The notes under the pieces are model-generated. The model saw nothing but the letters and a program-made list of their open reading frames with translations, did not search any database and was not told the DNA's origin. 64,000 nucleotides of DNA from Glaucostegus cemiculus (taxonomy: Eukaryota). The position numbers were made by a program, and so were the translations under genes. Of this stretch, positions 1 to 64,000 are shown in pieces. The stretch covers positions 1,550,001-1,614,000 of the forward strand of contig CDPCPM010000019.1 in assembly GCA_976551045.1 (NCBI GenBank), read 5' to 3'. Position 1 is the first letter of the stretch, and the number at the start of each line of letters is the position of its first letter.

Positions 1-89
1 AGACAAACTACAAATCAAACAAATTAATGATGTGTTCCAACAACCGGATTCCACATGTTATGTCTCATAAATATAGGATCATCTACTTC

Positions 90-1270
90 CAGGTGGCAGT
101 CATGAGTCACAGGAACAGGCCCTTTGGTCCACCATGTCCATGCAGACCAGAGTACCCTTCTATATTAATCTCATTTTCCAGTACTTAGCCAAGAGTCTTC
201 AACACCTTGGTGATTCAAGCACTCATCCAGATATTACTTAAATGTTTCTTATTACTTATCCTAATACTCTCAAATTTTGTATATTTCAAATCAGTATATT
301 ACTTCATCCTCCTCCACTCCAAAAGGAAACAAGCCTAGCCTATCCAGCCACTGCTCATAACTGAAATGCTCCATCCCAGACAACATCCTGGGGAACCTCC
401 TGTGCACTCCCTCTAGTGCAATAACAGCCTTCCTATAATGCTGGGACCAGAACTGCACATAATATTCCAGCTGTGTACAAACCAAAAATTCATGAAGTTG
501 TACCATAACTTCCTTATGTCCCAGCTACTGAAGACAAACATTCCAAATGTTGTCTTCATTGCCTTAGTTACCTATGTTGCCCCATTCAGGGATCCTTGCG
601 CATGTACACCAAGGACTTTCTGTTCCTCAACAATTTCTAAAGCACATGAAGCATTCTAAAGCATTGGATATGTCCTAGCCTTATTAGTCCTCATAAAATG
701 CCGCATCTCACACTTATCAGGATTTAATTCCATCTATCATTTGTCTGCCTCTCTTATCCACTCATCAATATCAAACTGTAGCCTAACACTACTCTTCTCT
801 CTACCAACACCACCAGCTTTTATGTCATCTTCAAACCTACTAATCAAATCCCCTATATTCATATTCACATCTATGTATGATGAATAGCAGGGGTCCCAGC
901 ATCAATCTCTGAGTTGCACCACTGATCTCACACTTCTAACCACAGAAACAACAATCCACCATTATCTTTTGCCACCTATCACCAGCAAAGATTTAAAGAT
1001 CAGTCAGGATATCACCAATCTCCTCCCCTGCCTACCATAACAGCCTGGGATAGACCTCAGCAGGCCCCAGCAATTTATTCATCTTTAAGCCCACTAAGAC
1101 ACATAATACGCCTTTCTTTTTAAAGGTAACCTGTTCTAGAATTTCACTGACCCATTCCCTGAATTCTCCAACTACAAAATCATTCTCCTTGGTGAATACA
1201 GATGAGAAGTATTCAGTTAAGACTGCATCAATGTTCTCTGGCTCCAAGTACAGTTTGCCCCTTTGGTCCC
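90..1270 (-). mobile_element. CR1-clade LINE (HER1-like), decayed ORF2 3' portion
   Basis: ORF fragments LEYYVQFWSQHY..ALEGVHRRFPRMLSGM and EYFSSVFTKE..GPAEVYPRLL; CR1-type 3' tail near 110-130. Confidence 0.85.
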
Positions 1271-1299
1271 TTATGGATACTAATCACCTTGCTGTTAAT

Positions 1300-1730
1300 A
1301 TACTTATGAGCTCTGGTGTCATGCATGTTCCAAACAAGCACAATATTGGGCTTGGGTTACAGATCGGTTAACAAAACAGGGAATAGAAACAATCAGGTCA
1401 TTTTCAGACTGGGAAATTATGAGTAGTGGGGTACCACAGGGATTGGTACTGGGGTACCAAGCTGTTCACAATCTTTGTGAAGATACAAAGCTAGGTGGTA
1501 GTGTAGGTTGCAAGAGAATGCAGAGAGATTTCAAGGAGATATAGATGAAATGAATAGTTAAGGATACAGCAAGAAGAATATTGGAAACTGGGAGGACTTA
1601 CAATTTGGTAGAATGGAAAAGTGCAGCAAGCATTTTTTAAAAAACTGTAAGTGATTAAAGGTTGTTGGTATTCAGAGAGACCAAGATGTTCTAACACATG
1701 AAGCACTGAAAGGAGGCATACAGGAGATAG
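1300..1730 (+). mobile_element. Highly decayed CR1 RT fragment
   Basis: agtggggtaccacagggattggtactgggg (SGVPQG.VLG) and gatacaaagctaggtgg (DTKLGG). Confidence 0.6.
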
Positions 1731-2490
1731 GTCGGCTGGTTGAGTGGTGTCACAACAACAACCTCGCACTCAACATCAGCAAGACCAAAGAATCTATTGT
1801 GGACCTCAAGATGGGGAAGTCAGGAGAACACACAGTCTTCATTGAGGGGTCAGTGGTGGAAAGGGTGAGCAGCTTCAAGTTCCTGGGCATCAACATTTCA
1901 GGGGATCCATCTTGAACCCAACACATTGATGCAATCGTGAAGAAGGTATGCCAGTGGCTCTACTTCGTTAGGAGTTTGAGGAGATTTCATACATCACCAA
2001 AGTCTCTTGCAAATTTTTTTTTTTTACAGATGCATGGCAGAGAACATTCTGACTGTTTGCATCACTGCCTGGTATAGAGTATCCAATGTGAGGGATCAAA
2101 AGAGGCTGCAGAGGGTTGTCGACTCTGCCAGCTCCATCAAGGCACAACCCTCCCCACCAGAGGATATCTTCAAGAGGCAGTGCCTAAAGGTGGCAGCATC
2201 CATCATTCATGACCTCACCACCCGGGACATGCTCTCTTCAGGTTATTACCATCAGAGAGGAGGTACAGGAGCCTGAAGACCCACAGCCAACATTTCAGGA
2301 GCAGTTCTTTCCCTTCTGCCATCAGATTTCTGAATGGTCCATGAACATTACCTCATCATTCCTCTTTTGCACTATTTATTTTTGTAACTTACAGCAATTT
2401 TCATGTTTATGTCTTGCACTGTATTGTTACCACAAAACAACAAATTTCATGACATATGTCAGTGATAATAAACTTGGTTCTGATTCAAAC
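1730..2490 (+). mobile_element. Rex1/Babar LINE 3' fragment
   Basis: WCHNNNLALNISKTKE-like DNA, ENILTVCITAWY...KRLQRVV, and a 3' tail ending gataataaacttggttctgattc. Confidence 0.85.
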
Positions 2491-2504
2491 TCCTTGCACC
2501 CTGG

Positions 2505-3135
2505 AAACACAAAGGACTGCAGATGCTGAAATCTGGAGCAACATAGAAAAGACACTGGAGGAACTCCACAGATCAGGCAGCATCCACGGAGGCAAATGAA
2601 CAGATGACATTTTGGACTGAGACCCTTCATCTGGACTGGAAGGATGAGATGGCCAGTATAAAAAGGTGGAGGGAAGGAGTGGGGCAAGAACAAGCTGTCC
2701 CTTTTTTCCCCTTTTTCCTCATCTCCTGATCCAACTGGCCCCCATCACCCCATGTCTTTCCCCTCCCCTACCCTCTCCATCTGTCCATTGCCCACACACT
2801 CCTCCCACCAGTTCCCCTCCCCACCTTCCTGCCTTTATTCCATGATCCATCATCCCCTCCTATCATCTTCATAACTTTGTCACTTCCACCGATCACCTCT
2901 CAGCTTCTGACATCATTCCTGTCCTCATCTGCCTATCACCCCCTCCCCAACCTAGATTCACGCATCACCTGCTAGTTCTTTCTCCACCCCTTCCCTCCAG
3001 CTTTTTATAGTGGTCATCTCCCCCTTTCTTCCAGTCCAGATGAAGGGTCTCAACCAGGAATGTCAACTGTCCATTTCCCTTCACAGATGCTTCCTAACCC
3101 ACCATATTCCTCCAGCACCTTTTGTGGTACTCCTT
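2505..3135. mobile_element. Two Penelope-type pseudo-LTRs in inverted orientation, with decayed hammerhead motifs
   Basis: About 2550-2690 (..gagacccttcatctggactgga..tataaaaaggtggagggaagg) is the reverse complement of about 2975-3135 (ccttccctccagctttttata..tccagtccagatgaagggtctc..). Confidence 0.75.
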
Positions 3136-3287
3136 GGATCTTGTTCTCAACTAGAACTCCTTCAACATCTTGATAGATGGATTACTTCTGAAGCAACAAA
3201 GATATTCCTCAACTCACTCTCATTTCCCTGAATAAAAGTAGGTCTTCTAGATTTTCCTTTTGTTCTTGCTGCCTCAAATAATGGATC

Positions 3288-4415
3288 TCAAATAACGACA
3301 AGATGGAGCACAGGAAGGAGATAGAGAGCCTAGTGGCTTGGTGTCAAGACAACCTTTCCCTCAACGTCAGCAAAGCAGAAGAGCTGGTCATTGACTTCAG
3401 GAATCGGGTCGGAGGTTTTCAGGTTTCTCGGTGTACACATCACATAGTTTTGTCCTGGGTCAAACCATGATGCTATGGCTAAGAAAGCACACCAGCCCTT
3501 CTACTTCCTCAAAAAGCTTAGGAAATTTGGACTATCCCCTTTGACTCTGACCAATTTTTATAGATGCAACATTGAAAGCATCCTATCCAGATACATCATA
3601 GCTTGGTATGGCAACTGCTCTGCCCAAAATGGCAAGAAATTACAGAGTTGTAGGCACAGCTCAGTCTATCAAAGGCCAGCTACCCCTCCATGAACTCTGT
3701 CTACACTTGTTGCTGCCTTGGAAAAGCAAAGCAATCAGCATAATCAAAGACCCCTCCTACCCCGGACATTCTCTCTTCTCCCCCTTCCATTAGACAGAAT
3801 ATAGAAAAGTTTGAAAACGCACACCACCAGGCTCAAGCTCAGCTTCTATCCTGCTGCTATAAGACTCCTGAGCAGACCTCTTGTACGATAAAGATGAATT
3901 CTTGCCTTCATAATCTACCTCATCATGGCCCTTGCAACCTTATTGTCTACCTACACACTCTAATTGTAATTGGTATATTATTGTCACTTGTACCGAGATG
4001 CAGTGGAAAAACTTGTCTTGTATACCAATCATACAGGTCAATTCATTACATAGTGCAGTTACATTGAGTTAGTACAGAGTGCATTGATATAGTACAAGTA
4101 AAAACAATAAGAGTGCAGAGTAAAGTGCCACAGCTACAGAGCGAGTGCAGTGCAATAAGGAGCAAGATCACAATAAGGTAAATGGTGAGGTCGGAGTCCA
4201 TCTCATGATATAAGGGAACCGTTCAGTAGACTTATCACAGTGAAGTAGAAGCTGTCCTTAAGTTTGGTGGAACTATATTCTGCATTCTCTTATTGCTTTT
4301 CCTTGTGCCACCTCAAAGTAATTATGTTTTGAAATGATCTATATGGATGCCTTGCAAAACTAAGTTGTTTTTCCCCACTGTCTCTTGGTACATGTGACAA
4401 TAATAAACCAATACC
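3288..4415 (+). mobile_element. Rex1/Babar LINE 3' fragment, interrupted in its 3' UTR
   Basis: AKKAHQ..YFLKKLRKFGLSP.TLTNFYRC.IESILS..I.AWYGNCS; the tail catgtgacaataataaaccaat ends near 4412. Confidence 0.85.
3969..4270 (-). mobile_element. Rex1-type 3' end inserted in reverse inside the preceding Rex1 copy
   Basis: Begins attggtatattattgtcacttgtaccgag, the reverse complement of the Rex1 tail; the host UTR resumes at aactatattctgcattct (4271). Confidence 0.75.
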
Positions 4416-5334
4416 TTTCCAGAGAGCAATACATCATCTTGTAAGGCTGTGCACCAGGGCAACTTTGGATCAGTTTATCCATCAGCCTTTTGAAAATACT
4501 TGGAACTGATGCTATTCCAAATGGAAGTCTATTGTATTGGGACTGTACTACACAAGTACCTATCATTGAGTACTGCTTTGAATCTTTGCCTAACTCATTC
4601 AATTGCTATTCATGCAACATGTCATGGCTTGTTTGCCTACTAGCTGAGCTAACAAATCACCAGAGGTAAGGGGTACACGTCTACCTTTGCTTCTCTGTTA
4701 AAGATAATTTTTCAGTCTCCACAGACCCTGATAGCAAAGTGAGATGGCAGTACAAGAACAAATGGAGTAGCCCAGTCAGAAAGCTCAATTAATTCCAGCA
4801 GTTGTTTCCCTGCATACTGTGATATCGGACATGCTTTGAAGAACCAATGTGTTCCAATTGGGCTAATTTTGGCTTTCATAGTTTGAATGCTTCCAAGTTC
4901 ATAACAAAATACCTCAGGACTCATCACATACTACTAATACAGACAGTTCTTTCATGCTCTTAATCGCTTCATCTAGTTTTATTATCAACAGCCAGTTCCT
5001 ACCTATCAATTTTGATCCTTGCCCTGGAACAACTATAAGGCTTTATATATTCCTATAACTTAGATTTTATAGCTACACTAGGGGAAGGTGATGGAAAATT
5101 CCTTGAATTTCATTGCACCATTTGGCTAATGTCATTTAAATCTATGCCCATACTCCAACAACAATATCAATTTCCAATAATACATCATACATTGATGTCA
5201 GGAAAGGTTCAGTAGAATTCTGACAATGTGAACAGTCTATATGATCCACTCAGGTCACCATCACCTTCACCTAAGCTCCCATATACAAATACCCTTTACT
5301 TTTCTTCCCAGCAGGCTTAACATTACTTGATTGT

Positions 5335-5655
5335 GCCTTGATTACCAGCACCTCTTTCCCAGAGCACAGATGCTCAAGACGAGAGGGCATGGCTTTAAGA
5401 TATTGGGTGGAACGTTCAGGGGAGATGTCAGAGGGAAGTTTTTCACCCAGAGAGTGGTTGGCACATGGAATGTGCTGCCTAGGGTGGTGGTAGAGGCAGA
5501 TACGTTGGACAGGTTTCAAGAGATTGTTAGATAGGCACATGGAAGAATGTGGAATAGTGGGATATGTGGGAGGAAAGAGTTAGATTGTGTGACATTTGAA
5601 GGACGGCACAACTTGGTGGACTGATGGGCCTGTTTTGCACTGTGTTGTTCTATGG
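5335..5655 (+). mobile_element. CR1 3' end nested in the Gypsy remnant
   Basis: TRGHGFKILGG.FRGDVRGKFFTQRVVGTWNVLP..VVEA, then tail gggcctgttttgcactgtgttgttctatg. Confidence 0.85.
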
Positions 5656-6149
5656 TTGATTGCCTGCTTTTGTTTTCAACCACACTTTTGACAGAGGTCC
5701 CTGAACACCTCAATAGTTGCAAACAGACTCTGTATCTGCACTTATTAGCCTAATGCTACAATGGTAACAATTCCCCATCAAGTTTTTCTAACCTTTTCAA
5801 GAAGTTACTATATAGCTAGACACCAAATTGTGAACATGGTCTTTGCTGGGTGATACTGCAAATCCACTACTTGCTTGAGAACTGCCTCCATTGTCTTGTT
5901 AACACTAAAATCAGTCTGTAAATCAATTTCTTCTCACTGTGTAGTGAGAGAGTAGTGAAAGTCATGGATTCCACACACTATGCGATTCCACAACATTACC
6001 AAACTTGCACAATACTTGCAGTGTTCAGCAGTCCATCTCAAATCTGCAGGCTTAATCTGGATGCTGATTCAGACTTTGGACCTGTAAGTTTTAATGAGGA
6101 CTGTGGATGGGTTCTCATGTTGTTCAACTAGTTTAATCAACTCGCTAAG

Positions 6150-6420
6150 AATCAGAGTCATACAGCATTGAAACAGGCCTTTTGGTCCATCGAGTGCACG
6201 CCTACCATCAAACACCCATTTACACTAATCCTTTCTATTCTCTTCATATTCTCAACTCCACCGAGAACTTACTACTTACCTAACATTTGGGACAATTTAC
6301 AATAGCCAATTAACCTACCAGCCTGCATATCTTTGGAAACCAAAGCACCCAGAAGCCTACACAGGGTGAGTGTGTACAAGGGTATCACTGGTGGTTAGGA
6401 CTGAACATGGTCGCTGGACG
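6150..6420 (-). mobile_element. tRNA-derived V-SINE (HE1-like) with CR1-type tail, decayed
   Basis: gaaacaggcctttggtcc tail and caatttacaatagccaattaacctacc body shared with other copies in the window. Confidence 0.65.
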
Positions 6421-6678
6421 TCTGAGGAAGTTGTTATACTAGCTGTACTAACCTCTTGATATCTTCTGTATGGATGGAAGCAAGATTTTTTTAAAAAAAT
6501 TGGTGGCCTAGCACATACAAGAGCAAAATGATAAGATTTCAGAAGCAAATAAGTTATTTGCAACAGAAAACTTTTGGATCCTTTCTAAATGTTCAATCCA
6601 TTACTGGAATGAACTCTGAAAGCATCTGAAGTATCAAATGTGGTCATTATGACTTGACTGTACAATAACACAATGTGA

Positions 6679-7595
6679 GACGATACAAAGTTGGGTGGTA
6701 GTGTGACAAGTGTAGAGGAAGTAAGGAAAATTCAAAGTGACTTGGATAGGTTGGGTGAATGGGCGGAAACTTGGCAGATGAAGTTTAATGTGGAAAAGTG
6801 TGAGGTTATTCACTTTGGGAACAGGAACGGGAAGGCGAATTATTTTCTGAATGGTGTGGAGCTTGGCAAGGGGGGAAAACAAAGGGATTTAGGAGTATGT
6901 GTGCATCATTCACTGAAAGTGAATGAGCAAGTACAGCAGGCAGTAGCGAAGGCAAATGGAATGTTGGCCTGTATTACAAGGGGAATTGAGTACAAAAGCA
7001 AAGAGATTCTTCAGCATTTGTACAGGGCCCTGGTGAGACCACTGCTGGAGTATTGTGTACAGTTTTGGTCTCTGGGATTAAGGAAGGATATCCTGGCTAT
7101 AGAGGGTGTGCAGCGTAGGTTCACAAGGTTAATTCCAGGGATGTCAGGACTGACTTATGCTGAGAGGTTGGAGAGACTGGGTTTGTACACGCTAGAATTG
7201 AGAAGATTAAGAGGGGATCTGATTGAGACTTATAGGATTATTAAAGGTTTGGACAGGATAGAGGTAGGAAATATGTTCCAGATGTTGGGGAAATCCAGGA
7301 CCAGAGGGCATGAGCTTAGAATTAAGGGTATGCCATTTAGGACAGAAGTGAGGAGAAACTTCTTCTCACAAAGGGTGGTAAATCTGTGGAATGCACTGCC
7401 TCAGAGGGCAGTGGAGGCCAATACACTGGGCACTTTCAAGGAAGAGTTAGATAGGTTTCCTATAGATAGGGGAATCAGGGGATATGGGGACAAGGCAGGA
7501 ACAGGTTATTGAGGGTAGATGATCAGCCATGATCTCAAAATGGCGGAGCAGACTCGAAGGGCCGAAAGGTCTACTTCTGCTCCTATTGTCTATTG
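6679..7595 (+). mobile_element. Young 5'-truncated CR1 LINE; uninterrupted ORF2 C-terminus (6679-7512) plus 3' UTR
   Basis: Open frame from DDTKLGG through WQMKFNVEKCEVIHFG, LEYCVQFWS and RTRGH to the stop at 7512; tail ctattgtctattg. Confidence 0.95.
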
Positions 7596-7899
7596 ATACA
7601 AACACAGTAGACTAAGTCAATGAAATTCAACTCACTGAAAACCAACTCAGTCTCAGTAAACTCATGACCCATCTAGCTCACACTTGCTGGTCTCTCAACC
7701 CCACTTAGGTCCTGTACGGCTTCCCATCACATTAGTTCTAGTAAAGGCTACTAAAGAACTAATCTGTGTTCGGAGGGATGGAATGTTAATTTTGCAGGAT
7801 GCCAATTACCACCAATTAGTGTCTTTGTCCATTAACCCAATTTCCCTTCACTGTTGTTAAATGTCTGAATGTTCCTGTAAGATACAAAATAAATCTCCA

Positions 7900-9800
7900 T
7901 TAAAACATACAAAATGATAGAAGTTAGTGTTCAAACTGCATGTCTTTATAATGTTTCCTGTGCTTCAATGGCAATTCTGATAAATATCCAGATTGTCCCG
8001 CTGCACAAAAGAAAACATTAAGTTTGACCTGAAGTTTAAAATTGACCACAGCTCAGAACTGCACAGAATTTGACATACTTAACTTTGACTGAACTGAAAT
8101 AAATGCTTGAGAAATTATCGTATAAGAGGATACCCAAGAATTTCATAACCAGATATAAAGGCATTCCATTATCTAGAGTAATGGAAATTTGAAGGTTCAA
8201 AATTCATATTTCCCCTATTGCAATACTGTGACATACTGAGGATCTATTAGAGCATGAGGATAAAATAAAAGCTAAAGTATAAGCTTTTCTTTTGCCTAAG
8301 ATGCAATATATTGTGTTTTGATGAAATGGGCTGTTTCAAAAATACTATCTGGCATTAAATATTACATTGTGGGGATCCAAATTGAAGTGACATATGCTGA
8401 TTTATCTTAAAAAAGTTATTAGCCATTATCTCACCTACATGAAAAGGCTCTTGTATGAATACCATGCACAACAGTGATGACATGCAATCAGCAGGTATTC
8501 ATTTCCTCAGCCAATATCAAACAAAACAGTCCAAATGTCACTGACTAATTGAAGCATGCAACTTTACATTGATGTCAGCCTTCACTTCTCTGCTAGAAGT
8601 CAGGTTATGACTCAGTTTAGAATAACGTGCATTTGTTTTTTTTGTTAACAGCACTAAATAGTGATTCAGTGCATTTTAAGGAAGCACAATTGGACTAAAA
8701 TAACCTTTGAACCATGTATTACGAGATGACAAATAGCAAAGGTGTAGATTCAGAGCAATGCTGAAGTAATGGATAATTTTTAGAGTATTGTACAAGTGCT
8801 CTAGCTATCCATCTTGCACCACAATGATTGATATTTAGAAATACATTTAGCCCCACTATATTGTTCTTTTCAGCAGCATCCAAAATCTTCTCATATTCAT
8901 CCACTATTACATGTAAAAGAAGAATCTGACTGGCTTCTCACATTTACATCCTCTGGTTCAGAGCATGTCTGTAGTGAACTATTTGCCCATATCAAATTTG
9001 TCAATCTCTTTCATTACCAATTAGTCCATCTTAATGCCTTTCATTTTCCACTGAAAACATGTTTAGCCTTTTCAACCTTTCTTCACAACTTGCAGAATAC
9101 ACTTTCTCCAACTTTGTACCTTTTCAGACATTACCATGAATTTATTAGATAAGATTAGCAAACAATGGATTGGGTATGGCTTTACTTGTGCAGCAAAATT
9201 ACAACCTTGTTAAATTTACTCTCATCTCCTTGATAATCCAGTATCCTTAGCCCGCTTCTTCCCTCCCCAGAAACCAAGCAGTGTGATATTACTTATTAAT
9301 CCACTCCAACCACTATACTTTTGGATGATCAGCTTGTAATAGCATTGTCTGGTTTAATTTTTCTCACCGATTTTGTTGCCATGCTGATAATTTTACTTCT
9401 ATTTACATCTGATTATTCTATTTCTCTATAGAATGGCTGGCATTTGCCATTTTCAGTCCATTTATCTAAAAAGTTACCCATTTCTGAATTCAGTTATATG
9501 TTCCTTCATTATTTGCTCCAATACTAGTATTTAAAAAGGACGATTAGACTTCGGTGCTCATGTACCCACCTTCCATCAAAATGTAGGTTTTATTTTTTGC
9601 TGCACAGTTACCCAAATCTGTGATATGTCCAACTAACAAATAGCCCCAAATACCTGAGAGCTGAATAAAGGTTGAAGTTATGATGATACTTTGCTTTGGT
9701 TCAGTGCATCATTATTCCCTTTTCCATAGCCCTTTGACATAATCGAAAAGTGTACAGAAAAATCTAAGTGCACAAAATCAACTACAGTTTCCATGCTGTT
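7900..9800 (-). mobile_element. Possible ancient hAT-type transposase fossil
   Basis: Scattered motif echoes in plausible order on the minus strand: ILMEG (about 9575), CGARW (about 8815), FEPSNF (about 8190), IWIFIRIA / LP.ST (about 7970). Many stops and frameshifts. Confidence 0.3.
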
Positions 9801-10739
9801 AGATAATTAGATTCATGTGTGATCATCTGTTGCTCTCTGAAACAGACACACCAGACACATATTTAACCACTCATCTCTAGCAGTTGTCAAAGAGGAGGAA
9901 AAGAAAACAGTCACAGCAGGTCATATACCTCAAACATATGTGACTTTGCAGCTCGTCTGCTGGATGTGAACAGTGATGGTTTCCTCAGTGCAAATGTCAT
10001 GTGCCTGATATTTGACCACTCGTCTATACAGGATATCGTGATCTAAGATGCGTCTTCCTTTCATTTTTGTCTAATGCACACAGTTCTCAGTTTGCCATTT
10101 TCCCTTTATGTAGATGGATTACAGCTTACATAAATAAAATGCAGTCAATTTACATTGTTTACTTTATTGTGGCTTTTGTAGTTTTAATGAATTACATCAG
10201 TGGAAATGTAATAAAGTTTAAAAGTACATGTTTAGGTCACATCCATCTGGCCATAGAGCAGAAGACTTAACAGGCCATACAGTGACTCTGGTTATAGTTG
10301 ACTATTCGGAACATTGTTATTTTACCGGGTGTATCCTTCAAATAGGATTAATGGCACACAGCAGCTTTGTATAAAGAAAGCATTAGGCAACAAAAGCACC
10401 AGAACTGTTTAGAAAAAAGACAGCACCAACAACTACAGAGTTTACAGAAGGCAGAGCACGTTTTATTCAATGCTAGTTTAAAACCCCTGATGTAAAATTA
10501 AATATGAATATTGCTTTATTAAATGAGATATTTTAATCTGCACATTCCAAACATAATATAAATCTTCATTGAAGGTGCTGGGTTAAGCATAAAGATGCAG
10601 CATGATTAAGACCTCACTTGTTGGTGCCATGTTAAGGTTTTAAAAATTGGAATAAAGAAAGTTCTTTGTGTGAAATAAATTTCCTAGTTCTGACTTTGAA
10701 AACATTAAATTGAAATAAGAGAAATGGAGAGGCTTGTCA

Positions 10740-12026
10740 TGGCATACATTAACTGTAGCCTCCCAGAACATCTCAACCCACTGCAATTCACCTACTGCTG
10801 AACCAGGTCCATGGCAAACACCATCTCCCTGGCCCTACCCACATCGCTGGAGCGTCTGGGCAGTAAAGCCACCCACATTAGACTATTGTTTATTGACCAC
10901 AGCTCCACCTTTAATACTTTAATTCCAAGCAAACTCATCACTAAACTCCGAGACCTGGGACCCAACACCTCCCTTTGCAACTGCATCCTTGCCTTTCTGA
11001 CCAACAGACCACATTCAGTGAGGAAAGGCAGCAACACCTCAAGCATGATTATTCTCAACACCGATGCCCCTGCATTCTCAGTCCCTGACTCTACTCCCTA
11101 TACACTCATAGTTGCGTGGCCAGATTCTGCTCTAACTCCATCTACAAGTTTACAGATGATACCACCGTACTGGGCCACATCTCAAATAACAATGAGACAG
11201 AGTACAGGAAGGAGATAGAGAACTGAGTGACATGGTGTCATGATGACAACCTTTCCCTCAATATCAGCAAAACAAAAGAGCTGGTCATTGACTTCAGGAA
11301 GGGGGGCAGTGCGTATGCTCCTGTTTACATTAATGGTGCTGAAGTCAAGAGGGTTTGGAGCTTTAAGTTCCTAGGAATGAACATCGCCAGTAGTCTGTCT
11401 TGATAACCAAGAAAGCTCACCGGTGCCTCTACTTCAAGGCTAAAGAAATTAGGTATGTCCCTGTCAACCCACCCCAATTTTTTAATCAATGCACCATAGA
11501 AGCATCCTGAGTGCATCATGGCTTGGTATAACAACTACTCTGCCCCTGACAGCAAGAAACTGCAGGGAGTTGTGGACACAGCACAGCACATCACGGAAAC
11601 CAGCCTCCTCCCTCCATGGACTCCATCTATACTTCTCACTACCTCAGTAAAGCAGCCAGCATAATTACAGAACCCACCCACCCCAGACATTCTCTCTTTG
11701 CCCCTCTCCCATCCAGCAGAAGACACGAAATTCTGAAAGCACGTACCACCAGGTTCAAGGACAGCTTCTACTCCACTGTTATAAGGCCCTTGAACTGTTC
11801 CCTCGTGAAATAAGATGGACTCTTGACCTCACAATCTACCTCATTATGACCTCACATCTTATTATCTACCTGCATTGCAGTCTCTGTAGCTGTTAAAATT
11901 CATTCTGCATTCTATTATTGTGTTAGCTTGATGTACTGTCTAATAAATTGATCTGGATGAACTTTCTGCAAGTCAAGTTTTTCCCCACTGTAGCTCGACA
12001 CATGGGACAATAATAAACCAATTCCA
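10740..12026 (+). mobile_element. Rex1/Babar LINE, RT domain to 3' end
   Basis: IRLLFIDHSSTFNTLIPSKLITKLRDLG.NTSLCNCILAFLTNRPHSVR; aagtttacagatgatacc (KF.DDT); Rex1 tail. Confidence 0.9.
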
Positions 12027-12468
12027 ACTGATGTTGTACATGTGCTTGTATATGTGCATAGGTGTACACAGAAACACACATGAATCACAAAATCAGAGTA
12101 CAAGGGGAGAAAGCAGTGTTTCAGTAATACACAGATACTTAATTGAAGCTCACATTTCATTGTAGATTGAGGAAATGCTGTGATGTGTTTATAGCAATAA
12201 TGTTCTTTTAAGATTTACCTCGAGCTCTTAAACTGCTGGAAACTAAGGAACGCTGTACTTCTAATTCCACAGGATGTGCATGAAGTGATGATTACAGAAA
12301 AGCTATTGAAATGTCAGAAAATGCCATACAAATAATGCAAAACAGATTTTTAAAAGTTTCAAATATCATGTTTTTGCTCTGAACAATTTCTCCAAACTCA
12401 TCATTTTCTGCATTCACCAAATTTCTGAACTTTTGCTTTAAATTTGAATGGAAATTTAATCTATAACC

Positions 12469-12696
12469 TGTTCAGTACCTTAGGCTGATCAAGATGGCAC
12501 GGGGCCCTCCTTCTTCTTCATCATCCTCGGGCTAGGAAGGCCCGCGCGCGTGCAGGTCAGGTGACTTGCACGTGACCTGTAGCTCGGGAAGCCTTCAAGT
12601 ATTAAAAGGGGCACTGTGCCCTGGTCATTCATTTGACTTCTGACTTCAAACTACCAACTCTGTCTTCATTTCGTAATAGTGTAGCTAGCCGCTACA
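12469..12696 (+). mobile_element. Probable solo LTR, CpG-rich
   Basis: About 230 bp, TG...CA ends (tgttcag ... tagctagccgctaca), TATA-like attaaaagg, CpG run cccgcgcgcg, E-box cacgtg. No clear TSD. Confidence 0.55.
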
Positions 12697-13389
12697 ATAT
12701 ATAAAAATACCTAAACTCAGTCACCAATAGGCTATTAGAACTAACTTCTAGCTATTTTTCCAGTCTCTACATAAAAGAACATCAGGCACTGGAGCAAACT
12801 GACAAATTTGCATGCCCAATCCAATTTTATTCTGGTAAAGAACTGAGTACCACATTAATTGATAATGTAATCTCAGGGAAGAAAGATGTGAGTTACCTTA
12901 TTAGATTCTGCAGTCCGTGACCTTAACATCTTATCTGATGCAGGGGTAAACTTGTGACTGTGTGCCACATAATTACAAAGACCAAGGATAAAATTTAAAA
13001 TGTGCAGAATGGGAAGATTAAGTATTTCACAGAAAGGAGTTGAACTATGAAAAGGATAGGGCATTGACTGTCTTGTCTGCAAATGTTCCCAAGGAGAAAC
13101 AATTAGATGAGAAATCCAAGGAGGCAAAAATGCTGGAAGACAGTCATAAATAAAATGTCACGTATTTTCCAACATCCTTTAAGAATGGAACTGAACAAGC
13201 AAAACAGCACTGAGCCAAATAATGAACTGCAAGTGGAGTAGGTTGCTGTTGGGATGTTACTCAAATCCAGATGAAAAACACTGATGCTGGAGGAACTCAG
13301 CAGGCCAAGTTCTAGTTTTACCCAAATCCAGAACTCTCCCACTCTCCCTTAAGTATTAATACATTTACAAATCACATTTTCACATTTTA

Positions 13390-14120
13390 GTATTGGTTTA
13401 TTATTGTCACTTGTACTGAGGTACAGTGAAAAACTTGTCTCGCATACTATTTGTACAGATCAATTCATTACACACTGCACTGAGGTAGTACAGGGTAAAA
13501 ATAACAACAGAATACAGAGTAAAGTTACACAGCTATAGGGAAGTGCGTTGCATGTAGACAATAAGGTGCAAGGTCAAACAAGGTAGATTGCAAAGTCAAA
13601 AGTCCATATCATATAAGGGAACCATTCATTAGTCTAGCCTGTGGTATGTGCCCTCAGGCTCCTGTGTCTTCTGCCTGATGGGAGAGAAGAAAGAATGACC
13701 CAGGTGAGTGGGGTCTTTGATGATGCTGTCTGCTTCAAGGCAGCGAGAGGTATAGACAGAGGCTGGTTTCCGTGATGTGCTGGACTGTGTGCACAACTCT
13801 CTGCAGTTTCTCATAGTCACCATACCAAGCCGTGATGCATCCAGATAGGATGCTTTCTATGGTGCATCAATAAAAGTTGGTGAGTGTCAAAGGGGACATG
13901 CCAAATTCCTTTAGCCTCCTGAGGAAGTAGAGATGCTAGTGAGCTTTCTTGGCCGTAGAGTCTACATGGTTGGATCAGGACAGGCTATTGATGTTCATTC
14001 AGGAACCTGAAGCTCTCTACCCTCTCAACTTCAGCACCATTGATATAGACAGGTACACTGCCCCCTTTCCTGAAGTCAATGACCAGCTCTTTTGTTTTGT
14101 TGACATTGAGGGAAAGGTTG
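13390..14120 (-). mobile_element. Rex1/Babar LINE 3' fragment
   Basis: Reverse complement of the 11240-12026 copy, e.g. cctgaagtcaatgaccagctcttttgttttg; tail tattggtttattattgtcacttgtac. Confidence 0.9.
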
Positions 14121-14404
14121 TAAATATTTCAGTAAAGGCAATAAAGCAATAAACAAATTCAAATAAAAAGGCAAAAAAGCTTAAAAAGATGGAAGTATCA
14201 ATATTCCAAAATTCTTCATTAATGGGATGTGGGAAAGCTACAACTTATTTTCCCCTTATAACTGCCTTCTCAAGCATAGTTAAAAAGTCCCCATCTCGAA
14301 TCCTTGGAATTCATCTGGTTTAAAAACCTCCGACAATGCTTTTGGAAAGGTGTTTCCAGGATTTAGACTTTGCAAATGAAAGCAACTGTAATAGACTTCC
14401 AAGT

Positions 14405-14550
14405 TATGAAGTTGTGGGCATGCTATGTTGGCGACGGAAGCGTAGCGACAATTACAGGCTGTCCCCCCCCCCCCCCCCGAGTACTCTACGCAAAGATGCA
14501 TTTCACTGTGTATTTCAATGTATGTGACTAATAAAGTCGTCTAATCTAAT
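14405..14550 (+). mobile_element. 5'-truncated SINE 3' part; a second piece lies at about 14730-14840
   Basis: gaagttgtgggcatgctatgttggcg...caaagatgcatttcactgtg...tgtgactaataaag, matching the 3' half of the V-SINE at 59965-60225. Confidence 0.8.
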
Positions 14551-14859
14551 GCAACTTGAAGAAATTCAGTGTCTGCTGCCTTTCTAAATGAAAGATACAG
14601 TTTTGATAGATACTGTTAAGGAATTCTTGGCAACTTGCATTTTAGTGATGGTACATATAGCAACCATAGTGTTCCAGTGGTATACAAAATGAATGCTTAG
14701 GAGAGAAAATGTAATGCTAATCAGTAGGACAGCACCGGAGGCGTGGCGACACTTGCGGGCTGCCCCCTAAAAATCACTACACAAAAGATGTATTTCACTG
14801 TGTTTCAATGTACATGCGACTAATAAAGATCTTATCCTTATAAGGCAGAGCTTCAGTGT

Positions 14860-17370
14860 TTTGTTAATTTTCTGGGAACTGGTCTTCAAAGGCAAGACTA
14901 GAATCTGTTGCACATCCCCAAATGCCTAGGAAAAGATGGTGGTGAACCACCTTGGTGAACTATTGCAGTCCTTCTGGTGAATCCTACAGTGCTGTTGGAT
15001 AGGGAGTTTGAGGATTTAAACCCAGTAAATATGAAGGATCAAAGCCAGGATAGCATGCAGCTTGGCAGGGAATTTGCAGGTGGGGGTGTTCCCATGTACC
15101 TGCTGCCCTTGTCCTTCATGGTGGTAAAGGTTGCAGATTTGGGAATTGCTGCTAGAGTACGACAGGCAAGCAACTTCAGTGTTTTCCATGGTACACACTG
15201 CAGTCATTGTGTGCCGGTGGTAGAGGGGGTGAATATTTATGGTAATTGATGGATTACCAATCAAGCAGCAAGCGAAAATTAAAAGATGCTAGAAAACTGA
15301 AATCAGAATAAAATTGTTCTTCAACCCGAAATATTAATTCTCCCTCTTTCCACAGATGCTGTCTGATCTGCTGAATGTTTCCAGCATTTTCTCTTTTTAT
15401 TTCATGCAGAGTGCTTTGCCCTTCTTCAATAGAATCAGACTTGCATTCTTTTTGGCAAAGGAGAGTATTTCATCCTGTTCTTGTGCCTTACAGATGTTGA
15501 AAAGGCCATTGGGTGCTAGGAGGCAAGTCATTTGCTGCAGGATACCCAGTCTCTGACTGACACACATAGCTATACTATTTCTGTGGTTGGTCAGGTTGAA
15601 TTTCTGGTTAACAGTGACCAGATGTTGACAGTGGAGCCTCGGCAATAGTAATGCCATTACACGTCCATGGTGAGTAGTTGATGGAGATGGTCAATGAATA
15701 GCACTTTTGCAATGCAAAGTTCACTTACCACTTATCAGCCTATGCCCAAATGCCACCTATACTTTCTGCATGCAGACATGGTATGCTTCATTTGCTGAGG
15801 AGTTACAAATGGAATTGAACATAATGCAATCCCCAGCAAAAAAAAACACATTGCTGACTTCACACTGGAAGGACAGCCATAGATAAAACAGCTGAAGATA
15901 GAACACTGCCTTGAAGAACTCCTGCAGTGATGCCCCATGGCTGGGAAGATCGACAACAACCACCCAGCTTCCTTCGTGTGAGATACGGCTCCAAACCAGT
16001 AAGTTATTTTCCCCCTTGATCCCATTAACTCCAGTTTTATCAGGACACCTTGATGCTGTTCTCCGTCAAATGCTACCTTAATATTAAGAGCAATCATTCT
16101 CTTCTCACCTCCAGTTCAGCTCCTTGGTCCACATTTGGACCAAGGCTGCAAAAAGGTCTGGAGCAAAGTGGCCCTGGTGAAACCTAAACTAGGCATCAGC
16201 AGGTCCGTTATTGGTTAATAACGGACACTTAATAGCACTGTTAATGATGGCGTCAGCCTTGTCATTAGCACTCACTTGCTGGGCTCTTCTGTGAATGGGG
16301 CTATTCTTGGAGTCGTCTCCTCCCATTACCAGTTTAATTTTCCTTCACAAGATGAGGCAGAACTGAGTTTCAACCTAATCCATTTGTTACATAATCAGTG
16401 GGCTGTCTACCACACACTGTTCAACATGCAGGTCGCCCTGTATTACAGCTTCATCAGTTAACATCTTGATTTTTAGGTAAGCTGCTACCTACTGCTCCTG
16501 GCATGCCTTTCTGCACTTCTAATTGAACCAAGATCAATACCCTGGCTTGACACTAAAGGCAGAGTGAGGTATGCCAGGACATGAGCTTACAGATTGTGGT
16601 GGTCAACATTTCTGCTGCCGGTCATCCACAGGGTCTCATAGATGCCCACCTTTGAGGTGCCAGAATTCTTCTGAGTCTATCCCATTAAGCACAACTGTAG
16701 TACCACCAACAGGATGAAGAGTGTCTGCAGTTTGAAGACCAGACTTTGTCTGTACCGGTCAATGCTACCAAAGCCATTATGAGCACTTACATCTGTCCCA
16801 AGTACAGTGATGAGGACATGGCCAAGTAGGTTTATTCCACATGTTGATTCACTCATTACCTGATACAGATCTAATCTATCAGCTATGTCCTTCAGGACTT
16901 GGCCAGCACTGTCAGCACTTGTATGTTACCAAGCCGATCATAGTCAGAGGTGTACTGCACAGAAATGTGCCCTTCAGTCTGTCGCACCCATAACAACCTT
17001 CTTACCCACCTACACTAAACCCCATTTGTCTGCACTTGAACTGCATCCTTCAATGCCTTGCTTATTTAAATGTCTGTCTAAATTCCTCTTAAGTGTAATA
17101 ATTGTATCTGATTTCCCCACCTCTTTAGACAGGAGGTGTGATGACTATTACCTCATGGTCATGAACACTGAATTCCCTCACTGTACACTTGATACTTTGT
17201 GCTTCTTCCAAGTACTGTTCAAAATGGATGAGCATTAATTCATCACTTTTGAGAGGATAACAGGGGGCCCTCAAGAAGAGAAGGTTTGTTTGTCCATATT
17301 TGTCATGATGTCAGGAAGCTTCACGAAGCCTGAAGTCAATGTTGAGGTCTCCAAGTATTCCTCCCACCAT
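14860..17370 (-). mobile_element. Old non-LTR LINE, clade not assigned, with nested pLTR (about 15270-15400) and CR1 tail (about 16940-17130)
   Basis: ALNIKVAFD..HQG.LIKL and VTVNQKFNLTNH.N...SQRLGIL....LL.P.GL..ICKAQ RT-type fragments. Confidence 0.7.
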
Positions 17371-17999
17371 TTTAACATCAACTCCAGAAGCATTCACTCA
17401 CATTTCTAATCACACAGACTGGAGCCATTTGACCCAATGAGTCATTTTCCATCTGTCAGAGCAATCCCAACTCCACTCCAATTATTTCACTGTAACCTAT
17501 TCTCTCTCTCAAGTGCCCATCAATTCTGACAATAACTAAATATTACCTAGATGTTACAATATACACAGTCTCATTACCCAAGGAGTTGCAAAAGTATTAG
17601 CTTTGCATTAAATCAATGAACATCCCACTCCAGCCATAAGGGGAACAGAAAATCATACATGAAATAGCTTAAAAGTATCTAGTTTAAGATCCTGCCCCAA
17701 GGAACTTCTACAATGATGCACTGATCCTTGGATGATTGACCTTTGGACAAGCACAACTTCCTCGTTGTGTGCAGACTGACTGAGCCAGTGAAAAGTTATT
17801 CTCAAGTCTCATTGATCTAAATGCTTCCAGGGCTCATGATGTTACATTGTCAATGATGCCTTAAGGTCAATGCAGTCACTTTCACCTCACTTCTGGAATT
17901 CATCTCTTAAGTCCTCTCCTGATATCTATTTGTGCACATTGTTCAGCAGGAGAGAGTGGATGATACTTAGCAGAACAAATGTTCTTCCACACACCAGTT

Positions 18000-18645
18000 C
18001 ACCAGAATACACACTAGTTCTCATTGAGGGGTCAGCAGTGGAAAGGGTGAACGGCTTCAAATTCCTGGGCACTCAACATCTCAGAGGACCTATCCTGGGC
18101 CCAACAGATTGATGCAAATCACAGAAAAGGCATGCCAGCAGCTCTACTTCATTAGGAGTTTGAGGAGATTTCGTATGTCACCGAAGACTCTTATGAATTT
18201 CTACAGACATACAGTGGATAACATTTTGTCTGGTTGCAACACAGCCTGGCATGAAGGCTCCAATACACAGAATCACAAGAGGCTGCAGAGGGTTACAGAC
18301 TCAGCCAGCTCCATCATGGGCACAATCCTCCCCAACATCAAGGGCATGTCAGGAGGCAGTGTCTCAAAAAAGGGGAATCCATCAAGGACCTTCACCATCT
18401 GGAACATGTCCCCTTCTCATTACTACCATCAGGTACAGGAGCCTGAAGACCCAAACTCAACGATTCAAGAACAGCTTCTTCCCCTCTATCAGATTTCTGA
18501 ACAATGTATGAACCCACCTCACTATTCCTTTTGTTTTTGCACTATTTATTTTTGTAATTTATAGATTTTTATGTCTTTGCCCTGTATTCCTGCCACAAAA
18601 TAACAAATTTTACATCATACGTCAGTGATAATAAATCTGATTCCA
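18000..18645 (+). mobile_element. Rex1/Babar LINE 3' fragment
   Basis: IEGSAVERVNGFKFLG; KACQQLYFIRSLRRF.MSPKTL.NFYR; same subfamily as 1730-2490. Confidence 0.9.
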
Positions 18646-19772
18646 CGCACACCCCCAATCCCATTATAATATCATCACTGGGATACGTAGGCCAATTGTA
18701 ACACACTGTCCCTTGTTAAGTATGCATCTTTGCACAGTAGAACTGGCTAATTTCCTCAAATTCTATTAACTGCATGAAGATGAGACATCAATTGAGACAT
18801 CAATGAGACACCAAGGGCGTGCACAGCTTTAAATGATTTTGTTTCACTCCTTAAAATGACCTATCACTACATTCAACTCAATCCAACTGGTGGTGGGAAT
18901 GTCGAAAATAATTTGTGTATTAATTACACTTTAAGACAGACTTTTGCCAACAAGTAAATGATGGTGATCTCCAGAACCAAGCAAGATTAAGTAATTCCAA
19001 CAAGATCAAAATGCAAACGTGAGATAGAAAAACGTCAAATCAGGTTAGGGTTCTAAATTTTGATTGTACAGTACCAGTAATAAAGTGAAGCTTTTTTTTA
19101 AAAAAAAAGAGTGATGGAAGGCTGGTCTTTATCTAAGCTGCTGGTTTATTCTGAAAAGATAGGATAGCTGTATACTAACCATACAGGATAAATTTAATAT
19201 TTAATAGTTACTGCAATAAATCACATTTACTACAAAGACAGTTTTAAATAAGATTTTTGCAAAATGTACAAAAATCAACACAATGATGCAAAATGCCACA
19301 TTTCATTGCAATACAACTAATGCAGATTAATTTCTCAATTTATATTAATCATGTCAACCATCAATGCCAATGAAACAGAATTTATGGAGGAATCAATTTC
19401 ACAATATGATTGCAATAATTTATAACAATGAATGCGTCACTCATACATATTTTTTCCAAAGTCAGATACTGTGGATAATTTAGAATGGAGATAGAGGATA
19501 GAAATGAAAGAAGCCACATATTTATTGACTATAATAAATAATTAACTCTAACCAAAAAAAATCAATATATTTTGAGGCATCATCATCAATGCAGCAACTC
19601 TGGCCTTGTTTTCTACTACTTAAAGTTGTACTAAGATCTAATACTGAAGACATAGCAATAAAAAGGAACTATTAAAAATAGATAGGACATTTTAAAAAGG
19701 GATTTTCACTAAGGTTGATAATCAATACACACGCAGCCTTTCAAAAACAGGGTCTAGTATTTGATTCACTTA

Positions 19773-19964
<192 letters not shown>

Positions 19965-21349
19965 TTAAACTACTTAGACACAAGCAACACCAAGCAGAAA
20001 CCTAATTCGAAGAATGATGCACATCCATGACAGGTTTCAGATTTTCCCTCCCAGGCCCCAAATATCTGAAAAGGAAGCTGAATGAAAAGACCTTACAGTT
20101 GACACACATATCTAGACAAAAGAATTTCAGATCTTGCAAGGCATTCTCCATAACAACATTTAGCTGCAGTAGTGAGAGACCCATCAAATTGCATCTGCTG
20201 CACCACGAATGCCACTGAAAACTGCTGACATCAGCCGCTTAAGATACTGACTGGCTCTCTGCCCAAAATGATCCTGTGGGAATAGCATTATGAATTTCTA
20301 TGCAAGGTGGTTTTGAAGACAAAGGCTGATAACAAAACTTCATCTGTTATTGCGAACATATTTTCCTATTGTGATTAATGCAAATACTTTAGATTTTATA
20401 GTATGGATTTTCATTTATTTAACACCTGTACAACAAAATACTTGATGTAATTAAATAATATGACATGAGTGGATTCTGCACCCAAGACTGCACTACATTT
20501 TTGTAATTTAATTGAGATTTAAGTATCATAGTTATGAGTATTATCTATGTTAATTCATTGGCTGTTCAGCATTTGATCAGCCTATAAATTGCACCTTCCA
20601 TGGACTACTAACAAACTTGAAAATACAAGCTTATCTTTTTCTCCCCAACCAATGCTGACAGATTTGAGACATTTCCAGAATTTGTTTTCCATTCAAGCAT
20701 AATTTATTTCTTAATCCATTTAATTTTGCCATCAACATAAGCATATGCTAACATTATTAATAGTACTGTGACTTTACAGCATCAGATAAAGCCTCAGATA
20801 ATTCCATGCTTGTAATGAACCAAATTCAAACAACAAACTGATTTCAAGTTATTTATTAATTTCCAACAAACTTGCTTTATCCCACTATAATTAGCCATCA
20901 CCATTCTGAGCTATAACAACAATGAGGGAGATAGGCTAAGGTGACTGCTCCCATCATTCAATGACCCCTTAAATAAAAAGCATACTGCAAGGTTGGGATG
21001 CAAATCAACTGGGACCACATCATCCGATATTCATTCATACAAATCATAGCTAACTGAGAATTCTTATGACTTCCAGTCTTCATGGAATTATTGAGAAACA
21101 TTCTGGTGGTGCTGGGATGGGGAGAGTACATGTAATATTAGAAGCATCAATAGCAAAGATCAGTGAACAACAGTACAAAAGTTCATTCCCACAACCTTAT
21201 TAACTGAGCTTCTACACCGATTCATATCATTGTGAGGATACATAGAAAAGGTTAAAGAGAGTTTATTTTAAAAACAACATTCCAAGGAAGAATTCTTGAA
21301 TCTTAACCACTGGTTTCAGAACGCAAAGTCAACTAGGCATTTTACTGAA

Positions 21350-22760
21350 CACAAAATCAAAAAAACTGCAGGTGCTGGAAATACTCAGCTGGTCGGATCA
21401 CATCTGTGGGAAAAGAAACAGAGCAACCATTTCAAGTCAAAGACCCTTTGTCACATCTGGAAAGGTGAGAAAAGAAGCTCATTAAGCTGCAGGAAGGGTG
21501 GGGGATGGGAAGGTCTCCGATAAGACAAGGATGAACATGGGGATAAGCCTTAAACAAGTTTATCTGGTTAATGAGCGAATAGAAGCAGTTAGAGAGTGAG
21601 AATATAGGCAGAATACAGGAGTTGCAAAATGCAGAGCAGGAAGACATGCCTTGCACTGGGCCTCAATGTAAGAGTACAGAAGGCAACAGACCAATAGGTC
21701 AGAATGGGAATGGGGTGGAAAATTAAATTGGCAGGCAACGGGTATTTCAGAATTGCTCCTGAAGACTGAACACAAGTCCTCTGCAAAGCAGTAATGCAAA
21801 CTGTGTTTGATTTCTCCAGTGTAGAGGAGACTACGTTTTGGACATCAAATGCAGTATATGAGATTGGAAGAAGTGCAAGTGAATTGCTGTTTCACCTGGA
21901 AAGTCTGTTTTGGTCCCTGGATGGTGGGAAGGGAAGAGATGAAAGGACAAATTTTACATCGCCTACTGTTGCAAGGGAAAGCGCTGCAAGAATTGGTTGG
22001 TGGGAATGGAAGCGTGGACCAGGGAGTCACAGAGGGAATGGTTCCTGCAAAAGGCTGAAGGGGAGGGGAGAGGAAGATGTGTCTAGGTGGTGGAATCTCT
22101 TTGAAGGTGGCAGAAAGAGAACAGAATAATCTGTTGAAAGTGGAGGCTGGTGGAGTAGATGGTGACGACCTGGGGAATTCTAACATTGTTCTGCAACAAA
22201 GAGGGAATGAGAACAGAGGCACAAGAAATGTCATAAAGTTGAAATAGCTGTGGGAGTCGATAGGCTTGTAATCTACATTAAAGCTAGCCTCTCTTTAGAT
22301 GTAGACAGAGAGATCCATAAAAGTACTGACCACATGAAGGTGAGAATAGGGTGGAAATTGGCAACAAAAGCCATGAAATTGTCAAGTTTTGCACAAGTAC
22401 AGGAAACAGCACCAATGCAGTCATCGATGTACCAGAAAAAGGAGTCGGAGTGGGCCTACATAGGACTGAAAACATAAACTGTTCCACACATCCCATAAAA
22501 AGATAGCCATAGCTTAGGCCCATGTTAATGCCCGTAGCTACACCTTTGGTCTGCAGAAAGCAAGTGGAGTTGAAGGAGAAATTGTTCAATGCAAGAAGTT
22601 CAGACATGCGACTCAGTTGGTGGCAAGGAACTGGTTGGGCCTCTGCTCAAGGAAGAAGCAGAGGGCTCTCAGACCATCCTGATGTGGAATGGAGGTGTAA
22701 AGGGATTGAACATCCATGGTAAAGACGAGCCTGTCTGGACCAGGGAGGTGGAAACTTCAG
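21350..22760 (-). mobile_element. Penelope-like element: RT C-terminus, GIY-YIG endonuclease and 3' pseudo-LTR
   Basis: LALNNFSFNST.FLQTKGVA.G..MG; YIDD (gtcatcgatgta at about 22420-22431); CNSRRCKICP...GPKQTFQVKQQFTCTSSNLIYCI. Confidence 0.9.
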
Positions 22761-23349
22761 GACTGCGAACTGAACAGGACTACTTGTCAGAAGCTGACAG
22801 AACATTAAACAACTCCAAGACAAAAAAAAGCACAAGCAGCAAAATGAATGACATTTAAATACATTTTCTCCGAGTCTCAAAATGAATATTTAATCTTCTC
22901 TCTCATGTTTCGGTGCAAAGGAATTTTAAGAAATTTTAACAGGGCTTCCAGGCCTGGTTGCTCCCTGTAATCCAAGCTGAAAGCATGTGTGCTTCAACTA
23001 CAATGCCCTATTCTATACAACATCTAACATTACATGAGCAATCTCTAAGACAAATACCAAAGGCTGCCAGAGCTCATAGAAATATACCATGGAAGTATTC
23101 AGATATAATTACTTTGAATGAAAAGATTTTACATAAAACAAATATGTAGCTATTTTCCCCACAATGATCTCTTTTTAAATAAGACTAACAACTAGTTATT
23201 AAAATAAAACATGGCATTATACGTGGCAGAGTTGTTGGCCGTAGTGCTGGAGCCCTTGCTCCTCTTTGATTGCATCCAATTATATTTTTAGTCCACAGAA
23301 CAGGCAGACCAAAACTTGGCTAAACTTTTCATCCAAAAAATGGTGCAAT

Positions 23350-23470
23350 CAACAATGTACCACTCCCTTGGTATTGTACTTGGAAAGTTAACTTAGAATG
23401 TGTGTTCAAGGAGCTTGAATGTTTAACTATCTAACTTGAAGCAGAGAATGCTATCAACCAGCCAAGTTGG
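23350..23470 (-). mobile_element. Deu-SINE (SacSINE1/AmnSINE-like) 5' fragment
   Basis: Minus strand ttggctggttgatagcattctctgcttcaagttag...aagtacaataccaagggagtggtacattg resembles a tRNA head plus the start of the Deu domain. Confidence 0.5.
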
Positions 23471-23799
23471 CACAGAGAAGAGGAAGGGATTTTTTTTCCA
23501 ATTGAAAAGCTATTTATAGCATCTAAGGGTATTAATACTATATTAGGATGTTTTCAGCATTACCTGGAGCTTCAAGTGGTGCCCGGTCACTATGACTGAA
23601 AATAATAAGTATAACATGTTTTATCATCTATAATTATCCAATAATTTCTCTAGTCCATGAGCATGTACTTGCAGATGTTTTAGTTAACAGGATTTAAAAT
23701 TATAATTCAGCAAGGAATGCAATTTACACATGGTGTATTATCAACCATTCAATAATTCCTGATAATTTGTCTATACTTTCCAATGGTACACTAGAAAAA

Positions 23800-24170
23800 A
23801 GTCAAATGGTGGTAATACAAAAATAATTTGCTGGGCTAGTAATCAAGATGCCTTGATTAACAACCAGAGACTAATTATTTCCTACCATGGCAGCTACAGA
23901 AGTTAAAGTTAGTTTATATTCTAAAATGAAAAATATAGTCTTAAGTAATGAGTGATTGCGGTTTGTTACAAAATCCTATCTGATATACTGATGGAGAGAA
24001 ATCTGCCATCTTTATGATTTGTACAACTCCAGACCATCAATGTGGTCAAATCTTAATTTCCCATTTAAAATGGCCTAGTAAGCCATTCAGCTGTTAGGTA
24101 AAGGGCTGTTATGGAAAGAGCAACAAATGCTAACCTTGCCAGCAACACCCAGTTCCTGAATAAATAATTC
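23800..24170 (+). mobile_element. Old tRNA-derived SINE
   Basis: ...gaaatctgccatc...actccagacc..aatgtgg...aaatggcctagtaagccattcag...caacaaatgctaaccttgccagc..aataaataa, recognised as a shark-type SINE body and tail. Confidence 0.55.
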
Positions 24171-24369
24171 AAAAAATTAGCTTGAATTTGTACAGCACTT
24201 TTTCACATCCTCAGATGTATGTAAACCACAGCCAGTGGATTACTTCTGGTTCTAATACTATTGTTAAACAGTTCAATATACCAGCACAGCCTCAAAGGTT
24301 ACAATGCTTAGTGCTAAGAAATAGTATGCTTGAAGGTATTGACTGAGAATTAAATGTTAAAATATAATA

Positions 24370-25160
24370 CAAGATCACAATGGGAACCTAGAAAATTTCC
24401 CTTACCTCTACAACCAGCTCTTGGCAAAGGCAGATATTGATGAAATTTACCAATGCACCAGCATGGCCTTTGGTCAACTGAGGATAAAGGATCTTGAAGA
24501 TCAAAACCTCAGACCTGATCTGAGACTTGTGATCTACTGGGCAGCAATAATCTCTGCCCTCCTAAATTCTTCAGGACATAGACTATCTGTAGCGCACATT
24601 CTAAAGCACTGAAAAAATAGAAACAATCCTATTCCCACAAATCCTCCAAATTCACTGGAAAAAATATCATCAGCATATTCACCCCTGCCATCATCCTTGG
24701 TATTAAGGACCAAGTTGCTTTTATTTAGTTATGTCAAGTTAGCCAACATCATTTTCATGTTTGACTCCTAAAACAGACACTCAAAACACTCAGACAACCG
24801 GGCTCAGTCATTGAAGATTATCAGTAGGACAGAGAGCAAGATTTAAGGATGTACTCAAAGATTCTTTGAAAAAGTGCACTAGTCCTACTGACTTCTTAGG
24901 AACCTCTGGCCCATGACCACTCAAACTAGAGAGAGTGCATTTGGGATGATATTGAGAATATCAAGGCCATGCACACAGAAACCCTGCACAAAGTGATAGA
25001 AGGAGTGCACCCACCTCACAAACCCATCCATTCACCACACCAGTATAGGAATCTAGCATCCTAACCTCCAACAATTTCTGGGCAATGTCAAAGTCTCTGT
25101 GGACCCAAAAGTCTTTATGCTCTCAGCACTGCCATTCCTCCAACAGCTAGCAGTCTGGAC
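24370..25160 (+). mobile_element. RTE-clade LINE C-terminal fragment
   Basis: KADIDEI.QCTSMAFGQLR.K..EDQNLRP....IY.AAII.ALL and GQRARFKDVLKDSLKKC. Confidence 0.75.
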
Positions 25161-25179
25161 TCCTGCTGAGCAAGCTAAG

Positions 25180-25825
25180 GCAGCACAGTTTGAAACAAGG
25201 CTTTTCTCATCCATGCCAACCAAGGCGTCTTCCTGAGCTAATCTCATTTGCTTGCATTTAGCCCATATCCCTCTAAACCTTTCCTATCCTTTTACCTATC
25301 CAAATGTCTTAAACATTGTAATTTTACCTGCTGCTACCACTTCCTCTGGCAGCTCGTTCCATATACCTACCACTCTGTGTGGAAAAACTCAAGCTCTTCA
25401 GTCCCAGCAACATCCTTGTGAATCTTTTCTGCACTCTCTCTAGCTTAATCAGATCCTTCCTGTAGTATAGCAACCAGAATAGCACAAAGTATTCCAAATA
25501 CAGTCTCACCGATGTCTTGTGCAGCTGTAACATGATGTCCCAAATCTTATACTCAGTTCCCGGTCCAATGAAGCCAATCGTGCCACATAGCCTTCTTCAT
25601 CACCTTGTCTACTTGTGTTGCCACTTTCAGGGAACTATGTACTTGCACCCCTAGGTCTACAATATTCATCAGGGTCCTGTCATTCACTGTGTATTTCTTG
25701 CCCTGGATTAACTCCCCAAAATGCATTACTTCACAGTTGTCCAAGTTAAATTCCACCTGCCATTCTTTTTACCTCAGACAACCTTTTTCACTATCCATCA
25801 CACCACCAATTTTGGCAACATCCGA
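25180..25825 (-). mobile_element. CR1 3' fragment; a short plus-strand CR1 3' piece follows at about 25830-25975
   Basis: MEFNLDNCEVMHFG; MLQLHKTSVRLYLEY...LERVQKRFTRML. Confidence 0.85.
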
Positions 25826-25975
25826 AAGGAAAGACGACAGGAAGCCTTTCCCGAAATGAGAGGGAGATAAAACTGGAGGACATAGGTTTAGGGCAAGGGG
25901 GAAGAGATTTAGAGGGTATCTGAGGAGGACCTTCTTCACTCAAAGAGCAAGTACCTGGAATGCACTTCCTGAGAA

Positions 25976-27130
25976 TGTGGGGGAGGAGAGCATATCCACC
26001 AGGGGATGGATCAAAGGTAAGGAGAGAAAGAAAAAAGATAAAAGGGGTAGAAAAGCAGGCAGTCAACATTTCAGGTCAGGAAAAAGAGGGGCTAGGAAAG
26101 GGAAGAAGGGAAAGTATGGTGGGGGGGATGGGTTTTGGGGATTACTTAAAGTGAGAGAATTTGATGTTCATGCCGTTAGACTGTAAAGTTCCAAGACGGA
26201 AAATGAGGGGCTGTTCCTCTAGTTTGTGCTTGGAATTCTCCTGGCAGTGGAGGAGACAGGGGTCTGACATATCTGATAGTATGGGAGGGGGAGTTGAAGT
26301 GACTGGAAACGGGGAGATGCAAATCACAGTTACAAACAGAGCACAGGTGTTCTGTGAACACAGTCACCTTCTCTGTGTTTGGTCTCATCAATGTAGAGGA
26401 GGCCACACTTGGAACACCAAATGCAGTAGTTGATATTGAGACAGGTGCAGGTGAATCTCTGTCTCACCTGAAAGGACTGTTTGGGCCCCTGGATGGAGGT
26501 GGTGTAGGGGCAGGTGTTGCACCTATGGATGGGCAGTGGAAATTTCCCGGGGCGGGAGCACGATGGGTAGGAGTGAACTAGGGAGTTGTGGAGAGCGTGG
26601 TCCCTGCAAAAGGCAAAAGTTGTGGTTGATATGCTTGGTAGTGGGGTCCCGTTGGAGACAGCGTAAGTGGCGGTGAATGCTGTGTTGGATACGTAGGCTG
26701 GTAGGATGAGATGCGAGGACAAGGGGGACCCTATCCCTGTTGGGTCTGGGAGGGGTGGGGGTGAGAGCAGAAGTCTGAGAAATGGCAGAGGTATGGGTGC
26801 AAGCTCCCTCGACCACAGTCTAACCTCCCGTGACTTTTTTTTTTCCTTTCTTTCCCTACCTTTGACCCATCCCCCAGTGGATCTGCTCTCCCCCACACTT
26901 CCTATCACCATCTTTTACCTGCATCTACCTATCATCACCTTATGCCCACCCTGCCTCCCTTCTTTTGTCCACATATCACTGCTCTGCTTTTCCCTGCTAT
27001 ATATTGGGCTTCTCCTTTTCCTATCTTCAGTCCTGAAGAAGGGCCCTGACCTGAAACGTTGACTGCCTGCTTTTCTCCACAGATGTTCCCTGGCCTGCTG
27101 AGTTCCTCCAGCATCATCATGTTTTCCCTC
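25976..27130 (-). mobile_element. Penelope-like element (GIY-YIG region) with an inverted pseudo-LTR at its 5' side
   Basis: RCNTCPY..IQGPKQSFQVRQRFTCT..NINYCIWCSKCGLLYIDETK. About 25980-26037 and 26052-26080 are reverse complements of about 26836-26893 and 27046-27073. Confidence 0.9.
27028..27065 (+). ncRNA. Minimal type I hammerhead ribozyme motif in a Penelope pseudo-LTR
   Basis: CAGUC-CUGAAGA-AGG gcccuga CCU-GAAA-CG-UU-GACUG: 5-bp stem I, CUGANGA box, stem II, GAAA box, loop-less palindromic stem III (ACGU), cleavage triplet GUU. Confidence 0.75.
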
Positions 27131-27961
27131 TATTGCTAAATTGTGAATATACAACATTTTTGATTTTCACCCCAGAGGATTCCTTTTTGTTTTTAAAAAA
27201 CCTCTCTCTAACGGTATAATATCTAAGGTACTGATTGTGGGATGATTGCAGTAAACCATATGCCTGAAATAAAAGACTTTACATTAGATTTGAAACAATT
27301 GTGTTTGATTACTGTTTTGTCGTGAAGTATTTTAAAACATGAATATTAGAGCTACTGAAGTTCTGCCTTCATTATCTTGCTCAGAAATCAGTTAATTCAT
27401 CATAGATATTCCACTGCTTTATCTCCAAGCTTTATCATGTAAACATACCTAGAAAGGATGATGATGAGCCATTTACTTTCACCTTTCAATAGAAAGCAAA
27501 ATCTCTGAATTTTGCTCTTATTTTCATATCCTCTATCCAAATCTCACACTTACAATGTAGATAACATCAAGAATTTTGTACATGACTGTTGCATTGATCC
27601 AACAATTTACTGTTACATTGTAAAGTTATTTTCCTTACAGCTTGTAAATCTACAATTCCAAAAAGCTGGCAACTTCAGATGGACAGTTTCAACCAAAACA
27701 ACATTTCAGATGCACCAGAACGAAACACCCTGATGGACATCTTAAATGTTTCAAGATTGTGGCCTTACTTTAATCCAAAAATCCATCCATATTTCTAAAC
27801 TCTATTTTTTAAAAAAAAGCAGACCACAACCACTGGAGATCTACAAACATATAACCTCATCAATAATGCAATATGGAACCAAAGAAAAATATTAAAACAT
27901 AACTACTACTAAAATACAAAAAGGAGAAAAACCCAATTCCAATTTCAACTGGAGTACTTAC

Positions 27962-28000
27962 ACCTGCAGACAGAAATGAGCACAGAAACATGCGCTTCAT
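27962..28000 (-). CDS. RAI14: Probable alternative first coding exon of the same gene (MKRMFLCSFLSAG)
   Basis: Minus strand: cagcaacacg ATG AAG CGC ATG TTT CTG TGC TCA TTT CTG TCT GCA GGT|gtaagt. It has A at -3, 13 codons and a consensus donor in phase 0, matching the phase-0 acceptor at 19904 (intron 8057 nt). It resembles the ANKRD35 N-terminus MKRIFSCS as recalled, and lies in a TE-poor stretch. Confidence 0.7.
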
Positions 28001-29309
28001 CGTGTTGCTGTGGTTCTTATCTCCTGCTTTTCACTTGTCAAAATCTGGTAGAAAGTGTGCTGCTTTAAAATTTTAAACACAGTACTGAGGAACAAGTATT
28101 CTCAGTACTGTTAAATCAAAGCAATGCATTGAGAATACACATACTAGACCCTATTCAATAGGACTCTGCCATCTTTCAGAGCCTAGTGTCATTCAGTTTT
28201 ATACAATAAAGAATTTCTATTGTATGATGGTACAAGAGGATATCTGGAACCAACCATTTGTGTGTTACTGAGATACCAAATTGTAATGACATACTATTCA
28301 TATTAAGCAAACAAGGCAAGGAGGAGGATGACACCATGTTGGCACAGTTAGAAAAGAATGAGACAGCTTTGCTTCAAAACAAATGATAGCAGCCGGAATT
28401 GGGCAATTATATCTTGGCTGTAAGGCATAGTTCATTTGTTGACTTTGGAAACTTTTAATAGAAGAGGAATGGTTGATATCAGATGACGTTTTTATTAGTT
28501 CATGTTCACAGGTCGCATCATTTGAGGAAACTGAATGTTAAACCAACAGGGAGTGGTTAAGAAAATCTCTTACAATGCCGAAGTTTAATAGTCTTACAAA
28601 AGCAGATGGGTAGCAATATTTATGCAGTATAAGACAGTACACAGGTTATCGATATTGCATTAAAGTCCTTTGGATTTGTTGCTTTATCCACAGATATTAG
28701 TTAATAGAAAATATTGTTTATGTTAGATCATAACCTTGAGTGGTGGTGTGATGCAGGTCCTGTTACAATTTAAAACAAACAGTGAAAGGGCTAGGGAACA
28801 TTTCACAGCTTTGAGTGTTTCTATGTATTTGCTTGGGTTCAACAGTTAAATCCATATCCAACTTCAATGCTGCCATTAAGAGAATTCTGACATCCACAAT
28901 GTTAAAAAAAAGACTTGTTCTTGCATTGTTCAAGGGGATGAATACACTCACCAATACAGCACACATATACTCATCCTTGCTGAGAGTCAATGCCTTTAGG
29001 CGGAAGAAAACAAAAATCAAGAAAGGAAAACAATATGCAATATATTGCATTCTAAGGTGCCTGTTACAAACTATCACAGAGTCATGGCAAAATGTAATAA
29101 TACAAGGGCAGAAGGGTGTTGAGAAGAATGGGGAGGTTTACACAAAGAGTGAACAGCAAATAGTGGTTATTATCATGATGAGCATGAATATGGATGAGTA
29201 CATGTATGAATGGGAATGCAAATATGAATGAGGTACTATCTAACACATGAAACAGCCAATCACACTGACAAATTCCCACAGAAGTACAAACAAGCAAAAG
29301 ATGGGAGTT

Positions 29310-29405
29310 TAAGCTCTGACAAAGTGTCTTGGACCTGAGCCAATAACTGTTTCATTTTCCATGCTGTCTGACCCGCTGAATGTTTCCAACATTTCGTTTT
29401 TACTC
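29310..29405 (+). mobile_element. Decayed solo Penelope pseudo-LTR
   Basis: ctctgacaaagtgtcttggacctgagc...atgctgtctgacccgctgaatgtttccaacattt matches the other pLTR copies. Confidence 0.55.
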
Positions 29406-32400
29406 AAAATTAGATTTTTAACCACATTATATTGAATTACAACTGGTTCTGCTTGCTCACAGTGAAACAGCTTCGATTAACATCACAGACTCAAAATGAA
29501 TATTATTTAAAGGGTTGGACAGCTCTCCTGCAGTCAGAGGTAGATTGGCTACAGAGTTCTTGCCAAACATACTTTAGGGCTGACCCTAACCAGGCAGGAA
29601 GCTGTCAGCGAAGTTCCAGCAAGTGCATGACTGCCTTCAATGAATGGTTACACTTTTGGGAGGTCTGCAAATCATCAAATGAAGCTTTGAGATGGGAGTT
29701 CTCTAAAATTCTGTAATGCTGAAACCAGCAGTAAAGTGTCATCTATGTGATATAACTCAGCAGAGCAATCCTGCAAAGATCCTGAGGCAAACTATCTGAT
29801 AGCAAGGGTAACCATGACTTTCAAGTTGAGGGCAGTGCAGGCACTTGAGTTTGTTTACCATTCAAGGTTTCTCTAGTAAACAAACGCAAGTTGTTACACT
29901 GATCTCAACATGAAAGTCAGCATCATCTTCACCATCAAAGGATTTGTCTCAAGATCCTTGTAGCCTCCCTCCTGAGATATGACACACTGCTACATTGCAC
30001 AAGTCAAGAAAATCTCTACACTGTAAAATGGAATCCTTTCATAGTTGATAAATGCAGCTTTTGTATTCATACCCATAAAGGGGCAGTGCAGGTCTCCCAG
30101 AGTGCTCACATTTATAAAGGACAATTATGTCCATGGCAATAAGATGCCCCTTTCATGCATTATTCTTCAAAAGCCTTTAGAGTTCCTTCAACTGCTTGAA
30201 AATTCTACCAGCCCCTCCCAGTAGTTTAGAAAGAGTGCTGGTTTGTGTAGCGGTGTGATTTTTGTTTAAATGGCATCATTCCTAGTTGAGAGTTGCGAAG
30301 AAAGGCATTATAAAAGCAGAAAATAAGACACATTCACCTGCTGTTCCTCAGAGTATTGCTATTTTGGAACAGATACCAAGGAATTGCACATTTGCTAAGA
30401 CTGCGATAACAGGGGAAAATATGCAGATTAATTTGTAAGCCAAGGTGTTCAGCAAAGCAAAGAAAGCAGTAGTATTGGACGAAGAGAATGTTGCAGTACT
30501 ATACAGAGGGATCAAGGACAGGATATGTTTGGCTTGGTTAAGAAACAATACAAGTGCCATTATAATATTAAGTGCATGATATAGGCTTACCAGCCAGTGG
30601 AAATGTTACAGAAGGACAATTTAGTTCAGAGGTAAAAGCACCATTGATAATGGGGACTTCAATTATTTTAACATATGCTGCAAAATTAATAATGTAAAGA
30701 GTAGAGAGTGTCTTCTGGATAAATTCCTTGACCAGTATTTTCCAAACTCAACAAGGAAAGTAGTACTGCAGGATTCCAAGGAGCAAGGTTGATCGAGTGG
30801 TGCATCTGTCCATAGAGGAACATTTAGGGAACAGTAATCATAACATCATTAGCTATGAAGGTTGACAAAAGAAATATCATCTGAGATCCAAAAGTGGATT
30901 ATCCCTTTCCTTTCACACATCTTAAGTAAACTGATTTTCTTCTTTATTCATTTATTTTTCAATGGCAGGTGTCAATGGCGAGGTCAGCATTTATTGCCAA
31001 TCTCTAATACTCCAAGGTGGTGCTGGTCAGCTACATTCTAGAACACTCAGCAGCAATAAAGGAACTATCAGGTTTTGCCAGACATTGATAATACTGCACA
31101 ACTGTGATCATCGACTGGAGATGTGCACAATATTTTCAGCGGATTGCCCTTTAAGCCAACACCCAAGGACATGAGATTTTCAAGAACAAAGCAACACATT
31201 ATAGCTGATCAGCCAGCTAGTCTAATATACACAATAGGGAAAAGATATGCGTTAGCTTCATGTTTACTTGTAGATCATAGAGATTATTTTAAAAGCTTGG
31301 TTCTAAAAACCAAAATCATGCCTATAACTATATGAGGATTCTTTTTAAAAAAGGAGGCATGCTGTGATTATAAAGTTTTCAAGCATTGTTATTTATATTT
31401 CAATGAGCCAATGTACATATCATTTGCTCTGTACATAGCAGCATTGGAGCAATAGATAAGAAAGTTAAAGGAAGATTTTCCCCTCCCCAGTTCTGGCCCT
31501 CTTGCTGAGCCAAGGAAATCTGCCTAGTATTTTGCTCTTGACCTCGTCTTGGGAAAGTGAACATTTCACATCAAATGTTTAGCATTTGACCATAAACTTG
31601 TAAAGTAAAATATTAATAACTAAACAATTAAAAAAATTGGTAATTTTATGATACCGCACACAATGTTACCATCAGCATTTTCTAGTTTATGTGTACATGC
31701 ACACACTCTTCACTTCCCTATTTTTCTTCCTGTGGCACAAAAATTTAATATTTTCAACTGCTCATTTTCACCAGCTATGAAAAATAGGACTGCAATGATC
31801 AATTGAAACATTCTTGTGCCTAATACAACTGAACATAGTTATTAAGTGTCAGCAGGTAAGCAGTCCAGAACATAAACTACAGGTTACCCCCCTGCATTAT
31901 GGGAGTGGGCAGGACTGTGATCCTAGACAACGTAATACAAAGCCACGTCATCTATACATGCATTAAGAACATGATTTGTATTAATGTATTTACTTATTCC
32001 CCCACACAAACTTCGTGACAGCAAATTTTATTTTGTACCTCAAATTTTTCGATAGTGAATTGTGAATTCTGCAACAGAGAATTTCCCCATTCCAAACAGC
32101 CATAATGTGGGGGTGTCTGTACTCAAGCAGACACGAGACACATTTGCATATCTGGCATGCATATCACGTGAATCTGATGGTTCTTGAACTTTGCAGCCTA
32201 AGATTGCTAAGAATCTCAAATGCCATCTTCCATTGAACTCTCAGTCCCCATAATTGCTTAAGCCTTGGCCATGAAATGCAATGTTTAAAACCTCAAACCA
32301 AGTTTTGGTGCAGTTTTTCAGGAAAAATGAATACTGGCTTTAAAAGTTCCCAGATAGATTTCACCTATAAAAAAATTATAGCTGAGAAATTCTATTTTTA

Positions 32401-32914
32401 TTAGTACATTATCGATGTGTTTTTAACATCTTTTACTATATGTAAAATGTATTCCTGCACTTCCTGAATTTCATAGTATGCTATCCTTGATTTTGGTAAA
32501 ATTTTCTCTACTATAACAGAGCATAACAACACATTATAGTGAAGGGAGTTATTCCACAGCATAACCTTCTCAAAGTGCCTCCACAAAAAAAACAGATTTT
32601 ATTATGTAGCTTCCGCAAACACAGACCAAACCTAATGACGCCAATGTCTTTCTAGTGGGAAGAGTACACAAGTCCACCAATTGCCTTAATCAGTTTATAG
32701 CACTTTGTCCTTTGAGCCAACTATTTACAACTGCAAAGAGAAGATTAGTGTGATGATTGACAGGCAATTAAAATGATGAAAGGGGTAGCAGATCAGCTTT
32801 CTTACAATGAATCCAGAAGGATGAGGCACAGATACATAACTGAAGATGTAGACGTCACCAACCTTGTGAATGAATGAAACTATGATCTGTATTTTAATTC
32901 TCAATAATTAGCAG

Positions 32915-33230
32915 AAAGTGCTACTCAAGCCCAATACAGCATCACAGCTCCAATGACCCAGGTCCATTCATGAGCTCTGGAGCAGTCTTACAAGTTTCCT
33001 CTGGGTGCTCCCATTTCCTCCCACATCCAAAAGATATGTGGGTCAGTAGGTTAATTGGTCATTGTAAATTGCCTTCAGTGTGTGGTGAGTGATAGAATCT
33101 ATGGCAGGTTGTAAGGAATGCACAAAAAGTAAAATGGGGTTAGAATAGGACCAGTGTAAAATGGATGCTCAATAGTTGGCACAAACTTGGTGGGACAAAC
33201 AATCTGTTTCAATCATGTATGGCTATATCT
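32915..33230 (+). mobile_element. V-SINE with CR1-type tail
   Basis: cacagctccaatgacccaggtccattc head; gtttcctctgggtgctcccatttcctcccacatccaaaaga V core. Confidence 0.8.
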
Positions 33231-35089
33231 CTGTCAGAAACTGAAACCAGCAAGACAATCCAAGGTAGCTAAAATGTGATGTTACCAATTCATCCAGCAT
33301 AACTTCCCTTTCAACATTACACATGTATTGCCATTGTTTATTTAAAGTTTCTAGGGTCATTTTGCAAGTTTACCATTGCCATAGGAACAGGCAGCAAGAA
33401 TAATTATTAATTAGAACCTTCAGGGGAAAAAAACAGGCTAATTAGCTCAAATTATCTCTTTTAGCATTCACAGTGTAAATAAAATTTCTTCCACTCTAAT
33501 TATAACCACTTTCCAATCAATAATAGGCATACATTAGTGGATATATACCCAAACAGCACAATAATCAAAAGTCTCATGGGAAATTTGGACAACAATGTTG
33601 CTAACTGAGCATATTCCTTCACCTTAATTACAACTCTGCAAAGCATCGTCCTTTAATAAGAGTAATAAATGCTCTATACATTCTTTGCTGAATATCTGCA
33701 GTGAAATGGTAGGAATATGAAATATAGCTTAAGTACGTAAATGTATGCAAAATCCCAGCACCTCCTCTTTTCAACAACCCAACTCACTGGCTTAGCACAC
33801 CTTTAATACAACCTTTATTTTTCTGTCATTCCCGACATTATAGCCTTCAGCAACCGGAGAAGTACTGTCCACTGATTTTTACCTGGACCTCTGCACTTCT
33901 CCATCTCCTCATCCTTTAAAATGCTTCAGAAAAGTCATCAAGCTTCAGTGATATCTCCTAGCCATCCTTCCTGCTTGGCACCAGTTTTCTTATGTCTATG
34001 TGCAGAGAACTGTGGGATGTAACTTCAGTCAAATAAACAGAGTGAACGCAAACCATCATTCCTCCAACTTATGCTTCATTTCCTTTTATTTCATACCATG
34101 AGAATTTTATCCATCATTTTCATCCTCACCTGTTCCAATTCTCTTCCCATACATTTTCATTAAATGTGCTAATGAACGCAACACCCCTTCTCTACACTTC
34201 AAAGCTTTCATAGCCCATTCCAGAGTAATGTAGGACCATACTTGTCATTTGTTCATTGTTCAAGGGCTGCAGTGCATCAATTCTCCCTTTTTTCCTTTGT
34301 ACAACATCCTCAGACTTGGCTCTCAACTACCCTGCTGAAAATTTAAATATCTTATTTCCTTAATAGTTTTTGTGAAATTTAAGCTATGTAAACGGACTTT
34401 GAAAAAGCAGCGGATGGCACAGGTAGGTAGCTCAGAACAGAGATTCAAAAGGTCCACAACCTCCATACTGAATGCAAATATCTATAATATCACAAGCAGA
34501 ACCAGGTTACGAGCATTTTTTTTTGCAAGAGCATCAGAAGCATGCAAGGTCAAGCAGTCAGATGTAATGTGGATGAAGGCAGGTGCCATTTATAGCAGCA
34601 GGAATCATACACCATTAGAACAAACAATGAATGTCAAGAGAAAAGTGGCTGAAGCTTTGCAGCCTATTGTGGCTGAGGTAAAAGGGAAGATCCAGCCATA
34701 CCAGCTGCTGACAGGAAACATTTAAACACAGCATGATCAGCAGATTGGCACAGGGTTTTTCCACAATAAATGTTAGGTTATGATTTTTGTGTTGTTACCC
34801 AAATACATCATACAAAAGTTGTCATGCAGGAAATAAAGGTAATTGTGGCTGGTGACCATTTGGAAGGCTCCTAATGTAATAATCAACCTATTATCAGGTT
34901 TCCAATGGAGAACTAGACCAAGCACAATTTTCAGAAGAAGCTGATTTGAGGGTGAAAATTAATTGAACCAGGACTTGCAGATATTGTTCACTTCCATTAA
35001 AGTCCTTTCATCAATGGAGTCATATATATAGATATATGACTGAACAACTGCGAGACAGGGAGGCAACAACTTATGTAGTGCAGTTGATA

Positions 35090-35830
35090 CAAGAACAGTA
35101 GAAAACAGGAGCCGAAGTCACAGCCCCTCCCTCACCACCATTTGATAAGATCACGACTGATCTACCCAAGGCTTCACCTCTTTTGTGCCACTTCTGCATA
35201 GCCTTGATGTTCCAAAATTTTCTTTAAATACCTCCAAGGATAAGGCCTCCAAAACCCTCTGGTGATAAAAAAAATTGCACTGAGTGGTGAATCTCTGCAA
35301 GTTCCCTGCACACTTTAGTTTTAAATAACAACTTCCCATCCTTGTAACTATGTCTCCTCATTTGAGATTATCCCACCTATGGAAACATCCTAATATCCAC
35401 CCTGTCATGTCCCCCAAGGATCTTGCACATCTCAATAAGATCACCCTTTATTTTCCCAAACTCCAAAAGAATATAAATATAATTTCCTTAGCTTCTTGTT
35501 ATAGGATAAATCTCTTATCCTGGGAATTACCTAGTGAATCTCTTTTGGACTGCCTCCAATGCCAGTATATCCTTTAAATCTGTGTGTGGGTGCAGTTTCA
35601 CCAGGACTCTGCACAATTGTAACAGTACTTCCCTAGTTCTAAACTCCAACCCTCTTGCAAAAACCAAGATACCATATTCCTTGCGACCTACTTGCTGCAC
35701 ATGCCTGCCATATTCCTTTCGACCTTTTGCAGTTCTTCCACAAGAACACATAGATCTATACTTCACTTACCTTCAATCTTTTTCTATTTTGATAATAGTC
35801 TGCCTTTAGATTCTACTTACTAAAATGCAA
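35090..35830 (-). mobile_element. CR1 3' fragment
   Basis: ARGLEFRTREVLLQLCRVLVKLH...KDILALEAVQKRFTR. Confidence 0.8.
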
Positions 35831-35844
35831 GATATTAAAGTCAG

Positions 35845-36100
35845 GGTCATATAGAGACACAGCATGGAAACAAGCCTTTTGGCATCCTAGTCTAAGCCAA
35901 CTATCAACCATCCATTGACAGTCATCCCATTTTTATTCTCCCCATTTACTCAGCAATTTCCTCCAGATTCTACCACAAACCTACACACCAGGGGTAATTT
36001 GCAGTGGTCAATTAACCTACCAATCCACACAATCATGTGGGAGGAAATTGGAGGACCCAAAGGAATCCCATGCAGTCACAGGAAGAATATGCAAACTCAG
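35845..36100 (-). mobile_element. V-SINE with CR1-type tail
   Basis: ggaaacaagccttttggc tail; tgtgggaggaaattggaggacccaaaggaatccca is the reverse V core. Confidence 0.75.
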
Positions 36101-37959
36101 CAAAAGAATTTCCAAACTTCAGTATCATTGCAGCCATTACATGATGTCTGCTTCAGTATAGCTAGAACCTTTACAATTAACCTTTGGTCTCCTAAGAACT
36201 TGCTTCAGTGCACCTGCTTTTTTTGGCATGTTATTCCATCAAGCTTATCAAGTATTTGAATGCTTGCCTGCAATGATGAAGTTGGATGCAGCTAGCCAGG
36301 TTACGCTCAGTAATCTGATTGACTGTAAAGCCAACCGTTGAAACTCTTACTCAGCCAGCCAAGGAACCTGTTCTTTTCTATGCAGATTCCAGTTTCATAA
36401 CAGTCAGCAAGATATAAAATGCGCGTGTTATTTCAATTACACCTTGAAAAGTACACAACTTAGGTGACCAATAGATTTTTTGCAAAAATGTTACCAGCTA
36501 AGGGCAAAATCTGATGGAACCTTCTCTGCATCCTACTTCAAAGAGTTTGTTAAAGCAATGAGAGGTAACAATGGCATCTCAATCCGTGATTGTGGAAAGG
36601 CTAGATTTATTACCCATCTTAAGTAGCAATTTTTTAAAAATATATTACTGAGTACCTCGTGGAGCTGCTTCAAAGTAGAGCACATAATGAGATATTGTGT
36701 CACTTGCACATCAAATTGGGTGGAGATACTGGCTTACTAATTACCTTTACTGAAGAAAGCTAACCATTAGCTTCAGGACATTGCCCTTGAGTCTCTACTC
36801 GTAATGTCCTGGAGAAGAGATAATCGACCTCCAGCAATCATAGCAATCTTCCTTTGTGTAAGCAATGGCTCCAGCCAATAGAACATGTTCTCATCAGCTC
36901 AAACCAACTTCCATGTTTAATCAAGGGTTCTTGGAGGCACACTTGATCAAATACTGCCTTGATGTAAAAAGAGTACAGGTACCTCTGGCAAAACCTAAAG
37001 CTTACAGTTTTTGTTGAGTCAATAGCCCATAAAAGCATCCTTAACTTTGCTAATGAATGAAAATGGATCAATTGAATAGTCATTAGTTAGATTGGATGTG
37101 TCCTTTTTTTGTGGACAGAGCATCTCCAAGCAAATTTCCAGTGTTGAATAGATTCCAATGTTATAAATTTTGGAACAACCTGGTCAGTTCCAGAGGCCAG
37201 CTTTACATTCACTACAGCACAATGTTTCCTGATCCAAGAGCCTTTGCTATGCTTCAGTCCTTGCAGTCATATAGCATAGGCACTCAATCAAGTTTTCCGA
37301 AAGCTAGTTTCTGTAGTGAGGTGGAAACCTTAGGAGGAAGCCAAGCTGGAATATCTCCTTTGCGCTTCTCAAATGAAGTTGGTTGCACATCATTTTTGGC
37401 ACTTACCTGCCAAGGTCAGGCAAATTTATGGCCAAAATGTCCATACAGCTGCTAATCCCATTGTCATCTTCCAAAATTCCACCGATTAGAAAGCATTCCC
37501 ATTGATTTGAAAGTAGCAAAAGTAATCCCAATATCTTAAAATAAAAGGGAACCATAGACCATTTAGCTGAGCACATGTATTAGGGAAAATGTTGAAGTCC
37601 ATCATCAAGGTGACAGTAGAAGAGCCCTGAGAAAATAATTCAATTGGGCAGAGTCAATATGAATTTAAGAGAAATAATACATACAAACTTGAAGTTCTGA
37701 GATTGTAAAATGTGGAAGAGACAAGAGAAAAACAGTTGATGTGGTGTATTTGAACTTTCAGAAGGCCTTTGATAACATTCCACTCAAGAGACAATTAAGC
37801 AAAATCAGAGTATACTGTGTTAAAGGTAATATAGTTTTGTGGATTAAGAATTGGTTGATGGAGATAGAAAGCAGAAGGTAGGTTGGGAGCCTATGACTTG
37901 AACTCAGTGGACCAGCGCTGGAACCTAGCTCTTTACATTCTAGATCAATGATCTGAATC

Positions 37960-38635
37960 TAAAAACATACAGCAGAGGAACAGGCCCTTCAGCCCACAAT
38001 CTTATGCCACACTAATTAGACTAGTAATTAAATGCCAAACTAATCCCTTCTGTTTAAACAATCCCTCCATTCTCTGTACATTCACCTGCCTAAGATCCTT
38101 TTAAAAACTTCTATCATATTTGCCTCCACCACTGCCCCCTGGCAGCACATACCAAGCACCCACCACTCTAAAAAAAAAACAACCTTGCATCACACATCTC
38201 CTTTGAACTTCCTCCCCTTCTCCTAAAGTGCATGCCCTCCAGTATTAGACATTTCAATCCTAGGGACAAAGATACCAGCTGTCTACTCGATGCCTCTCAA
38301 TTTTATACACTTCTCTCAGATCTCCCCTCAGCCTCTGATGCTCCAGAGAATACAACACTACTTTGTCCAACTTCTCCTTATAGCATATAACCTCTAATCC
38401 AGGCAGCATCCTGGATCAGACCTCTTCTGCACCTTCTCCAAAACCCCCGCCTCCTCCTTATAATGGGGCAAACAGAACTGAATGCAATATTCCAAATGCA
38501 GTCTAACCAGAGTTTTATAAATGCTGCAACATAACCTCCTGACTCTTATACACAATGCCTCAACTAATAAAGGCAAGCATGCCATACGCCTTCTTCACCA
38601 TCCTATCAACCTGAGCAGCCTCCTTCAAGGGCCCT
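37960..38635 (-). mobile_element. CR1 3' fragment nested in an older CR1
   Basis: YKTLVRLHLEYCIQFCLPHY...LEKVQKR; tail gaacaggcccttcagcccaca. Confidence 0.85.
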
Positions 38636-40084
38636 AGCAACCTGTGCACTCAACTGATTGACTGCAATATATCCAAGTTTGCAGATAATATAAAGACAGG
38701 TGCCAATGTGAGTTGTGAAGGGGATGCAGAGACACTTTAAGGGTGTGGACAAGCTAATTGGCATTTCATGGAAAAAAGAGGTAATAGATCAAACACTGTT
38801 TACAGGAACCAGAGTATCATTTCACAATAAGAAGAACTGCAAATTTACATGCATGTACAGCAAACAATTGCAGGGGAAGGGGGTGGGGTTGAGGGCCCAA
38901 GGCATCAACCAGGTAATTGAATAAATGTGAGGTCATATATGAGTAGAAAAATAAACGGAAAGGCAGAGTATTTTTCAAATGATGAGAAACAAAGATACAT
39001 GTTTAGGAGGGACCTGGGTGTGTGTGTCATGCGTGTGTGTATGCGTGTCACTGAAAGTTAATAGTCACATGGAACAAACAAATTAGGAAGGCAAACAGTA
39101 CATTGGATGTTATTCTAAAGGAAACTGAGTGCAAAAGTGGTGTCTTCTTGTTCCAATTATATACAGCCCTAATGATGCTGACTGTAATATTGTGTACAGG
39201 TCTCATCTCCCTACCGAAGGAAAGATTACTGTGATGAATGGCATGCAACAGAGATTCACCCGCTTTGATTTCTGGAATGGTGGAATAAAGCAAATTGGGC
39301 CAGTACGCTACAGAGATTAAAATCAGAAGTGACCTCATTCAAAATTACAAAATTCTTAAGAACTTAACTGGGGAGATGTAGAACTGGAGTGTCTAGACCG
39401 AGGGGTCAGTTTTAAAAAAGTCAATCATTCACTGCAGAGGTGAAAGAATGTTCTTAACAGAGGACAGTGAGAATACTCTCATCAAGAAAGCTGCGGAGGC
39501 TCAGTGAAGGATAAAGATAGGGTAAAATTAAGATCCACTTAAATGAATAGCAGTTTCCAAAGAAAAACATATGTAATCCCAATGAGATGTACAAAAAATT
39601 ATGGATGGAACCCAGGGTGGAAAATTCTGAGGCTAATTTTTCCAAACTTCCTTTGACACTGGGAAAGTGGCAGCAGGCTGGAGAATAACAAATGCTATAC
39701 CCATTTAAAAAGGGCATGAGCAGATGAACCATAGACCAAGTAACAAAGGCAGTGGTGGGAATAGACTTATTTCAGAATAGAAATTATTTACTTTGAAATG
39801 GGTGGAGTAATGAGAGCCAGCATAGACTTGTTAAAAGCAAGACATGCTTAACACAACCAATTATCTTTGATAAGTAACAGCAAGAGTTAATACAGTGTAT
39901 GTGAACTTTCAAAAGGTGTTTGACAAAGTACCAAAGTAAAGACTGGTTAAAACTAAAGATCTTTGGATAACTGAGACACTGGCAATTGGCTAAGGGCCTG
40001 GAAGGAAAGTTGCAATGAAATGTGGTTTGCAATGACCGGAGAGAAATATACATCAGTGTTCTCAGGTCCAAAATTGGATACATT

Positions 40085-40320
40085 TTTAAATTTTTAAATA
40101 TTTACAGCATGGTAACAGGCCCTTTGGGCCCAACGAGTCCGCACCACCCATTTTAAACCCCCAAATTAACCTACCCGTACGTCTTTTTGAATGTGGGATG
40201 AAACCGGAGCTCCCGGAGGAAACCCACACAGACACGGGAGAACGTACAAACTCCTCACAGTCAGCGATGGGAATCAAACCCCGATCGCTGGCGCTGTAAC
40301 AGCGTTATACTATTGTGCGC
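40085..40320 (-). mobile_element. Young V-SINE (HE1-like) with CR1-type tail
   Basis: Reverse V core tgtgggatgaaaccggagctcccggaggaaacccacacagacacgggagaacgtacaaactcc; CpGs retained. Confidence 0.9.
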
Positions 40321-43204
40321 CACTTATATAATAGTAACCTGGCCATAAGTAAATAGAGGAACATACTGAAAATCTGGTGAACAATGAGCCAGACGGTAAT
40401 AACTCCCAGTGAAACAAAGTAGCAAGATGCTGTACTGAAGGCAGATGAAATTTAATGGCAGAAAAAAAAATATGAAGTGACATTTTGGTAGGTAGGATAA
40501 GATTGGCGAAATGAACAGGAGCCTGAAGACCCAAATTCAGGAACAGCTTCTTCCCTTCTGCTATCTGATTTCCAAATGATCCACAAACCCATGAACACTA
40601 CCTTATTATTCCTTTTACTAAAATTTTTGTAATTCATATATTTTTACACCTTTGAACTGTACTGCTGATGCAAAACAACAAATTTCACATCATATGTCAA
40701 TGATAATAAACCTGATTCTGAACAAAAATGGTAGTGTTTTAGCAGAAGGGTATAGCAATGTTGACAGGACAAACTGAAAAAAAAGCTGTTGGTTTTATTA
40801 CAAGAGAAACAGGGCACGAATGCAGGAAGTTATGCTAAATACTTACTGTATAATGTTTAGACCCAAATCTGAATACTGTGTTCAATTCCAGAATGATGTC
40901 AAGGCCCTGAAGAGTGGGCACAATAGATTTAATGGAATGGTACTAATATTCAAAGAAAGAACAGAGAAGCTGAGGTTATTTTCCTTTTCAGTTCTAAGGA
41001 GAAAATGAGGTACAAGAGAGATTCTGAAATCAAGAACATTTTAAAGGGGACTGCTCGACAGGGAAGTGGAAGCAATTTTAGTAAATAGATTCTAAAGATA
41101 ACTGGGTAAGTCTCTGAAGAGAAACAAAATACAAGTCTAAGAAGAAAGGGCAAGAGGGTTGGGTTGTTGGACAGCTCCACCAGGGAGCTAGCATATGTGT
41201 AATGATCTTTGTATGATAGTATTCTATGATTCTATAAAGTTATTTCTTTAATCTACTATGTTGAATTATCATAATCACATTCTCCCATATTCAAAAAATG
41301 TTCCAAAAAATACAAAACTGCATGGTCCATTATACTGCTCAGCTTTCAATGATGACATGGTTCTTTTCAGTTGAAAACACAACTTAACTGTAAATTTGTT
41401 AAAATCATGCATGCTTTAATAGGTTTGACCTTCACAATAGATCCTGCTCAGCCACAGATGTTTGATAAAAGTGAAACTTAGTGTCTGCAAAAATAGTTGA
41501 ATAAAGTAATTTAAACTCTTTCCGCCCCAAAAGAATGCAAGTCAAATTTTAAATTTCTTAAATGGACCGCTGTTACTGCTGCAGTAATTGCATAATAGTA
41601 AAACAAATAAATGACCTTCCATCAAAGAAATCATAAAACAGCTCCAGTCTCATTTATACAAAAGTGCATTCCACAAATAAAATATTGGGCAAGAGTGCAA
41701 AGAATTAATGAATTCAGTTAAATATTAAACCACAAATATTAGCCAACTATTTTTATCCATCAGCTCCTCAACAAATTCCTTTCCTACACTAGAAAATAGC
41801 CATTGGGGAGGTAGGGGGGTGGGGGGGAAGGAAAGAGTGATCATCATAATATTCATACTTTTGCACTCAAGTACACTTTTAAAGTGCACTTGTAAAAATC
41901 TTTGCAAGAAAATAAGATCTACACTGAAAGGAAACCAGAAATTCAAGGCATTGTTGCAGATAGGTTTTGAGGCACTCCTGAAAATGGTGAGAAAATTAAC
42001 GAGATAGGGAAGTTTGGGTTGAGATTTTAAGCTTAGGAGCATTAGTTTGTGAGAAAAAAAAGGATCTGGGATAAATGGCAATGGACAACCGATAATATCA
42101 ATTGATTGGACAGGATTACTCTAAAAGGGGGGACATGAAGGAACATTGCAATTTGAAAATACAGCCAAACATTTTAAAATTAATATGCAAAGCTAAACTA
42201 CAATTAGGATGGAATGGATGTGCACATAGAAAGATTGAGGGAAGCACTGCAATTAATAAGCATCAGCATGAACAAGTCTATACAAGCCCAAGTATGTATA
42301 AGCAACTAGTCCATGTGCAAAGGAGAACAATGCATTGGCAAATTCAGAAGTAGGGAAGGAAATAATGTGCATACTTCATCACAAACCTCAAGCAATCAAA
42401 CTTAACTGCCCAGTTGTACTATCCACACACATTTATATCAGAATGAAGTTGTAGGAACAGACAGAAGTTTAGATGATCATAAACTATTTGCGTGGCACCC
42501 ATCTCCAACACACTCCCAATTTTTATTTCCTTCCTTTGAATGTTCTCTCCAATCCAGTGTAAATTGTGCATTTGTAAAAAATGTCCTACAATTATTACTT
42601 TTTTTTTAAGTGTTTACTAAAGTGTGGTTGCTGCACCGAACAGAAAATTAAATATTCTTTGATGAAGACAATAAAACACTTCCTCCTCAAAATCTGCAGA
42701 TATTTAATGCCAAAATTGTATTTTGCGCAATAATAGTCGCAAATTGCTGTATTATCACTGGCATTATTTCAAGACGCCAAGTCAATATTTAAGGGACAAT
42801 ACTGATTTAAATTACAAAGAATAGCATTTTCGGCAAAAATTAATTAGTCCACATTTTAAAAAAAATTAATTTTATGTCCACATAAAAGGTTGCATAAAGC
42901 TTCCAAAACTTTTACTAGTCTCAACTCAAAAATGTTTAATACAAATGCATTTCTCCTGATCCTAGAAATTTAAATCACCAGATAGATAGAAGCAACTGTC
43001 CACACTGGGGTAAGAAAACTGTCATTCCCAAAGGACTTTAGGACACAAACTACACATTCTTGACCAAGTAAAAATCTATATACAGATCAGTCTTACAAAT
43101 CATTCTGAACAAGTTCAACTTTCTTGCTAGCAACTGCATGTCTGCTTAGTGAATTTAATCATCCTTTGAAATAACAGTAAGGGACTAAATTGGCACAGAC
43201 TAAT

Positions 43205-43740
43205 TCATGAACATAGAACATTATAGCACAGTACAGGCCCTTTGCCCCACGAGGTTGTGCTGACATTTTATCCTGCTCTAATACCTATCTAACCCTTTCC
43301 TCCAACATAGCCCTCCATTTTTCTATCATTCATGTGGCTAAGAGTCTCTTAAGTGTCCATAATGTATCTGCCTCCACCTCCTCTCCCTGCAGTGCATTCC
43401 ACGCACCCACCACTCCGTAAAAAAACAAAAGTGCCTCTAACATCCCCTTATACCTTCCTCTAATCACCTTACAATTACACCCCTTGTGTGAGCCATTTTT
43501 GCCCTGGGAAAATGTCTCTGACTATCCACTCAATCTGTGGCTCTTATCATCCTGTGCATCTCTATCAAATCACTCTCATCCTCCTTTGCTCTAAACGGAA
43601 AAACCCAAGCTCACTCATCCTATCCTCATAAGGCATGTTCTCCAATCCAGGCAGCATCCCGGTAAATCTCCTCTGCACCCTCTCTAAAGCTTCCATATCC
43701 TTCTTATGAGGCGACTAGAACTGAACCCAATACTCTAAGG
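43205..43740 (-). mobile_element. CR1 3' fragment
   Basis: aacatagaacattatagcacagtacaggccc tail; ccaggcagcatcccggtaaatctcctctgcaccctctc. Confidence 0.85.
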
Positions 43741-44459
43741 TCTCAAAGCATCTCCAAGGTCCAATCTATTTATTTTCTTGAACAAAATGTAGCCACTTAG
43801 CAATGGTTGAAAATGTTGACTTTTCATGGGCTCAGACAATTTATTGATTTCACTTCAATACTTAAAAAGCCAACAAATGTCCCCAACTGTGCTCACTGTT
43901 ATGCTGTATCAGCAAAATTTCAGAAAGTAGTCAGAATTTTATTTGAGATGTCTGGCACCAAGTTAAACCTGAAAATCCCTTAAGATCATTGGTTAGACTG
44001 AAAAGAATATCAAATATGTGGTTTAACATGGTCATAGATTGACATCAAAATTGGTTCTTCAACAATCCGCAGAAGAGTAAGTTGCCTAAAAAATGGCAAA
44101 GTAAATTACTGACAAGAATAAAAATAGCCCAAGTTAATTCTTCAAGAACTTCAAAGATATTTTGGATATGGGAAGCTTAAAAACTCAGACTAAGTTATTT
44201 ACAAGGAAATATTAACCTCAAGGAAACAACCCAACAAATATTTGGGAAGAGTAATGTGTCAGGCAACCAATGGAACTTCAGAAAAATAAACTTGAAATCT
44301 GCACTTCAGTGTGCATGTTTCATGGTATCAAATATAATAAAAATCTGTTATATTTCACAAATCACCGAGTATTCTGAAATAACTTATTACAATGCAGTTT
44401 TATAGATAAGGTCCAGGGAAGACATGGTGCATATAAAATATGCACAATTTAAATGTCCA

Positions 44460-44765
44460 GATAAGACACAAGATATTTCTTTATTAGTCACATGCACATC
44501 GAAACATAGTGAAATGTGCCTTTTTGTGTTGTGAATGTGCTGGGGGCAGCCCGCAAGTGTCACCACTCTTCCAGTGCCAACATAGTATGCCCACAGCTCC
44601 TAACCTGTACATCTTTAGAATGTGGGAGTAAACTGGAGCACCTAGAGGAAACCCACACAGACACACAGGGAGAACATATAATCTCCTTACAGACAGAGGC
44701 GGGTATTGAACCTGGGTCACTGGTGCTGCAATAGCATTACAATAACCACTGCTCCACCATGCCGG
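44460..44765 (-). mobile_element. V-SINE with Rex1-like tail
   Basis: Reverse V core at about 44620-44690; tail tttattagtcacatgcacatcgaaac. Confidence 0.85.
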
Positions 44766-45739
44766 CCATTGTGGAGCTCTATGATAATGCTTATATCACC
44801 TGCGATGGCCAAGCAAATAAAAATAATATGACAGCTTCTTGTAATTTTGTTCATCATGGAGCTTTTGTTTTTGCCGTATCAGGAGATTTTTCTCAGTTGA
44901 TTTCTTGCACATAAATACACTAACTATTCAGACAAGCTCCAGAGCAGATGTCAGAGTTTTGTTGTGGGTCCATCAATAAGAGACATTATGGCATGGAAGC
45001 TTACTGCATGGAATAACTGGAAATTAGGCTTCAGAGCTCATATACTTTTACACAAGTCCATTAGATGTCAACTAGAACAAAAAAAATATCGATTTGAGGC
45101 CAATTTTTTTCCCCTCCAATTTTTAAACTCAGCTGCAGAAGGGTCAAATTTCAAATTGCAGTGCTTTTGAAAGCATGGATTAAGTAACATCATGACCATG
45201 ATATTTATGTAATTAAAACTGAGCTCCATTAAAAGACTTGACAAAACTTCATTTAGGGAGATGTTCAATTATTTACATAGATCTAAAGAATCAAAGCAGT
45301 ACCACTGAACACAAGAGTAGCAGAGAGGATGTTTAATTTAGACATACCAGTCCTCCCCTCATCATGCAAGTGTTGTGTGGAATCCGTAACATCACTGGGG
45401 AAAGGGAGAGGTGGATAAGACAAAAGAAAAATGCCATATACACATCTTGACAACTATCATGTTCCTGGAACACTTACTTCCAGTAATTTTCAAGTAGATC
45501 ATAGACTGGAACAGGGATGTGAAAATGTAGATTGGTTGCCTCAAATAAATGCATTGAAGATACACTATCAATTGTAGCTGATACCCAAATCCAAAGGATG
45601 GTCTGTAACTAATGTCCCCAGCTGTAGCTGCAACTCTTCCCAATTTATCTCATTTCACACATTTGAATTTTAGAGACCCCAATATCACAATATACACTCT
45701 TTCAAATAAGCCTCACTGCATTGGCTGCACAGTGCTAAC

Positions 45740-46030
45740 TGCCAATTAGTAACATTCTGAGTGAATACTGCACTGTCAGAGGTACTCCGTTTCAGGTGAA
45801 ATATTAAACCTAGCTCTCTCAGACAGATACAAAAGATCCAGGGAATGACTTAAAGGGCAGCAGGGAACACTTCTGCTAAAATTTCCTGGCAATCCATTTC
45901 CCCTTTTCTGTTAATGGAATAATAGACCATCTACTCATTATATTGCGATTTGAGAGAGCTGTCTATGTACAAATTGATTGATGATTTTTTTTGGTATACA
46001 TTGAGATCATGAATAGCATGTGCAAGTCCA
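45740..46030 (+). mobile_element. Deu-SINE (SacSINE1/AmnSINE1-like) core
   Basis: ctgagtgaatactgcactgtcagaggtactccgtttcaggtgaaatattaaacc...aaaagatcc...gggcagcaggga resembles the Deu domain as recalled. Confidence 0.65.
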
Positions 46031-47469
46031 AAAATTTATTTCTTACAAATTTTTTCCAAGTTAAAAACAGAAGCTCAGAACTTTTAAAGCTTTGCTAAAC
46101 AAATGATTGAAGCTGAGACTCCAGAATGATGTACTATCCAGGAAACTCTACAACTAATCTTTATTTTCTAGATGTACAGTATATGCCAACTACCAATTAC
46201 CCAACTCAATGAATGGGGTACTGAGATTGACCAAAATGACTGAAAAGGGATTTTGATTCATTTGAGTAATTTCAAATAATTGTCTATTGAAATTGTTTAT
46301 TACGCTGGATTCAAAGAATAGGCACAACACACACTCTTTGGTGGTGAAATGCCAAGTCCAGTTTTTCCACTTCTACTTAAATCACAAGCATTCAGTATTC
46401 ATTTCTTCCTTCAATACATCCACAACATGACAATGTTCTACAGAAATATGTACTTCAACTTCTCTTACTCCCTCAGCATGCCAGAAATGCTTTATAGCCA
46501 AATGAGTTTAAGAATAGATAAGGGCATTCAATACTTCTTGTATAATACATTCATAAATCATCACCAAAGAGGCAATACCGATATCAATGCGATTACCTTA
46601 AACTTTATGTCCAATTCAGATCCATCTAGCACACACTTAAATTGATGAGAGAAATCCCTGATGCTGGAACCACTTATGAAACTGATACAAGATGGAGAAT
46701 TTCCCTAAAAGTGTTATGTTCCGTTGTTTGAAACTGGAATGAATGATCTAGTTACTTTCATAACATTCCACAGAGCCAATATGGCCCAGCCAAGAGTTAC
46801 ATTATGCACAACTTTAGAACAACCCAAGCTGCTTTACAGCAAACATTAAGTATAGTTTCTGTTATATGAAGGGAATGCAACACAGAAGTACATATAAATA
46901 TTGCCAGAGCACTGGGAATCCTTGTGTTTCTTCTTCCTTAGTCTTTCAAAATCCATTCTAGTTTTGAACATCCCTTAGTAACCTTGCTTCAAACTTGTCT
47001 TCTCAGAATACATATCTGACATTGAATTAAATTATAGAACAGTTCAAAATACAAGGAGGATATCTGGCCAATGGAGCTTACATCAAATCTTTCAAAGGGC
47101 AATCCAGTCCCCCCATCTATTTTCCACAATCACTCAGTATATTCTACATGAATATTTATCCAATTCTCTTTTAAAGGCTGTTATTGAATCTGTATTTATC
47201 TCACCAATCAGGCTGTGAATTTCAAATCCCAACTGTTGCTTCAATATGTACATCACCTATCTATTTTTTTTAAATCCAATTATCTTAAATTGGTGCTATC
47301 TGGTTGCTGACATGTCAGCCAGTGTAAGTAGATTCCCTTGGCTTTTAAGCACTCCAATGGTTTGATACATGTCTGCTACAGATTCTCTAGTTCATTCATA
47401 TAACCCCACATCCTGAAGGTATCTGGAGAGGGAACTTTGAAAAGAGGCAAGTGTCTGTGCTTGTGAGTT

Positions 47470-50120
47470 TCACCTTGCAGAGTTGGGAGTTGGAGCGAGA
47501 TGTTTCGAAAGGGACAGGGACGGAGGTAAAAGAGGTGGGGGAGTGGCTTTACTGATCAGGGACAGCATCACAGCTGTAAAAAGGATGTCCTGGAGGGATC
47601 ATCAACTGAGTCAGTGTGGGTGGAAGTCAGAAACAGGAAGGGAGTGATCACTCTATTGGGAGTATTTTACAGACCACCCCCCACCCCCAATAGCAACAGA
47701 GATACTGAAGAGCAGAGCAGGAGACAGATTTTGGAATGGTGCAAAAGTAACAGGGTTGTTGTCATAGGCAATTTTAACTTCCTTAATATTGATTGGCACC
47801 TCCTTGTTGTGAAGGGGATGGATGGGGCAGAGTTTGTTTGGAGTGTCCAGGAAGGATTCCTGACACAGCACGTGGACAGGCCAACTAAAGGAGAGGCCAT
47901 ACTGGACCGGCTACTAGGCAGTACCTAGTACCTGAGCCCTATCAGGTTTCAGGCTCAGGTACTAGGTACAATCTCTCAGTGGAAGAGCATTTTGGAGACA
48001 GTGACCATAACTCCTTGACCTTTACCACAGCCTTGGAGAGGGATAGGAACAAATGATATGGGAAAGCATTTAATTGGGGGAGGAGGAATTATGATGCTAT
48101 TAGGCAGGAAATTGGGAATGTAAATTGGGAACAGATGTTCTTGGGGAAGTGCACAGCAGAAATGTGGAGATTGTTTAAGGAATATTTGCATTGTGCTCTG
48201 GATAGGTTTGTCCCATTGAAGCAGGGGAAGGATGGTAGAGTGAAGGAACCATGGTTGGCAAGAGACATAGAATACCTTGCCAAGAGGAAGAAAGAAACTT
48301 ACCCAAGATTTTGAAAGCAAGGATCAGACAGGGCTCTGCGGAGTTGCAAGATAGCTAGGAGGGAGCTTAAGAATGGACTTAGGAGAGTGAGAAAGTGGTA
48401 TGAGAAGGCTTGGTGAGTAGGATTAAGAAAAAATCCCAAAGTTATTCTACCCATATGTGAAGAATAGGAGGGAGGATGACTAGAATGAGGGTAGGACAGA
48501 GATAAGAGAGGAAACATGCCTGGAGTTGGAAGAGGAAGGGGAAATCCTTAGTGAATATTTCACTTCAGATTTCACCAGAGAGAGAAACCTTGATGTTTGT
48601 GAGGATGGTGTACAACAAGCTGATATGCTAGAGCATGTCGACATGAAAAAAGAGGTGGTGTTGGAACTTTTGAAAAACATTAGGATTGATAAGTCACTGG
48701 GGCTGGACAGGAAATAAATCGGGTTATTACGGGAAGCAAGGGAAGAGACTGATGTGCCCTTAGTGATTATCTTTGCCTCCTTACTGACCACAGGAGTAGT
48801 ACCAGGTGATTGAAGGATGGCAAATGTTGTTTTTTTGTTCAAGAAAGGGAGTAGGGACAATCCTGGGAATTACAGGCCAGTCTTACTTCAATGATAGGCT
48901 AATTACTGGAGAAGATTCTTAGAGACAGGATTTATGAGCATTTGGAGAAGCATAGACTGATTAGGGACAGTCAGCATGGCTTTGAGGGGGGCAGGTCATG
49001 CCCCATGAGCCTGATTGAATTATTTAAGGATCTGACAAAGGACGTTGATGAAGGTAGAGCAGTGGATGTGGTGTACATGGATTTTAGTAAGGCATTTGAT
49101 AAGGTTCCTCATGGAAGGCTCGTTCAGAAAGTCAGGAGGCATGGGATCCAGGGAAATTTGGCTGTGTGGATTCAGACTTGGCTCACCCATAGAAGAGAGG
49201 GTGGTTGTAGATGAAGCGTATTCTACCTGGAGGTTGGTGACTAGTGGTGTTCTGCAGAGATCAGTTCTGGGACCCCAGCTCATTGTGATTTTCATAAATG
49301 ACTTGGATGAGGATGTGGAAGGGTGGGTTAGTAAGTATGCAGATGACACGAAGGTTGGTGGTATTGTGGATAGTGTAGAAGGTTGCTGTAGGTTACAACA
49401 GGACATTGATAGATACAAAGCTGAGCTGAGAAGTGGTAGATGGAGTTCAACTTAGAGAAGTGTGAAGTGATACACTTTGTAAGATCAAATTTGAAGGTAG
49501 AATACAGGTTAATGGCAGGACTCTTAGCAGTGGGGTGGAATAGAGGAATCTTGGGGTAATGTTGCAGCTCTATAAAACTCTGGTTAGATCACATTTGGAG
49601 CATTATGTTCAGTTCCAGTCACCTCGTTATAGGAAGGATGTGGAAACTTTGGAGAGGGTGCAGAGGAGATTTACCAGGATGTTGCCTGGATTAGGGAACA
49701 TGTCTTATGAGGATAGGTTGAGTGAGCTAGGGCTTTTCTCTTTGGAGAGGAGGATGAGAGGTGATTTGATAGAGGTGTATAAGATAAGAGGCATTGATCA
49801 AATGGACAGTCAGAGACTTCTTCCCCAGGTGAAAATGGCTAACATGAGGGGGCATAATTTTTGAGGTGATTAGAGGAAGGTATGGGGGGCGGGGTGGGTA
49901 AGTGTTTTTTTTTTAAATACACAGTGGTGGGTGCATGGAATGCACTGAGGTGAGGGAGGCAGATACATTCTTGACATTCAAGAGACCCTTAGATAGGCAC
50001 ACGAATGATAGAAAAATGGAGGGCTATGTGAGACATAAGCGTTAGATAGATTATGATAAAATGTCGGCACAACATCGTGGGCCAAAGGGCCTGTACTGTG
50101 CTCTATTGTTCTATGTTCTA
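47470..50120 (+). mobile_element. Long CR1 ORF2 copy (APE endonuclease, RT and 3' end), frameshifted with internal deletions
   Basis: WVEVRNRKGVITLLGVFYRPP; SQHGF..GRSC; VDVVYMDFSKAFDKVPHGRL; FINDLD..SKYADDTKVGG; tail ctattgttctatgttcta. Confidence 0.95.
47921..47969. repeat. Perfect 18-bp inverted repeat with 13-nt loop
   Basis: gtacctagtacctgagcc (47921-47938) and ggctcaggtactaggtac (47952-47969). Confidence 0.95.
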
Positions 50121-53100
50121 TTCTGGAAAATGTCTTCAATACCCTCTTCAATACGTTCATGTATTCTGTTCCTCTTTTTTTACTTGGGTCCTTTTTAGTT
50201 TTATTAACCACTTTGCACAAATCATTGATATGGACTGGTTCAGAATCATTCTCCCCACTGCCTCCCCAATACCTTCCTATGAAAGTCTATTATTTCCCTC
50301 TCATTTTTTGGTATCTGGAATTAGACAGATGAGTTTACAACTGATCAATACATGCTGCTAAAGAATGCCCATGGTCTGCCTTTTGATTTTTGTTTATTGC
50401 AAACTATCACTGGAATGGCTGATGTTCACCATTACATGTCCAGGTTCCTTGATCACCTAGTTGCAAGACAAATTCAAGTTAAAAACAAATGGTGTACCCA
50501 TCAAGAGAAGAAAGTAAAATCACACACAATTGTTCAAACAAGGTCCTGGGAAGCTCTCAGATTTCACTTTTACAGTGAGAACTTTGAAGTGATTTCTAAA
50601 ATGGGTAGATCCTAAGCCATTATGGACATTTTGAGTCGACAGCTCTGTCTAGAAGTTATTACTTCCAAGGATAATGAATTAGTACCACCAAGCTGCTCTC
50701 TCCTACCAATTAATTGCTTATGGGGATGGTGTTGCTGCCTAAATACCAAGAATAAGTAATTTTACTTCCTCTATTGTTAGGCCAAGTTCAGTACCAAAAC
50801 AGTCAGTAAGTAGCATCCTGTGTTTTACACCCAATAGAAACAAGATTAAGAATTCTGAAATTAAAACACATTAAAAATTTAAGTACCTGCTTAAAAACAC
50901 TAATTTACATTCAAGGTTATTTGTTTAATCAATGGTAAACAGAAAATTTACAATGTAATCCACACACTTCAAGTAACCTTCAACAATCACCTGTTTTTGA
51001 GCATTATTTTAAAGCATCTCTTTAGTGATCACCAATTTCAAATCTAACATATTGTACTAATGCTGCAACCCAGTGTGAAAGTGAAGAAAATGGGAAAAGC
51101 TAAAGATTTGACCTCATCCATCAAAATAGCAATCTAATGAAATATTAATGGAGATGCACAGTTGGTTTGGAGATGTTGCTCTTTAAGACGAGGTCAAATG
51201 AAGGTCTCCCTTGCTTGACACATGATATGGGTCTTGATAAATAATCAATGCTTTTAGAATAGAATTTTCCAGAAGTACCTTTGCTTCCCTGGGGTCTCAA
51301 TGTGCCTCTGATTTATTGTCACAAATAAAACACCTAATTTCACAGGATGTTGCAAATGCTAACCCTCTCTTCCCTTTTATCATTGCTACAGTAAATTACT
51401 TAAAATATTTGCCCCACCAATATTACTGCCGTGATATTAAACCATAGGTAATTATATTAGCCATGGCCAGCTGTAACCGCTATATGTACATTTAACATTG
51501 CTATTTCTCTTACCATTTATCAAGTTTTATCTGAATTCATGAAATGCATTGAATTTAAATCTATGATAAGTTGTCAAATCATTTTAGTGTCACTGATTTT
51601 CAGATCAATACATGATACAAAAAACTATTGAATAAATTCACACAAATAATGCTATTACAGTCCAGCTCTATTAACAGCCACTTCTGGTGTGTATAACTAA
51701 AATCTCTTGTGTCTCCGGAGAATATGCTTGGGGATGCATCATCATATCAGGGACCAGGTGTTTAAGCCCATCTGGCTTCAATGTTCAGGACAAAGCAAAT
51801 TTGCAAACGATGCTTGGGATTTGCATCAGGTTACAAAAAATTAATGTGATGGCTGACACTTTCTATCCTCAGCCGGATAGGTCTTCAAATTTGACATGCT
51901 TATTCAGTCACAGCTACTCATTGTTGAAAAGTGCAGAGGTTTTCAGAAATCACTTTTTTGAAGACTGAAATCAATTTGTCCACTCAACATCTTGAGCAAG
52001 TCGTTCCCTCTTACCAATGTCTATTTTCTCCTTTTAGCTTCTTTAAGTTGTCTTTATTCCTTCAGTGACCACAAAGCATCTTCAGCATTGTTCACCAGAT
52101 ATTTTCATCACATAATTTGAACACTTTAGCCAAGTCTTCATGCCCTGAGTATCTTTGCTTGGCACATCATTTCTTTTCTTGAAAATAAACACTTGGGCTT
52201 CAGTGGTTTTATTTTGATTACTGATTAATCTCAGTTTCTGAATCTAACATGTGGTCCAAGTTATAGGCATAAAGCAGGGTTGTCAAAAATGACATCCCCA
52301 TGTATTGTTGAGCTTGAAAGTCATCGTTTCTCTCAACATCATGTTGGTTGAACTACTTTCCATATGTGGTGGATCCTACTCAGAACAGGAATTCCCGCAA
52401 TTGTGCAAGACAGTCAACCATGCTGGATTGAAGTGGCTTTAAAACAGGAGAAAGAAGTTTCAGTCAGCAGAAAATATCAGCTCAGAGGAAAAAGCTTTGG
52501 AAAGTGAACCGGTTTCACCCTGCTACCCTTCTCTCCACAAACCCCTCCCCCATCCCACATCCCCAGGGATCAGCATTCATTCCTCACGGTGGAAGAACAG
52601 GCCTTTACAATAATTGTGAAACACAATAAGAACAGATATGTCCACAAACTCTAACTTGCTTCTCCAGGCACTGTCTGATTTAAATGCTTGTGCACAACCC
52701 ACATTCTCTGCAAAACATTGATTTTGTGTATTGATGGCAACATAGTATTGGGAAAAATTTGGTGTCTTGCTCCTTTGTGTTGTTGTTCAATATTTATTGT
52801 CAGCAATTATTCCCAGCATCTATGCATGTTGCATAGCACAATAGGTTCTCAAGATTTAATCCAAAAACAATTAAAAATGGCCAATCATCATGCTGTTTTC
52901 ACTCAAAAGCTGTTCAGGTAAATACTGAATGAAAATTTCATTTGCTTCACCATTAACCTGAATGGAAACCTAGTGACAACATTGTTCAGATGCCACAATT
53001 AAATAAGATTGATGAAATATGTGCAGTTGTTTATAGTGACACTAAAATGATTTAATAGTTTTCATGGCTCATTTGTCATCACAGTAAATCAAATGGAAGC

Positions 53101-53319
53101 ACAAAATGTTCATTTCTCACTGCTCCAAAGAGAAGGAAACTGTACTGGTAACTGCCCCAATCACATTAAAAACATTTGGTCTACAACTGTATCAATGCTA
53201 ACTACAAGGTATCACTGAATGGATGTACTTACATTTAAAAAATAAGAATTCATTTTAAAAAAATGATACAATTATGTTGGAGAAAACAGCATCCACTGGC
53301 AGCATTATAAACCCTTGGA

Positions 53320-53920
53320 TAGAAATACAAAAATGGCAAATCTGCACAACATAGCAACTACCCAAAAACGAGTCAAAGCAAATGTTTCAAATCAATTACT
53401 TTTCATCAGAAGTGGAAAAAGTTAGGAACATCCTGGCTATAAAATGCTTAGCAGCAAAGGAATCGGGGTTGGCAAAGGCAGAACAAAATACAAGGTTTGT
53501 GATGGGGTGAAAGGCAGGAAGGATTAAAGGATAATAGGAATGAAAATCCAAAATAAACTTTGATGGTAATGGAAAGCAGAGAAACAAAAATGTTGCTCCA
53601 GAATTAACAAACTAAGAGGAGCAGATTTTAATTTCATACTTTGCTGGCAAATAGAACAAAAAAAACTATTTATTTGTGTCAATAAAGAGCAATTCATTCA
53701 AACACAACACATCGTTTTTGCCCGAAAGCTAAACGAAAAAAAAGAAACTGGAAATATGCACTGGGCCACACAACATCTGCAGATAACGTATTAATATTGT
53801 AGGTCAATGACCTTTCAACAGAAATCAGTTCTGATGAAAGATCACTCGTGTACATCATTAATGCTGTTTTCCTTTTTACAATAACTACACAGGAAGTCAA
53901 AAAACATGTTTTGTTTTTAT
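53320..53920. mobile_element. Old Penelope pseudo-LTR remnants: one minus copy plus an inverted pair
   Basis: Minus-strand ctgatgaaaagtaattgatttgaaacatt at about 53380-53410; inverted arms tgacctttcaacagaa (53808-53823) and ttctgatgaaagatca (53829-53844). Confidence 0.55.
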
Positions 53921-56379
53921 TGCAATTTTATTCTATTAATTAGCAGTGGTATTCCAAGTATTGTTTTTTTGAATTCCAGTGAAGTATGGTACCTATCTGA
54001 AATTTTCATTGTTTTCCCAAAGTTTATTTTTTAAAACTACAATGTTCATTTGATTCTTCATTTCAGTCTCAAGTATATACTCTGAATTCCATAACAAAGC
54101 TGTTAGCTGTATATTACAAAATCAGTTTTCCTCCACTACTGTATCATCACCCACATACTAAATGAGCACCAGTCTAGGGAGAGATGGGGGAGGAGGGGAG
54201 GATTACAGGCAGGAAACCACAAGATCAACCTCAGAAGCTTCTCATTGGGCTGATCTCTAATACTCGTTTTCTGCTAATCAACTCCTCTACCTACACCCTG
54301 AAGTTACATCAATCTAGCTGCACACAGTATTGAAAACCCAATCTCAATAAAAATTTGCCACATCAGTAATACAAACCTCCACCACAATTAATTACCATCA
54401 GAGGGGAAAAAAGTAACTAAGGTGGAACAGAAGTATCAGGGTCATGCTGGACAGGACTGATATTAGCAAACACAGAGGAGTGAAAAGATGTCACAGAAAT
54501 AGAAAAGAAGGGCAAAGGGGGAAGAAATAAAAAATAAATCATTAAAATCCATCAGGAGACTGCGAGGGAGGCATGAAGCTCTTGAAAATTAATGGGGAAA
54601 AAAAAACCACCCTGAAGTTTTGAAGAGAGCAGTACAGAGTGGGGACTCTTAACTGCGAGAAGAGGGGAAGGTGTGAGAAGTGGCTCCAAGGATGCAGAGT
54701 TCTAGGAATGAGTTGGGGTGTAGAATGTCATTTGTCGCATTAGACACAAGCTCTTCCAATTTTGTGAAAAAGAATTGGTAATCAAGAATCACTACATTAC
54801 CTGAGTAATAAAGAAAATTAACTTATTTTAGTCCACTGCAGATACAAAATTACAGAATCCAACAGGTTTCTGAGACTGCAGACCTTAACAGACCAGTGGG
54901 CATCTAAGTGAAGACATTTTGTAGTGTACATAATCACAAACCAACAAACCTATCTAGTTCTCATTTAAGGATAGAAGTCATGAAATGAAACAGGCACCTT
55001 TACCAATTGTGGCTTCAGTATTCAACATGTAAAGCAATACATTTGTTTACGAATACTATTTTTTAAAAAACAGTTTTGAGAACCATACTGTGATGATGAA
55101 TTGAGATAAATCTTTGAAAATTCCCAAACCGCATTCTTTAACTTTCCTTTCAAACTCATACCATTCCTTCTGTGCTTGCCACATTAAGGGTTAAATGGGA
55201 AGAAAATCATTTACAAAAGGCATGTATGAAAAACAAATACCATGGCAGACCGTACAAGGCTGCAGATTGGCTTCTGTGATCTGCTGAGCTAAAGTTTATA
55301 TTAATGCCAGAATTGTAGATTCAAACCATATCACTATCAACCACCTGTCACATGCCTTTCAGATTTTTTAAAATATAACAACCAAGTGTTTAACATGGAA
55401 ATTCAGGGATTCCAGCATGAAGATAATTGAAACTTATCTCCCAAATACAATCTGAACAATTCAATATTTTTTCTATTCCTTGTCTAACAGATTACAGCAA
55501 GTATTAGTAAAGATAATTTTTAATACAAACATTTTACTGACTTCCATGCTTCATACTCTTACTTTGAGGGACCAACTAACTGGGTTTCTTTTATTGAGAT
55601 CATTTTTACACTATGAGATCTCCTTTCCTCGATTTGCCATAATTATATTGAACAGCAGAGCAGATTAGAAGGGCGAAATCAACCCACCCTACTCCACATG
55701 TTTGATGTCTGCACTGTCAAGCTTAAAGGCTTATCAATTCAACCCTCGAGTGTTAAACATTAAATATTACAGACTTCAATAAAATGAATTTCAGAGGCAG
55801 AGTACAATGTGCTAATGTTACAAATGATGTGTGCTTTGGTGCTGCCAAGCGAAGATGAATTTCCAGATGAGGCTTCTCTTATATTTGCACATTTATATCA
55901 TAACTCATTACTTTTCCACTTAAGATTCATTTTGGTTTTTAAAATCAAACATAACACAATACAAAACAATGTTGTACTTAAAATTAATTTGCCAGTGCAT
56001 GTGAAGTTTTGCCACAAGTTTTCAATGCTTCAACCTGCTAAATTTGTTCTGTCAGGGATGGCAAATATTCTCATAGCACATTCCAAAAGTATCCATGTTC
56101 AGTTTCTGTGTCATTGTTAGACATTTATTCTCTGTACATCAAGTCAGAGACACAAGTCTAATATATTCTTCCATTTATATCCCATGAAATGTTTCTCCAG
56201 TTATGCAATTCTTTGTACAAAAAAACACTCATGGAAGATTAGCTGAGCAAAGTTGGAAGCTAGGAGTAAAACTCTAGAGAAAAATCAAGTGGAAAAAAGT
56301 TAAAAATTAAAAGAAAGAGACAAGTAATACTGATGCTAAAGATGTTGATGTACAAATAAATCAAAAGTAGCAGAGAAAA

Positions 56380-58190
56380 CATGGAGGAATAAGTCAATCA
56401 ACCCTCTAAGACTGTTCCATCAGTCAACAGCTATTGTCCAAATTCAGGACAATATCTCCCCATATCTCTTGAACTCTTTAACCGTAAGAGTTGTATTTCA
56501 CTCCCCAAATATATTTAACAATTTAGCGTCAACTGCCTTTTGAATTCTACAGGCTTAACCACTCAAGTCACTGAAATTTCTCATTTAGTCCTAAATGACT
56601 TAGTTTGCACCCTAAGACTGTGACCTGTAGTTCTAGACTTCCCCACCATCAGGAACAGTCCTCCTATATCTGGTCTGTTCAGTGCCCTTGGGATTCCATA
56701 GATTACAATGAAAGTTCCTTGTATTCTTTTAACGTCTCGCTAATCTCTCATCATATGCCTGTTCTTCCATCTCAGGAAAGAGTCCAATAAACCACTGCAA
56801 TTCCACCAATGAGAGGATACCCTTCTTCAGATAATTAGACCAAAACTGAATACAATACTCAAGATGTGGTGTCAAAGGCCCTGTATAATTGCAGTAAGAT
56901 ATCCCTGTTCTTGTTCTCAATTTGCACTGGAAGGCCAATACATTTGCCTATTTAACCAGCTGCTGTATCTAATTGGTTACTTTCATTGACATCCAGTTCT
57001 TGCTGCACCTCTCCCTTTCTTAACCTATTGGGATTCAGCTAACAATCTACCTCTCTCTTTTTTGCCACAAAAGGTGATTAACCTCATATTTATCCACATT
57101 ATATTGCATCTGCCATGCATTTGTCCATTCACTCAACTTGTCCAAATCATACTGAAGATTCTTTGCATCCTCCCCACAACTCACCTTCCTACCCAGCTGT
57201 GCATCCTCTGCAAACGTGGTGATATTACATTTACTTCCCTCAATCAATTACTAATACATATTATAGATAGCTTGGGTCCAAGCACTAAACACTTCATTAG
57301 TCACTGTTGTCACTCATTTATTTCTAATTTTTGCTATCCATCTGCCAACCAGTTCTGTCCTCATCAATGCATTACCTCCAATACCACGATCTATAATTCT
57401 GCCCTCTCATCTTTAATGTAGCACTTTGTCAAAAAATGGTACTCCGAATGTTCAAATATACCACAGCTATTGGTTCACACTCATTCAATCCACCAGTTAC
57501 ATCCTCAGAAAAATTCCACTAAATCTTTTAAAAGTCTCCATTCATAAATCCATACCAACTTTCAATCCTGTCACTGTTTTCCAAGTGTTGTAATATTATA
57601 TTTTAATAATACAGTCCAGCATTTTCCCCACCACCATCATCAGGTTAAATCATCTATAATTTTCTGTTTTCCTGTCCATTTGTTTTTTTCAAATAGTGGA
57701 GTTAGTTTGGCTCCCCTCCACAGATAATAATCCAGAATCCAAAGAATGTTGGTAACTTACAAATCAATGCATCCTCTATTTCTCTGGTCACTTCCATAAG
57801 TACTCTGGGATGACATCCATCAGGCCCTGGCAATGCATCATCCTTTAATCCTAACAATTTCCCCAACACCATTTCTCTACAGATACCGACTTCCTTCAGG
57901 TCCTCCCTCAAACTAATCCCAAGGTACCCTAACATTTGAGGGGTTATTTGTGAGGGGATACCCTTGTGACAGCAGATCCAAAGTATTTCTTCAATGAATC
58001 TACAATTTCTCTTCTTTCATATTATAAATCCCCATTTCTATTTGTAAGGAATCTTAATTTTTTTTCTCTTCAGATCTATAGAAGGCTTTAGTCAGTTTTA
58101 ATGTTCCCTGAAAACTTACTCTCAAGCTTCCCCCTCTCAATTAACCTCTATTCATCCTTCGCTGGGTTCTAAACCATTCCCAGTCCTCAG
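56380..58190 (-). mobile_element. Old CR1 ORF2 fragment
   Basis: PGPDGCHPRVL.EV..EI.DAL; FAEDAQLG...WQMQYNVDKYEV; PHLEYCIQFWS. Confidence 0.85.
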
Positions 58191-58199
58191 GTTTGCTGC

Positions 58200-59130
58200 C
58201 ACTTTGTGCACAAGGCTGTGTCCTCAGCCACCAACTCTACTCCCTATACCCTCACGACTGTGTGGCCAGATTCAGCTCTAACTCCATCTACAAGTCTGCA
58301 GATGATACCACTGTAGTGGGTCTAACCTCAAATAACATTGAGGCACAGTACAGGAAAGAGAGAGAGAGTCTAGTGACATGATGTCATGACAACAACCCTT
58401 CTCTCAAAGTCAGCAAAACAAAAGACTTCAAGAAAGGGGGAAGGGGTCTGTGTTGCAGTCAAAAGGGTTGAGAGCTTCAAGTTCCTAGAAGTGAACACCA
58501 CCAATAGCTTGTCCTGGTCCAACTATACAGTTGCCATGGCCAAGAAAGCTGACCAGTGCCCCTACATCCTCAGGGGGATGAAATTTGAGATACCCTGTCA
58601 ACCCTCACCAATTTTTATTGATGTACCATAGAAAGCATCCTATCTGGATGCATCACGGCTTGGTATGGCAACTGCTCTGCCATGACCATAAGCAGCTGCA
58701 GAGTTATGCTGAGTTGTGTCCATATCACAGAAACCAGCCTCCCCTCCATGGTATACTTCTAAACTACTTGCTGCCTCAGTAAAGCAGCCACTATAATCTA
58801 AGACCCCACCCATCCCAGACATTCTCCCTTCTCCCCCCTCCCATCGGGCAGAAGAATCAAAAGTCAGAAAGCACCTCCCACCAGGCTCAAGGACAGCTTC
58901 TATTCCCTAGTATAAGATGGACTTCTGACCACACAATCTACCTCGTTATTACCTTGCACCTTATTGTCTACCTGCACTGCACTTCCTCTATAACTGTAAC
59001 ACTTCATTCTGCATTGTTGTTTTACGTTGTACTACCTCAATGTACTGTTGTCATGAATTGATCTGCACAAATAGTAGGCAAGACAAGTTTTTCACTCTAT
59101 CTTGGTACGTATGACAATAATAAACCAATT
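58200..59130 (+). mobile_element. Rex1/Babar LINE RT-to-3' fragment
   Basis: QGCVLS..LYSLY.HDCVA.FSSNSIYK.ADDTTVVGL; tail gacaataataaaccaat. Confidence 0.9.
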
Positions 59131-59274
59131 TACATTGGAACAAACAAAGCTACGCCAACCAATGGTCTCCCAGGCAAGGAACCTGTCCAAAGACTGAAAA
59201 GAGTGGCTAGAACTATTTAAACCAGACATTAAAACAGACTACGTCCCATAAACCAGAGGACATGAAATTAAAAC

Positions 59275-59965
59275 AGGAACATAACAGCACAGCAACAGGC
59301 CCTTTGGCCCACGATAGTGTTGAACTAATTAAACGCCTCACTAAACTAATCCCTTCTGCCTTCACTATGTTCATATCCCTCCATTTTCTGCATATCCACA
59401 TGCCCATCTAATAGCTTCTTAAATACCTCTATGGTATTTGCCTCCACTAACATCCCTGGCAGTGCATTCCTGTCACTCCGTGTAAAACAAAAGCTTGCCC
59501 TGCGTATCTCCTTTGGACTTGCCTCCTCTCACCTTGTAAATGAATGCTTTCTAGTATTAGACATTTCGACCCTGGGAAAAAGATGGCTGCTGCCTATTCT
59601 GTCTGTGCCTCCCAATAATCTTATAAACTTCTGTCAGTCTCCCCTCAGCCTCCACCTCTCCAGAGAAACCAACCAAAGTTTGTCCAAATTCTTATAGCAG
59701 CTGCCCTCTAATCCAGGCAGCATCCTGGTAAACCTCTTCTGCACCCTCCCCAAAGCCTCCACATCCTTCCTATAATGGGACAAACAATCAGAATTGAATG
59801 CAATACTCCAGATGCAGCCTAACTCCAGTTATATAAAGCTGCAATATAATTTCCTGACTCTTCAACTTATTGCCTCGACTAATTAAAGTAAGCAAGCCAT
59901 AGGCCTTCTTTACCACCCTATCAACTTGTGTAGCTACTTTAAGGGAGCTATGGACGGACCCCAAG
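59275..59965 (-). mobile_element. CR1 3' fragment
   Basis: Same subfamily as 37960-38635 (caacaggccctttggcccacga tail; ccaggcagcatcctggtaaacctc). Confidence 0.85.
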
Positions 59966-60225
59966 ATTTAGCACCAGTGACCCGGGTTCAATTCCAACCA
60001 CTGTCTGCAAGGAGTTTGTACGTTCTCCCCATGTCGGTGCGAGTTTCCTCCAGGTGCTCCGGTTTCCTCCCACATTCCAAAGATGTACAGGTTAGGAAGT
60101 TATGGGCATGCTAATGTTGGCGCTGGAAGCATGGTGACATTTGTGGGCTGCCCCCAGAACATTCTACACAAAGATGCATTTCACCATGTGTTTTGATGCA
60201 CATGTGACTAATAAAGATATCTTAG
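59965..60225 (+). mobile_element. V-SINE with Rex1-like tail
   Basis: B-box gacccgggttcaattcc; V core ggagtttgtacgttctcccc..tttcctccaggtgctccggtttcctcccacattccaaaga; tail catgtgactaataaagatatctt. Confidence 0.9.
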
Positions 60226-60249
60226 TCTACTGCCCCTTTGCATTTCAAG

Positions 60250-62085
60250 GATATTTTAAATCTTTTGTCACAAGGGCAGATAACTGTAGCATTTTGTAAA
60301 GCATTGCAAGCACATTGCAATCAACCTAAAAGTGAAACAATTGACCATTAGGAATAAAGGGCAGATTAAATCCTTTGACTCTTTCTCAATGGAACAAAAT
60401 CATCAGTAGATAATTGCAATTTTACAGCTTTGAATGACTAATCAATCAAAAATTAGATTATTTGTGGAATCCAGGAGTCCAACCAGTGGCAAGGAGCATC
60501 ATGCAAGTTACAATTAAACTTAGGAAAGTGTACACAAGTTTGCAGAACTAGAAAAAAAGTATTTGATGGGCAGCAGAAAGAAGCACATGAAACGTGAAAA
60601 TGCAAAAGAGGAAAAGTATGGCCAAGATTAGTTAAATGCTTCAAGCATTGCAGAAAGCAACACAAGTGCTGAAAATGAATGAAAAGTAACACACACAAAG
60701 CACTGGAGGAACTCAAAAGGCCAGGCAGCATCTATGGAGGGAAATGAACAGGCAACATTTCGGGCCAAGACCCTTCATCAAGATACTGCTGAAAATGAAT
60801 GCTCCCTAAATGGGGAAGCACATCCACAATGGGGATTGGAACATAATTTGTATGAAAAAAAACAGAGAACAATAAATATCCACTGAGTGGACAAGGTGAA
60901 CTACACAGGAGCAGAGGCAGGAGCAGATTCAGATTACCAGATGAAAACACTGCACTTGGTAATAAGCAAGGCCAATTCTGTGGAAGAAATAGCCACTAGA
61001 TGCATCTATACAACATACTGGTGCAAAAGTAACTAATGAAATTCAACCTGACTCCGGTGCATGATGTAAAGTCGTCCCAAAAGAAGCCATCAATTTCAAG
61101 TCAGTGATGCTGATACTACTGATCGTGAGCTGCAGATGCACCAACAGAATATGCTGAAACTTGCTGGAGATGTTCTCTGATAGTGGTGGAAGCAAACATC
61201 AAGGCATGATATGGATATCATCATGGTAAACCAGAAAGATCTCAAACCTGGACTTGGAAGTAGTATAGCACAGTAGGTGGGACAAATAAAAGGTACACTG
61301 CATAAGTATCATAAAGATAACTTCAACACAAGAACTCATTTCAGCTTTGCAATTCTATATGCTGATACCTAGCAGGGACCAGGGTGACTAAAAGTCAAAT
61401 GCTATTTATCCTAGATGAGTGTGGTATTCACCAAGGTGTCATCCAATGGCTCTCAAGCAGGAAGTCAAATCAGAGATCACATTACTATGAGTAGCTTCCA
61501 AACAGAGGCAATTGGTCAATTAATCCCAAGCCATAAAAAGAATCGCAATCACTCCTTGGATCTGGGAATGATTGACTGCCTTCTTAGATCAAGAGAAAGC
61601 ATTTGTTGTATAGGGACAGATGGGGAGATCAGGGACACTGTACAGAAACAAACCCTGCTGATCTCTAGAAATAATCAAAAGAACTCATTTCCATCAGGTT
61701 TCAGGGAGATCTGATCAAAAAGGGGAAAACCAAAAAAAATCATCGATCTGGTAATAATTAATCATATCAAATTTCTGAGAGGTAGACTCCTCAGAAAAAC
61801 AACCTACTCCTTGATGTGAATTTGCAAGCTCAAAGGATAATTTGCCACATATGATATCTCAGATAGATAATAAACCACAGTTCACAACAGACAACTTTAT
61901 GATCACGAGGCAATATCACCTCATTTTTCACAGAGCAACAGAAACACAGAATAAAATAATGGTTGCTAAGCAAATGGTAAAACTACCCAACTTGTCACAC
62001 CCTTTCCTGAGCACCCTACAATTCTGTAACACCCCAAACCAAGGGTTGGAGAATAGCCATGGGCAGAGACATATCAACTTACAAC
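60250..62085 (+). mobile_element. Decayed Ty3/Gypsy internal region (gag, protease, integrase)
   Basis: gag-like ALQAHCNQPKSETI, IICGIQ and LNLGKCTQVCRT; protease QPDSGA*CKVVP (DSG at 61050-61058); integrase DNKPQFT...PFLS.L.F.NTP.QGL..S.GQR. Confidence 0.75.
60682..60786 (-). mobile_element. 105-bp Penelope pseudo-LTR mini-insert with hammerhead motif and 15-bp TSD
   Basis: Flanked by tgctgaaaatgaatg at 60667-60681 and 60787-60801. Minus strand reads gtatct-tgatga-aggg tcttgg ccc-gaaa-tgtt-gcctg. Confidence 0.85.
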
Positions 62086-62164
62086 AAAATGGCAGCTAGA
62101 ACCTGAGGTGGAAATGAAAGTACAGAAAGATAATTGGGAGGGAGCCAAGGCAAGACTACTACTA

Positions 62165-62340
62165 CAACAGCAAAAAACAAACTGTTGGAGGAATAGAGTG
62201 GGTCAGACAGCACCTGTAGAGTGAAATAGACAGTTGACATTTTGGATTGCGACCCTTCACCTGCACTGAAGGAGTAAAGGGGAGACAGCAAGTATAAAGA
62301 GGTGAGGGGAAGAGGTGGAGCAAGAGCTAGCAAGTGGTAG
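62165..62340 (-). mobile_element. Penelope pseudo-LTR fragment with decayed hammerhead
   Basis: cagttgacattttggattgcgacccttcacctgcactga; homologous to about 2550-2690. Confidence 0.7.
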
Positions 62341-64000
62341 AACATAGAACATTACAGGCCCTTCAGCCCACGATGTGCCAACATTTAATCCTGCCTTAAG
62401 ATCTATCTAACCCTTCCCTCCCACATAGCCCTCTATTGTCCTATTGGTCACGTGCTTCGCTAAGAGTCTCTCAATTGTCCCTAATGTGTTTGCCTCCAGC
62501 ACCTCTGCCAGCAGTGAATTCCACACACCACTACCCCATGGGAAAAAACTTAGCCCTGACATCCCCTTTATACCTTCCTCCAATCACCTAAAAATTATAC
62601 CCCCTCATGTTAGCCATTTTCACTCTGGGAAAAAAGTCTGACTGTCCACTTGATCTCTGCCTCTTATCAACGTACACCTCTAACAAGTTACTTCTCATCC
62701 TCTTTCACTCCAAAGAGAAAAAGCCCTAGCATGCTCATCCTATCCTCATAAGACATTCTCTCCAATCCAGGCAGCATCCTGGTAATTCTCCTCTGTACCC
62801 TCTCCAAAGCTTCTACATCCTTCCTATAATGAGTCGACCAGAACGGAACACAATATTCCAAATGTAGTCTAACCAGAGTTTTATAGAGCTGCAACATTAC
62901 CTTGCAACTCTTGAACTCAATGGCCACATCGTAGTTCCATGTAATTACCCATGCCTTAAGGGCATCACCTTTTTTCCCTGATACTTCTCACACTAAAGTA
63001 GACACACTTTAGCCCATCCAACTGACTGTAATTTTGCCCTTTCAACTGCTCATCCTTCCTCGCAGTCTTACTTGGACACAAAATGCACCAACTTCTGACC
63101 TATCACTCTGGTTCCCATTCCTGCCAAACTAGTTTAAACCCTCCCCAACAGCTCTAGCAAACCTGCTCAGAAGAATATTGGTCCCCCTCCAGTTCAGGTG
63201 TAACTTGTCCTTTTTGTACAGGTCGCACCGTCCCCAGAAGACATCCCAATGATCAACAAATCTGAAACCCAGCCCCCTGCACCAATTCCTCAGCCACACA
63301 TTCATCTGCCAAATCATCCTATTCTTACCCTCACTGGTGTGTGGCACAAGCAGCAATCCAGAAATTACTACCCTTTTTCACCTTCCTACCTAGCTCCCTA
63401 TATTCCCTCTTCAGGACCTCATCTCTTTTCCTACACGTCAATAGTACCAATATGTACCATAACTTCTAGCTGTTCACCCTTCACCTTCAGGATGTTGTGG
63501 ACCTATTCTGATACATCCCAGACTTTGGCACTCGGGAGGCAACATACCATCTGGAGTCTCTTTGACATCCACAGAATCTCCTGTGAACGTCAAAGAGGCT
63601 CTCAAACTTCTGTGAAATCTCCTATACTACTGAATCCCTATCACTACCGTTCTCTTCTTCTCCCCCCTTCCTTTCTGCACCACACAACCAGGTTCAGTGC
63701 CAGTGACCCAGTCACTGTGGCTTTCCCCTCCATCGGTCGTTCTCCCATCCCCCCCAAATAGTACCCAAAGCGATATATCTGTTATCCAGGGGAATGGCCA
63801 CTGGTGTATTCTGGACTACCTGCCTACACTTCTTCCTTCTCCTGACAAATCACCCAGCTACCTGCCTCCTGCAGCTTAGGAGTGATTGCCTCTCTGTAGC
63901 GCTCATCTATGAACTCCTCATTCTTCCGTAAGAGCCGAAGGTCATCCAGCTGCAGCTCTAGCTCCCTAACATGGTCTGTAAGGAGCTGCAGCTGATTGCA
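62340..64000 (-). mobile_element. CR1 LINE retaining ORF1 (SGNH esterase domain) and 3' end, with most of ORF2 deleted; runs off the window edge
   Basis: ORF1 NVWLRNWCRGLGFRFVDHWD.FWGR.DLYKKD.LHLN.RG.NIL; the ORF2 start LKCVYF..RSI..AW..TWNYDVAI joins directly to EFKSCKVMLQLYKTLVRLHLEYC at about 62920. Confidence 0.9.

What the first reader, a model, noticed from the sequence alone, without database searches (positions are those of the whole stretch)
60667..60801. 105-bp hammerhead-bearing mini-retroelement with a perfect 15-bp target-site duplication
Seen: tgctgaaaatgaatg occurs exactly at 60667-60681 and 60787-60801, bracketing a 105-bp insert that interrupts a Gypsy gag remnant. On the minus strand the insert starts right at a hammerhead motif (UUGAUGA-A-GGG ucuugg CCC-GAAA-UGUU; C3>U and a CpG-type change in stem III) and ends in a GT/T-rich tail. 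Known: Penelope-like elements carry minimal hammerheads in their pseudo-LTRs, and non-autonomous ribozyme-containing retroelements (retrozymes) exist. Inference: this tiny RNA was copied and inserted as a unit, so it may represent a SINE-like, ribozyme-bearing family mobilised by Penelope RT/GIY-YIG.
Basis: partly seen in the sequence, partly recalled or inferred. Interest (0 to 1): 0.7.

Follow-up and report, generated by a model that had tools for sequence, protein, structure and literature searches.

The report
Run-off stub of Penelope retrotransposon
This 105-base insert is a real, old insertion of the ribozyme-bearing end piece of a very common Penelope-type jumping gene, not a separate mobile family, and its fixed start likely marks the front end of that gene's RNA, a clue to how this little-understood class copies itself.

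Summary
In detail: the 15-bp duplication is exact, paralogues of the host repeat show the empty site, and related species carry the same insertion. The interpretation mostly does not. The insert is the terminal piece (pLTR) of an abundant Neptune-type Penelope-like element whose long copies run into an RT/GIY-YIG ORF. Short copies form no lineage of their own, and their ends avoid the ribozyme cut site; this copy's hammerhead is broken. But 5' ends are not random: 56 of 158 arms stop within 10 nt at the start of hammerhead stem I (about ten times background). Arms copied from the front of a transcript stop there more often (10 of 14; a second set only 2 of 7), often behind an extra G. Many insertions are two head-to-head arms, one with and one without the 35-nt tail, between roughly 14-bp duplications. 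Best reading: reverse transcription starts internally near base 100 and runs off the RNA's 5' end; here the partner arm is missing. The scan noted this pattern before in other genomes and in this one. Known class, with a testable mechanistic clue.

The parts
60667..60681 (.). TSD copy at the element's 3' end
   Evidence: single copy in paralogues
60787..60801 (.). TSD copy at the element's 5' end; organisms C and E differ by one base (60794)
60682..60786 (-). 105-nt stub of a Neptune-type PLE pLTR (element positions 1-105; position 1 = 60786), tail-less class
60783..60786 (-). 5' junction inside the +1..+6 stop zone: either 3 extra bases then position 4, or a start at +1/+2 with 2-nt microhomology and a 2-nt insertion
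   Evidence: sequence against family alignment
60749..60786 (-). decayed minimal type I hammerhead: core 60781-60775 (C3>U), stem II 60773-60762, GAAA 60761-60758, predicted cut between 60754 and 60753, stem I broken
   Evidence: motif definition PMC4209133
60682..60700 (-). GT-rich 3' end at the proximal end class (about position 100-102), inferred proximal RT start; last 3 T are not in the family sequence
   Evidence: 3'-end histogram; analogy to PMC11167929
60300..60666 (+). host: old multi-copy repeat, gag-like remnant of an LTR retrotransposon (left part)
60802..61350 (+). host repeat, right part, colinear with the left part in paralogues

Best explanation
The insert is the first ~100 bases of a Neptune-type Penelope-like element's pLTR, pasted between a 15-bp target duplication, and it is likely a run-off cDNA: reverse transcription likely began at an internal site near base 100 and stopped at the likely capped 5' end of the element's RNA, just in front of the hammerhead. 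Shown: identity of the parent element; positions 1-136 continue into the 5' UTR and an ORF start about 35 nt further on in full-length copies; two 3'-end classes (~100 and ~136); a 5' stop zone at -3..+6; two-armed head-to-head insertions with one tailed and one tail-less arm and TSDs centred on 14 bp; no separate lineage. Inferred: the endonuclease nicks both strands about 14-15 nt apart, one nick primes at the ~100 site and the other at the ~136 site; the stop zone is the transcription start (TCCA+1GT, initiator-like by recall); in this copy the tailed partner arm was not made or shrank to 0-3 nt. The ribozyme is a passenger: its cut site (33/34) did not define either end.
For: Parent: 29 best genomic hits run 0 to 556 nt upstream into ORF remnants; a 483-aa frame of a related copy shows RT motifs, a CX2-5CxxC linker and GIY-YIG motifs, with shark/ray homologues carrying RVT_1 and GIY-YIG. 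Stop zone: 56 of 158 arms at risk end at -3..+6; non-inverted only 30 of 117 against 15 of 87 over the next 50 nt, binomial p 4e-12; in a second list 18 of 100 end at -3..+4 (hand count). Front-of-transcript test: of 46 arms that carry 5' UTR sequence beyond the tail, 14 reach position 6 and 10 of them stop at +1..+6 (9 of 13 after removing a duplicated locus; Fisher p 0.011 and 0.033 against 56/158). G before A2 in 17 of 33, 9.1 expected, p 0.003. Twin arms: 40 of 44 pairs have one tailed and one tail-less arm, 23 of 44 have a TSD, 20 of 23 being 13-16 bp; vestigial partner arms lie between TSD and main arm in L214 and L164. Single tail-less stem-I copies have TSDs in 5 of 19 (swapped-flank control 5 of 500). 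Internal RT starts giving the tail, and cutting and extension of both strands, were shown in vitro for a Poseidon element (PMC11167929).
Against: ORF-linked copies stop at +1/+2 in only 2 of 7; pooled with the front set 11 of 20, p 0.14 against 56/158 (0.015 against non-inverted 30/117). Ends spread over about 10 nt rather than one base. The extra-G sample is enriched for +2 ends by the pattern, some G come from microhomology with an inverted arm, there is no G excess at +1 (0 of 12), +3 (5 of 12) or +5 (0 of 7), and among the first 100 matches G is not the commonest letter. With a stricter rule only 4 of 18 single tail-less copies show a TSD. This copy's own junction shows no clean G-A2 start. 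No RNA evidence was obtained. The lineage test has limited power because most variation is CpG decay; 1 of 18 columns differed (position 54, p 0.013 uncorrected).
Confidence: 0.6

Rival explanations
1. Structure-driven truncation hot spot: after copying the hammerhead the cDNA end (complement of stem I 5' arm) folds back or anneals to the complement of the 3' arm, or the RT stalls on entering the pyrimidine tract, so long templates give short products.
For: The stop zone coincides with the stem I 5' arm; a few inverted junctions join +1..+3 to about 39-42 exactly as fold-back predicts (L009, L140, L237, L203); self-priming was proposed for Penelope palindromes (PMC3846280, passages).
Against: Partner-arm junctions are scattered from about 0 to 100 and pairs are one tailed plus one tail-less arm, which fits two priming events better than one fold-back; the stop fraction is higher for front-derived arms, which structure alone does not predict; extra G before A2.
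Confidence: 0.15
2. A short pLTR-only RNA (about +2 to beyond 136), transcribed from many solo pLTRs, is mobilised in trans by the Neptune protein: a diffuse SINE-like parasite without a single master.
For: Discrete ~100 and ~135 nt size classes with TSDs; pLTR sequence suffices in trans in rotifers (PMC3846280, passages); retrozymes derive from pLTRs (bioRxiv 10.64898/2026.07.22.740005, parts 1-2).
Against: No clade: nearest-neighbour same-class fraction 0.22 against 0.21 shuffled, p 0.43; between-minus-within p 0.27; the three nearest relatives of this copy are long copies; the same start is seen in copies that continue into the 5' UTR and ORF.
Confidence: 0.12
3. The zone is a splice acceptor (pyrimidine tract + CAG ending at +3); spliced RNA was copied and the sequence upstream of +4 is another exon.
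For: Acceptor-like sequence directly upstream; position 4 was the single commonest end in the 221-arm set (12, against 10 at +2); the D. virilis intron ends at the 5' end of helix I (PMC4209133); exon ends in AG would mimic +2 starts.
Against: No shared upstream exon among 34 stem-I single copies; several have the TSD within 0-9 nt of the start.
Confidence: 0.1
4. A retrozyme: unit length is set by hammerhead self-cleavage and circular RNA.
For: Hammerhead motif present; non-LTR retrozymes exist in a cartilaginous fish (bioRxiv 10.64898/2026.07.22.740005).
Against: Cleavage would start the RNA at position 34, dropping the core; only 5 of 140 ends lie at 32-36; copies are not tandem monomers; the motif is the minimal, not the canonical type.
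Confidence: 0.02

Closest known systems
Neptune-clade EN+ Penelope-like elements and their insertion architecture (PMC8557442, passages; PMC3846280, passages)
   Same: RT + C-terminal GIY-YIG, CX2-5CxxC linker, pLTR with hammerhead, frequent 5' truncation, inverted adjacent pLTR, 30-40 nt tail at one end only, TSDs
   Different: Those passages give TSDs of 8-10 bp or none and do not describe a fixed 5' stop in front of the hammerhead; here TSDs centre on 14 bp and a quarter to a third of arms stop in a 10-nt zone
Poseidon element PAc of the green anole (PMC11167929, parts 1-2 of 4)
   Same: two internal RT start sites defining the tail; both target strands cut and extended; hammerhead cleavage not needed; product length set by the template's 5' end
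   Different: other clade; ORF starts inside the hammerhead in PAc but about 170 nt after stem I here; in vitro, no TSD or RNA-start data
Minimal hammerheads (min-HHR) of metazoan PLEs (PMC4209133, parts 1-2 of 4)
   Same: 5-bp helix I, bulged base before helix II, G10.1-C11.1, palindromic 2-nt helix III; mostly single motifs from truncated PLEs
   Different: this copy is broken (C3>U without G8>A, stem I lost)
Metazoan non-LTR retrozymes (PMC7229834, passages; bioRxiv 10.64898/2026.07.22.740005, parts 1-2 of 5)
   Same: non-coding, hammerhead-bearing, related to pLTRs
   Different: retrozymes are tandem 150-450 bp monomers with canonical type I hammerheads and circular RNA; this is a dispersed stub whose ends ignore the cut site

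Membership tests
Neptune-type EN+ PLE (parent element) | single ORF with RT followed by GIY-YIG endonuclease | tested here: met
   motifs in frames of L272-L274, L010; homologues with RVT_1 and GIY-YIG; decayed copies themselves gave no Pfam/NCBIfam hit
Neptune-type EN+ PLE (parent element) | CX2-5CxxC zinc-finger-like linker before the endonuclease (Neptune and Nematis) | tested here: met
   seen in the L272 frame; feature from PMC8557442
Neptune-type EN+ PLE (parent element) | RT phylogeny separating Neptune from Nematis | not tested
   no tree built; the label Neptune rests on the linker and on recalled motif likeness
Neptune-type EN+ PLE (parent element) | pLTR at both ends, inverted arm, tail at one end | tested here: met
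PLE minimal hammerhead | core CUGANGA...GAAA...UH with helices I and II (family) | tested here: met
   majority letters in 97 long copies, 29 with intact core, 1 fully intact; L024 folds stems I and II
PLE minimal hammerhead | same features in this copy | tested here: not met
   C3>U (also in 8 of 97 long copies, sporadic), stem I does not form
PLE minimal hammerhead | self-cleavage | not testable with these tools
   needs in vitro assay
Non-LTR retrozyme | tandem monomers, each with a hammerhead | tested here: not met
   no tandem monomer arrays among the arms examined; the sense-upstream matches are split long copies or short duplications
Non-LTR retrozyme | unit ends set by the cleavage site | tested here: not met
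   5 of 140 ends at 32-36
Non-LTR retrozyme | circular RNA | not testable with these tools
   no RNA run available
SINE-like non-autonomous family | own lineage with diagnostic changes | tested here: not met
   (34 short single, 97 long, 27 short inverted); limited power
SINE-like non-autonomous family | fixed 5' end and size | tested here: inconclusive
   10-nt zone, shared with long and ORF-linked copies
SINE-like non-autonomous family | own promoter and short transcript | not testable with these tools
   no RNA data

The most novel reading that the evidence does not exclude
Neptune elements start their capped RNA at an initiator directly in front of the hammerhead and insert by twin priming from a 14-15 nt staggered cut, one nick at each of two internal RT start sites; the resulting ~100-nt run-off stubs keep promoter start, ribozyme and RT start site, and can themselves be transcribed and re-mobilised, forming a masterless SINE-like swarm and a seedbed for retrozymes.
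Probability: 0.15. Interest if true: 0.65.

Novelty: new member of a known kind. Interest (0 to 1): 0.35.

Why it matters
The single insert is inert debris. The population matters modestly: steps after first-strand priming in Penelope-like retrotransposition are still unvalidated (PMC11167929), and these fossils give sharp, testable numbers: RNA start near +2, two RT starts used one per strand, a 14-15 nt stagger, no role for the ribozyme cut. It also warns that hammerhead-bearing stubs with TSDs in shark and ray genomes should not be annotated as SINEs or retrozymes.

Tried and rejected
Rfam scan: no hammerhead hit. Folding of the insert: no more stable than shuffles. Pfam, NCBIfam and PDB sequence searches on decayed PLE frames: nothing; the protein atlas gave no answer. 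Host gag fragment: no homologue among longer proteins, no Pfam hit for window flanks read through with X. Empty site in relatives: none among the joints shown (one search shows 15 of 127 joints; one search lists 2); contigs of organisms B, C, D, E cross the junctions with the insert present. No RNA holder listed, so expression, RNA ends and cleavage were not examined. Rejected: chance repeat; pre-existing duplicate in the host; ends made by ribozyme cleavage; C3>U as a family covariant (8 of 97); a shared spliced first exon. My first impression that tailed single arms never have TSDs and that upstream-truncated copies lack them weakened with a wider search (2 of 17 tail-less and 1 of 16 tailed upstream copies have one).

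Full report
Numbering: element position 1 is window 60786 on the minus strand, the first base of the hammerhead stem I 5' arm in the family; the predicted ribozyme cut is between 33 and 34.

Observation. The 15-mer is exact at both places, not extendable, and the only exact 15-mer direct repeat at 60-400 nt spacing in the window. Both flanks belong to one old repeat. In paralogue L049 the left flank ends and the right flank begins on the same 15 bases, L068 behaves alike, and L053 aligns with one 119-nt gap, so the duplication arose on insertion. Contigs of organisms B, C, D and E cross the junctions with the insert in place, roughly 5-12% different from the window, and C and E differ by one base in the right copy: the insertion is old and shared, and its perfect TSD here is partly luck. 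The host looks like the gag region of an LTR retrotransposon (tblastn E 7e-5; relatives hit zf-CCHC, Integrase_H2C2 and, below cut-off, Retrotrans_gag); 'Gypsy' is a recalled likeness, not tested.

What the insert is. It matches a very abundant repeat at 87-91%; one 43-mer occurs 1815 times exactly, and a profile found 43 hits in 183 kb of window and unrelated loci (related subfamilies and paired arms included), which extrapolates to the order of 100,000 pieces (inference). The 29 best hits run 0-556 nt further upstream into ORF remnants. A 483-aa frame of a related copy has RT motifs, a CX2-5CxxC linker and GIY-YIG motifs; its best homologues are from sharks and rays and the set carries RVT_1 and GIY-YIG. 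By PMC8557442 (passages) that linker marks Neptune or Nematis; no tree was built. In full-length copies positions 1-136 continue into a 5' UTR and an ORF start about 35 nt later. The family motif is the minimal hammerhead of PMC4209133; this copy has C3>U, seen sporadically in 8 of 97 long copies, and cannot form stem I.

Ends. I sampled 221 arms by an anchor at positions 45-85, from four exact patterns (90 of the first 100 places of one, 30 each of three others) plus incidental near matches; arms of one insertion can both be counted. 3' ends fall in two classes, about 94-105 and 134-136, the tail signature that PMC11167929 (parts 1-2 of 4) traced to two internal RT start sites. 5' ends: 56 of 158 arms at risk stop at -3..+6, about 0.04 per nt against about 0.004 upstream; using non-inverted arms only, 30 of 117 against 15 of 87 in the next 50 nt, p 4e-12; only 5 of 140 end at 32-36. 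A second list of 100 gave 18 ends at -3..+4 and 4 near -6 by hand count, a lower share. This copy belongs to the stem-I-start, tail-less class, which has TSDs in 5 of 19 (control 5 of 500), or 4 of 18 by a stricter rule (control 1 of 300).

Family or recurrent product. The 34 single short copies are as far from each other as from 97 long ones (p 0.27), are not each other's nearest neighbours (0.22 against 0.21, p 0.43), carry both states of every variable column, and this copy's three nearest relatives are long copies; 1 of 18 columns differed at p 0.013 uncorrected. Power is limited by CpG decay. The same stop zone is used by arms of inverted pairs. Of 44 pairs, 40 join a tailed and a tail-less arm and 23 have a TSD, 11 of them 14 bp and 20 of them 13-16 bp; some 'single' copies keep a vestigial partner arm next to the TSD. 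This fits two nicks about 14 nt apart, each priming at one of the two start sites (inference; PAc cuts and extends both strands in vitro).

Why the stop zone. If it is the RNA's 5' end, arms copied from the front pLTR should stop there more often. All 46 places with 5' UTR sequence beyond the tail were examined: 14 reach position 6 and 10 stop at +1..+6, 9 of 13 without a duplicated locus, p 0.011 and 0.033 against 56/158. Against this, ORF-linked copies gave 2 of 7, and pooled 11 of 20 gives p 0.14 (0.015 against non-inverted arms). A cap would leave an extra G: 17 of 33 ends at +2 have G before them, 9.1 expected, p 0.003, with no excess at +1, +3 or +5; this sample is enriched for +2 ends and microhomology explains some. 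The run-off idea was in my notes before the look-up; the cap test was prompted by earlier scan notes, which are leads, not support. Fold-back at stem I and a splice acceptor at +3/+4 (the D. virilis intron ends at helix I, PMC4209133; promoter and intron lie in the pLTR, PMC2377424 passages) remain possible.

Comparison and novelty. Truncated pLTRs, inverted arms, the one-sided tail, TSDs and minimal hammerheads are all described (PMC8557442, PMC3846280 passages). Retrozymes are tandem, canonical-hammerhead repeats (PMC7229834 passages; bioRxiv 10.64898/2026.07.22.740005 parts 1-2 of 5) and do not fit. Six literature searches listed no paper whose title or abstract describes a fixed stop before stem I or 14-bp TSDs in cartilaginous-fish PLEs; the library lacks most subscription journals, Repbase and Dfam, and I read no supplements, where TSD or end data could lie. 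The scan has noted the same pattern in other genomes and in this one.

Verdict. Real insertion, known class, dead ribozyme, not a new family; the population is a useful fossil record of Penelope-like insertion. Interest 0.35.

Noticed in passing
window 2506-3126: Two-armed head-to-head insertion of a related PLE subfamily, one arm with the tail and one without, between a decayed ~14-bp duplication (10-mer with 1 mismatch scored).
   Followed up: partly
window 62177-62339 (-), 27005-27114 (+), 21371-21468 (-), 15323-15391 (+), 26082-26275 (-): Further decayed PLE pieces found by the profile; no clear TSD in the four checked.
   Followed up: partly
window about 59970-60224: Very high-copy short repeat ending in an AT-rich end, deeply covered in all laid runs; looks like a tRNA-type SINE by recall.
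   Followed up: no
L315, L143, L314, L402, L403 (5' junctions): A few bases of the hammerhead core are repeated just in front of the start, as if the RT jumped back onto the template after reaching its end.
   Followed up: partly
L395-L439: Arms whose 3' ends lie 20-340 nt past the tail, with clusters near +64 and +130-165, suggesting further RT start sites inside the 5' UTR or ORF start.
   Followed up: no
element position 54: The G54 subfamily stops at stem I less often (5 of 29) than the A54 one (56 of 128); uncorrected and on a column chosen by my patterns.
   Followed up: partly
one search hits P0002, P0007: Ray gene models named as host genes (divergent protein kinase domain 1C, chitinase domain-containing 1) contain long PLE ORF pieces: likely annotation artefacts or exonisation.
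   Followed up: no
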